DNA of 32,000 bases, from assembly GCF_900079115.1 (NCBI RefSeq), contig NZ_LT549890.1, forward strand, positions 450,001-482,000, read 5' to 3'. Both the position numbers and the translations under genes were made by a program. Source of the stretch: Saccharolobus solfataricus. GTDB taxonomy: Archaea > Thermoproteota > Thermoprotei_A > Sulfolobales > Sulfolobaceae. This document shows positions 1-32,000 of the stretch, in pieces. The notes beneath the pieces were generated by a model. That model searched no databases. It worked only from the letters and a program-made list of their open reading frames with translations, and was not told the origin of the DNA. Numbering within the stretch: position 1 is the stretch's first letter; each line of letters opens with the position of its first letter.

Positions 1-393
1 TAAGGCAGTGTACAGTTTCCTACCCTTCAGTTTGTCCTTGTGAGCTTCGTAGAACTTAAGGAGAGTTGGGTTACGAGAGTATTGAGTCTCGGCGAGGAAA
101 TAAAACAAGCTACGCAAATACTTGTTACCCCTCTTGGAGATACCCTTTCTAACCTCAATCCTACCACTCCTCTCAACCACCGGGTCTAAACCGCAATAAG
201 CAACGAAGGATTCAGGTCTTGGGAAGCGCCTAATATCACCCACAATCCCAATTATAATCCCAGCTGCCAGTTTCCCTATTCCGGGAATCGTGAGTAACAC
301 GTGGTCTTGAGGCACATTACCCTCTATCATTTTCCTCACCTCCTTCAACTCTTCTCGTGTTTGAAGTAGTATCCTAGCTAGGACTTGAATCTC
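1..393 (-). pseudogene. IS110-family transposase, C-terminal segment. It runs off the window start and is cut off from its N-terminal part by an IS insertion.
   Basis: Minus-strand translation from 393 downward reads EIQVLARILLQTREELKEVRKMIEGNVPQDHVLLTIPGIGKLAAGIIIGIVGDIRRFPRPESFVAYCGLDPVVERSGRIEVRKGISKRGNK. The IPGIG...GDI.RF core is typical of IS110-type transposases. No start codon is present because the 5' part lies at 1761-2366. Confidence 0.8.
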
Positions 394-1760
394 ACGTCAG
401 TATGGGAATCTCATTTTTTGCGTAAAAAACGAGATGAATGGAATACAGAAAAAGTTGAGAGGATGAGAATTTCTGGAGAAAAGTTTGTATATACGAGGGC
501 GAACCTGAATATATGAAACATGAGAATACAACTAAACCGGCGAAGTTCAACCGGGACTTCGCCAGGTCCGCCCTCAAGATAATTTACTCGGTCCTCACTA
601 AAATACTTTTCCCTGAGGAACTCCTCAGTGCCTTGCTTAAGGCGAGTGGGAGCTACTTGAGCAGGTTGGGGAAAGATGGGAGAAGAGCGTTGAGAAAGTT
701 GAACGCGGTTCAAGTTGAGGACGTGAGGGATGCGTTGAGGAAGATGGGAAGGATGACGTTAAGGGGAGTCAGGGACAGGAGGGTAGCAGTGGACTTCCAT
801 GCCATACCTCAATATCACGCTGACAAGAGTTTCTTGAGTAGGATAAAGCCAACTAAGGGGACGTCGTGGGGACTGGTTCAAGCTGCGATCTTCCTCCTGG
901 GGAGGACGAGGAGCTTCTTGGACGTGATCCCAGTGACCGTGAAGAACGTAGCTGAAGGTTTCAAGGCGGTGATGGAGGTAATCGTGAAGGAGTTGGAGGA
1001 GGACAAGCTGAGGCTCGTCATGGTCTTCGCGGACAGGGAGTTCGCGGTGAACGAAGTGATTAGGTTCCTCTTGGAGTTGGGCTTGGACTTCGTCATATCT
1101 GCCAAGGCCCAGATGTACAAGAAGTACAAGGGGATGTTGCAAGATGTGGATGTGAGTTTTGGCGGAGTTAGATATACTGGATTTCTCTGCGTGAGACATG
1201 GGAGTGGAGCTTATCTCATTATTCTGAGGAAGGAAGACGGCAAGATTATTGCCTTCCTCGTGAGGAAGGAGATGGATCTTTATGATGCCATAGTCCTTGC
1301 CGAGATGTATAGGGAGAGGTGGGGGATAGAGAACGCCTTCCGCTCTCTTGAGGAGTTCAGGATCAGGACTAGGACTTGTGACGTGAGGAAGGAATTGGTT
1401 CTCGTTCTGCTTTCCTATCTTCTCTTGAATGTCTGGTTCTTGATCCGCTCTTGGAGGAAGGTAAAGTTGTGGGAGTTCTCGGTCTCCCTCTCGAATCTCC
1501 TCGATCGGGAGGTAAGAGTGGAACAAGAACGCGCGTTCCGTGAAGTGAAGACGTCATTCCCCCAGACTCCAGCTAACCCTATGCACCTCCTTCCAGCTAC
1601 GTGAAATTAATTCTATATATTTATATTCTGCTATTGAAAACTGACTTATTAACTGTCATTTTCATAAAATATATGCAGTTATATTTGAATAAAACTGGTG
1701 CGGTTCAATCTTACATATATTATCATTTATATCAGAAAAATGAGATTCCCATACTGACGT
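394..1760 (+). mobile_element. ISC1359-like insertion sequence (IS4/IS5-type DDE transposase), about 1367 bp
   Basis: ACGTCAGTATGGGAATCTCATTTTT at 394-418 is the exact reverse complement of 1736-1760, giving 25-bp perfect terminal inverted repeats. A single transposase ORF lies between them. The size fits the Sulfolobus element ISC1359; the name is assigned from memory, not from a search. Confidence 0.85.
513..1604 (+). CDS. DDE transposase of the ISC1359-like element
   Basis: 363-aa ORF bounded by the IRs. It contains MYRERWGIENAFRSLEEF, the Y-R-x-R-W-x-IE signature of IS4/IS5-type DDE transposases. Confidence 0.85.
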   Translation: MKHENTTKPAKFNRDFARSALKIIYSVLTKILFPEELLSALLKASGSYLSRLGKDGRRALRKLNAVQVEDVRDALRKMGRMTLRGVRDRRVAVDFHAIPQYHADKSFLSRIKPTKGTSWGLVQAAIFLLGRTRSFLDVIPVTVKNVAEGFKAVMEVIVKELEEDKLRLVMVFADREFAVNEVIRFLLELGLDFVISAKAQMYKKYKGMLQDVDVSFGGVRYTGFLCVRHGSGAYLIILRKEDGKIIAFLVRKEMDLYDAIVLAEMYRERWGIENAFRSLEEFRIRTRTCDVRKELVLVLLSYLLLNVWFLIRSWRKVKLWEFSVSLSNLLDREVRVEQERAFREVKTSFPQTPANPMHLLPAT

Positions 1761-2366
1761 AGTACTGTACCAGTGTATTCCAGTTGATACAGTTTTACGT
1801 CAGAGAAGTCTCCCTTAGAGAACTTCTCCAATCTCTCCTCGCTCAACTTCTCCTCGTCGCTCACGAGGAAGAGAGCTCTCCTTAACCTGTTCTCTTGTTT
1901 TGTTTGGGCATCCTTCATGAAGAGGTAGAGTGATACTAACTCTTTCAAGGGGTTGTTAACGTATTCTCTAGCATTATTTACCATGTTTTCAAGTTTTTCT
2001 GCGTCGTAAAAATCTTTTTCCCCTTACATCCTTTTCTTTCCATAACAAGGTAGTACTGACTAGTAGGACTTTCACTCCTCTTTCTTTGAAGTATTGGCAA
2101 GGTCTTGTTGAGTATACTCTTGTGGGTTCTATCACGATGATGTTTGGCTTCATGGTTAGTATTTCTTCGTAGCCCTTCTCGTTGTTTGTGAATTTCCTCA
2201 CCCTCCCCTTACTTGTTACCAAGTGTTCTTTTGATACGTCTATTCCAATTACCCCTACCCTTGTGTCACACCTATATTCGTGAATATTTTCACAATGTTC
2301 AGTCTGACTGTAGGGGCTCGTCACGCCCTCGCCCGAAGACTTTGCTTCAGTTACGAGATCGACCAT
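1761..2366 (-). pseudogene. IS110-family transposase, N-terminal segment (frameshifted)
   Basis: ORF 1989..2366 contains VIGIDVSKEHL, the IS110 N-terminal catalytic motif. At about 1985-2010 (aggggaaaaagattttta on the coding strand) the frame must shift to continue as EKDFYDAEKLENMVNNAREY... in ORF 1727..1984. That reading frame then runs into the IS terminus at 1760 and resumes at 393. Confidence 0.8.
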
Positions 2367-2544
2367 TTTTCCCCAGCTGAGGAGAATATTACTCTCCCCA
2401 GCTAATTAACCTATATATAGGTTACGAAATCTTTTTGTGGTAGTACTAGAATGAATCTCGTAAACCCTTTCACATAAGTTTTTCTAAAATAATGTCTTTG
2501 TTAAAATTTCTATATCTTAAACGTTAAATGGGCATTTTTCCATA

Positions 2545-3276
2545 CTACTCCAATATTTTTACAAACGTTTTTCGAATTTCATGACTGTTTGAGAACACTC
2601 CCAACACATTTGTACCAACTACTTGGGAAGGAGTTAATGAAAAAGTTTTAACACTTCCATTATAATAATAAACATATAATTGGTTCGATGCCGGAAGATA
2701 ATAAAACCCTAATCCTATTTGTTCCCCGATTGAAATAGATCCTACAGAGACGTTTAACTGTTTCACACCGTCAAAATAAACGAATAGATGATATGTATTC
2801 ATACCGCCTTTCATCAAATATACCGTTATCCCAGAAGAAGGAACGGAAGGAGCGAAAGCGTTTGTGAATGTTGAAGGAATGTAAGTGCCATATCCTATTG
2901 CTAAAGAACCAAAAGCACCACTATTGCTTGATGATGCTAACAAGAAAGTAACATTTATTGCAATTTGACTTGCGCTTAGGGAAAAAGACACATTATTACT
3001 TATGTATTCTTGGTTTGGTAAGATTTGCAAATAATAAGTATTGTAAATGCTAACGTAACTTGGATTAAGCCATTGTGCAGAAGAAAGCGTTGAGCCATTA
3101 TTCTTCGTTTGACTTTGCCCACTTTGTATCGTCATCGTCTTAGAGTAAGTGAAGAAAGGACCAGCAAAGCCTCCACCAGAATCAAATTGCGGGTGTGGTC
3201 CCGTAATGACTCCATTTGTTATTGGTATAATCCCTAATACTCCAAACACTAACAACAATAGAAGAAACCACTTCAT
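2545..3276 (-). CDS. Secreted or surface protein of unknown function, beta-rich with many N-x-S/T sequons
   Basis: 243-aa ORF with an N-terminal signal-like segment MKWFLLLLLVFGVLGIIPITNG. The remainder is rich in Ser, Thr, Asn and Tyr. Confidence 0.6.
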   Translation of the reverse strand: MKWFLLLLLVFGVLGIIPITNGVITGPHPQFDSGGGFAGPFFTYSKTMTIQSGQSQTKNNGSTLSSAQWLNPSYVSIYNTYYLQILPNQEYISNNVSFSLSASQIAINVTFLLASSSNSGAFGSLAIGYGTYIPSTFTNAFAPSVPSSGITVYLMKGGMNTYHLFVYFDGVKQLNVSVGSISIGEQIGLGFYYLPASNQLYVYYYNGSVKTFSLTPSQVVGTNVLGVFSNSHEIRKTFVKILE

Positions 3277-3318
3277 TAAATAATAAAAAAGAGAATGGGT
3301 TTATTAATGGCCAGTTTA

Positions 3319-3633
3319 TTAGAATTTACGTCTTAGAAGAAGGATTGATATTAAAAGTAGTACTATACCGACTGCTAATGTTTCAAGCCATAGGCTGGCA
3401 TAATAAGGTGGCGGAGTATAATTGGTGTGTATAAAAGTGGTTGCTATAATAGGACCTTCGAATGGTACTCCTATTGGTGCTGTCAGCGTTGTAGTGTTTA
3501 TTGACACCGTATACGTATACGGTGATGGTATAGTTATTACTGTTTTTTCGGGGTGGTTTACTGAGTATAGGTAGAGCGATGTACCGAGAAGAACAAGGGC
3601 TATTACTAATGTAGTCAAAACTGATTTCTTCAT
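3319..3633 (-). CDS. Small bitopic membrane protein with a C-terminal PPPYY motif, TM helix and basic tail
   Basis: 104 aa. The N-terminal hydrophobic segment is MKKSVLTTLVIALVLLGTSLYLY. The C-terminus is PPPYYASLWLETLAVGIVLLLISILLLRRKF. It is a paralogue of 3997..4311. Confidence 0.6.
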   Translation of the reverse strand: MKKSVLTTLVIALVLLGTSLYLYSVNHPEKTVITIPSPYTYTVSINTTTLTAPIGVPFEGPIIATTFIHTNYTPPPYYASLWLETLAVGIVLLLISILLLRRKF

Positions 3634-3672
3634 CGAAGAAAAAAAGAAGGATTAACTTTAAAAAGTTATTCA

Positions 3673-3996
3673 CCAGTAGTACATGACTCCTTGATCACCA
3701 TAATCAAGTGTCGCGGCAGAATATGCATACGCAGATGGAGGTTGCATATTGAAACCGACACCGTTAGAGAGAGGTAGCCCCGCTATTGTACCTATAGTGC
3801 TATTTGATACTAATGCATTAACAAATACGTAGTTACTTGAAGGTATTATTGGAAATTGAAATGGAACAAAACGATTGAGAGGATCTTCAACTTCGAAGAA
3901 AACTTGCTTATCGGGTATCGGATTTTGCAGACTTATAGTTTGACCGAAGTAGACTTGACCAGTCTTAGCATTTGCAATTGTGACTTTAAAAAGGGC
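3673..3996 (-). other. Stop-free frame of 108 codons with no ATG, GTG or TTG start, in frame with the TAA of the upstream gene
   Basis: Codons after the TAA at 3999-3997 read ALFKVTIANAKTGQVYFGQTISLQNPIPDKQVFFEVEDPLNRF...DYGDQGVMYYW, ending at TGA 3672-3670. The first canonical start codon (ATG) appears only about 28 codons before the stop. Confidence 0.4.
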
Positions 3997-4311
3997 TTAC
4001 TTCTTTAACAATCTTACTACTGAATAAATCAATCCAACAATACCACCGACTAGTGGTATTGGCCATAGTGTAGCATACCATGGTGGTGGGACTATATGTG
4101 GGGCTAGTTGTTTTAGCTGAGCTAGTTCTTGAGGTGTAACTATAATGGCTGGGTAGCCCCACCAATAAGCATTCGGCACGCCAGTCTCAGTTATTATCTG
4201 ACCTTTTATCTCGGGGTATACTACAGTAGGCTTATCTATAGCAAATAGATAACCTCCTAATACTATTAATACGATCGAAACCATAGAAAGCAGAACAATA
4301 GATCTTTTCAT
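3997..4311 (-). CDS. Small bitopic membrane protein with a C-terminal PPPWY motif, TM helix and basic tail
   Basis: 104 aa. N-terminal segment MKRSIVLLSMVSIVLIVLGGYLF. C-terminus PPPWYATLWPIPLVGGIVGLIYSVVRLLKK. Confidence 0.6.
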   Translation of the reverse strand: MKRSIVLLSMVSIVLIVLGGYLFAIDKPTVVYPEIKGQIITETGVPNAYWWGYPAIIVTPQELAQLKQLAPHIVPPPWYATLWPIPLVGGIVGLIYSVVRLLKK

Positions 4312-4391
4312 ATTTAAGAAAAAAGAAAATCACCTTATTTAAACTTTATCGTAAGAGAGAGCATAAAGCGGGGCACTGAAGAAAAATTAGC

Positions 4392-4619
4392 TTAAATAGA
4401 CCCTCTTAACCACCTAACTACACTCCTCAGTGCACTCCTTAATCCCGGTGAAAAGTAAATAGTGAGAATTAAACTTGCAAATCCAGCAAATATAATTAGT
4501 TCTGGGAGTATCTGCACATACCATGGTGGGGGCGGTGATGAGCAAATACAAGGCCCCCCAGGATTACTAAAAGAAGTGTTTAACACAATTGGGGGTGAGT
4601 TGTTTAATACTAACGCCAT
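4392..4619 (-). CDS. Small membrane protein with a PPPPWY motif, TM helix and Arg-rich tail
   Basis: 75 aa containing SSPPPPWYVQILPELIIFAGFASLILTIYF followed by SPGLRSALRSVVRWLRGSI. This is the third member of the local PPPWY family. Confidence 0.45.
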   Translation of the reverse strand: MALVLNNSPPIVLNTSFSNPGGPCICSSPPPPWYVQILPELIIFAGFASLILTIYFSPGLRSALRSVVRWLRGSI

Positions 4620-4659
4620 ATAACAAGAAAAGAAGAAGAAAAATAAAAAAATCTTTTCC

Positions 4660-5571
4660 TTATAGACCTGTCGTAGTTATTCCTAAATCAGGATAGATGA
4701 ATTGGTATAGGTAATCCCATCCACCAAGACTATTAGCCCACCCATTGGCAATTACAGCTTCAGCTGTGTTGTAATATGATGCTTCATTAAGATTGAAGAG
4801 AACAGCATACATTGTAGTACCTGACGGTGCATTACCGGGGCCACTATAGTCATTCTTATTTGGGCCAACATAGCCGAACGTAAAATGTATCATCCCACCT
4901 TGCATAAGTGGCAACTCAAAGTGGTTGTTCCCATTTTCAGTTGGTTGAGGTGCTTCAACTATACTCATAGCTGACCCTGTCGTATTAAATGGTGTAGATA
5001 TGTACACAGATGTAGACCAATAGCTTCCGTTTTTGTAAAATACGTAGAACTGAGCTAATTCCGTATAATTAAACAAATTGTCTAAGAATACGTCTAGATA
5101 TGCTGGCACGCCAGCGGGTACTGGGGCTTCAACAAAATTAGGAAGTATTTGGCCGTTATTGAGAACCATAACAAAATACTCCGCTGTCACTACTCCGTTT
5201 GAATAAACATGTATAACATATCCGGCTTGGGCGAAGGTATTTGTTACTTCTGAAGTTGAAGCGTCAGTGCCAACTCCTATTTTGGCGGGGCTTAGACCAA
5301 CCCATATAGAAACTGCATTAGGATTTGTGTAACCGGCATAGGCGAATGATAGATTTCCAACATATATACTCTCGCTAGCCCACTGTACTACTGCCCAATA
5401 GTTAGTAACCCCTGAACGCCATTCGTCAGCGTAAGCAACACCAGCCCAATTGTCACTATTGTAAGTAGTGAGTATTGTTGACGCACCCAACTGATTTGCA
5501 GTTACTGCTAATGCGTTTAGAGAAATTAATAATAGGAATAGTGGGGCCACTAATAGTAGGTGTCTTTTCAT
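4660..5571 (-). CDS. Secreted protein, possibly glutamic peptidase (G1/A4, eqolisin)-like with a concanavalin-type fold
   Basis: Signal peptide MKRHLLLVAPLFLLLISLNALA. The order of motifs SDNWAG, SIWVG, AQAG and SAMSIVEAP resembles the NWAG, WVGIDG, QTG and AEWIVE landmarks of G1 peptidases as I recall them. No alignment was run. Confidence 0.35.
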   Translation of the reverse strand: MKRHLLLVAPLFLLLISLNALAVTANQLGASTILTTYNSDNWAGVAYADEWRSGVTNYWAVVQWASESIYVGNLSFAYAGYTNPNAVSIWVGLSPAKIGVGTDASTSEVTNTFAQAGYVIHVYSNGVVTAEYFVMVLNNGQILPNFVEAPVPAGVPAYLDVFLDNLFNYTELAQFYVFYKNGSYWSTSVYISTPFNTTGSAMSIVEAPQPTENGNNHFELPLMQGGMIHFTFGYVGPNKNDYSGPGNAPSGTTMYAVLFNLNEASYYNTAEAVIANGWANSLGGWDYLYQFIYPDLGITTTGL

Positions 5572-5620
5572 TGTTTTGGGGGAAAGTGATATAAGTTTAA
5601 AAAGGGCTTAGTTAGGGAAA

Positions 5621-5980
5621 TTAGAAAGGCGGTATGTGTTGAGAGATGAGAACGGATGTACTACCTAAGTCTACGAGGAATGATACTGCGATAAACGGTA
5701 GCAATGAAAGCCATTTGTACTTACTTACCTTCAATAGGTCGAAGAGCTTTGTATACCAGTAAACTCCAGTGAAAAGCAGAAGTTTGAGTGATATTAACAT
5801 TAATACTGCTAAAACAAACGAGATAGAGCCTTCATAATAAGCATAAAGCGATATAATGAGGTTCGTTTCCCATACTGCACCATCTGTTATAGTTCCCGGT
5901 ATCGCATATATAGCGGATATTACAACATCATAAACGTTTAGTAGGATGAAGAGAACCCATACTATTTTAAGGATTCTCAT
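5621..5980 (-). CDS. Integral membrane protein with about 4 TM helices, function unknown
   Basis: 119-aa hydrophobic ORF: MRILKIVWVLFILLNVYDVVISAIYAIPG... Confidence 0.5.
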   Translation of the reverse strand: MRILKIVWVLFILLNVYDVVISAIYAIPGTITDGAVWETNLIISLYAYYEGSISFVLAVLMLISLKLLLFTGVYWYTKLFDLLKVSKYKWLSLLPFIAVSFLVDLGSTSVLISQHIPPF

Positions 5981-5990
5981 CGTCTTTCAC

Positions 5991-6182
5991 CTATTTCACG
6001 CAGATATTATGTTTTTTGCAAATATGATCTAACGTTGCATCAGTAGTTGTGAATCTCTTTTTGCAAATTTGGCACTCCTTTCCATGCTCTTCATATCTGA
6101 TATGTTGTTTTAGCGCTGAACTACTGCTAAAAGGCGTTAAGCAGATAGGACAAACAAATGGCGAAACTGCTTTTGCAGTCAA
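5991..6182 (-). CDS. C2H2 zinc-finger protein. The open frame continues 5' to the IS terminus at about 6306.
   Basis: Two C-x2-C...H-x3-5-H units are present: CPICLTPFSSSSALKQHIRYEEH and CQICKKRFTTTDATLDHICKKH. The annotated start is a TTG. The frame stays open upstream (HSLTPEQKRLIRAIVKTLIYRPDLLDESGYLYKLL) with no canonical start codon. Confidence 0.65.
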   Translation of the reverse strand: MTAKAVSPFVCPICLTPFSSSSALKQHIRYEEHGKECQICKKRFTTTDATLDHICKKHNICVK

Positions 6183-6306
6183 GAGCTTATAGAGATACCC
6201 ACTTTCATCTAATAAGTCCGGCCTATAGATTAATGTCTTGACTATTGCTCTAATTAGTCTCTTTTGTTCTGGAGTGAGAGAATGGTAACGTATTAATTCC
6301 TCTAAA

Positions 6307-7548
6307 GTAACGTGAGAGTGTCCGGAATGTAAAAAATTGAATTTTTATTGACAAGAATAAATTGGTTTTTAGCATTATCTTGGATTAAATTGGAGTAACA
6401 CTTAAGTTATAGGAGGAGAGGGTAGTACCATGACTCGGACGTTAAGAAACGTCCCAAACTTGATGTACTACCCTCTTCCCCCAATAGAGGATATGCCGTG
6501 GAGGGAAAAATGGTTAACGGAGATCAAGCCCGTGCTGGACACCATGGATTTGGAGAGGGTTCTTGGCGAGGGCGCGCTGGTTTACCTGAAGTTGTTAGTC
6601 GTCATGGTGCTCTACTCTTGCTCCTATAGGGACGCGGTGAAAATGGTCAACGTGAACGTGGTCGTGGCCTGGTTCGTGGGGAGGAAGGTGGGGAAGAGCA
6701 CGCTGCACGACTTCGTGGGCAGGTTGTACGGGGTGAGGAAGAAGTTGTTGGAGATTTCCTTCAAGCTTGAGGAGAAGTGCCTACCCAGTTACCTCCCTGC
6801 GAGCGCGCATCTCGTGGACTTCATGGCGTGGCTAGTGGACTCCTTCCTACTGGACTTACCTCCTGGGAAGAGGAGTGTGGAGACCTTTCGGGAGAAGGCG
6901 GAGCTGGAGAGGAGGGAAGGTAACTTGGAGAGGGCCAGGAAGCTGCTCTCCCTGGGGAGAACCAAGAGGAGGTTCGAGGGAAGGTGGACCAAGAAGAGAG
7001 GGGTCTCGCACTACGGGCTCAAGGCAGTGGCCGTGATCTCCGTCTCCCTCTTCGTGAGGTCCATCACGGTGAAGCCAGCCAACTTCTCGGACAAGAGGTT
7101 CAAGTCACCGCTCAAGGGGATTAAGATCGCGGACAGGGGATTCTCTCCCTCCCCGACACAGCTCATAGCGCGGGAGAAGCCCTTCACTACCCTGAGGGTC
7201 CACGTGGAGTTCTTCGGCACCTACCTGAACGCGTTCTGGAGGCCCTACGGGACCACGACCTGGAGGAACGACGTCTTCCTTCACGTCCTGGGAGTGATCT
7301 ACAACATCAAGATGTTCCTCGCGATCCAACGGAGGACTCCTCCAGGACGTAGAGCCGTTCAGCTCTGAGACGCGCCTCCTCGCGATCAAGCAACGCTATG
7401 CGCGATAGGTAAATCATCTCGTCTTGATATTTTTCCATTATAAAGTTTTTCTCGGTGATCCAGGTCCTACCCTTCTGGCAATATTAATATTTATCATTCT
7501 GTTTATCTATTCGTTCAGATAATTACATTCCGGACACTCTCACGTCAC
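6307..7548 (+). mobile_element. Insertion sequence of about 1.24 kb (ISC1234/ISC1225-size class)
   Basis: ACGTGAGAGTGTCCGGAATGT at 6310-6330 is the exact reverse complement of 7525-7545. The repeats extend with one mismatch to 6307 and 7548. One transposase ORF lies inside. No target duplication was recognised. Confidence 0.8.
6430..7368 (+). CDS. Transposase of the 6307-7548 IS
   Basis: 312-aa ORF that is GC-richer than its surroundings and is bracketed by the IRs. Family not assigned. Confidence 0.7.
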   Translation: MTRTLRNVPNLMYYPLPPIEDMPWREKWLTEIKPVLDTMDLERVLGEGALVYLKLLVVMVLYSCSYRDAVKMVNVNVVVAWFVGRKVGKSTLHDFVGRLYGVRKKLLEISFKLEEKCLPSYLPASAHLVDFMAWLVDSFLLDLPPGKRSVETFREKAELERREGNLERARKLLSLGRTKRRFEGRWTKKRGVSHYGLKAVAVISVSLFVRSITVKPANFSDKRFKSPLKGIKIADRGFSPSPTQLIAREKPFTTLRVHVEFFGTYLNAFWRPYGTTTWRNDVFLHVLGVIYNIKMFLAIQRRTPPGRRAVQL

Positions 7549-7705
7549 CTACAATTCCCCCGCTAAATTCGATTTTATTCAGCTATAGCTGAGATTTAAT
7601 TCAGTTTTTTGCACAATTGAGGAATTTTTGCCGTCTACTTTCAACCCCATGTCTGATATTCTATTAGAATAAGTATTTAAACCCCACGTAAATTACATTC
7701 TTAGA

Positions 7706-7984
7706 ATGCCTTCCTTTTACGTTAATTCTAATTTCTATATAAAAGAGATTAAGGGGAAGTATTATGTTTACTTAATAGAGAAGGATAATGGAAATAAGAG
7801 AAGGCATAATTACGTAGGTCCTTTAGATAAGATCATAGAATCTTATATTGGGGGTGTGGGGGTGTCCCCCATAATCCCAAAGTGCCGCGGCCGGGATTTG
7901 AACCCGGGTCACGGGCTCGAAAGGCCCGCATTCTTTCGGTGCCTGCGCTTGACCGGGCTAAACCACCGCGGCAAGTCCTCATAA
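7706..7984 (+). pseudogene. SSV-type (partitioning) integrase, N-terminal fragment Int(N) reading into the tRNA-Glu gene
   Basis: IKEIKGKYYVYLIEKDNGNKRRHNYVGPLDKIIESYIGG matches the SSV1 integrase N-terminus pattern G.YYVY..E..NG....YVGPL...ESY. From about codon 60 the ORF is antisense to the tRNA at 7883-7972, as expected when the attachment site lies inside the integrase gene. Confidence 0.75.
7883..7972 (-). tRNA. tRNA-Glu(UUC) with about 15-17 extra nucleotides between the D stem and anticodon stem (non-canonical intron)
   Basis: The reverse complement is GCCGCGGTGGTTTAGCCCGGTCAAGCGCAGGCACCGAAAGAATGCGGGCCTTTCGAGCCCGTGACCCGGGTTCAAATCCCGGCCGCGGCA. Acceptor stem is GCCGCGG/CCGCGGC. T arm is CCGGG-TTCAAAT-CCCGG. 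Anticodon arm is CGGGC-CTTTCGA-GCCCG. CCA is not encoded. Confidence 0.75.
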
Positions 7985-8046
7985 AATAAGTAAAGAGTGA
8001 AATTTAAAGTTTTTTGGACATATGGTTTGAATTTATCTCATATTAT

Positions 8047-8135
8047 CGCTGACATTTGTACTTCAGATAATCGAATGTTTAAAACGTTAAATTAAAGCTA
8101 TTTATTTAACACATTTGTAGAGTAGTTCAATTTTC
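8047..8135. repeat. Decayed copy of the tRNA-Met 3' exon plus adjacent element end (putative old attachment-site scar)
   Basis: It aligns without gaps to 22311-22382 at a constant offset of 14264. In the tRNA-derived part 22 of 32 positions match. These are followed by identical AAAACGTTAAATTA, ATTTAACAC and TTTGT blocks, and then AATTTTC after a 1-nt indel. Confidence 0.55.
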
Positions 8136-8266
8136 TTAGATCTTAAGCTCGTTAAGTTTTCTTAAATTCAAACTCAAGCGTTAATTTAAAAGTAAGTTTC
8201 ACGGTGACTTTGATAAAAATTGAATTTACCCACAAAGCACATTTATCCATCTATTTCTTCTCTGTT

Positions 8267-8451
8267 AGTAGTTTTAGGAAATTCCCTTATCATAAAAAGT
8301 CAAAATATTTATCCATGTATTTATAAATATCTTTCATTGTACTTCTTAATATTATAGCTTATCAATAAGCATTTCTCATCTAACTAGGAAAGATTCATTA
8401 TATATTTTTAACGTAACGTAAAAGTGTAACGATTTTCCTATAAATGCTACT
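8267..8451. repeat. IS or MITE terminal segment, copy 1 (solo end)
   Basis: About 185 bp is collinear with 9296-9473. The segment includes the near-identical TATATATTTTTAACGTAACGTAA.AGTG.AA.GATTTTCCTATAAATGCTACT. Confidence 0.6.
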
Positions 8452-8620
8452 CTGTGTTTCACTGACTCCTTATATAAAGCATATTAGTCAGATCTGCGTA
8501 TTACAGATCTGACTGGGGTTGAGGCCGTTGACTCCCTTGGGCTTAGAGCTCGAGAGGGAGCTTGGCCTCCTCCAATTCGGACTGGAAGTTGGGCTTGAGC
8601 CCGAATAAGGGTGAGTATAC

Positions 8621-8839
8621 ATGGAGGCCCCAGTAGCCGGAATAGATGTATCAAAAGATAAATTAGTAGTGTACTTCCAAGGTAAATACTACGAATTTCA
8701 AAATAATAAGCAAGGTCAGTGGTGTTTCACCAATTTTACTCAAAATGATACAATTTTTATGGAAGAGAAAAATATCAGAGCAGAATTAGAAAAATCGGCT
8801 TATTTCAACACAAGAAGCAAAAATTTTCATATTTGTTGA
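8621..8839 (+). pseudogene. IS110-family transposase, N-terminal fragment only
   Basis: MEAPVAGIDVSKDKLVVYF carries the GIDVSK motif, and the ORF decays after about 35 codons. Upstream, 8484-8514 contains an 11-bp-stem hairpin AGTCAGATCTG-cgtatta-CAGATCTGACT. Confidence 0.6.
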
Positions 8840-9295
8840 AGAATCTAACAGAAAACGAGTTTATATATAAAAAGTAATACCATTTGCCTAGTATTATTAA
8901 TGGGAGAGAGTAGGTGGAAGGACGAGATGAACAAGAAAAGGTTAAAGCGAGGGACTCCATAACTCCGTTATGCAAACCATGATATTACCCAAAACGGAGC
9001 TGAAGTCCCTTGCCATAAATTTAGCAACAATCAATATTAACCTTATCTCCCAAGATCTAGACTTGGAAATAGTGAAAGCAGCACCATCCTTGCTAACCGG
9101 AAACAGAGGAAAATACTACTTGAAGGTAGTAAGACAAGGCGAGAAAGTAATTAGTAAAGGTCAGAGAACCTTCAAGTTCTACCCAATCTACAGAGAAGTA
9201 AAGGGAGAGATCAACGTAGTGTAGATGAGACCGGATTAACCGTGGGAGAAAAGGAACAAGAGAAGATAAAAGGACTCATACCATATAACTGGAAT

Positions 9296-9473
9296 AGTAG
9301 TTTAAGGATATTCCCTTACCATAAAATATTTGTTAGTGGGTTAACAATACATCTTTCATTTAACTTCTTAGCTATATTGCGTGTAGATAAAAATTTTTCA
9401 TTTTACTATGAGAGATCTAGTATATATTTTTAACGTAACGTAAGAGTGCAAGGATTTTCCTATAAATGCTACT
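9296..9473. repeat. IS or MITE terminal segment, copy 2
   Basis: It is collinear with 8267-8451. Its last 24 nt, TGCAAGGATTTTCCTATAAATGCT, recur inverted at 14444-14467. Confidence 0.6.
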
Positions 9474-10110
9474 GGAAGAGAAAAGGAATAAAGATGAGAT
9501 CCTTGGACTTCGTATATCCCTTAAGGTTACCCCTCCTAGTGGAGATAGCAGATTTGAGAAGCGACAGTCCATCACAGTTCCTACTTAGGAGCGTGAGGGA
9601 AGTAAGCCAATACATGGAAATAGATTACGTTGTAGCTGACGCCGGATTCTTGAACCTAGACGCCATCAAGGAAATGCCCGTGAAGACCATTGTGAGAGGA
9701 AAGTCAAACTTGAAGAGATCCAAGGAACTATCTAACGTTCCATTAGTTGAGAAGAGATACGAGGTTAAGGACAAGGTTTACGTTGCGTATAGGGTCTTGA
9801 AATTTGAAGGGCTTTATTATTACGATGTGGTTTACGTTAAGGGGAAGCCGAGGCACTTCATCTTCGTGACGAACTTCGAGGGAGATCCTTATGAACTGGC
9901 AGAGCTCTATAGGTTGAAGTGATTGAGGAGAGTTTTAAGGTTAGGAAGGCAAGGATAAGGTATGTTAGGAAGTTGAGTAATAAGATCTTCTTGTTCCTCT
10001 ATTATACGGTTCTGGATTCTGCGTGGAATCTAGTGAACTACCTTCTCTTTAACTTCAAGTCCACGTGTAAGAAGGTTTTGTCCTTCGATTCATTCGTCAA
10101 GCTTCTCTAA
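9446..10110 (+). pseudogene. IS4/IS5-type DDE transposase, C-terminal part, frameshifted and 5'-truncated
   Basis: ORF 9446..9922 ends ...AELYRLK then TGA. ORF 9919..10110 continues IEESFKVRK. Restoring one nucleotide (TG to TGG) recreates the Y-R-x-x-W-x-IE-x-F signature. The coding sequence begins directly at the repeat end at 9473. Confidence 0.65.
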
Positions 10111-10529
10111 CTTTCTCGGTGTTCAGAGGAGACTATGCACGTCGTTTTCACCACGTGAGAAAAATTCAGAATTCTCCTCTTATTATTAGAATTGTACGCT
10201 ATATTTTTTGCAAATTATTTTAACATGTTATGTTTCATAATAATTTTATTGTTTTTCTCTATATCAATCTCTTTTTGAAAGGACTAATATTATATCTTTC
10301 AAATGAAATAATTTGGTGGAACATCACTGCTCTAGATCAATCATTATTAAAATATAATATAACTATTATTTCTAACGAGATATTAAACGAAAAGAGATAG
10401 ATTTTTAAATGTATTTTTCTTCTTATCTTATTGTGGTTTGTGAGAAGTGGGGGTTAAAGTTCGTGATGAGAAAAGTTAAGAACATAGAAGAGCTAGCTGA
10501 CTACATTATAGACGAGTTTTCCAATTATT

Positions 10530-10742
10530 ATGATTTTGAGATTAGTTAAGGAAAAGTTGGACTTGTTAATATCTAATCCGTTCAAGGTTGCCAGGGAAAA
10601 GTTGGGAAAGGATAGGTACGGAAACCTTACGCTCTCAATAGAAGTTACGGGAGATATAAGGATACTCTACAGTGTTGATCCAAAAAACTGCATCGTGTTT
10701 ATTTGGGAGGTTGGGCCTCATAAGAGGGTTTACGGGCCTTAG
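10530..10742 (+). CDS. RelE/ParE-type toxin (type II toxin-antitoxin)
   Basis: 70 aa. ...IRILYSVDPKNCIVFIWEVGPHKRVYGP fits the RelE/ParE C-terminal pattern (Y.v.....i.i..vG.H..vY). A 27-codon ORF at 10466-10549 overlaps its start but is too short to call as an antitoxin. Confidence 0.6.
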   Translation: MILRLVKEKLDLLISNPFKVAREKLGKDRYGNLTLSIEVTGDIRILYSVDPKNCIVFIWEVGPHKRVYGP

Positions 10743-10902
10743 CCTTTTCTTGAGCCTTTTTCATAACCAGTTTCCAGAACTCCTCCAAATCTTCTTTACT
10801 CTCAATAACTAAATAGCCCTCTCCATTCTCGTCCTTGTCTTCAATTCTCATAATTATATGTTTGTCATTAGGTATTAAAAAAGATATGATAATTAGTTTC
10901 AT
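10699..10902 (-). CDS. Small acidic protein of unknown function. A start at the internal Met at 10851 is more likely.
   Basis: MRIEDKDENGEGYLVIESKEDLEEFWKLVMKKAQEKAKA... It is convergent with the RelE-like gene and overlaps that gene's 3' end. Confidence 0.3.
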   Translation of the reverse strand: MKLIIISFLIPNDKHIIMRIEDKDENGEGYLVIESKEDLEEFWKLVMKKAQEKAKARKPSYEAQPPK

Positions 10903-11154
10903 TGAATTTTGAAAAATTGTAAAAGAAAGTAGGATAAGCTAGTGCTTTCAGAAAGTTTATAGCTTTAGGCAAAGGATATATCACTAGATCATAGTCTAAG
11001 AACTTTTCCAAAATACTAGCGCTAGTCGTCATTTTTTGCAGTGAAAAAATTCAGTTAACTCCTCAGTTTACTGAGAAAAACTTTATATCCCTTCTCCTTA
11101 TACTAGAAAAATTATTAAAAATATAGTTTACTTTACAGAAATTCCTTCCTTCTT

Positions 11155-11394
11155 TTAGTTTATAGAATTCTCAATATTAGCTGATAAGGTACAATAAATA
11201 CAAGTAAGAAGTGAGATAACACAACATACATACATAATGCACTGATAAACATAAATTACTATATGTATTTGAATTGAATTAAATATTCCTATCACTAAGC
11301 AAATTTTTAAAACAAGTGTGTGCATTAATATCGCAGCTATAGTCGTGAAAACGCTCAAAATAATGAATGATACAAGAAGATCTTTCTTATTCAT
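11155..11394 (-). CDS. Small hydrophobic Cys-containing protein with 2-3 TM helices, hypothetical
   Basis: 79-aa ORF of low complexity in very AT-rich sequence. It could be spurious. Confidence 0.25.
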   Translation of the reverse strand: MNKKDLLVSFIILSVFTTIAAILMHTLVLKICLVIGIFNSIQIHIVIYVYQCIMYVCCVISLLTCIYCTLSANIENSIN

Positions 11395-11660
11395 ATTTTA
11401 TCTAATTTCTTTAAAAACCCTCTACGATAAACTCTTCAGTTTACGCTAATCCTAATTCTTTTAGGAACCCGCTGCTTATACAATATAATCTAACTTTTCT
11501 ACCCCAGTAGTCTCTGGTCCATTTCCTAGTTATTATATGCTACTTAGCTAACTTGGACAAATATACTAAAGCCGCCCCTTCATCAATTCTTACAGACTCT
11601 TCAATTTCCTTCAATGTGCAGCATCCTCTCCTAAATAACATGAATTTGTAAAGAAATCTT

Positions 11661-11685
11661 GAATCGCCCTAGGATAGGGCGATTC
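11661..11685. repeat. Perfect hairpin with an 11-bp stem and 3-nt loop
   Basis: GAATCGCCCTA-gga-TAGGGCGATTC. Partial echoes are TGAATTGCCCCTAGGATA at about 11831-11848 and TGAATTCGC at about 11812-11820. Confidence 0.5.
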
Positions 11686-11885
11686 TGGTTTCCTTTGCGA
11701 ATTGTGATTTGTAAATAATGTGTTTATAAAAATGTTAATACTGGTAATCGTGCGTCTCTGCTAGCTAGTCACCTTCGTTTAGTTAATTTCGTAGCAATAT
11801 TCGAAATAAAGTGAATTCGCAAAAGAAGCGTGAATTGCCCCTAGGATAATATAAGGCGGAATTTATCTAAGTAAATTGGAAGAAA

Positions 11886-13067
11886 TTATTTTAAAACTCC
11901 GATAAACTCTGCAAATTTTATAGTAAATATTGCTAATATCCCTAGGAAACCGGTGAAATAAAATGAGTATAACGGCGTTATTTGGAACAGCAAACCTACG
12001 ATTGCATTATAAAATACTGAAAATATTCTCACAAAAGTACTAATTAGTGCAACTTGAGTCCCCCGGATTTCAGGCTTAGTAACGCTCTGTGCGACATTAT
12101 AATCCACTATACTTTCCATAGCTACAATTACCGTCCAAGCGTAAAATAATAAGAATAAAATATAAACATTAGTAAAGAGTGGAACTAGGAAAAATATGAC
12201 GGAGTTGGAGAAGATTAAGATTGATAAGTTCTTAAAATTACTACGTTTACTTAAAATAACCGAGAACAGTAACGGTAAGAAAGCCATTATTAATGCGTAT
12301 GATGAATATAACACACCTACAAATGTTAAGGGTAGTAGTAAGTCTTTTACGAAATAGATTGTTACGTAATATGTCTCTAGGCTTAAACCGGAAGAAAGAA
12401 TTGAAACTAACAAATAGAGTAACAATTTCTTGTCTTCTTTAAGGTATTTAAAGCCTAATCTTAGAGATCTTTTCACTTCAACCTTGTTCTCGTCTTTCGG
12501 TAATTCAAGAAACCTTATAATACCGCTGATTCCGAAAAGAACCGCTATTATTGTGAAAAGTAGCGTAGAGACCGAGTGTTGTAACAAGTAGCCCCCTAAC
12601 ATAATCCCTATAGCTGCTAAGATGCTGGTTATGAGGGAGAAAACCCCAAAGGCCTTCCCTGCATTCGTATAATTTAGCATAAATCTATGCGCTCCTAAGG
12701 AATTAACTATTCTTATCACAGATTCAAAAATTACAAGAGAAATTATAAAAAGTAAGGGATTAAGCGTTCCCATCAAGAGGAACAAAGGTACTGCCATTAG
12801 TGCTGATAGAGTGACTGCATTCTTACTACCTATTTTATCAACTATAGCACCTAATGGAATATTAAAAACTACGTAAAGGAAACTGATTATACTGTAAATT
12901 ATACCAATTGTGAAGGTAGTAATGTCGAGGTTAGTCATAATTATAGGAAAATAGTATGTCAACAGTGAGTAAGCAAAGGTAGAAATCCCCAAAGATAATG
13001 AAAAATAGAGCAGTCTCTTATCTGCTACAATGTAATAGATCTCTTTTAGTGTTTGCTTCAGACCCAT
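11886..13067 (-). CDS. Major facilitator superfamily transporter
   Basis: 393 aa with about 12 hydrophobic segments. The loop GAIVDKIGSKN after TM2 resembles MFS motif A. The start lies 18 bp downstream of the radical SAM gene stop. Confidence 0.7.
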   Translation of the reverse strand: MGLKQTLKEIYYIVADKRLLYFSLSLGISTFAYSLLTYYFPIIMTNLDITTFTIGIIYSIISFLYVVFNIPLGAIVDKIGSKNAVTLSALMAVPLFLLMGTLNPLLFIISLVIFESVIRIVNSLGAHRFMLNYTNAGKAFGVFSLITSILAAIGIMLGGYLLQHSVSTLLFTIIAVLFGISGIIRFLELPKDENKVEVKRSLRLGFKYLKEDKKLLLYLLVSILSSGLSLETYYVTIYFVKDLLLPLTFVGVLYSSYALIMAFLPLLFSVILSKRSNFKNLSILIFSNSVIFFLVPLFTNVYILFLLFYAWTVIVAMESIVDYNVAQSVTKPEIRGTQVALISTFVRIFSVFYNAIVGLLFQITPLYSFYFTGFLGILAIFTIKFAEFIGVLK

Positions 13068-13085
13068 AACTAATAGACCTCTTCT

Positions 13086-14171
13086 TTAACTTTTTCCAAT
13101 ATAATCTTTAACTATTTGACATGAAGGGTCTGGAGCAAATAGGTCATTCTTAGTTATATATGCATTAAACCTAAAACCACCTCTACAAAGCTTCTTAACT
13201 TCACAACTCTTACAAGGCTCTCTAAGGAAAGATAGACTTCTTATTTTATTAAGCAAGAGATTGTTAAACCAAATTTCAACTAATGAGTCGTTTTTTATAT
13301 TACCTAGCTTTGATAATGGGATAGATGTCGCCTCGGAACTAGGATAAATGTCACCGTTCGGAGCTATAACTAAACCTACTTCCCCCCAATTTGTAGGGAT
13401 TGGTATCCTAGAATATAAAATGTCAGTATCCACATAATTTTGTATAAAATTCTCCCCATAAATTTCTATGAGTCTCTTTAATTTTTCTTGAATTGTTCTT
13501 TCATCGTTAGGATCTGGTACTATGAACTTTTGGTTTATATAACCATGACCTACCTTTATAACACTATGAATTTCAATCCAATCTAAGTTTGATTTATATG
13601 CAAGTTCCGCAATTTCTTCTAAGAAGTCCAAATAATAACTAGTCAAGACTATATTGCCTCCAACTTCCTTTACTCCAAAATCTTTAAATTTCTTTGCGAT
13701 ATTAATCTTCTTAGCTACTTCGTTCTTGATATGCATTATTGGGGATTGTATATTAAAGACGTATTTATGTGAAGTAAGGTTAATTCTAATCTTTTCTAGA
13801 CCACTTTCTAGCAATTTTGTAATTCTATCATCGGAAATAGGTTCTCCGCTACTTAATAACATGTGCCTTAGTTTTTGTCTTGTAACATATGACAAGATTT
13901 CCTCTAAATCGCTTCTTAACAACGGTTCTCCTCCAGTTATCACAACATCCATGATTCCCTCGTATTTTTCATCTAACCTTTTAATTTGATTAATTACTGA
14001 TATCCACTCACTTAAGTTTAGCTCATTCATTTCTATTACAGATCTAGGTTTTGGAACTTTATCAGCTATATAAAATTTTAGATCTTTAGGTGGATTATGA
14101 CAATAAATGCATTGCTGACTACATTTATAAGTTAATTCTAATTCAATAAAAAAAGGTTTACGATTTATCAA
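13086..14171 (-). CDS. Radical SAM enzyme with a reduced SPASM/twitch-like C-terminal Cys motif
   Basis: It has CSQQCIYC (C-x3-C-x2-C) at residues 17-24, a GGEPLL SAM-binding motif, and a C-terminal PCKSCEVKKLCRGGF...DPSC. The protein has exactly 7 Cys in total. The start is TTG at 14171. Confidence 0.85.
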   Translation of the reverse strand: MINRKPFFIELELTYKCSQQCIYCHNPPKDLKFYIADKVPKPRSVIEMNELNLSEWISVINQIKRLDEKYEGIMDVVITGGEPLLRSDLEEILSYVTRQKLRHMLLSSGEPISDDRITKLLESGLEKIRINLTSHKYVFNIQSPIMHIKNEVAKKINIAKKFKDFGVKEVGGNIVLTSYYLDFLEEIAELAYKSNLDWIEIHSVIKVGHGYINQKFIVPDPNDERTIQEKLKRLIEIYGENFIQNYVDTDILYSRIPIPTNWGEVGLVIAPNGDIYPSSEATSIPLSKLGNIKNDSLVEIWFNNLLLNKIRSLSFLREPCKSCEVKKLCRGGFRFNAYITKNDLFAPDPSCQIVKDYIGKS

Positions 14172-14176
14172 CTATT

Positions 14177-14181
14177 TCACC
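14177..14181 (-). promoter_or_regulatory. Shine-Dalgarno-like GGTGA upstream of the radical SAM start
   Basis: The coding strand reads GTGAGGGTGAaatagTTG. GGTGA is the Sulfolobus anti-16S motif used in front of operon-internal genes. Confidence 0.45.
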
Positions 14182-14208
14182 CTCACTATCTTAGAATATA
14201 TTACAAGA

Positions 14209-14397
14209 TTACCAAGAAACCATGTAGTATGAAGGTGGATGTATTGTATAGTACATCATATATTTTCTTCGTTGCATTGCTATTTCGGTTTCAAACTTTT
14301 TTATAATATATTCTTTACTTACTTCTGTTTCCAATGTTTTCACCCGTATGATATAGATGTTTTGAACAGCTTTTTTTTTAAAACTCTCGATACTCAT
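14209..14397 (-). CDS. Small ORF, candidate precursor peptide with an aromatic-rich C-terminus
   Basis: 62 aa: MSIESFKKKAVQNIYIIRVKTLETEVSKEYIIKKFETEIAMQRRKYMMYYTIHPPSYYMVSW. It is on the same strand as the radical SAM gene and ends 37 bp upstream of its start. Coding status is unproven. Confidence 0.4.
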   Translation of the reverse strand: MSIESFKKKAVQNIYIIRVKTLETEVSKEYIIKKFETEIAMQRRKYMMYYTIHPPSYYMVSW

Positions 14398-14440
14398 GAA
14401 AATTTTTTAATACAATGTAAGTCGGTAATAATCAAAACAA

Positions 14441-15044
14441 AATAGCATTTATAGGAAAATCCTTGCAGTTTAAGGAGACTTTGAAAACTTTTTAAAAAAT
14501 AACCAAACAAAATATCGGATGAATATAAACTCATTATACTTTGTCAGACCTTAAAGGGCAAGATTTATGTTTCATGAGTAATACTAAATTGTATGCCGAA
14601 ATCTAGAATGCACGGTATAACTCTCAATAAGAAACAAGAGGAAGAGAGGAGAATTAGCGTATAAAAGACGTGAAGAACGGTATGAGAATAAAGGACGTGA
14701 TCAAGAAGTATGATGTCTCCTTCTTTACCGTGTGCAAACAGTTGAGGAAAGGTGACTTGAGCGCTAAGCCGAGGAAGGGACCCACGAAACTGAAGGAAGA
14801 GAAAAAGCTCGTTCAAATCTTAGAAAAGAGCCCAAGAGATTTCGGCTTGAACTACGACTTCTGGACCTTGAAGCTCATAGCCTATATACTTGAGAAGTAA
14901 TATGGAATAAAATACAACCCGAGGAGTTTAACTCCAGTCCCCAAGAAGTTGGGCTTCAAGTATAAGAAAGGAAAAAGGACTTACGTGAGAGACGAGAAGA
15001 CAGTAGAAGATGGGTGAAGGAACAAGGGGAGAAGCTTTTATAAC
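14441..15044 (+). mobile_element. IS630/Tc1-type element, left part only (decayed)
   Basis: The terminal sequence AGCATTTATAGGAAAATCCTTGCA at 14444-14467 is the inverted form of the 9447-9470 end. Inside lies a broken HTH transposase N-terminus. Confidence 0.6.
14670..14900 (+). pseudogene. IS630-family transposase, N-terminal HTH fragment
   Basis: ...IKDVIKKYDVSFFTVCKQLRKGDLSAKPRKGPTKLKEEKKLVQILEKSPRDFGLNYDFWTLKLIAYIL fits the IS630 pattern P.KGrP.kl.......P...G.....WT. The upstream (MPKSRMHGITL...) and downstream parts are in other frames. Confidence 0.65.
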
Positions 15045-15248
15045 TTGTCTGGTTGAAAGATCACATGGTTGTCTCACCCGTTAATCCTAACGAATCGCTG
15101 CACTCTTCATTGAGAGATAGGCTCGTACATTTTAAGAGGACTACTAAGGCAGTAAATAGGAGCATTAGTACCATGATGTACTACATAGTCCTAGTCTTGT
15201 CGTAGAGAATGTTAATTCCAGAATTTGTAGGTTAATGACGACACTATC
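15045..15248 (+). mobile_element. Right-end fragment of an IS1-type element
   Basis: It encodes VSHPVNPNESLHSSLRDRLVHFKRTTKAVNRS... and ends in GTTAATGACGACACTATC. It is homologous to the minus-strand 3' part and terminal repeat of the element at 20974-21737. Confidence 0.6.
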
Positions 15249-15373
15249 TCCAGACTGTTGTAACTTCGGTAAAAATATATTATATATAGAGTAAGATCGG
15301 AAAAAACTTAATATAATATGTATGTTCTATATATTTCTCTATATTCTAAATACAGTATCTTTTTAAACATATT

Positions 15374-16234
15374 ATGAAATATTCTACACAGATAAAGGTG
15401 GAAATTAGTTCTAAAGTTGAATACATAACAGGGAAAAACTTAATACCCAAAATAAAGTCCATTTTTTCTAATATTGAGATAAAAATTGAAAATAGTGAGT
15501 TAGAAGATAAACAGTTCAAAGATTTTCTAAAATCGTATTATAACTTTTATGATAGTTCCAAGATAGATACCATTTTTATTATTGAAGTTAATTTAATCGA
15601 TGAAACTTATAGAGGACTTGGCATTGGTTCATACGATACAAAGACTAATATCTCGTCTCTCTATTTTGAGTGGGAATCAACAACTAAATATGAAGTGCAA
15701 GCTGCTAGTGGTGGCTCCATAATTTGCTGGGATTACTCTACTTATTCAAAAGCGTATCATGGTGCTGTTAACATAAGTTCTGTCGCGGGAACATTAGAAG
15801 GTTTTCCATTAGAAGCAAATGTTACATATTTAACCCTAAACGACGAGGGTGAGATAGTATTCCAAGGATATCAGAAAGGTATAGTTAAGACTATTAACGG
15901 GATACGAGTTGGTAAAGTTAAATTAGTTGGGCTTATTGATGAAAAATTCCGGTTGAATACTTCGCCGGGTTATGCAGTATATCTGACACAGAAAAATGAC
16001 AATATAATGTATGGAGTTTATAATCAGATACAAGTAGACCCCATGGGTAGAATGTATTACGAAACCGCCATTAGAGAATATAAAATATATAGTGGCAGAA
16101 AATTACCATTTGATGAGGTTATGATATTTAAATACAAAGATGCTAATTTCAATCAGATAAAGAGTAATAAAAGAATAGATTCAATGTCACATATAGCATA
16201 TTATATGCCGGCAAAAGACCCTTACGGGAAATAA
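15374..16234 (+). CDS. Hypothetical cytoplasmic protein (286 aa) with no recognisable motif
   Basis: Long ORF with an ATG start and no signal peptide or TM segment. Its stop is 2 nt before the next gene start. Confidence 0.6.
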   Translation: MKYSTQIKVEISSKVEYITGKNLIPKIKSIFSNIEIKIENSELEDKQFKDFLKSYYNFYDSSKIDTIFIIEVNLIDETYRGLGIGSYDTKTNISSLYFEWESTTKYEVQAASGGSIICWDYSTYSKAYHGAVNISSVAGTLEGFPLEANVTYLTLNDEGEIVFQGYQKGIVKTINGIRVGKVKLVGLIDEKFRLNTSPGYAVYLTQKNDNIMYGVYNQIQVDPMGRMYYETAIREYKIYSGRKLPFDEVMIFKYKDANFNQIKSNKRIDSMSHIAYYMPAKDPYGK

Positions 16235-16236
16235 TC

Positions 16237-16974
16237 ATGGTTGAGGAAGCCATTATTCAACTTACTGGAGGAATAGATTCCACAGTATTAGCGTATTATC
16301 TTAAAAAAGATAAATATGTGTTGCATGGAACTTTCATACATTACGGCTATCCTCCCCAGATAAAAGAATTAGAGTTAGTTAAAGAATTGTCTAAAAAGCT
16401 CGATATCCCTCTAAAGATTATTGATTTTTCCTCTTATATTAAGTCTTTCGATCTCCCTCCAATAGATTCTATACAATACATAATTAAGTACCAGTTCGTG
16501 GTAGAAATCCTAGCATCTTTTTCAGCTTATCCGAATCTAAATACCATGTTTGTGGGCTGGCTTAAGGATGAGTGGAATAATAGAATAAGTCTTTTGAAGG
16601 ATATTGAATCTCTTATGGGTTTTAAGGTTATAGCACCTTTTCACACAATGGTAAAAAGTGAAGTTATTAAATTGGGTAATGAATTAGGTGTAGATTTTAC
16701 AAAAACTCATAGTTGCATTGTATCTGGAAAAATGCACTGCGGCATATGTATGGCGTGTAGATCTAGAAGAAGAGCTTTTGAAGAGGTAAAAGTTAAAGAT
16801 CCTACAATCTACTACTATAATTTGCCTCCCGCTGAGGTAGATAAATTATCAAGGGAACTGAGCCTGGAGGAATTCGTAGAGAGATTTTTCAAACCATTCT
16901 TACAATATACCGGAGAATATCCTAAAGAATTTGTGGATAATTTAGCACATATTTTAAGAAAATATAACGGTTGA
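16237..16974 (+). CDS. QueC-like PP-loop ATP pyrophosphatase (divergent 7-cyano-7-deazaguanine synthase family)
   Basis: The N-terminal PP-loop is IQLTGGIDSTV (SGGxDS type). The C-terminal motif is HSCIVSGKMHCGICMACRSRRRAF, a C-x7-C-x2-C-x2-C zinc motif like that of QueC. Internal QueC motifs as I recall them (YGQ, VP.RN, YPDC) read YGY, absent and absent. Confidence 0.7.
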   Translation: MVEEAIIQLTGGIDSTVLAYYLKKDKYVLHGTFIHYGYPPQIKELELVKELSKKLDIPLKIIDFSSYIKSFDLPPIDSIQYIIKYQFVVEILASFSAYPNLNTMFVGWLKDEWNNRISLLKDIESLMGFKVIAPFHTMVKSEVIKLGNELGVDFTKTHSCIVSGKMHCGICMACRSRRRAFEEVKVKDPTIYYYNLPPAEVDKLSRELSLEEFVERFFKPFLQYTGEYPKEFVDNLAHILRKYNG

Positions 16975-18059
16975 ATGTAATGAAGAAATATGTTTTAACA
17001 TATAGGTCAATTATCTCATTTTTCGTAGGTTTCATGAGTTTTGCGTTCATAGCTTTAATGAAAATATCGGGCTTAAGTGGCTTTCAAATAGGATTAATAT
17101 TAAGTACCATATCAATATCTCAGTTTATTGCATATATTATTTTGATAGCCTTCTCGATAAGGAGAAATATCTTGGTCTCGGCAGCATTAGAACTTCTTAT
17201 ACCAATAATTTTAATTATCCAAAGAAGTGCTTTTACTTTCACCCTCTCTGCGATTTTTATGGGTATTGTCAACTCTATAAATTCTTCAGTTATAATAATT
17301 CAGAAAGAATTTACGAGAAAGGATTATTCAATAATGATGACCTTAACTTACGCCCTTAGCTTAGCAGGATTAGGAATATTTTACTTAAGTAAAATAATAG
17401 GAATAAATACCACCCTTCTTTTATTATTTATTCCCTTATTGTCTCTAAACTTAATATTAACATTAATGCTTAGATATGAAGAGAAGAAAGAGAGCTTGTC
17501 GGAACTCTACTCTTGGTTAAAGAACGTTGGAAAGTCAGTTTTAGTCTTTGGCTTCTTTGCGAGTTTAAGAAGGGTTCTAATTACAAGTTATATACCCTTA
17601 ATTCTCCTTACATTATTTTATACATATACTCCGCAAGAAATAAGTTTATACCTCATGATAATTCAAGTTCCTCTAATTATTTTCTTTTATCTAGGCCATA
17701 AAATAAGTGTGAGAATTTTCATAACGTTGTCTATAGTAGAATTAATTCTTTTCTTATCGCTTTCTATATTTTATCGGGAATCAATATTACTATTCTTATC
17801 CTTGATACTTTTAGCTAACATGTCTTCATCCTTAAGGGCTCCAGTTGTTGAAGAGACAGTAAATAAATTGTTAAATTTCAGTACAAAAATTTCTTCATTT
17901 TACCACTTGATGGATACGATCTTCTCGGCGTTAGCGTCAATCTTGCTTGCATTTATGGTAAAATTGGATTTGTTTTATGGAATTTTTGTAATAGCAGGGT
18001 TATCTTCACTCTTGCCGTCTTTATTTGTATACAAGGTTATGCTACAGCAAAGGAAATAG
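16971..18059 (+). CDS. Polytopic membrane protein with about 10-12 TM helices, MFS-like
   Basis: 362-aa hydrophobic ORF. It overlaps the stop of the QueC-like gene by 4 nt (TTG at 16971; an ATG lies at 16980). Confidence 0.6.
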   Translation: MNVMKKYVLTYRSIISFFVGFMSFAFIALMKISGLSGFQIGLILSTISISQFIAYIILIAFSIRRNILVSAALELLIPIILIIQRSAFTFTLSAIFMGIVNSINSSVIIIQKEFTRKDYSIMMTLTYALSLAGLGIFYLSKIIGINTTLLLLFIPLLSLNLILTLMLRYEEKKESLSELYSWLKNVGKSVLVFGFFASLRRVLITSYIPLILLTLFYTYTPQEISLYLMIIQVPLIIFFYLGHKISVRIFITLSIVELILFLSLSIFYRESILLFLSLILLANMSSSLRAPVVEETVNKLLNFSTKISSFYHLMDTIFSALASILLAFMVKLDLFYGIFVIAGLSSLLPSLFVYKVMLQQRK

Positions 18060-18231
18060 TAAATAAAATGTGTAACAGCAAGCAATCTCTAAAAATAATA
18101 GAGCTTTCGATATTTTTCAGAGACATGTTTAAGGCTAATAAAAAATAGATTTTTATAAAAGAAATTTATCTTATTCCGATAAGGATTAGGTACAAATATT
18201 CAGTCTTATGATACTATTTCCACTCCTTTAG

Positions 18232-18780
18232 GAAATTGTTTAATATACAATATTCACTCATCTTTCATAAGTAAGCTCAATAGTTTTGATTGTGGGGAAA
18301 AGGAGCAAAATGAGTTTATAAGGAGATTTGCGGTGGGACACTATCTGTCTGGAATAAACCACACTTTTCTACTAATCTGCAATAATGATTTAGCGGGCTT
18401 CGTTTCATTTTCCAGTTATTCTTATGCATTTACCGAAGGTTTTATTAGTAAAATTAGGGAGGCGAGAAAGGAGGAGTTCAGAAGAAAGGGTTTACCTCAC
18501 TAATTTGACGTAGGTTTCAAGAAGTTACCAGTGATACCTTTGGGACAGTTAGGTATAGATAAAAAATATTAGGGTAAGGGGTAGGGAGTGTTTTCGTTAG
18601 GAGTTTCATAATTCCCTATTCGTTAGGCTACTGTATCAGGAATAGTTGTATCGGAATTTTAGTTTATACAAAGACTTCTAAGGGATTTTACGAAAGACTG
18701 GGTTTTTAGCTAATTTATGAGGATAAGAACGGAGGCGCAAATTACTTTTACTCGTTATATAAAAACGTGTTAGAGGTCAA
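18232..18780 (+). pseudogene. GNAT acetyltransferase of the toxin-type family (FDCG motif), with several in-frame stops
   Basis: The first part reads ...SKLNSFDCGEKEQNEFIRRFAVGHY...RKGLPH then stop. The second part reads PVIPLGQLGIDKKY(stop)GKG(stop)GVFSL... and FYERLGF..., which resemble GNAT motif A. No usable start codon is present. Confidence 0.6.
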
Positions 18781-18919
18781 GTATAGGACTTTTCTTGCCC
18801 AACAATAATGCTTTTCTGATTAATTCTTCATCAACTTTCTCCTTCTTTATAGCCTTAATAAAATTATTAACTTCTTCATCAGTCTCTAAGATTATTTCTC
18901 CTTCTTCAACTCTAGCCAT
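18770..18919 (-). CDS. Small acidic ORF (49 aa), hypothetical
   Basis: MARVEEGEIILETDEEVNNFIKAIKKEKVDEELIRKALLLGKKSPILDL. It starts immediately after the TAA of ORF 18920..19105. It is below the length cut-off of the supplied ORF track. Confidence 0.3.
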   Translation of the reverse strand: MARVEEGEIILETDEEVNNFIKAIKKEKVDEELIRKALLLGKKSPILDL

Positions 18920-19337
18920 TTATTCCACTAATTTATACTCTCTAACTCTCACTTTAAATACTTTCAAGTTGGAAAAACCGTTTACTTGTTGATAAAGCTT
19001 AAATTCATGATTAGAAAGTTTGTGCCCGATGTTAGCTTTGTACTTAGGTTCTTTAAGTAAGTTGAAATATGAAGCAGTCCAAGAGGTTTTGTCAGAATAT
19101 AACATTAAGGCAAAGGCGATTCCATATAAAGTTGATTCTGGAGTAACCTCTAACTCCTTTTCAAGACGAGACTTATATAGGAGCTAAAAATAGAGCCTGC
19201 GCACTAATAAGAGAAATAAATGATGAAAACTCAGCTTACGTCGGCTTAGAAAGCGGGATAGCGAACATGTATAATACCCTGTTTGAGGAGACGGTTTGTG
19301 TTATATTATACAAGGGAAAAGAGTATGTAAGTTATTC

Positions 19338-20511
19338 GGGAGTGTTCTCATGCAGTCATCTTATTCGATAAGTATTAGTAAAATTATATTAGATGATCTC
19401 TAATATACTGTACTCCGCTCAAATAGGCTAAGTTCAAGGGAGTTTTCTCGTCTGTGAAAACTTGCGGGTACATGACGTTCAACAAGGCCAGGCTGTAGTC
19501 AATCATCGCCCTGCTCCTGTTTACGGCCTTCGTGTCCCTAGCTAGCCGAGCTAAGTGAGACCTACAGAATGAGTTGTAGCTCTCCACGGTGTGGGTGTAC
19601 TTCTTGCCCACAACGTGGTGATACAAGACTTGATAGATTGGGTAGTCGTCGGTGTAGTGGACCTCGCACTTGGGGAGTGACAGCCAAAGAAGACGGAAGG
19701 TGTTGTAGTCCCTGTCACCGGTGACAAAGAAGGGGACTCCGTCGATCAAAGCGTTCCAGATCCAGAGGTTCTGTCGTCTGGGACCGCGTCTCACGCGGAC
19801 GTAAGTCCAGCTCTCGTCTAGGACCGCGAACTTCGACCTGAAGGCCTTCAATTGGGCTTGCAAGATCGACAAGTCAACGTAAGCCTTCAAGGCTGCCCTC
19901 TTCACCGAGCTGTAGACCGTGGTCAATGGCCTTCCCTCAACCTTGGATATTCCCCTCAAGCTCATCCTGTTGGTGTACTCCCTCAAGATCCTCTCCCTCT
20001 GCTCCCTGCTCATCCTGTGACTCGCAGTTCCGTAAAAGGTCCTCCCGCAGACCTTGCACTTGTACTTGCTCTTCCCTCTGGACGAACCGTTCTTGATCAC
20101 GCGATCCGAGTTGCAGGAAGGACATCTCGGTCTCACGTCCTTCCTCCTCTTTACCCCGAGCTTCCTGGTGTAGTAATACAACGTGGAGGGCGGTATATTG
20201 AGCTTCGTGATCTGTACTCCCATCACGTAAGCTGCAATGGCTAATGCGATTTCCTCTGGCTTGTGCTTTCGGGGCTTAAGGTTTAAATTTCTTAGGACGA
20301 ATAGTATAAGTTGTGCGAGGGCCACGAGGTTCATGATGCCTACCTAAAGAACCTCGAGGTCCTCGCACATAAGTCTTTTCAATTCCACACGTCCTCAAGT
20401 CTTCAGGTCCACTCGTTGTAACGACTACAAAAATCCTTGAAGAGATTTCTTCATCACCTTAATATTTTTACTAATACTTATCGAATAAGATGACTGCATG
20501 AGAACACTCCC
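19338..20511 (-). mobile_element. IS1-family insertion sequence, 1174 bp (ISC1173 size class)
   Basis: GGGAGTGTTCTCATGCAGTCATCTTATTCGATAAGTATTAGTAAAA at 19338-19383 is mirrored at 20466-20511, giving 46-bp inverted repeats. No flanking direct repeat was recognised. Confidence 0.85.
19384..20334 (-). CDS. IS1-family transposase
   Basis: 316 aa with an N-terminal zinc ribbon CPSCNSDRVIKNGSSRGKSKYKCKVCGRTF (InsA-like). The C-terminal region contains ...LARLARDTKAVNRS... Confidence 0.8.
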   Translation of the reverse strand: MNLVALAQLILFVLRNLNLKPRKHKPEEIALAIAAYVMGVQITKLNIPPSTLYYYTRKLGVKRRKDVRPRCPSCNSDRVIKNGSSRGKSKYKCKVCGRTFYGTASHRMSREQRERILREYTNRMSLRGISKVEGRPLTTVYSSVKRAALKAYVDLSILQAQLKAFRSKFAVLDESWTYVRVRRGPRRQNLWIWNALIDGVPFFVTGDRDYNTFRLLWLSLPKCEVHYTDDYPIYQVLYHHVVGKKYTHTVESYNSFCRSHLARLARDTKAVNRSRAMIDYSLALLNVMYPQVFTDEKTPLNLAYLSGVQYIRDHLI

Positions 20512-20973
20512 CCCGACCATATAATCTTTGAGATAAGTAAGGGAAGGAAACATTACGAAATATTAAATGAAATTATTAAGGAAAAGAGTGTAAACCCTAA
20601 AGACACATGGGGAATATATACAAACTTTCGCTTAACAAGAAAAACTGAGCTAAAAGAAGCCTTTAGAAATGCGTTGATAACCTTGATTATAGATAATAAT
20701 TTAGAGTGATAGGTTCTCAAAACGTCTTAAACCTTTAGTCTTTCAAACTATAAATTTCCACTGCGGTAGTTACTGCGTTATTTCTACGATTTCGACATTA
20801 GAGGAATAGGCTCTCAATTTCTCCTCTTGTCGTTTGTTCAATAGTTTTTCATAATGTACATCAGCTTACTTTCCGTGAATTTAAGCGCTATAACCGATAA
20901 TGGATTCGGTCCTCCATTCTTTAGTTACCTTTTTATATTAAATATCAGAATTTTGTGCTTCTATAAAATTTTC

Positions 20974-21737
20974 GATAGTGTCGTCATTAAGCTACAAATT
21001 CAGGGATTAGCCTTCTCTCCCATAAGACTGGCGCTATGGAGTACTTCATCATGTTTATGCTCCTATTTACAGCCTTCGTTGCCCTCTTAAACCTAACAAG
21101 CCTATCCCTTAATGAGGAGTGCAAGGACTCATTGGGGTTAACGGGTGAGACTACCGTGTGATTTTTAACCAGAAATAAACGTTGTAATCGTCACTAACCC
21201 ACCATCATCTGGCAAGTGAACCTTAATCTCACGAAAAGTATTCTCATCCCTCACCTAAGACTAAATTATGTAAGCCCCCATCTTCGTGTAAGCGTAACAA
21301 GTGGAAACCCACTTGTAAAAAGTCCTAGTGTTTCTATACAAGTATGTCCACATCTCATCAACAATCTTAGTAACAACTTTACCCTTGACCAGCTCTTTAG
21401 CCTGATCCCACGAGCCTCTCGTGCTTCTGCCCACCATAACGCTTAATCCAGGTGAAAACAGTACCCAGAGGCACATTAAGTACCCTAGAAATAGCCCTCA
21501 TACTCATATTAGCATACTTCTTAAAGCCTCAACTCCCTGGAGTGATCGTGATAAATTGCGTTTGCAAGGAAGTACTTACCACAATCCCTACACAAATACC
21601 TCTGCTTATCCAGAGGCTTACCACACTTAACAACGTGATGACTATGACAAGAGGGACAAGCTATGCCTAATTACAAGCTTCCTACCCATAAGTAATGCTC
21701 GTTATACAAATATAAATAGCTTAATGACCACACTATC
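20974..21737 (-). mobile_element. Non-autonomous or decayed IS1-type element, 764 bp, with an 8-bp target duplication
   Basis: GATAGTGTCGTCATTAAGC at 20974-20992 and GCTTAATGACCACACTATC at 21719-21737 form 19-bp IRs with one mismatch. AAATTTTC occurs at both 20966-20973 and 21738-21745. Minus-strand remnants read CPSCHSHHVVKCGKPLDKQRYLCRDCGKYF and ...FKRATKAVNRS..., broken by stops and frameshifts. Confidence 0.8.
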
Positions 21738-21794
21738 AAATTTTCCACTGATAACTATAAGTAAATTAGTAATTCTATTAAGATAGAAACCGGA

Positions 21795-22258
21795 TTATAT
21801 ATATTATCGAAACCGTGAGGGGAAGGGGAATTGCTGTGAGTAACCTACTTGAAGGTATTATAGCAACGTTTATTCTAGTGAGGTGAGTAAGGAGTTAATT
21901 CCCGTTCTTCTTTCTTATTTTCCCTTGAATGTTTGGTTTTTTGTTAGTTCTTGGAGAAGGGTTAAGTTGCGGAAGTTTTGTCAATCTCTCTTGTAAGGGA
22001 TTGATGTGTTGCCTAGTTCAAGAGATCAAAGGGTAGGGGATTCTTAAGGGAAGTGTTTTCCACCAAGTCCAGCTGACTCTATGCTTCCCTTATTATTCAC
22101 GTTAAATAAATTCTTATCGTCAGTATATTCAGGAAAAATATTATTTATTAGATACAATAGGTCGAAATATATAATATTTTATCTAGATTATATGAATAAA
22201 ATTCAATTTATAATAGGTTTTCATTATCTTGAGATAAACGAGATTCCCATGCTGACTC
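21795..22258 (+). mobile_element. Diverged 3' fragment of an ISC1359-like element
   Basis: It is collinear with about 1300-1760. RGRGIAVSNLLEG corresponds to RERWGIENAFRSLEE, and ...FPLNVWFFVSSWRRVKL corresponds to ...LLNVWFLIRSWRKVKL. It ends in AAACGAGATTCCCATGCTGAC, compared with AAATGAGATTCCCATACTGAC. Confidence 0.65.
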
Positions 22259-22304
22259 GTATTAACCTCCCTAGCTATGTAGGTGGTCTTTAATGAAGAA
22301 TTAA

Positions 22305-22340
22305 TGCCGCCGCGGGGATTTGAACCCCGGACAACCGGAT
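22305..22340 (-). repeat. Perfect 36-bp duplicate of the tRNA-Met 3' exon (distal attachment-site copy)
   Basis: TGCCGCCGCGGGGATTTGAACCCCGGACAACCGGAT is identical to 24933-24968, in direct orientation. Confidence 0.85.
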
Positions 22341-22821
22341 GTCAAAAACGTTAAATTAATAGGCTTGATTTAACACCTTTGTGTTAAAGGGTTAATTTTC
22401 ATTCTAATAATATAATTTAGATTAAGTATTAGATGAAAGAATCTACATCGTATGAGACGTTAAACCCTTAAACACCTCAGTTACTTTATCATTCTCCTCT
22501 ATTCTAGTGTATAAATCTTGAACTTCTTGTCATAATATTTTATCTATAACGTGAATATTATTCCCTTTCGATTTTTGGAAATGTTGTTAAAAATAGATTT
22601 TTGTCATATTCGAACTTTTTAGACCAAATAACCAATATGCATTAACTTTTGCAGCTGATATTGTTATTATTGTCTCCTAACTTATTTTTCTGAGTGAAGA
22701 GACATTCTAAGCTTTTAAATACTAAACAACCAAGCACACTAACATTTCTAGTTCAAAAATTCGTTAATAGAGCATAGCAGACAAAGTTATAGCTCTGCAA
22801 GTTCATATTTAAACTGAGAAT

Positions 22822-22992
22822 ATGACTACTCCCATCAAGGTTATGAGGAAATATTACGCAATAGATTATAATAGAAGAATTGTTGCTGAGGCTGATTCTG
22901 AAGAGGAGATTGATAGGATCATGGAGAAGAAGGGTTATAAGAAAGGGACTTACGATATTTTAGTCTCCATCAAATATGTAGAGAGTCAATAA
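22822..22992 (+). CDS. Small protein (56 aa), translationally coupled to the next gene
   Basis: MTTPIKVMRKYYAIDYNRRIVAEADSEEEIDRIMEKKGYKKGTYDILVSIKYVESQ. Its TAA shares one nucleotide with the ATG at 22992. It is below the length cut-off of the supplied ORF track. Confidence 0.45.
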   Translation: MTTPIKVMRKYYAIDYNRRIVAEADSEEEIDRIMEKKGYKKGTYDILVSIKYVESQ

Positions 22993-23423
22993 TGTCTCGC
23001 GAGATAGAAGTACCTTTTGTCAAGGTTAATGATACGTATTTACCTTTACTTAAAGTGGAAATGGAGTGTCCAAAACTAGGTAGTGAGTATTTAGTTTACG
23101 CCCTTCCAGATACTGGAAGCAGGTTTTCTATCATTAGAAATGATACGTTCTTAAAGTGTTTTGATGAATCCTCGTTAAAAAATCGTTTAGTCGATAAAGT
23201 TATAATTTCTAATCTGCTCACTACAAAAGAAAGGTATAACATAAAATTTCATTTCGTGGAACTTAATGAGACATTACAGATACCCGTGACATCTTTAGAC
23301 TTCGTAAACTTAGGTGAGGGTATATATCCCAGCCTAATTTTAGGTAGGGAAGATTTCTTCTCAAGAATAATGATATGCTTCGAAAGAAACGTTAGACTAA
23401 TTATTAAGGCTAACGATCTTTAA
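22992..23423 (+). CDS. Retropepsin-like single-domain aspartic protease
   Basis: 143 aa with YALPDTGSRFSIIRND (a D-T/S-G active-site motif) and a later SLILGREDFF (an ILG.D-type motif), as in dimeric retroviral-type proteases. Confidence 0.5.
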   Translation: MSREIEVPFVKVNDTYLPLLKVEMECPKLGSEYLVYALPDTGSRFSIIRNDTFLKCFDESSLKNRLVDKVIISNLLTTKERYNIKFHFVELNETLQIPVTSLDFVNLGEGIYPSLILGREDFFSRIMICFERNVRLIIKANDL

Positions 23424-23769
23424 CTAAATATTTACAAATTTTCTTTAAATGTACAAAAAGTTCTATGCATTATCTTCTTACGTGGAGATTTTGTCTTTAT
23501 ACTCAACACTAATTAATTTTTTGATGAAACTACGGTATTTGAACATAGCTTTATCCTCTTTGATCCTCTTATTCATATCTTCGGTATCTGTTAAGGCTGT
23601 TAGCATCTCTATGCTGATTTAAGGACTTCTGTTGCATCTAGTTAGTTTTAAAAGATAATTGCACACTCTTTCAAACTATAACCTAGTTAGGTTAGAAGCA
23701 AAATAAGTGATGAATAGTGTTAAGGTATTCCATTATAGTTAACTTTTTTTTAAAGTTCTCAATTCTTCT

Positions 23770-24174
23770 ATGCCTCAGAGTTTAAAGCCTAAGAGTATTA
23801 AATTGTTGCATTATGAAGAGAAGAAAGATGATAAGCGAATTTTTAGACAAGGAGTGACATTAATAGAGTATGAAGGACAACCGTCAAAGATAATTCAATG
23901 GAGTCAGTTAATAGAGGGCGATCCTTTCGGTGACCACGAGATAACCTATAGGATAAACTACGGGTCTGAAAGCGAACTTAGAAGTTTTAAAGTGAAGTAT
24001 TTAGGAAGGGAAGGGGATAAGCATAGGGTTTTGATTAAGGAAGGAGTGTCTGGTTGTGGAACCAAGACTAAGAGGATAGAGAATAAGGAAGTACTAATAT
24101 CAGACAAACTATACCAACCTTACCCTTTGCAACAAAAAAATGAAGAAGGGAGAGATCCAAATCCGATAGAATGA
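23770..24174 (+). CDS. Hypothetical protein (134 aa)
   Basis: ORF with an ATG start and a charged, soluble-looking sequence. No motif was recognised. Confidence 0.4.
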   Translation: MPQSLKPKSIKLLHYEEKKDDKRIFRQGVTLIEYEGQPSKIIQWSQLIEGDPFGDHEITYRINYGSESELRSFKVKYLGREGDKHRVLIKEGVSGCGTKTKRIENKEVLISDKLYQPYPLQQKNEEGRDPNPIE

Positions 24175-24284
24175 GGAGTAAAAATTGCTTGCGGGCTAGG
24201 TGGAGAATATCTATGTCAGAAAGCTGGTCTATGTTGTTAGAAATTTTTTAAGTATTATGAATAATACTAACCGGGGGATAGGTT

Positions 24285-24827
24285 ATGGAAGAAAAGAGAT
24301 TATCCTTTTTTAAATGGCTCGGTCTAGCATTACTATTTATAGTTTTACCTAGTGCAGTGGCTGTGGTTCTATCGTTTTCTGTTCCTTACTATATACTACA
24401 TGATATGACACTGGCCAATGCTCTTAGTACTATTATTTTTATATTAGGATTTGGGGTTTCGGCTATTTACTTTAACAGGTACTTAGAAAGTCGTGGTCTT
24501 ATTACCCCCTTTATGAAGAGGGTATCCATTACCATCTTACCGGATAGCGGACAACCTATTGACGAGAAATATATTAAGAGTTTTGAGGCTAGACTTAAGT
24601 TTGCTAAAGGTGAAGAGTATATTAAGCTGTTAGCCATGCTTGGCATGATGTATTTGCAGAATGCTGTAGCTTATGACAACAAGGATTTTTATTTGAGGGC
24701 TAAGGAGTACTTGTCAAGGGCTGAGGAGGCTATGCAAGAAAAGAGTGTGAGCTTTGAGACTAAAGCACTCGTTGATAACTTAAGGAGTAAAATTGAGACT
24801 TACAAGTACCGTTTCGGAGAAAGATAA
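24285..24827 (+). CDS. Membrane protein with two N-terminal TM helices and a helical C-terminal domain
   Basis: 180 aa containing FFKWLGLALLFIVLPSAVAVVLSF and LSTIIFILGFGVSAIYF, followed by an amphipathic, TPR-like helical region. Confidence 0.5.
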   Translation: MEEKRLSFFKWLGLALLFIVLPSAVAVVLSFSVPYYILHDMTLANALSTIIFILGFGVSAIYFNRYLESRGLITPFMKRVSITILPDSGQPIDEKYIKSFEARLKFAKGEEYIKLLAMLGMMYLQNAVAYDNKDFYLRAKEYLSRAEEAMQEKSVSFETKALVDNLRSKIETYKYRFGER

Positions 24828-24932
24828 AGACTTAAACTTATTGATGTTATTCAGATATTATTAATTTAGCTCTTACTTTTAGTAGTTCATCATCGAGAAA
24901 ACTATTGAAATTATTAGCAAATTTAGTTAAGG

Positions 24933-25024
<92 letters not shown>

Positions 25025-25082
25025 TCTTATAAGATTCTTCGTCAAATACCTAAAAAGTTTTTTCTTATCTACCCTTAGGTTA

Positions 25083-25904
25083 TTATGATATAATACTTAC
25101 TGTGAAATAACCTTGATACTTTACTCCTTGACCTTGTAAAATTACTGTCATATTGAAATTTGCCATTGGTACGAATAAGTAGAAATATACTGGGGTATTT
25201 CTTGGAATGTTAATTAAGAATGAGTTAGCGTGATCTAAGTAACTAAGTGTTACGTTGTATTTTCCTGGCTGAAGATATTGATTGGCAAGTGGTGATATTG
25301 TGAATTTTGTAAATAGGAACGAGGTATTTGAAGTGTAATTGTATTGGTAATATACTATACTATAGCTGTAGTTGAAATTGGCAGATGGAGTGAAGCTTCC
25401 TACTAAGCTAAAAGTGGGTAACTGGTTTTGGTTAATTCCCATCAATAATGCTATGTTTCTCGTTAACCCCGTAGTATAAATCGTGTTCACATCGCCGAAC
25501 TGTTTTGAATAGCCGTAAAGTCCATGCACTAATACTTTGAACTCCTCTATCTCTGGAAATAAAGTGGAGGAAGAAAAGGTCAAATAGACAATTGCAGTTG
25601 AGGAAGAGTGTGATTTTAAGGTTATTGTAGTTGAGTTTGCTATTATTTTTAATACTCCATTTGATCCTGGAACGAGATAGCGTGATAATAATGTAATGTT
25701 GAGCGTTTGGGTTAACGGTGCGTTATTTGTAGCTGTTATTGCGAACGCAATTACCTCGTAATTGTTTGAATATATTCTCCAATATATGGGGTTTACTGAA
25801 ATATTAACATCAACGTTTTCAAGATAAAATATTGTTGCGACTGAGCCAATTATAATTATACTTATTATTATTAAAATGCTTCCAATCCCAATACTTTTTG
25901 CCAT
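25083..25904 (-). CDS. N-terminally anchored surface protein, beta-rich with many N-x-S/T sequons
   Basis: 273 aa with the N-terminal TM segment MAKSIGIGSILIIISIIIIGSVATIFYL. Confidence 0.55.
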   Translation of the reverse strand: MAKSIGIGSILIIISIIIIGSVATIFYLENVDVNISVNPIYWRIYSNNYEVIAFAITATNNAPLTQTLNITLLSRYLVPGSNGVLKIIANSTTITLKSHSSSTAIVYLTFSSSTLFPEIEEFKVLVHGLYGYSKQFGDVNTIYTTGLTRNIALLMGINQNQLPTFSLVGSFTPSANFNYSYSIVYYQYNYTSNTSFLFTKFTISPLANQYLQPGKYNVTLSYLDHANSFLINIPRNTPVYFYLFVPMANFNMTVILQGQGVKYQGYFTVSIIS

Positions 25905-26015
25905 TACGTGTACTACTTATTACCTAGATATAACGTTTATCCTAAGGTTTATGGGGATAGATACACTTATTATTCTCATATTATTGAGAATGAGATGGGG
26001 GCATAAGAAAGAGAG

Positions 26016-26420
26016 ATGTCAGAACGGGAGGTATTACAAAAAATTAATTCCCCCGAAGGCAAAGAAGATAGGATAATAGGGAAACATGTGTTCGGCAACC
26101 TATATGATATCGATGCAGAAAGGCTTAACGATAAGGAGTTTCTAGAGAAGTTAGTGCTAGAGGCTGTAGATATAGCTCACATGAAGCTAGTGGAAATTAA
26201 AGCTTGGTCTTTTGGGGGTAAAAAAGGTGGAGTTTCGGTTATAGCACTAGTTGAGGAAAGCCATATAGCACTTCACACGTGGAATGAGTACAATTATGCT
26301 ACTCTTGACGTTTATACTTGTGGTGAAGATAGTGATCCACAATCTGCTTTTGCCCATATTGTAAATGCCCTCAATCCCAAACGTTACCAAATGTTTTATG
26401 CCGATAGGAGCTCACAATAG
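26016..26420 (+). CDS. speH: S-adenosylmethionine decarboxylase proenzyme (pyruvoyl-dependent, archaeal type)
   Basis: [32 protein letters not shown] contains the E-S self-cleavage site and the conserved HTWPE..DvytCG block of class 1 AdoMetDC. Confidence 0.85.
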
Positions 26421-26483
26421 TTTTTTCTATATGAATCTCTATTTGTTTTTTAATTCATTCGGCAACTGTCTATGGCTTAATAG

Positions 26484-27580
<1,097 letters not shown>

Positions 27581-27581
<1 letters not shown>

Positions 27582-28660
27582 TGGTAGAGGTTTACTTAAA
27601 TTCTTCATCAATGATTCCAATAGATAGATATTACGAGTATGATATTTATGATTTGGTAATAGAGGCCTATAAGAACTTTGAAGGAGAATACGATGTAAAT
27701 AGTATTGACCTAATTGTTGTTGCGAATGCCTATTCCCAAAAACTGAATAACGCGTCTTTAATTGCACCAAAGATTGCTGAAAAGATAGGGAAACCTAACG
27801 TACCTTCTATTAAAGTGGATAACGCTGACGCCAGTGGAGGTGCTGCTTTACTTACAGCTTATTCACTGATTAAGAGTAATATGGTAAATTCGGTTTTAAT
27901 AGTAGGAGTTGAGAAGCAGTCGGATTATCCTTCTAAGTATCTTTATGATGCCATATCCACCAATTTAGATGATTACATGTTTTATAATGGCATCTCTTCT
28001 CATTCAGTAGCTGCACTATTAATGAGACAGTATATGAAAAGGTATGGCGTTGATAGAAATTATTTTGCGAATTGGGCTATCAAAATGCACAAGAACGCCA
28101 CGGAAAATCCTTTTGCGTATTTAAGGTTTCAGGTTGACTTAAATACCGTAATTAATTCGCAGATTATCTCAGATCCTGTAAGATTATTTGACGTCGGTGC
28201 GAGAGCTGACGGGGCTGCAATACTCTTACTTTCAAATAATAAGACTGAGTCAGCGGTAAAGATTAATAAAATCCTTTCCGCACAAGCCAGATATGACTTT
28301 TCTCCATCTTTACCTTCTGTAAGAATGTTAAGGGATAAGTTAGAATTGAAATTCAGTGAAAGAACCGGGATTGATATTCACGACTCCTATAGTATTATGG
28401 CTGCTTTAATGTTAGAAGAAGCGGGAATATTTGAAAGCGGTAAATCCTTGCATAATTTAGATAGTGTGAATGTAAATTTAGGCGGAGGATTAAAAGCCCG
28501 AGGACATGTAGGTGGGGCTTCCGCCATATACCAATTAGCTGAGGCTCACATGCAATTAATTGGTTCGTTTAAAGGCAAAAAGGCTAGTGTTGATAATTAT
28601 ATAGTAATTTCCTCAGATGATTTAGGTATGGTGAGTTATGGTATTAATTTATCGAGGTGA
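27581..28660 (+). CDS. Thiolase-fold protein (acetoacetyl-CoA thiolase paralogue) lacking the nucleophilic Cys
   Basis: Thiolase landmarks are present: VGVEK, RLFDVGARADGAAILLL and GGGLKARGHVGGAS. The C-A-S-G site reads D-A-S-G (GAC at 27827-27829), and the 359-aa product has no Cys codon. Its start overlaps the HMGCS stop by 1 nt. Confidence 0.75.
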
Positions 28661-28665
28661 TCTAG

Positions 28666-29067
28666 ATGAAAATAGCTCCTCCTCAAGTTTGGAGAAATAA
28701 AAGATTCATGTATAAGTTAACAGCGAGTAGGTGTGAACGTTGCGGACATATAAGCTTTCCATATTCATCGTATTGCACTAAGTGTGGTAGTAAAAACGTT
28801 AAGAAGATTGAGATAAGTGGCAAGGGAGTATTAGAATCCTACACTGTTTCCTATCAATCTAGAGACGGGCACGAGAAAGGCCTTCCAAGTGTTATTGGTC
28901 TGGTTAGACTAGATGAAGGTGTAGAAATAGTAGCACCTATCGTAGATGCGGATTTAGATAAACTAAAAGAAGGAGTTAAGGTAGAAGCTACATTAAGGAG
29001 AGTTTATACGGACTCATATAATGGTTTAATACAGTATGGGATAAAGTTTAGGGTAGCTGAAGGATGA
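28666..29067 (+). CDS. DUF35 zinc-ribbon/OB-fold protein (scaffold of the thiolase-HMGCS complex)
   Basis: [20 protein letters not shown] is a rubredoxin-like zinc ribbon and is followed by an OB-fold-like region. The gene sits in the conserved position after the thiolase. Confidence 0.8.
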
Positions 29068-30293
29068 AAATTGATGAAGTGGTTGAAAAGTTAGTAAAGG
29101 GAGAAATTTCTTTTCATGAAGTTGACAATTTATTAGAAGCAAATGCTGCAATGGTTGCGAGGAGGCTTGCATTAGAGAAGATTGTAGGAGTCGGTCTTCC
29201 CTCAATTGGTTCTACAGTTATTGATTATAGTGAGATAAAAAATAAAAATGCCGAAAATGTGATTGGAGCAATACAAATACCATTAGGTATAGTGGGGCCA
29301 ATTAGAGTCAATGGTGATTACGCAAAGGGCGATTTCTATGTACCTATGGCGACGACAGAAGGAGCGCTAATAGCCAGTGTAAATAGGGGTATCAAGGCTG
29401 TTACACTAAGTGGGGGAGTTAGGGCTAAGGTTTTAAAGGATGAAATGACGAGAGCCCCCGTTTTTAAGTTTGATTCAATAGAACAGATACCGAATTTTCT
29501 AAAGTTCATAGAGGAGAATCTTGAGAAGATAAGGAATATAGCCAATTCTACCTCTCATCATGGTAAATTAAAATCCATTACACCTTTCGTACTAGGCAAT
29601 AATGTTTGGCTTAGATTTTCCTTTGAAACTGGTGATGCTATGGGGATGAACATGGTTACGATAGCAGTTGAAAAAGTATGTGAGTTTATAGAGGAAAACT
29701 TCCCATCAGCTGATTGTTTAGCTGTAAGCGGAAATATGTGTAGTGATAAGAAACAGACCAATGTCAATAGCCTCTTCGGTAGAGGTAAAACTGTAGTGGC
29801 TGAGGCTCTCATCAAGAAGGATGTTATAAGGAATATATTACACTCTAATGCTCAACTAATTCATGATATAAATCTACGGAAGAATTGGCTCGGGACAGCA
29901 AGAGCAGGATCCTTATCTCAATTTAATGCTCATTTCGCAAACATAGTCACAGCAATCTTTATAGCTACTGGCCAAGATGTAGCTCAAATAGTTGAGAGTA
30001 GTTCTGGATATACATGGACTGAAGTAAGAGGAGAGGACTTATATATATCAGTTACACTGCCCTCGTTAGAAGTAGGAACTGTAGGAGGAGGTACAAGGTT
30101 ACCTACCCAGAAAGAAGCCCTATCCATTATGGGAGTTTACGGCAGTGGAAATCCACCTGGCTCTAATGCTAAGAAATTAGCTGAGATCATAGCTTCTACT
30201 GTACTATCTGGGGAACTTAATCTCCTAGCTGCTTTATCCAACAAGGAGTTAGGTAAGGCTCACGCTAAACTTGGAAGAGCTATGAAAGTCTAA
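29064..30293 (+). CDS. hmgA: HMG-CoA reductase, class I
   Basis: [22 protein letters not shown] and VGTVGGGT motifs are present. The ATGA overlap with the DUF35 gene indicates translational coupling. Confidence 0.9.
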
Positions 30294-30336
30294 TCTTTTT
30301 ATCAAAGTTTAAATATTCTGTAACTACTTTACTCTT

Positions 30337-31638
30337 ATGTCACTTCCTAAAGAATTAGAAAAAGTTCTTGAAATTACTAAGGCACAGAACGTATGGAGAA
30401 GGACGCAGACTTTGAACCTTATTGCATCTGAAAACGTAATGAGTCCACTAGCTGAAAGTGTGTATATGAGTGACTTCATGTCCAGATATGCAGAAGGTAA
30501 ACCATACAAGAGATACTATCAAGGGACCAAGTATACTGATGAAATCGAGACTCTTACTATGGAGTTGATGAATGAGATAACAAACTCAAAGGATTGTGAT
30601 CTAAGACCTACTAGCGGTACCATAGCAAATGCGGCTGTGTTTAGAGTTTTAGCTGAGCCTGGAGATAAGGCATTAATAGCACCAGTCCAAGCTGGTGCCC
30701 ATGTCAGTCATACCAAATTTGGAACATTGGGAGCTTTGGGTATTCAACATATTGAAATGCCATTTGATGAGGAAAACATTAACGTAGATGTAGATAAAGC
30801 AATAAAGATGATAGAAGAAGTTAAACCAAAATTCGTAGTGCTAGGAGGCAGTCTTTACCTATTTCCTCATCCTACTAAGGAATTAGCTCAACACGTTCAC
30901 GCTGTAGGAGCTAAATTGGTTTACGATGCTGCACATGTTTATGGGTTGATAGAGGGTAAAGTTTGGAGTAACCCACTAAAAGATGGAGCGGATATTATGA
31001 CTGTCTCTACGCATAAGACTTTTCCTGGTCCTCAAGGAGGAGCGATTTTCTCTGATGGTTCAGAAGTTTTTAAACAAGTCTCAAAGACAATATTCCCATG
31101 GTTTGTTAGTAATCATCATTTGCATAGATTACCAGCTACTGCAGTAACTGCCATTGAGATGAAATATTTTGGCGAAAGTTATGCTAATCAAATACTAAGG
31201 AATTCGAAGGCTCTAGCAGAGGCTTTAGCTGAAAGAGGATTTAAGGTAATTGGAGAAAATTTAGGTTATACTAAGAGTCATCAAGTAGCGGTAGATGTTA
31301 GACAATTCGGTGGGGGAAATAAGATAGCTAAGCTATTAGAGGACGCAAATATCATAGTAAATAAAAATCTATTGCCCTATGATAAGCCAGAAGATGTTTC
31401 CGATCCAAGTGGCTTAAGAATAGGGGTACAAGAGATGACAAGATATGGGATGAAAGAAGGTGAAATGGAGGAGATAGCTGAGCTATTTAAGAAAGTTATT
31501 ATAGACAAAAAAGATGTTAACGAAGTTAAAAAAGAGGTAATTGAGATGAGAAGGAATTTCTTGGAGGTTAAGTATACATTCGATGATATGAAAGATTTAG
31601 AAAAGTACTCGTCAAAATCATTAAAATTGATCATCTAA
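30337..31638 (+). CDS. glyA: Serine hydroxymethyltransferase
   Basis: [10 protein letters not shown] is near the N-terminus, and [13 protein letters not shown] contains the PLP-binding lysine. Confidence 0.9.
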
Positions 31639-32000
31639 CTAATATCACAGATACTGGAGCGTTTATCGATATTGCTAACGCTGTAGAGCCTATATTTATA
31701 TCGCTATTTAGTGAAGTTCCTCTTGCACCCATTATTATTGCGTCATATGGTTCCTCATTTATTACCTTTAATATCTCATTTGAAACACTAGACTCCTTTA
31801 TGTTAATCTTAACTATTTTTAAATCATATTCAATCTTATTGTTTATTCTTTTTTCAATAAGTGACTGTATATCGTTCATATTATTACAATCACTGCATAC
31901 ATGTATTATAGTTATTTTGGAGCCATATCTCATACCGAAGTCTACTGCAAGATCTAGCGCCCTTAAACTATTCTCAGAACCATCCACTGGTACTAGTATT
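31631..32000 (-). CDS. Universal stress protein (UspA) family, partial; the N-terminus lies beyond the window end
   Basis: [19 protein letters not shown]... and ...IIMGARGTS...[18 protein letters not shown] are typical Usp motifs. The frame is open to position 32000. Confidence 0.75.

What the first reader, a model, noticed from the sequence alone, without database searches (positions are those of the whole stretch)
11886..14397. Candidate archaeal RiPP cassette: aromatic-rich small ORF, radical SAM with a one-cluster SPASM/twitch tail, and an MFS exporter
Three co-directional genes sit tightly together. Their spacings are 37 bp and 18 bp, and a GGTGA ribosome-binding site precedes the radical SAM TTG start.
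- **Small ORF:** the 62-codon ORF has a charged, Lys/Glu-rich N-terminal part that resembles a leader. It ends in the unusual aromatic stretch RRKYMMYYTIHPPSYYMVSW, with 6 Tyr and 1 Trp in the last 17 residues.
- **Radical SAM protein:** it has C-x3-C-x2-C plus GGEPLL. Its C-terminus carries only part of the SPASM pattern. It keeps C-x2-C-x5-C and a distal C, but the usual YPC reads YPS and CRGGC reads CRGGF. With exactly 7 Cys, there is enough for one auxiliary cluster.
- **Interpretation:** SPASM/twitch radical SAM enzymes next to a short ORF and an exporter are the standard layout for peptide-modifying systems that form thioether, C-C or C-O crosslinks on aromatic residues. I know of no such system characterised in Sulfolobales.
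Basis: partly seen in the sequence, partly recalled or inferred. Interest (0 to 1): 0.8.

Follow-up and report, generated by a model that had tools for sequence, protein, structure and literature searches.

The report
Tyrosine-rich peptide, radical SAM maturase, exporter
A hot-acid archaeon (Saccharolobus solfataricus type) carries a compact three-gene module: an unannotated 41-residue tyrosine-rich peptide, a radical SAM enzyme long mislabelled "PqqE", and a membrane pump. The module looks like a peptide natural-product pathway of a kind not yet described in this group of archaea.

Summary

- **Small ORF:** It is a real conserved gene, but 41 codons long (TTG at 14334), not 62. It sits directly upstream of every homologue of the radical SAM gene that I could retrieve.
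- **Selection and motif:** dN/dS is about 0.2-0.3 between the Saccharolobus and Acidianus clades. The motif P-S-Y-Y also occurs in the upstream small ORFs of homologues that are only 29-41% identical, with a joint chance of about 4e-7.
- **Enzyme:** It is PqqE-like in sequence and predicted fold but fails every PqqE-specific test. It keeps the four Cys of the second auxiliary cluster (AuxII: C320, C323, C329, C351) and lacks all four ligands of the first (AuxI). That is the opposite of a Twitch domain.
- **Module:** An MFS transporter gene follows the enzyme gene. The shared DNA block is a discrete module of about 2.7 kb. Its distribution is patchy, it is often decayed, and its flanks differ between genomes.
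- **Best reading (about 0.7):** A minimal, streptide-like RiPP cassette whose enzyme modifies the P-x-Y-Y tail of the peptide, with the product then exported.

The chemistry is unknown and nothing has been shown experimentally. I rate it a new variant of a known kind.

The parts
14360..14407 (-). Conserved promoter-like element, AAAAAATTTTC...TATCGAGAGTT-(A)n-GCTGTTCAAAA. It is a probable BRE/TATA region and possible operator.
   Evidence: It aligns across the Saccharolobus and Acidianus-type loci, and with the promoter of an unrelated second radical SAM cassette in L015. The A-tract varies from A6 to A18. Its function is inferred.
14340..14344 (-). GGTGA Shine-Dalgarno motif, 5 nt before the peptide start codon.
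   Evidence: Conserved as GGTG(A/T) in all aligned loci.
14209..14334 (-). Precursor-peptide gene: 41 codons plus stop, TTG start. Sequence METEVSKEYIIKKFETEIAMQRRKYMMYYTIHPPSYYMVSW.
   Evidence: - Homologous ORFs lie directly upstream of the radical SAM gene in the Sulfolobaceae and Acidianus-type loci L001-L004, L006-L013, L015, L018, L019 and L023.
- dN/dS is 0.18-0.29 against the Acidianus clade, with dS about 1.
- The identical 41-aa protein is annotated in Sulfolobus sp. S-194.
- Only 6 clusters of this peptide exist among 5.8 billion proteins.
- The AF2 model shows a helix at residues 2-31 and a flexible tail.
14224..14238 (-). Codons for P33-P34-S35-Y36-Y37, the conserved P-x-Y-Y motif and proposed modification site.
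   Evidence: - P34, Y36 and Y37 are invariant in 7 variants.
- PSYY is also present in the upstream ORFs of the 40%, 41% and 29% identical homologues in L014, L028 and L027.
- Chance is about 1e-3, 1e-3 and 4e-4 per locus.
14177..14184 (-). GAGGGTGA Shine-Dalgarno motif, 5 nt before the radical SAM TTG start.
   Evidence: Read directly from the sequence. Conserved in Saccharolobus loci.
13086..14171 (-). Radical SAM/SPASM enzyme, 361 aa. Radical SAM cluster ligands are C17/C21/C24. AuxII ligands are C320/C323/C329/C351. There is no AuxI site.
   Evidence: - Pfam Radical_SAM 55.2 bits and SPASM 28.6 bits.
- PqqE model TIGR02109 scores 154.6 bits against a cutoff of 381.
- PDB PqqE 6c8v matches at E 8e-22.
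- The AF2 model has pLDDT 91.5, and its best fold match is PqqE with TM 0.71/0.81.
- Ligand mapping comes and PMC5715301.
11886..13067 (-). MFS transporter, 393 aa, the presumed exporter.
   Evidence: - Pfam MFS_1 98 bits; weak match to the H+ antiporter subfamily TIGR00900.
- It follows the radical SAM gene in L001, L003, L005-L009, L015-L018, L023 and L028, and lies divergent upstream in L014.
11803..14561 (.). Extent of the DNA block shared between loci, about 2.7 kb: the self-contained module.
   Evidence: blastn homology with all other loci starts and stops within these limits, and the flanks differ (contexts).

Best explanation
This is a minimal three-gene RiPP-type cassette.
1. The 41-aa peptide is translated.
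2. Its N-terminal about 30 residues form a conserved, charged helix (EY[IV]IKKFE...). This helix probably docks the peptide on the enzyme.
3. The flexible C-terminal tail carries P-x-Y-Y.
4. The PqqE-like radical SAM enzyme cleaves SAM at its CX3CX2C cluster to make a 5'-deoxyadenosyl radical.
5. The radical abstracts a hydrogen atom in or next to the P-x-Y-Y motif and installs a covalent modification. This is most likely a C-C or C-O crosslink to a tyrosine ring, as its closest relative PqqE does with Glu-Tyr.
6. The enzyme has only the distal auxiliary [4Fe-4S] site (AuxII), so any electron removal must work without the usual AuxI cluster.
7. The MFS protein exports the product. No protease is encoded, so any leader removal would be done by a host enzyme.

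**Shown:** gene structure, co-conservation, selection, the motif, cluster-ligand content and the predicted fold.
**Inferred:** transcription as one unit, peptide binding, the chemistry, export, and the biological role. Given the patchy and decaying distribution, that role is probably antagonism or signalling.
For: **Peptide gene**
- It is conserved immediately upstream of the radical SAM gene in loci with unrelated flanks.
- Purifying selection: dN/dS is 0.18-0.29 with dS about 1, and Ser codons switch between TCA and AGT.

**PSYY motif in distant homologues**
- PSYY recurs in the upstream same-strand ORFs of homologues at 40%, 41% and 29% identity, from genomes of different GC content.
- The per-locus chance is 4e-4 to 1e-3.
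- Each of these ORFs has a Shine-Dalgarno-like motif.

**Enzyme**
- The best sequence and fold matches are peptide-modifying radical SAM enzymes: PqqE, SkfB, SuiB, CteB and anSME.
- A further AuxI-less relative, P0078, sits beside a triple-repeat precursor-like ORF, a second radical SAM gene and ABC transporters.

**Transporter and wider pattern**
- An MFS gene is linked in all clades where the flank is available.
- A second, unrelated Sulfolobales radical SAM/SPASM family has the same layout of small ORF, enzyme and MFS.
- The peptide model gives a confident helix at residues 2-31 and a low-confidence tail.
Against: - There is no experimental evidence of transcript, peptide or modification.
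- No RRE/PqqD-like domain was found in the enzyme or the module, so the mode of peptide recognition is unexplained.
- No protease is encoded.
- The N-terminal 'leader' is as conserved as the 'core', which is atypical for RiPPs and also fits a small structured partner protein.
- In L014, L028 and L027 the PSYY motif is followed rather than preceded by the helical segment, so the peptide architecture is not uniform.
- One intact-enzyme locus (L002) has a divergent tail, ...PPSYYGAVKF.
- Loss of AuxI, usually placed next to the active site, could mean different or non-oxidative chemistry.
- The three distant loci are short metagenomic contigs of unknown organisms.
Confidence: 0.7

Rival explanations
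1. The cassette makes a peptide-derived redox cofactor, analogous to PQQ or mycofactocin. The enzyme crosslinks a tyrosine of the peptide, host enzymes excise a small Tyr-derived molecule, and the MFS protein moves it across the membrane.
For: - The closest characterised relative is PqqE. MftC also matches weakly.
- In both of those systems the site of chemistry is a conserved Tyr in a short peptide (established knowledge).
- The invariant Tyr pair is Y36/Y37.
Against: - No pqqB/C/D/F or mftB/D/E-like genes lie in the 2.7-kb module.
- The peptide has no E-x3-Y and no C-terminal GVY.
- The distribution is patchy, with frequent pseudogenes. That fits a dispensable accessory trait better than a cofactor that other enzymes depend on.
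- MFS exporters are not part of the known cofactor pathways (own knowledge).
Confidence: 0.12
2. The radical SAM enzyme works on a non-peptide substrate such as a tetrapyrrole, lipid or other metabolite. The small ORF would then encode a small helical accessory or regulatory protein rather than the substrate.
For: - There are weak matches to NirJ/AhbC/AhbD-type models.
- The peptide is predicted to be mostly one long helix, and its N-terminal part is highly conserved.
- No RRE was found.
Against: - The NirJ/Ahb scores are far below cutoff and below the PqqE score.
- The top fold matches are all peptide or protein modifiers.
- The element shared across the three distant clades is the unstructured P-S-Y-Y motif, not the helix.
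- No metabolic genes are co-conserved.
Confidence: 0.1
3. The small ORF is not translated. The conserved DNA would be a 5' leader or regulatory region of the radical SAM-MFS operon.
For: - The ORF is not annotated in S. solfataricus P2-type records (inferred).
- Strongly conserved non-coding DNA does lie just upstream.
Against: - The substitution pattern is codon-like, with dN/dS about 0.2-0.3, synonymous saturation and Ser codon-family switches.
- The frame stays open with Shine-Dalgarno motifs in all clades.
- The amino-acid motif is kept where the DNA is unalignable, in GC-richer L027 and L028.
- There is no Rfam match and no stable intergenic structure.
Confidence: 0.04

Closest known systems
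PqqE / PqqA (PQQ biosynthesis, radical SAM-SPASM; PDB 6C8V)
   Same: - It is the best hit by sequence: NCBIfam 154.6 bits, PDB E 8e-22, about 28% identity.
- It is the best hit by predicted fold, TM 0.71/0.81.
- Both pair a short peptide gene directly upstream with a conserved Tyr.
- Public databases label this protein 'PqqE-1'.
   Different: - The score is well below the equivalog cutoff of 381.
- All four AuxI ligands are replaced: PqqE C248, C268, C323 and C325 correspond to I258, S278, F333 and F335 here.
- The PqqE-specific Asp319 is Cys here.
- The peptide has no E-x3-Y motif.
- There are no pqqB/C/D genes, and an MFS gene is present instead.
Streptide operon strABC / SuiB (KxxxW radical SAM-SPASM cyclase)
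   Same: - It has the same minimal three-gene logic of precursor, radical SAM/SPASM enzyme and transporter, with no dedicated protease (own knowledge of the str operon).
- SuiB is among the top fold matches.
- The target residue is aromatic.
   Different: - TIGR04080 scores only 46 bits against a cutoff of 500.
- The peptide has no KxxxW motif.
- SuiB has an N-terminal RRE and both auxiliary clusters. This enzyme has neither an RRE nor AuxI.
Twitch-domain radical SAM enzymes (SkfB, BtrN, MoaA)
   Same: They have one auxiliary cluster in addition to the radical SAM cluster. SkfB is the second-best fold match.
   Different: A Twitch domain lacks the CX2CX5CX3C motif and keeps the AuxI site (PMC5715301). 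Here CX2CX5C and the distal Cys (AuxII) are kept and AuxI is lost, which is the reverse truncation.
Mycofactocin MftA/MftB/MftC
   Same: It is a radical SAM-SPASM enzyme acting on a Tyr near the C-terminus of a short peptide. The match is weak: TIGR03962 scores 60.9 bits.
   Different: - The score is below the cutoff of 265.
- There is no MftB chaperone.
- The peptide ends in SW, not GVY.
- MftC has three clusters (own knowledge).
Triceptide / cyclophane-forming radical SAM-SPASM maturases (3-CyFE, e.g. XyeB) and other aromatic crosslinkers (DarE, WgkB, RrrB)
   Same: These are radical SAM/SPASM enzymes that crosslink aromatic side chains in short motifs of small precursors (own knowledge). 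WgkB and DynA models match weakly.
   Different: - All scores are far below cutoffs.
- The motif P-x-Y-Y is not one of the described motifs.
- Those systems are bacterial.
- Their enzymes keep the full 7-Cys SPASM.

Membership tests
Radical SAM superfamily | CX3CX2C cluster motif and a match to PF04055 above the gathering score | tested here: met
   C17-x3-C21-x2-C24 is invariant in the family. PF04055 scores 55.2 bits against 29.5.
SPASM-domain subfamily | Match to SPASM domain models above the cutoff | tested here: met
   PF13186 scores 28.6 against 21.5. TIGR04085 scores 44.9 against 27.
SPASM-domain subfamily | Complete 7-Cys motif that ligates two auxiliary clusters | tested here: not met
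   Only C320, C323, C329 and C351 are present. The positions equivalent to the AuxI ligands are I258, S278, F333 and F335 (ligand assignment from PMC5715301).
Twitch-domain enzymes | Lacks CX2CX5CX3C and retains the single AuxI cluster | tested here: not met
   CX2CX5C and the distal Cys are retained, and the AuxI ligands are absent (definition).
PqqE (PQQ synthesis) | Score at or above the TIGR02109 equivalog cutoff | tested here: not met
   154.6 bits against 381.35.
PqqE (PQQ synthesis) | Asp at the third AuxII position (D319, totally conserved in PqqE) and Cys-x-Cys AuxI ligands | tested here: not met
   The enzyme has C329 instead of Asp and F333/F335 instead of Cys. 21 PqqE-type proteins in the same alignment have D, C, C.
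PqqE (PQQ synthesis) | PqqA with E-x3-Y, and neighbouring pqqB/C/D genes | tested here: not met
   The peptide lacks E-x3-Y near the Tyr residues. The conserved module holds only the peptide, radical SAM and MFS genes.
Radical SAM-dependent RiPP cassette | Short precursor ORF adjacent to, co-oriented with and co-conserved with the enzyme | tested here: met
   Selection is shown.
Radical SAM-dependent RiPP cassette | Conserved core motif in the precursor across divergent enzymes | tested here: met
   P-x-Y-Y is invariant in 7 variants. PSYY is present at 29-41% enzyme identity, beyond chance.
Radical SAM-dependent RiPP cassette | Leader-recognition element (RRE/PqqD-like domain or separate protein) | tested here: not met
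   There is no PF05402 or other extra domain in the enzyme or the small ORF, and no fourth conserved gene. A family-specific insert at residues 29-47 is a candidate substitute, by inference only.
Radical SAM-dependent RiPP cassette | Enzyme-dependent covalent modification of the peptide | not testable with these tools
   This needs co-expression or in vitro reconstitution with mass spectrometry.
Radical SAM-dependent RiPP cassette | Linked export function | tested here: met
   An MFS_1 gene lies downstream, or divergent in L014, in all clades where the flank is available. The direction of transport is not testable here.
Streptide-type KxxxW cyclases | TIGR04080 score at or above the cutoff, and a KxxxW motif in the precursor | tested here: not met
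   46.3 bits against 500. The peptide has no KxxxW.
Mycofactocin maturase MftC | TIGR03962 score at or above the cutoff, an MftB partner, and a precursor ending in GVY | tested here: not met
   60.9 bits against 265. There is no such partner, and the peptide ends in VSW.

The most novel reading that the evidence does not exclude
The P-x-Y-Y peptides and their AuxI-less SPASM enzymes define a new RiPP class. It would be the first radical SAM-made ribosomal natural product from Sulfolobales or Thermoproteota. It would carry a previously undescribed tyrosine-centred crosslink, made by an enzyme that works without the active-site-proximal auxiliary cluster and without an RRE. The product would be a heat- and acid-stable secreted peptide used in archaeal antagonism or signalling.
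Probability: 0.4. Interest if true: 0.8.

Novelty: new variant of a known kind. Interest (0 to 1): 0.68.

Why it matters
- **New archaeocin candidate:** A 2023 survey lists only sulfolobicins and halocins as described archaeocins (PMC10105419). I found no paper in the held library on a radical SAM RiPP from Sulfolobales.
- **Testable in a model organism:** The cassette sits in the S. solfataricus P2-type genome, where the enzyme is labelled 'PqqE-1' and the peptide gene is unannotated. It can therefore be tested directly by genetics and mass spectrometry.
- **Role of AuxI:** The enzyme family is a natural experiment on what the AuxI cluster of SPASM enzymes is for. It has a complete AuxII site and no AuxI site, a state found in only 8 of 62 nearest relatives.
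- **Practical uses:** A thermostable peptide-crosslinking radical SAM enzyme would be useful for biocatalysis. The result also corrects a long-standing misannotation that implies PQQ synthesis in Sulfolobales.

Tried and rejected
- **Mobile-element carriage:** tblastn of the enzyme against plasmid and phage collections gave only PqqE-like hits of about 28% identity or less. A scan of viral contigs found nothing. There is no evidence of plasmid or virus carriage.
- **RNA elements:** Rfam found only two tRNAs elsewhere in the window. The 37-nt peptide-enzyme spacer has no stable hairpin, with z = +1.66, so there is no attenuator evidence.
- **AhbD as a precedent:** I first recalled AhbD as an AuxII-only enzyme. 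PMC10452713 reports two auxiliary clusters in AhbD, so I dropped it.
- **Defence system:** PADLOC gave only weak viperin-type radical SAM matches. Rejected.
- **Downstream 79-aa membrane ORF (11155-11394) as an immunity gene:** It is found only in the near-identical S. solfataricus locus and is not part of the conserved module.
- **Divergent QueC-like operon as part of the system:** It is adjacent only in S. solfataricus-type loci.
- **Literature:** Searches for pqqE-1 and guessed SSO locus tags returned nothing, so I could not link the cassette to published transcript data.
- **More relatives:** The genome and metagenome scans found only close relatives plus unrelated radical SAM genes. The distant family members came from the exhaustive HMM search.
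Full report
**What is in the window**

On the minus strand there are three tightly spaced ORFs.
- A small ORF at 14209-14397.
- A 361-aa protein at 13086-14171 with a TTG start.
- A 393-aa protein at 11886-13067.

The gaps are 37 and 18 nt. GAGGGTGA lies 5 nt before the TTG of the second gene. Pfam assigns Radical_SAM (55.2 bits) and SPASM (28.6 bits) to the second protein, MFS_1 (98 bits) to the third, and nothing to the small ORF. The exact protein sequences are those of Saccharolobus solfataricus: AAK40864.1, named 'Coenzyme PQQ synthesis protein E (PqqE-1)' by UniRef, and AAK40865.1, an MFS or 'multidrug resistance related protein'. The window is therefore an S. solfataricus P2-type genome.

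**The small ORF is real, but shorter than described**

- In other loci, the region matching the first 21 codons of the 62-codon ORF contains in-frame stops: L002, L003, L004 and L006.
- An alignment of the upstream DNA places the window's TTG at 14334 exactly on the ATG used in the Acidianus-type loci. Each start is preceded by GGTG(A/T).
- The product is 41 aa: METEVSKEYIIKKFETEIAMQRRKYMMYYTIHPPSYYMVSW.
- NCBI annotates this identical 41-aa protein in Sulfolobus sp. S-194.
- The ATG at 14397 lies upstream of a strongly conserved promoter-like element...TATCGAGAGTT-(A)n-GCTGTTCAAAA.... Its A-tract varies from 6 to 18 between loci.
- The tail has 5 Tyr and 1 Trp in the last 17 residues, not 6 Tyr.

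**Is the peptide gene conserved with the enzyme?**

The enzyme family is very small.
- A word-indexed search of 5.8 billion proteins found only about seven close clusters. These come from Saccharolobus, Sulfolobus, Acidianus brierleyi and hot-spring metagenomes. There is one member at 40% identity, and below that generic PqqE-like proteins at 30% or less.
- An exhaustive profile search of 1.84 billion representatives shows the same cliff: 724, 413, 250 (a fragment) and 204 bits, then a continuum at 167 bits or less.

In every locus that extends upstream of the enzyme gene, a homologous small ORF sits directly upstream on the same strand.
- This includes A. brierleyi (MEIDEEYVIKKFENEIKIQKRKYTMYYTVHAPSYYMTSW), where the enzyme is only 71% identical.
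- Seven peptide variants share the invariant residues EY.IKKFE, KY.MYYT and P.YY.
- Between the Saccharolobus and Acidianus clades the peptide gene has dS of about 1 but dN/dS of 0.18-0.29. Serine codons switch between the TCN and AGY families. This is the signature of a translated gene, although 39-41 codons give noisy estimates.

The strongest evidence comes from the distant members.
- **L014** (enzyme 40% identical): the upstream ORF is MSDRCFDWPLCPPSYYMSMEKVISYINLRRSLVEGKCRERR.
- **L028** (41% identical, GC-richer)...GDRCIDIPPPCTPPSYYMTIERLASYIALARGREKREKCRERVE.
- **L027** (29% identical)...LPMVGDPSYYRNPEALRRWADLVREKGK....
- Shuffling the upstream DNA produces PSYY in any forward frame in about 1e-3, 1e-3 and 4e-4 of trials.
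- L014 and L028 count as one clade, so the joint chance is about 4e-7.
- Each ORF has a Shine-Dalgarno-like motif.

P-S-Y-Y (P-x-Y-Y in one Saccharolobus variant, PPIYY) is therefore the common denominator of the peptides that accompany this enzyme family. It is the likely site of action. In these three distant loci the motif is followed by a charged helical segment. In the Sulfolobaceae and Acidianus clade it is preceded by one.

**The enzyme**

The best NCBIfam match is PqqE (TIGR02109), but at 154.6 bits against a cutoff of 381. All other matches are weaker and below their cutoffs: NirJ/Ahb, WgkB, MftC, the KxxxW cyclase, sactisynthases and anSME. The best solved relative is PqqE 6C8V at E 8e-22.

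An AlphaFold2 model (pLDDT 91.5, pTM 0.90) matches these structures in order:
1. PqqE, with TM 0.71/0.81.
2. SkfB.
3. SuiB.
4. CteB.
5. anSME.

All of these modify peptides or proteins.

I mapped cluster ligands through the PqqE alignment, using the published assignments. These are AuxI = C248, C268, C323, C325 and AuxII = C310, C313, D319, C341. The anSME AuxII site uses four Cys (PMC5715301). The result is as follows.
- The query has the full four-Cys AuxII set: C320, C323, C329 and C351. These are invariant in the family.
- It has I258, S278, F333 and F335 at the four AuxI positions.
- The protein has exactly these 7 Cys.
- By the definition quoted, a Twitch domain lacks CX2CX5CX3C and keeps AuxI. 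This protein is the reverse, an AuxII-only SPASM.

Among the window protein and 61 of its best-scoring relatives, the split is as follows.

| Group | Count | AuxI Cys |
|---|---|---|
| PSYY family (5) plus P0078, P0088 and P0128 | 8 | 0 |
| True PqqE-type (D at position 329, C-x-C at 333/335) | 21 | 4 |
| Others | 33 | 3 |

One AuxI-less outlier, P0078, lies next to a 108-aa ORF with three tandem 27-residue repeats, a second radical SAM gene and two ABC transporters. That is a typical RiPP-like neighbourhood.

No RRE/PqqD domain is present in the enzyme or the module. A family-specific insert after the CX3CX2C motif (residues 29-47, with invariant P40, R43 and S44) is a candidate peptide-binding element, by inference only.

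**Transporter, module limits and distribution**

- The MFS gene follows the enzyme gene in A. brierleyi, where it overlaps by 35 nt. It also follows in L003, L005-L009, L015-L018, L023 and L028 (pairwise E 2e-11). In L014 an MFS fragment lies divergently upstream.
- DNA homology between the window and all other loci begins at about 14553-14561 (14410 for Acidianus) and ends at about 11803-11956. This is a block of about 2.7 kb holding just the promoter region and the three genes.
- The flanks are unrelated between loci: ribosomal genes and a nitroreductase, a CTP-transferase, a nucleotidyltransferase, and toxin-antitoxin genes.
- In the window the block lies among IS fragments and a ParE-like gene.

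Several copies are decayed.
- S. islandicus LAL14/1-type loci have a T7-to-T8 frameshift at codons 6-8 and a 102-nt deletion.
- L010-L013 lose the enzyme's C-terminus and the MFS gene.
- L005 is frameshifted.
- S. shibatae entries are truncated.

Intact copies occur in S. solfataricus, S. caldissimus, A. hospitalis, A. brierleyi and some metagenomes. A discrete, patchy and frequently decaying module fits an accessory trait such as antagonism or signalling.

**A parallel system**

In L015 a second, unrelated radical SAM/SPASM gene lies divergently next to the cassette. It is 23% identical to the first and has the full 7-Cys motif. It is preceded by its own 62-aa ORF.
- Its homologues at 54-65% identity again show the order small ORF, radical SAM/SPASM, MFS.
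- Its small ORF contains EYIKKKFELKEKLASKNY, compared with EYIIKKFETEIAMQRRKY in the window peptide (pairwise E 0.002).
- Its promoter region in L015 is almost identical to the family-1 promoter element.

This suggests a shared regulatory element and perhaps a shared recognition helix. I treat it as a lead, not a result.

**Most likely mechanism**

1. The peptide is made from a transcript that starts just downstream of the conserved TATA-like A-tract.
2. Its residues 2-31 are predicted helical with pLDDT above 90 for residues 11-30. The PPSYYMVSW tail is predicted with low confidence, so it is probably flexible.
3. The enzyme binds the peptide, cleaves SAM, abstracts a hydrogen atom in or beside P-x-Y-Y and modifies it. 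By analogy with PqqE and the other aromatic crosslinkers, the product is most likely a C-C or C-O bond to a Tyr ring.
4. The MFS protein exports the product.

The parts and their co-conservation are shown. Every step of the mechanism is inferred. How the reaction is completed without AuxI is an open point. AuxI is the cluster nearest the active site in solved SPASM enzymes (own knowledge).

**Rivals**

- **A PQQ- or mycofactocin-like cofactor pathway (about 0.12).** It would fit the PqqE kinship and the invariant Tyr pair. Against it, there are no tailoring genes and the distribution looks dispensable.
- **A non-peptide substrate, with the small ORF as an accessory protein (about 0.10).** It would fit the strongly conserved helix and the missing RRE. 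Against it, the element kept across distant clades is the unstructured PSYY motif.
- **A non-translated regulatory leader (about 0.04).** This is contradicted by the codon-level substitution pattern and by motif conservation where the DNA no longer aligns.

**Comparison and novelty**

The system works like a minimal radical SAM-SPASM RiPP cassette. Its closest layout is the streptide strABC operon and its closest enzyme is PqqE. It is not a member of the PqqE, MftC, KxxxW-cyclase or Twitch families, because defining features were tested and failed (see the membership table). No model in NCBIfam or Pfam recognises the peptide. The held literature contains nothing on a radical SAM RiPP from Sulfolobales. 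A 2023 survey lists only sulfolobicins and halocins as described archaeocins. I rate it a new variant of a known kind, for three reasons:
- a new core motif;
- a new lineage, thermoacidophilic Thermoproteota;
- an unusual AuxII-only, RRE-less enzyme.

**Limits**

- All evidence is computational.
- The three distant loci are short contigs of unknown organisms.
- I could not connect the locus to published transcriptome data.

Noticed in passing
window 15374-18059 (+): A three-gene operon lies divergent from the cassette. It encodes a 286-aa protein with no family match, a 245-aa QueC-like PP-loop ATPase (Pfam QueC 2.7e-24; weak QatC match) and a 362-aa polytopic membrane protein with no family match. 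The arrangement is the same in S. solfataricus CP033235 (L023), but it is not adjacent to the cassette in other genomes. It could be another small-molecule or defence-type module.
   Followed up: partly
window 3319-3633 (-), 3997-4311 (-), 4392-4619 (-): Three paralogous small membrane proteins, the two longer ones with an N-terminal hydrophobic segment, carry PPPYYASLW, PPPWYATLW or PPPPWYVQIL just before a C-terminal hydrophobic segment. The motif resembles the PPSYYMVSW tail of the peptide. The two tested (3319-3633, 3997-4311) have no Pfam match. This may be coincidence or a shared recognition motif; I could not tell.
   Followed up: partly
window 14371-14379 (-) and the equivalent positions in L001-L006, L015, L018 and L023: The A-tract inside the conserved promoter-like element upstream of the peptide gene varies between loci from A6 to A18. 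It is A9 in the window and A18 in S. solfataricus CP033235. This could change promoter spacing or strength.
   Followed up: no
L006-L009 (about 30 nt into the radical SAM gene); equivalent to window about 14148-14154: A T7 run at codons 6-8 of the radical SAM gene is T8 in S. islandicus LAL14/1-type loci. This frameshifts the gene, which also carries a 102-nt internal deletion. L015 has a similarly truncated 314-aa ORF, but I did not read its T-run.
   Followed up: partly
L015 34-1335 (-); L024 42-2584; L025 3795-8736; L026 820-5761: A second Sulfolobales-type cassette has the same layout. A 62-69-aa ORF (conserved YI[KE]DMAWCIG..PL.LL.EF.P...EM....EY[IV]) is followed by a radical SAM/SPASM gene with the full 7-Cys motif, then an MFS gene. 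In L025 and L026 a further radical SAM/SPASM gene and a 346-aa protein follow. In L015 its promoter region nearly matches that of the window cassette.
   Followed up: partly
L029 3492-6427: A 108-aa ORF with three tandem repeats (DVNFLPVITSASAF[ML][AV]VMGRLQEQKST) lies upstream of an AuxI-less radical SAM/SPASM gene (P0078, about 30% identical to the window enzyme). A second radical SAM gene follows and ABC transporters flank the set. It looks like a multi-core RiPP cluster from an unknown organism.
   Followed up: no
window 14397-14561 (-): About 160 nt upstream of the promoter element is conserved at 76-91% (as a spurious 46-aa ORF) among Saccharolobus-type loci but not in Acidianus. It may be an extended regulatory region of the cassette.
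   Followed up: no
window 7883-7972 (-) and 24933-25024 (-): Two tRNA genes span about 90 nt against a 71-position model, so they probably contain introns. The surrounding region holds several IS and transposase fragments (6430-7368, 9446-9922, 19384-20334) and a ParE-like toxin ORF (10530-10742).
   Followed up: no

Follow-up and report, generated by a model that had tools for sequence, protein, structure and literature searches.

A predicted GFP-fold barrel protein encoded with a divergent QueC-family enzyme and an MFS-like membrane protein in an archaeal operon

In the stretch of Saccharolobus solfataricus DNA analyzed here (32,000 nucleotides, referred to as the window), three co-directional genes on the forward strand, A, B and C, form an operon (Table 1) that does not serve queuosine or archaeosine synthesis and corresponds to no known system. 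The product of gene A, a cytoplasmic protein from a rare, previously undescribed prokaryotic family, is predicted to form an 11-strand beta-barrel of the GFP type with its residues ~60-286. Judged by its motifs and profile matches, B is a divergent PP-loop ATP pyrophosphatase of the QueC family, and C looks like a 12-TM protein of the MFS kind. The reading that we favor, tentatively, is that of an accessory, horizontally mobile module for modification and transport, the QueC-like ligase acting together with the barrel. The operon corresponds to SSO0545-0547, the numbers of B and C being assumed from A = SSO0545.

Table 1. Features of the A-B-C operon and its surroundings, in window coordinates.
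Feature	Position (nt)	Strand	Remarks
IS630-like transposase remnant	14534-15055	+	decayed; weak HTH_32 match
Inverted repeat, left arm	15056-15248		193 nt; 80% complementary to 20974-21166
TATA-like A/T-rich stretch	15327-15352	+	22-47 nt before the ATG of A, read from sequence; putative promoter
Gene A (SSO0545)	15374-16234	+	286 aa
Central helix of predicted barrel (A, aa 109-125)	15698-15748	+	motif S112-x2-S115-x2-(S/C)118
Gene B	16237-16974	+	245 aa
PP-loop TGGIDS (B, aa 10-15)	16264-16281	+	ATP-pyrophosphatase motif
Zinc site C160-x7-C168-x2-C171-x2-C174 (B)	16714-16758	+	four Cys invariant
C-terminal extension (B, aa 187-245)	16795-16971	+	clade-specific; not in canonical QueC/Cap9
Gene C	16980-18059 or 16971-18059	+	359 aa (ATG) or 362 aa (TTG)
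T5 run	18113-18117	+	~55 nt past stop codon of C; possible terminator
Intact IS	19338-20511	-	50-nt terminal inverted repeats; IS1-family DDE transposase ORF 19384-20334
Inverted repeat, right arm	20974-21166		193 nt; opens a ~765-bp non-coding repeated element (20974-21738)

A first-pass annotation of this DNA had placed a 2-nt gap between A and B and a 4-nt overlap between B and C. The A/B junction is as described (TAA-TC-ATG). The overlap, in turn, holds only with the TTG start of C at 16971. Because the NCBI product of C has 359 aa (P0027) and all homologs begin with MKxY, the start of C is probably the ATG at 16980, which lies 5 nt after the TGA of B and turns the overlap into a 5-nt gap. 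The TATA-like stretch in front of A may serve as promoter for a leaderless mRNA of the operon, and the T5 run behind C could be an archaeal terminator. An Rfam search upstream of the operon returned no ncRNA or riboswitch match. In agreement with the earlier annotation, queD, queE, folE, tgt and arcS domains were absent from all window ORFs of at least 90 aa, and no que or tgt gene was present in the related A-B-C loci examined.

The product of A had been described as motif-less. On the contrary, it carries a strongly conserved motif set and a predicted GFP-fold barrel. The fold prediction rests on 16 sequences: the AF2 model built from an alignment of A with remote homologs shows 11 strands and a central helix over residues ~61-286 (pLDDT 88.1, pTM 0.85), preceded by a helical N-terminal extension (aa 1-60). 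A model made with five close homologs reached a pLDDT of 34 and was not used. When the model was compared to the PDB with Foldseek, all of the best 50 listed matches were GFP-like; the fluorescent-protein chains aligned over ~230 columns (E down to 4.9e-14, TM 0.73-0.82), and the 598-aa PfNT1-GFP fusion gave a TM of 0.30. The strong matches in a viral library search were engineered GFP fusions only. At the sequence level, hhalign found matches to avGFP and DsRed that were colinear, weak and of low probability, and a profile search against PDB fluorescent proteins gave no match at E <= 10. Neither Pfam nor NCBIfam contained a family profile matching A above threshold, and neither PADLOC nor the sequence search of the PDB returned a match. 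A is not a known enzyme of an unrelated pathway, an outcome that the first-pass annotation had named as a reason to doubt a new module.

In a 22-sequence alignment of the A family, S112 is present in 22 sequences and S115 and S/C118 in 21 each. The family invariants (S112, S115, Q167, Y200, L204, Q206, Y216, Q218, R234, and Y236) place their Ser, Gln, Tyr and Arg residues in the central helix and in strands 5 and 7-9 of the predicted barrel. The GFP chromophore arises autocatalytically from an X-Tyr-Gly triad in which Gly67 is obligatory. From the FSR/YSK anchor and the strand order, we infer that C118-W119-D120 of A occupies the chromophore position. At this position the family tripeptide reads (S/C)-x-x, neither Gly nor Tyr being conserved, and the 22 aligned sequences contain no conserved chromophore Tyr-Gly. 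Like GFP-like proteins (PF01353) and the nidogen G2 barrel, A is predicted to be an 11-strand beta-can round a central helix. Unlike fluorescent proteins, with which it shares 8-15% identity, it has no X-Tyr-Gly triad and no Pfam match, and members of its family are found in both archaea and bacteria, where they share operons with genes for enzymes and transporters.

The "charge-network" proteins (Schneider and Zimmer, bioRxiv 2026, 10.64898/2026.07.29.741452) are another rare, prokaryotic GFP-fold family, and they too have no chromophore tyrosine. Its members are 33-46% identical, reach ~42% identity to coral fluorescent proteins, keep the equivalents of G67, R96 and E222, and bury a network of two Arg, two Glu and one Tyr; none of its members is archaeal, and its gene context is not conserved (10.64898/2026.07.29.741452). 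It resembles the A family in being a rare prokaryotic GFP-fold barrel with a conserved buried polar site and no chromophore Tyr. The A family differs in its invariants, which are S, Q, Y, L and one R, in its conserved operon, and in showing no detectable similarity to fluorescent proteins at the sequence level.

Both QueC hallmarks that had been ascribed to B, the TGGIDS PP-loop and the Cys4 zinc site, are present. Within the PP-loop, G11, G12, D14 and S15 are invariant in the B clade and in canonical QueC, and the first Ser of SGGxDS is replaced by Thr. The zinc site is followed by RSRRRAF, and the Lys of PF(x)4K is kept, so that B shares with canonical QueC the fold family, PP-loop, zinc site and this lysine. 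Accordingly, B scores 86.3 bits with Pfam QueC (PF06508; cutoff 22), aligns to canonical QueC in hhalign with a probability of 99.9, and finds QueC (3BL5, E 7.7e-8) and Cap9 (9NTO, E 1.5e-6) among PDB sequences. However, with the QueC equivalog TIGR00364 it reaches 65.7 bits, less than half of the 150.3 required.

B has lost or remodeled residues that preQ0 synthesis requires. In E. coli QueC, Libby et al. (2026, PMC13329287) showed four residues, Y35, R99, Y131 and Y189, to be essential. The zinc site of canonical QueC is C(x)8CxxCxxC, with Y189 at +3 from the first Cys, where B has S163. The VPxRN motif that contains R99 aligns to L-P-P-I-D in both MAFFT and hhalign, and RN is absent; a conserved K/R84 lies eight residues downstream. 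YxQxHxxE has become Y36-G-Y-P-P-Q-I-K-E44, a version one residue longer that retains Tyr and Glu but has other residues in place of Gln and His. The substrate loop is aligned ambiguously: MAFFT and hhalign pair S-A-Y98-P-(N/D) of B with the QueC YPDC at the cost of deleting core strand beta4, phmmer puts W108 at this loop, and the Thermoplasmatota ortholog has F-P-G in place of Y-P-(N/D). In QueC, YPD binds the nucleobase, the Tyr stacking on the base and the Asp reading N1/N2 (PMC13279940). Compared to canonical QueC, B also lacks ~30 residues before helix 4 and has gained a 60-aa C-terminal extension. The earlier assignment of B as a divergent, non-housekeeping member of the family is supported by its equivalog score and by the loss or remodeling of preQ0 residues. 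The B family is very sparse, with 8 clusters at >= 62% identity.

C is less easily placed. Its hydropathy profile indicates 12 TM helices arranged as 6+6, the two halves being joined by a charged loop (aa 168-190). Pfam gave no MFS_1 match to C even at E = 10 (cutoff 33.4 bits), and PDB and NCBIfam profiles gave no match. Its 28%-identical Thermoplasmatota homolog scores 19.9 bits with MFS_1 (E 3.8e-4), two homologs are named "MFS transporter" in UniRef, and hhalign aligns C in register with the MFS protein of the window (E 0.0028, probability 11%).

The first-pass annotation had made its case depend on the trio being found together in other genomes, and so it is: the same genes in the same order occur in more than 15 independent loci. 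They are colinear in every sufficiently long Sulfolobales contig and in Thermoplasmatota of the Cuniculiplasma/G-plasma type (identity of 45% for A, 43% for B, and 28% for C), so that the A-B-C order is kept across two archaeal phyla. The wide synteny survey consists of metagenome contigs, the scan of species-representative genomes containing two loci only. All three genes are under purifying selection, with dN/dS of 0.29-0.37 for A, 0.09-0.15 for B, and 0.15-0.24 for C. The barrel gene has nevertheless decayed in some lineages in which B and C are full length. A is internally deleted in Stygiolobus caldivivus, reduced to its last ~43 codons in an Acidianus brierleyi-like contig, undetectable in Sulfuracidifex tepidarius, and interrupted by an in-frame TGA in one further lineage. 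In S. caldivivus, at equal divergence, dN is 0.37 for the A remnant vs 0.079 for B. It is thus probable that B and C function without A, and these losses count against A as an obligatory substrate.

The impression that the locus lies on mobile-looking DNA is supported by the IS-rich region, the 193-nt inverted repeats and a 3-3.5 kb block of ~91% nucleotide identity common to different genera. This block starts at 14534 in loci L001, L002 and L016-L018 and stops 7 nt past the stop codon of C (~18066), and the comparison indicates that A-B-C moved horizontally as a 3-3.5 kb unit. The 193-nt repeat sequence flanks the trio in L001 and L014-L020. The IS630-like remnant travels with the cassette in several genomes, and its frame contains stops and a frameshift in other loci. 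A 76-aa HTH ORF within it (14670-14900) was considered as a regulator and rejected, being part of the transposase remnant and having stops in other genomes. The intact IS, which lies between the operon and the right arm of the repeat as a separate insertion, does not belong to the module. Likewise, the radical-SAM/SPASM (PqqE-like) and MFS genes at 11886-14171 were discarded as system members: they are never syntenic with the trio, fall outside the conserved block, and are separated from it by the dead IS630-like gene. An origin of the trio from an integrated virus or plasmid was rejected as well, since the phage, plasmid and IMG/VR collections yielded no barrel homolog. An SSV-type integrase fragment at a tRNA-Ser lies 7 kb off and could not be tied to the trio.

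Distant homologs of the barrel provide a second view of its gene contexts. The barrel is always the first gene of the cluster, and behind it are PIMT-type methyltransferases whose best matches are the RiPP methyltransferases TIGR04364 and TIGR04188. The clusters also encode ANL adenylating ligases, GNAT, carbamoyltransferase, a flavin halogenase-like enzyme with a TOMM leader-binding-like domain, and ABC or MFS-like transporters. Some barrel homologs are secreted or surface-anchored. By their gene content, the distant clusters carry carboxylate-activating or peptide-tailoring enzymes and look biosynthetic.

In the modify-and-transport module that we favor, B would adenylate a carboxylate with ATP and then couple it to an amine; it is proposed as a carboxylate-amine ligase because this is, to our knowledge, the sole chemistry of the QueC family. 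The barrel would serve B as a dedicated protein partner, whether substrate, scaffold or ligand carrier, and C would carry the small-molecule substrate or product through the membrane. Against such a partnership, B and C are intact where A is lost or disrupted, and MFS proteins transport small molecules, not folded proteins. In its support, besides the A-B-C linkage and the distant barrel contexts, there is the precedent of Cap9 and QatC, the characterized repurposed QueC clades, each of which acts on the protein encoded adjacent to it (PMC13279940; PMC13329287). However, the partners of Cap9 and QatC need an N-terminal Met-Gly motif, MGTS or MGGS (PMC13279940). No such Gly motif is present in the A proteins, whose N-termini read MKYST/MEISS, MEVEN, METKY and MYAEE.

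A further reading, which we regard as improbable, is that the GFP-fold barrel matures with the help of an enzyme: B would install, on or inside it, a covalent adduct, a crosslink or a protein-derived cofactor or chromophore. The likely site would be the invariant Ser/Cys-rich central helix, where GFP forms its chromophore autocatalytically. In other lineages the role of B would fall to ANL ligases, PIMT-type methyltransferases, GNATs or flavoenzymes, and the transporter would supply a small molecule or remove the product.

The strongest competitor of the barrel-partner model, although somewhat less probable in our opinion, is a two-gene small-molecule module. Here B would amidate, nitrilate or ligate a small carboxylate (possibly a 7-deazapurine, e.g., CDG), C would export the product or import a precursor, and the barrel would be an optional accessory for binding, sequestering or sensing. 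All lineages, the four with A lost or disrupted included, have intact copies of B and C side by side, and these two genes show the lowest dN/dS. The MFS-like topology of C suits small-molecule transport, the partly secreted or surface-anchored barrel homologs are what a binding domain should be, and S-A-Y-P-(D/N) of the B clade aligns (MAFFT, hhalign) with the nucleobase-binding YPD. However, this alignment drops strand beta4 and meets F-P-G in the Thermoplasmatota ortholog, and B has no equivalents of R99 and Y189. In addition, A, where present, is itself constrained (dN/dS 0.29-0.37) and has kept its linkage over phylum-level distance, and barrel homologs elsewhere stand beside peptide- or protein-directed tailoring enzymes.

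It was also suggested that the module could be related to the anti-virus systems Qat or type IV CBASS. B would then modify A upon infection, and C would be the membrane effector. QueC-family enzymes beyond tRNA metabolism are indeed known best from defense systems, and the cassette is mobile and patchy; its surroundings are variable and in some genomes contain IS elements as well as toxin-antitoxin genes (PIN/MazE, HEPN/NTase). As in QatB-QatC, a QueC-family PP-loop enzyme that has additional terminal segments and a remodeled substrate pocket comes directly behind a partner without family assignment, which bears a long N-terminal extension; QatB and QatC form a complex. Cap9 is likewise a small QueC-like ligase, matched by B in the PDB, and its chemistry, a carboxylate adenylated and then attacked by an amine of the adjacent protein, is that of the family. 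Kinship with either system is nonetheless not supported by the tests made. QatA (the ATPase), QatD (the TatD nuclease), CD-NTase and the TGT-like Cap10 are absent from every locus examined. QatC scores are far below cutoff (18.7 bits vs 280 for NF041925), and PADLOC reports for B a generic QueC match only (QatC 16.8 bits, E 5.9e-4). QatC has ~400 aa with N- and C-terminal extensions, whereas B has 245 aa and a C-terminal extension only; the RN and YxDC core of canonical QueC persists in Cap9 but not clearly in B. The partner is a predicted GFP-fold barrel and not helical as QatB, and lacks the essential MGTS N-terminus of QatB and the N-terminal Gly of Cap9 partners. The third gene encodes an MFS-like 12-TM protein, which would be atypical as an effector. 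Taken with the biosynthetic look of distant barrel clusters and the absence of copies in phage, plasmid or IMG/VR collections, a defense role has a slim chance at best.

Finally, the database name of B in NCBI and UniRef, "7-cyano-7-deazaguanine synthase," agrees with its above-threshold Pfam QueC match and intact PP-loop and zinc site, but a role as preQ0 synthase for archaeosine, whether housekeeping or backup, is scarcely credible given the low equivalog score, the missing essential residues, the lack of queD/queE/folE/tgt neighbors, the horizontal transfer of B together with A and C, and its sporadic occurrence in a handful of species or strains as opposed to archaeosine, described as near-universal in archaeal tRNA (PMC5485725).

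Outside that pathway, B would be the third repurposing of the QueC scaffold after Cap9 and QatC, now in archaea. The GFP fold has been regarded as an animal speciality. The charge-network family, made public in an August 2026 preprint, is the sole prokaryotic GFP-fold family that we found in the literature. According to its predicted fold, the A family is the second one, sequence-unrelated to the first and present in archaea and bacteria, and its conserved enzymatic neighbors make its function experimentally approachable. The operon is present in S. solfataricus P2 and S. islandicus, both genetically tractable models, and these hosts could reveal if a dedicated enzyme modifies a GFP-type barrel.

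The three genes considered here, which encode a 286-aa protein (A), a 245-aa QueC-like protein (B) and a membrane protein (C), form a real operon. In strain P2, gene A is SSO0545 (Q7LXV4), an exact match, and B is 100% identical to an S. solfataricus protein that NCBI names '7-cyano-7-deazaguanine synthase'. The spacer between A and B is TAA-TC-ATG. The first-pass annotation had proposed a three-gene operon with a 4-nt overlap between B and C; the co-directional genes are present, but the overlap is probably a 5-nt gap, since the most likely start of C is the ATG at 16980 (359 aa), as judged from the length of the NCBI product and from homologs beginning with MKxY. The absence of a que, tgt or arcS partner, also noted there, holds for all window ORFs of at least 90 aa.

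Features of the operon and of the surrounding window (positions in the window)
Feature	Position	Strand or direction	Remark
92-aa ORF	7706-7984	+	matches SSV1 D-335 integrase N-terminus (E 9.7e-14)
tRNA-Ser(CGA)	7882-7972	-	overlapped by the 92-aa ORF
MFS transporter	11886-13067	-	beside the maturase
PqqE-like radical-SAM/SPASM maturase	13086-14171	-	
62-aa ORF	14209-14397	-	just upstream of the maturase
IS630-like transposase gene	14534-15055		dead
~91% identity block shared with S. metallicus	14534 (or 15067)-18066		
193-nt inverted repeat, left arm	15056-15248		
Gene A (SSO0545)	15374-16234	same as B and C	ORF
Gene B	16237-16974	same as A and C	ORF
Gene C	16971-18059, or from ATG 16980	same as A and B	ORF
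Intact IS	between the 193-nt arms		50-nt terminal repeats
193-nt inverted repeat, right arm	20974-21166		
~765-bp element	20974-21738		non-coding
'tRNA-SeC (tca)'	24931-25024	-	ARAGORN call

The rest of the window contains several transposases, an SSV-type integrase fragment at tRNA-Ser, a radical-SAM/SPASM enzyme with an MFS protein, and, from 26 kb on, mevalonate-pathway and housekeeping genes. The overlap of the integrase fragment with tRNA-Ser is the hallmark of a site of SSV-type integration, or of what remains of one. The segment 11886-14397 looks, from its gene content, like an orphan RiPP-type unit, and its genes are not syntenic with the trio in other loci. As to the tRNA-SeC call, selenocysteine is not expected in Sulfolobales, and the gene is probably a mis-typed long-arm or intron-containing tRNA.

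All Sulfolobales contigs of sufficient length show A-B-C in colinear order, with carriers in S. solfataricus, S. islandicus, Sulfuracidifex metallicus, Stygiolobus sp. and many hot-spring metagenomes, and the order is kept in Cuniculiplasma/G-plasma-type Thermoplasmatota at 45% (A), 43% (B) and 28% (C) identity. The neighbouring genes differ genome by genome. S. solfataricus and S. metallicus, which belong to different genera, share a block of ~91% nucleotide identity that stops 7 nt past the stop codon of C, and 193-nt inverted repeats bracket the operon. Differing flanks, a block shared across genera and ending near the C stop, and bracketing repeats together indicate horizontal transfer of a discrete cassette, which is mobile and conserved across phyla. 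The dN/dS ratios are 0.29-0.37 for A, 0.09-0.15 for B and 0.15-0.24 for C.

Several observations concern the history of the cassette. A ~765-bp non-coding element begins with the right repeat arm. In the flanks of other loci (L001, L014-L023) the start of this element is found upstream of the trio and the final ~70 bp downstream, each inverted. The arrangement resembles a circular permutation and would fit recombination of the cassette through the element. Within the same genome pairs (window versus L001 or L014), dS climbs along the operon (A 0.09-0.13, B 0.28-0.29, C 0.35-0.43), which suggests that recombination or gene conversion took place within the cassette. In several lineages the IS630-like gene moved together with the operon; its stops and frameshifts vary between genomes. 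A CP_ATPgrasp and transglutaminase (plus Alpha-E) cluster is found 2-6 kb from B-C in Stygiolobus caldivivus and Sulfuracidifex tepidarius, on opposite sides of B-C (L003:5620-8113 and L005:15741-18227), and may reflect coincidence or regional synteny.

B is a remodelled member of the QueC family fold and, judged by its scores and residues, not a preQ0 synthase. Pfam QueC matches it clearly (86.3 bits); with the curated QueC equivalog model it reaches 65.7 bits, where the cutoff is 150.3. Both hallmarks originally ascribed to it were found, the TGGIDS PP-loop at aa 10-15 and a four-cysteine zinc site (C160-x7-C168-x2-C171-x2-C174) followed by RSRRRAF. The canonical signature comprises SGGxDS, YxQxHxxE, VPxRN, YPDC, K165 and C(x)8CxxCxxC, with Y35, R99, Y131 and Y189 essential (Libby et al., 2026, PMC13329287). 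The PP-loop, the four cysteines and the lysine of PF(x)4K (K140) have been retained in B and its eight clade members. Internal substrate motifs, noted earlier as not recognisable, are changed: Y-G-Y-P-P-Q-x-x-E replaces YxQxHxxE, the RN of VPxRN aligns to no Arg-Asn, and Ser stands in place of Tyr three residues past the first zinc cysteine. In addition, ~30 residues ahead of helix 4 are absent and a 60-aa C-terminal extension is present. How the nucleobase loop aligns is ambiguous. With MAFFT and hhalign, the clade motif S-A-Y-P-(D/N) falls on YPDC at the cost of deleting core strand beta4, whereas phmmer and a gapless reading take T-M-F-V-G-W as beta4 and delete the nucleobase loop instead; the Thermoplasmatota ortholog has F-P-G at the S-A-Y-P-(D/N) position.

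Protein A, earlier labelled motif-less, has a conserved residue set, and its predicted fold is a GFP-type barrel. Its close homologs are few, and an AF2 model from those alone had a pLDDT of 34. Searching 1.84 billion representative proteins exhaustively with a profile recovered 26 proteins, including homologs of 226-290 aa at 22-31% identity. The remote homologs come from a Chloroflexota MAG, Thermoprotei MAGs, Nonomuraea, marine metagenomes and a PGF-CTERM surface protein, and none has a Pfam match. With a 16-sequence alignment, AF2 gave five agreeing models (pLDDT 88.1, pTM 0.85) with eleven predicted strands, the third and fourth of which are separated by a helix (~aa 109-125). Foldseek returned 1271 PDB matches at E <= 0.001, the best 50 of which are all GFP-like (zFP538, KillerRed, DsRed, Dronpa, avGFP variants and others); for the GFP-like matches listed, E values go down to 4.9e-14 over ~230 columns at 8-15% identity, with target-normalised TM of 0.73-0.82. 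The only strong matches in a viral structure library were recombinant GFP fusion proteins. Alignment of A with avGFP and DsRed by hhalign had low probability, yet was colinear.

In a 22-sequence alignment, S112, Q167, G199, Y200, L204, Y216 and Y236 of A are strictly invariant, and S115, (S/C)118, Q206, Q218, R234, G186, P245-F-D-E248, Y277 and P279 nearly so. Since conserved strand residues are spaced i, i+2, and Y216 and Q218 align to the chromophore-contacting I161 and K163 of DsRed, we infer a buried conserved polar site around the Ser/Cys-rich central helix. A GFP-type autocatalytic chromophore is not expected because neither Tyr nor Gly is conserved in the equivalent tripeptide, which is C118-W119-D120 in A and (S/C)-x-x across the family. 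In a divergent Sulfolobales lineage (L007:357-1202 and L008:1-759, two non-identical contigs from different samples), an in-frame TGA falls exactly at the W119 codon, the position mapped to GFP Tyr66, in an otherwise intact ORF (SIVC*DYS versus SIICWDYS); either a recent nonsense mutation or read-through could account for it.

In all five independent clusters the barrel gene leads a run of co-directional genes. It precedes a QueC-like gene and a C homolog in Thermoplasmatota; a PIMT-type methyltransferase, ABC ATPase, ABC-2 permease and ANL (AMP-binding) ligase in Chloroflexota; an 862-aa flavin halogenase-like enzyme, PIMT-type methyltransferase and two unknowns on a marine contig; a PIMT-related 248-aa protein, NodU-type carbamoyltransferase, ANL-related protein and two ABC exporters on a large contig; and a 331-aa GNAT protein and a 12-TM protein with a weak MFS match in Thermoprotei. 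The halogenase-like enzyme is weakly similar to the protein-cofactor maturases LodB and QhpG, and its N-terminal region resembles a TOMM leader-peptide-binding domain below cutoff (E 8.4e-6). The PIMT-type enzymes best match, also below cutoff, RiPP methyltransferases of FxLD lanthipeptide and graspetide systems. One theme recurs, namely a barrel followed by a carboxylate-activating, amide-forming or peptide-tailoring enzyme and then a transporter. Among the distant homologs P0062, P0066 and P0065, two have N-terminal signal peptides and one, of 634 aa, carries Ig-like domains and a PGF-CTERM anchor after the barrel; the fold is therefore used extracellularly as well.

C is likely MFS-like. 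Hydropathy predicts 12 helices (6+6) with a charged central loop, and C itself has no profile match in Pfam, NCBIfam or PDB. Its first six helices align in register with the bona fide MFS protein of the window (hhalign E 0.0028, probability 11%), the Thermoplasmatota ortholog (28% identity) matches MFS_1 at E 3.8e-4, and UniRef labels two homologs 'MFS transporter'.

Taken together, we tentatively favor a reading in which B would catalyze ATP-dependent carboxylate activation and ligation, acting with barrel A as substrate, scaffold or ligand carrier, while C would transport a small-molecule substrate or product. The main rival, somewhat less probable, is that B and C are a self-sufficient small-molecule pair and the barrel an optional binding accessory. 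Its strongest argument is the repeated loss of A. The gene has an internal deletion and a frameshift in S. caldivivus, is reduced to its last ~43 codons in an Acidianus brierleyi-like contig, is undetectable in S. tepidarius and carries the single TGA at W119 in one lineage; B and C are intact in all four cases. At equal divergence, the S. caldivivus A remnant has a dN of 0.37 versus 0.079 for B.

A defence function, suggested earlier because divergent bacterial QueC-like proteins occur in Qat and type IV CBASS, is improbable. B is about equally far from the PDB sequences of B. subtilis QueC (3BL5, E 7.7e-8) and Cap9 (9NTO, E 1.5e-6). None of the Qat and CBASS membership features tested was found; the QatC model scores 18.7 bits against a cutoff of 280, and PADLOC gives a generic QueC match only. 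That B is a housekeeping QueC is highly improbable, being contradicted by its residues, equivalog score, context and distribution, which is far too sparse for such an enzyme because only 8 clusters at >=62% identity occur among 5.8 billion proteins.

A prokaryotic GFP-fold family described in a preprint (August 2026; 10.64898/2026.07.29.741452) keeps G67, R96 and E222; it lacks archaeal members and occurs in variable contexts. It differs from the A family: its members share ~42% identity with coral fluorescent proteins, whereas a search with the A profile, taken up to E = 10, matched none of the fluorescent proteins in the PDB. Our literature search found no other report of prokaryotic GFP-fold proteins and no mention of SSO0545-0547. 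Two of the three proteins are without a described family, and the combination of parts matches no system known to us. To our knowledge, the searchable literature describes no GFP-fold protein from archaea that has a dedicated enzyme encoded beside it.
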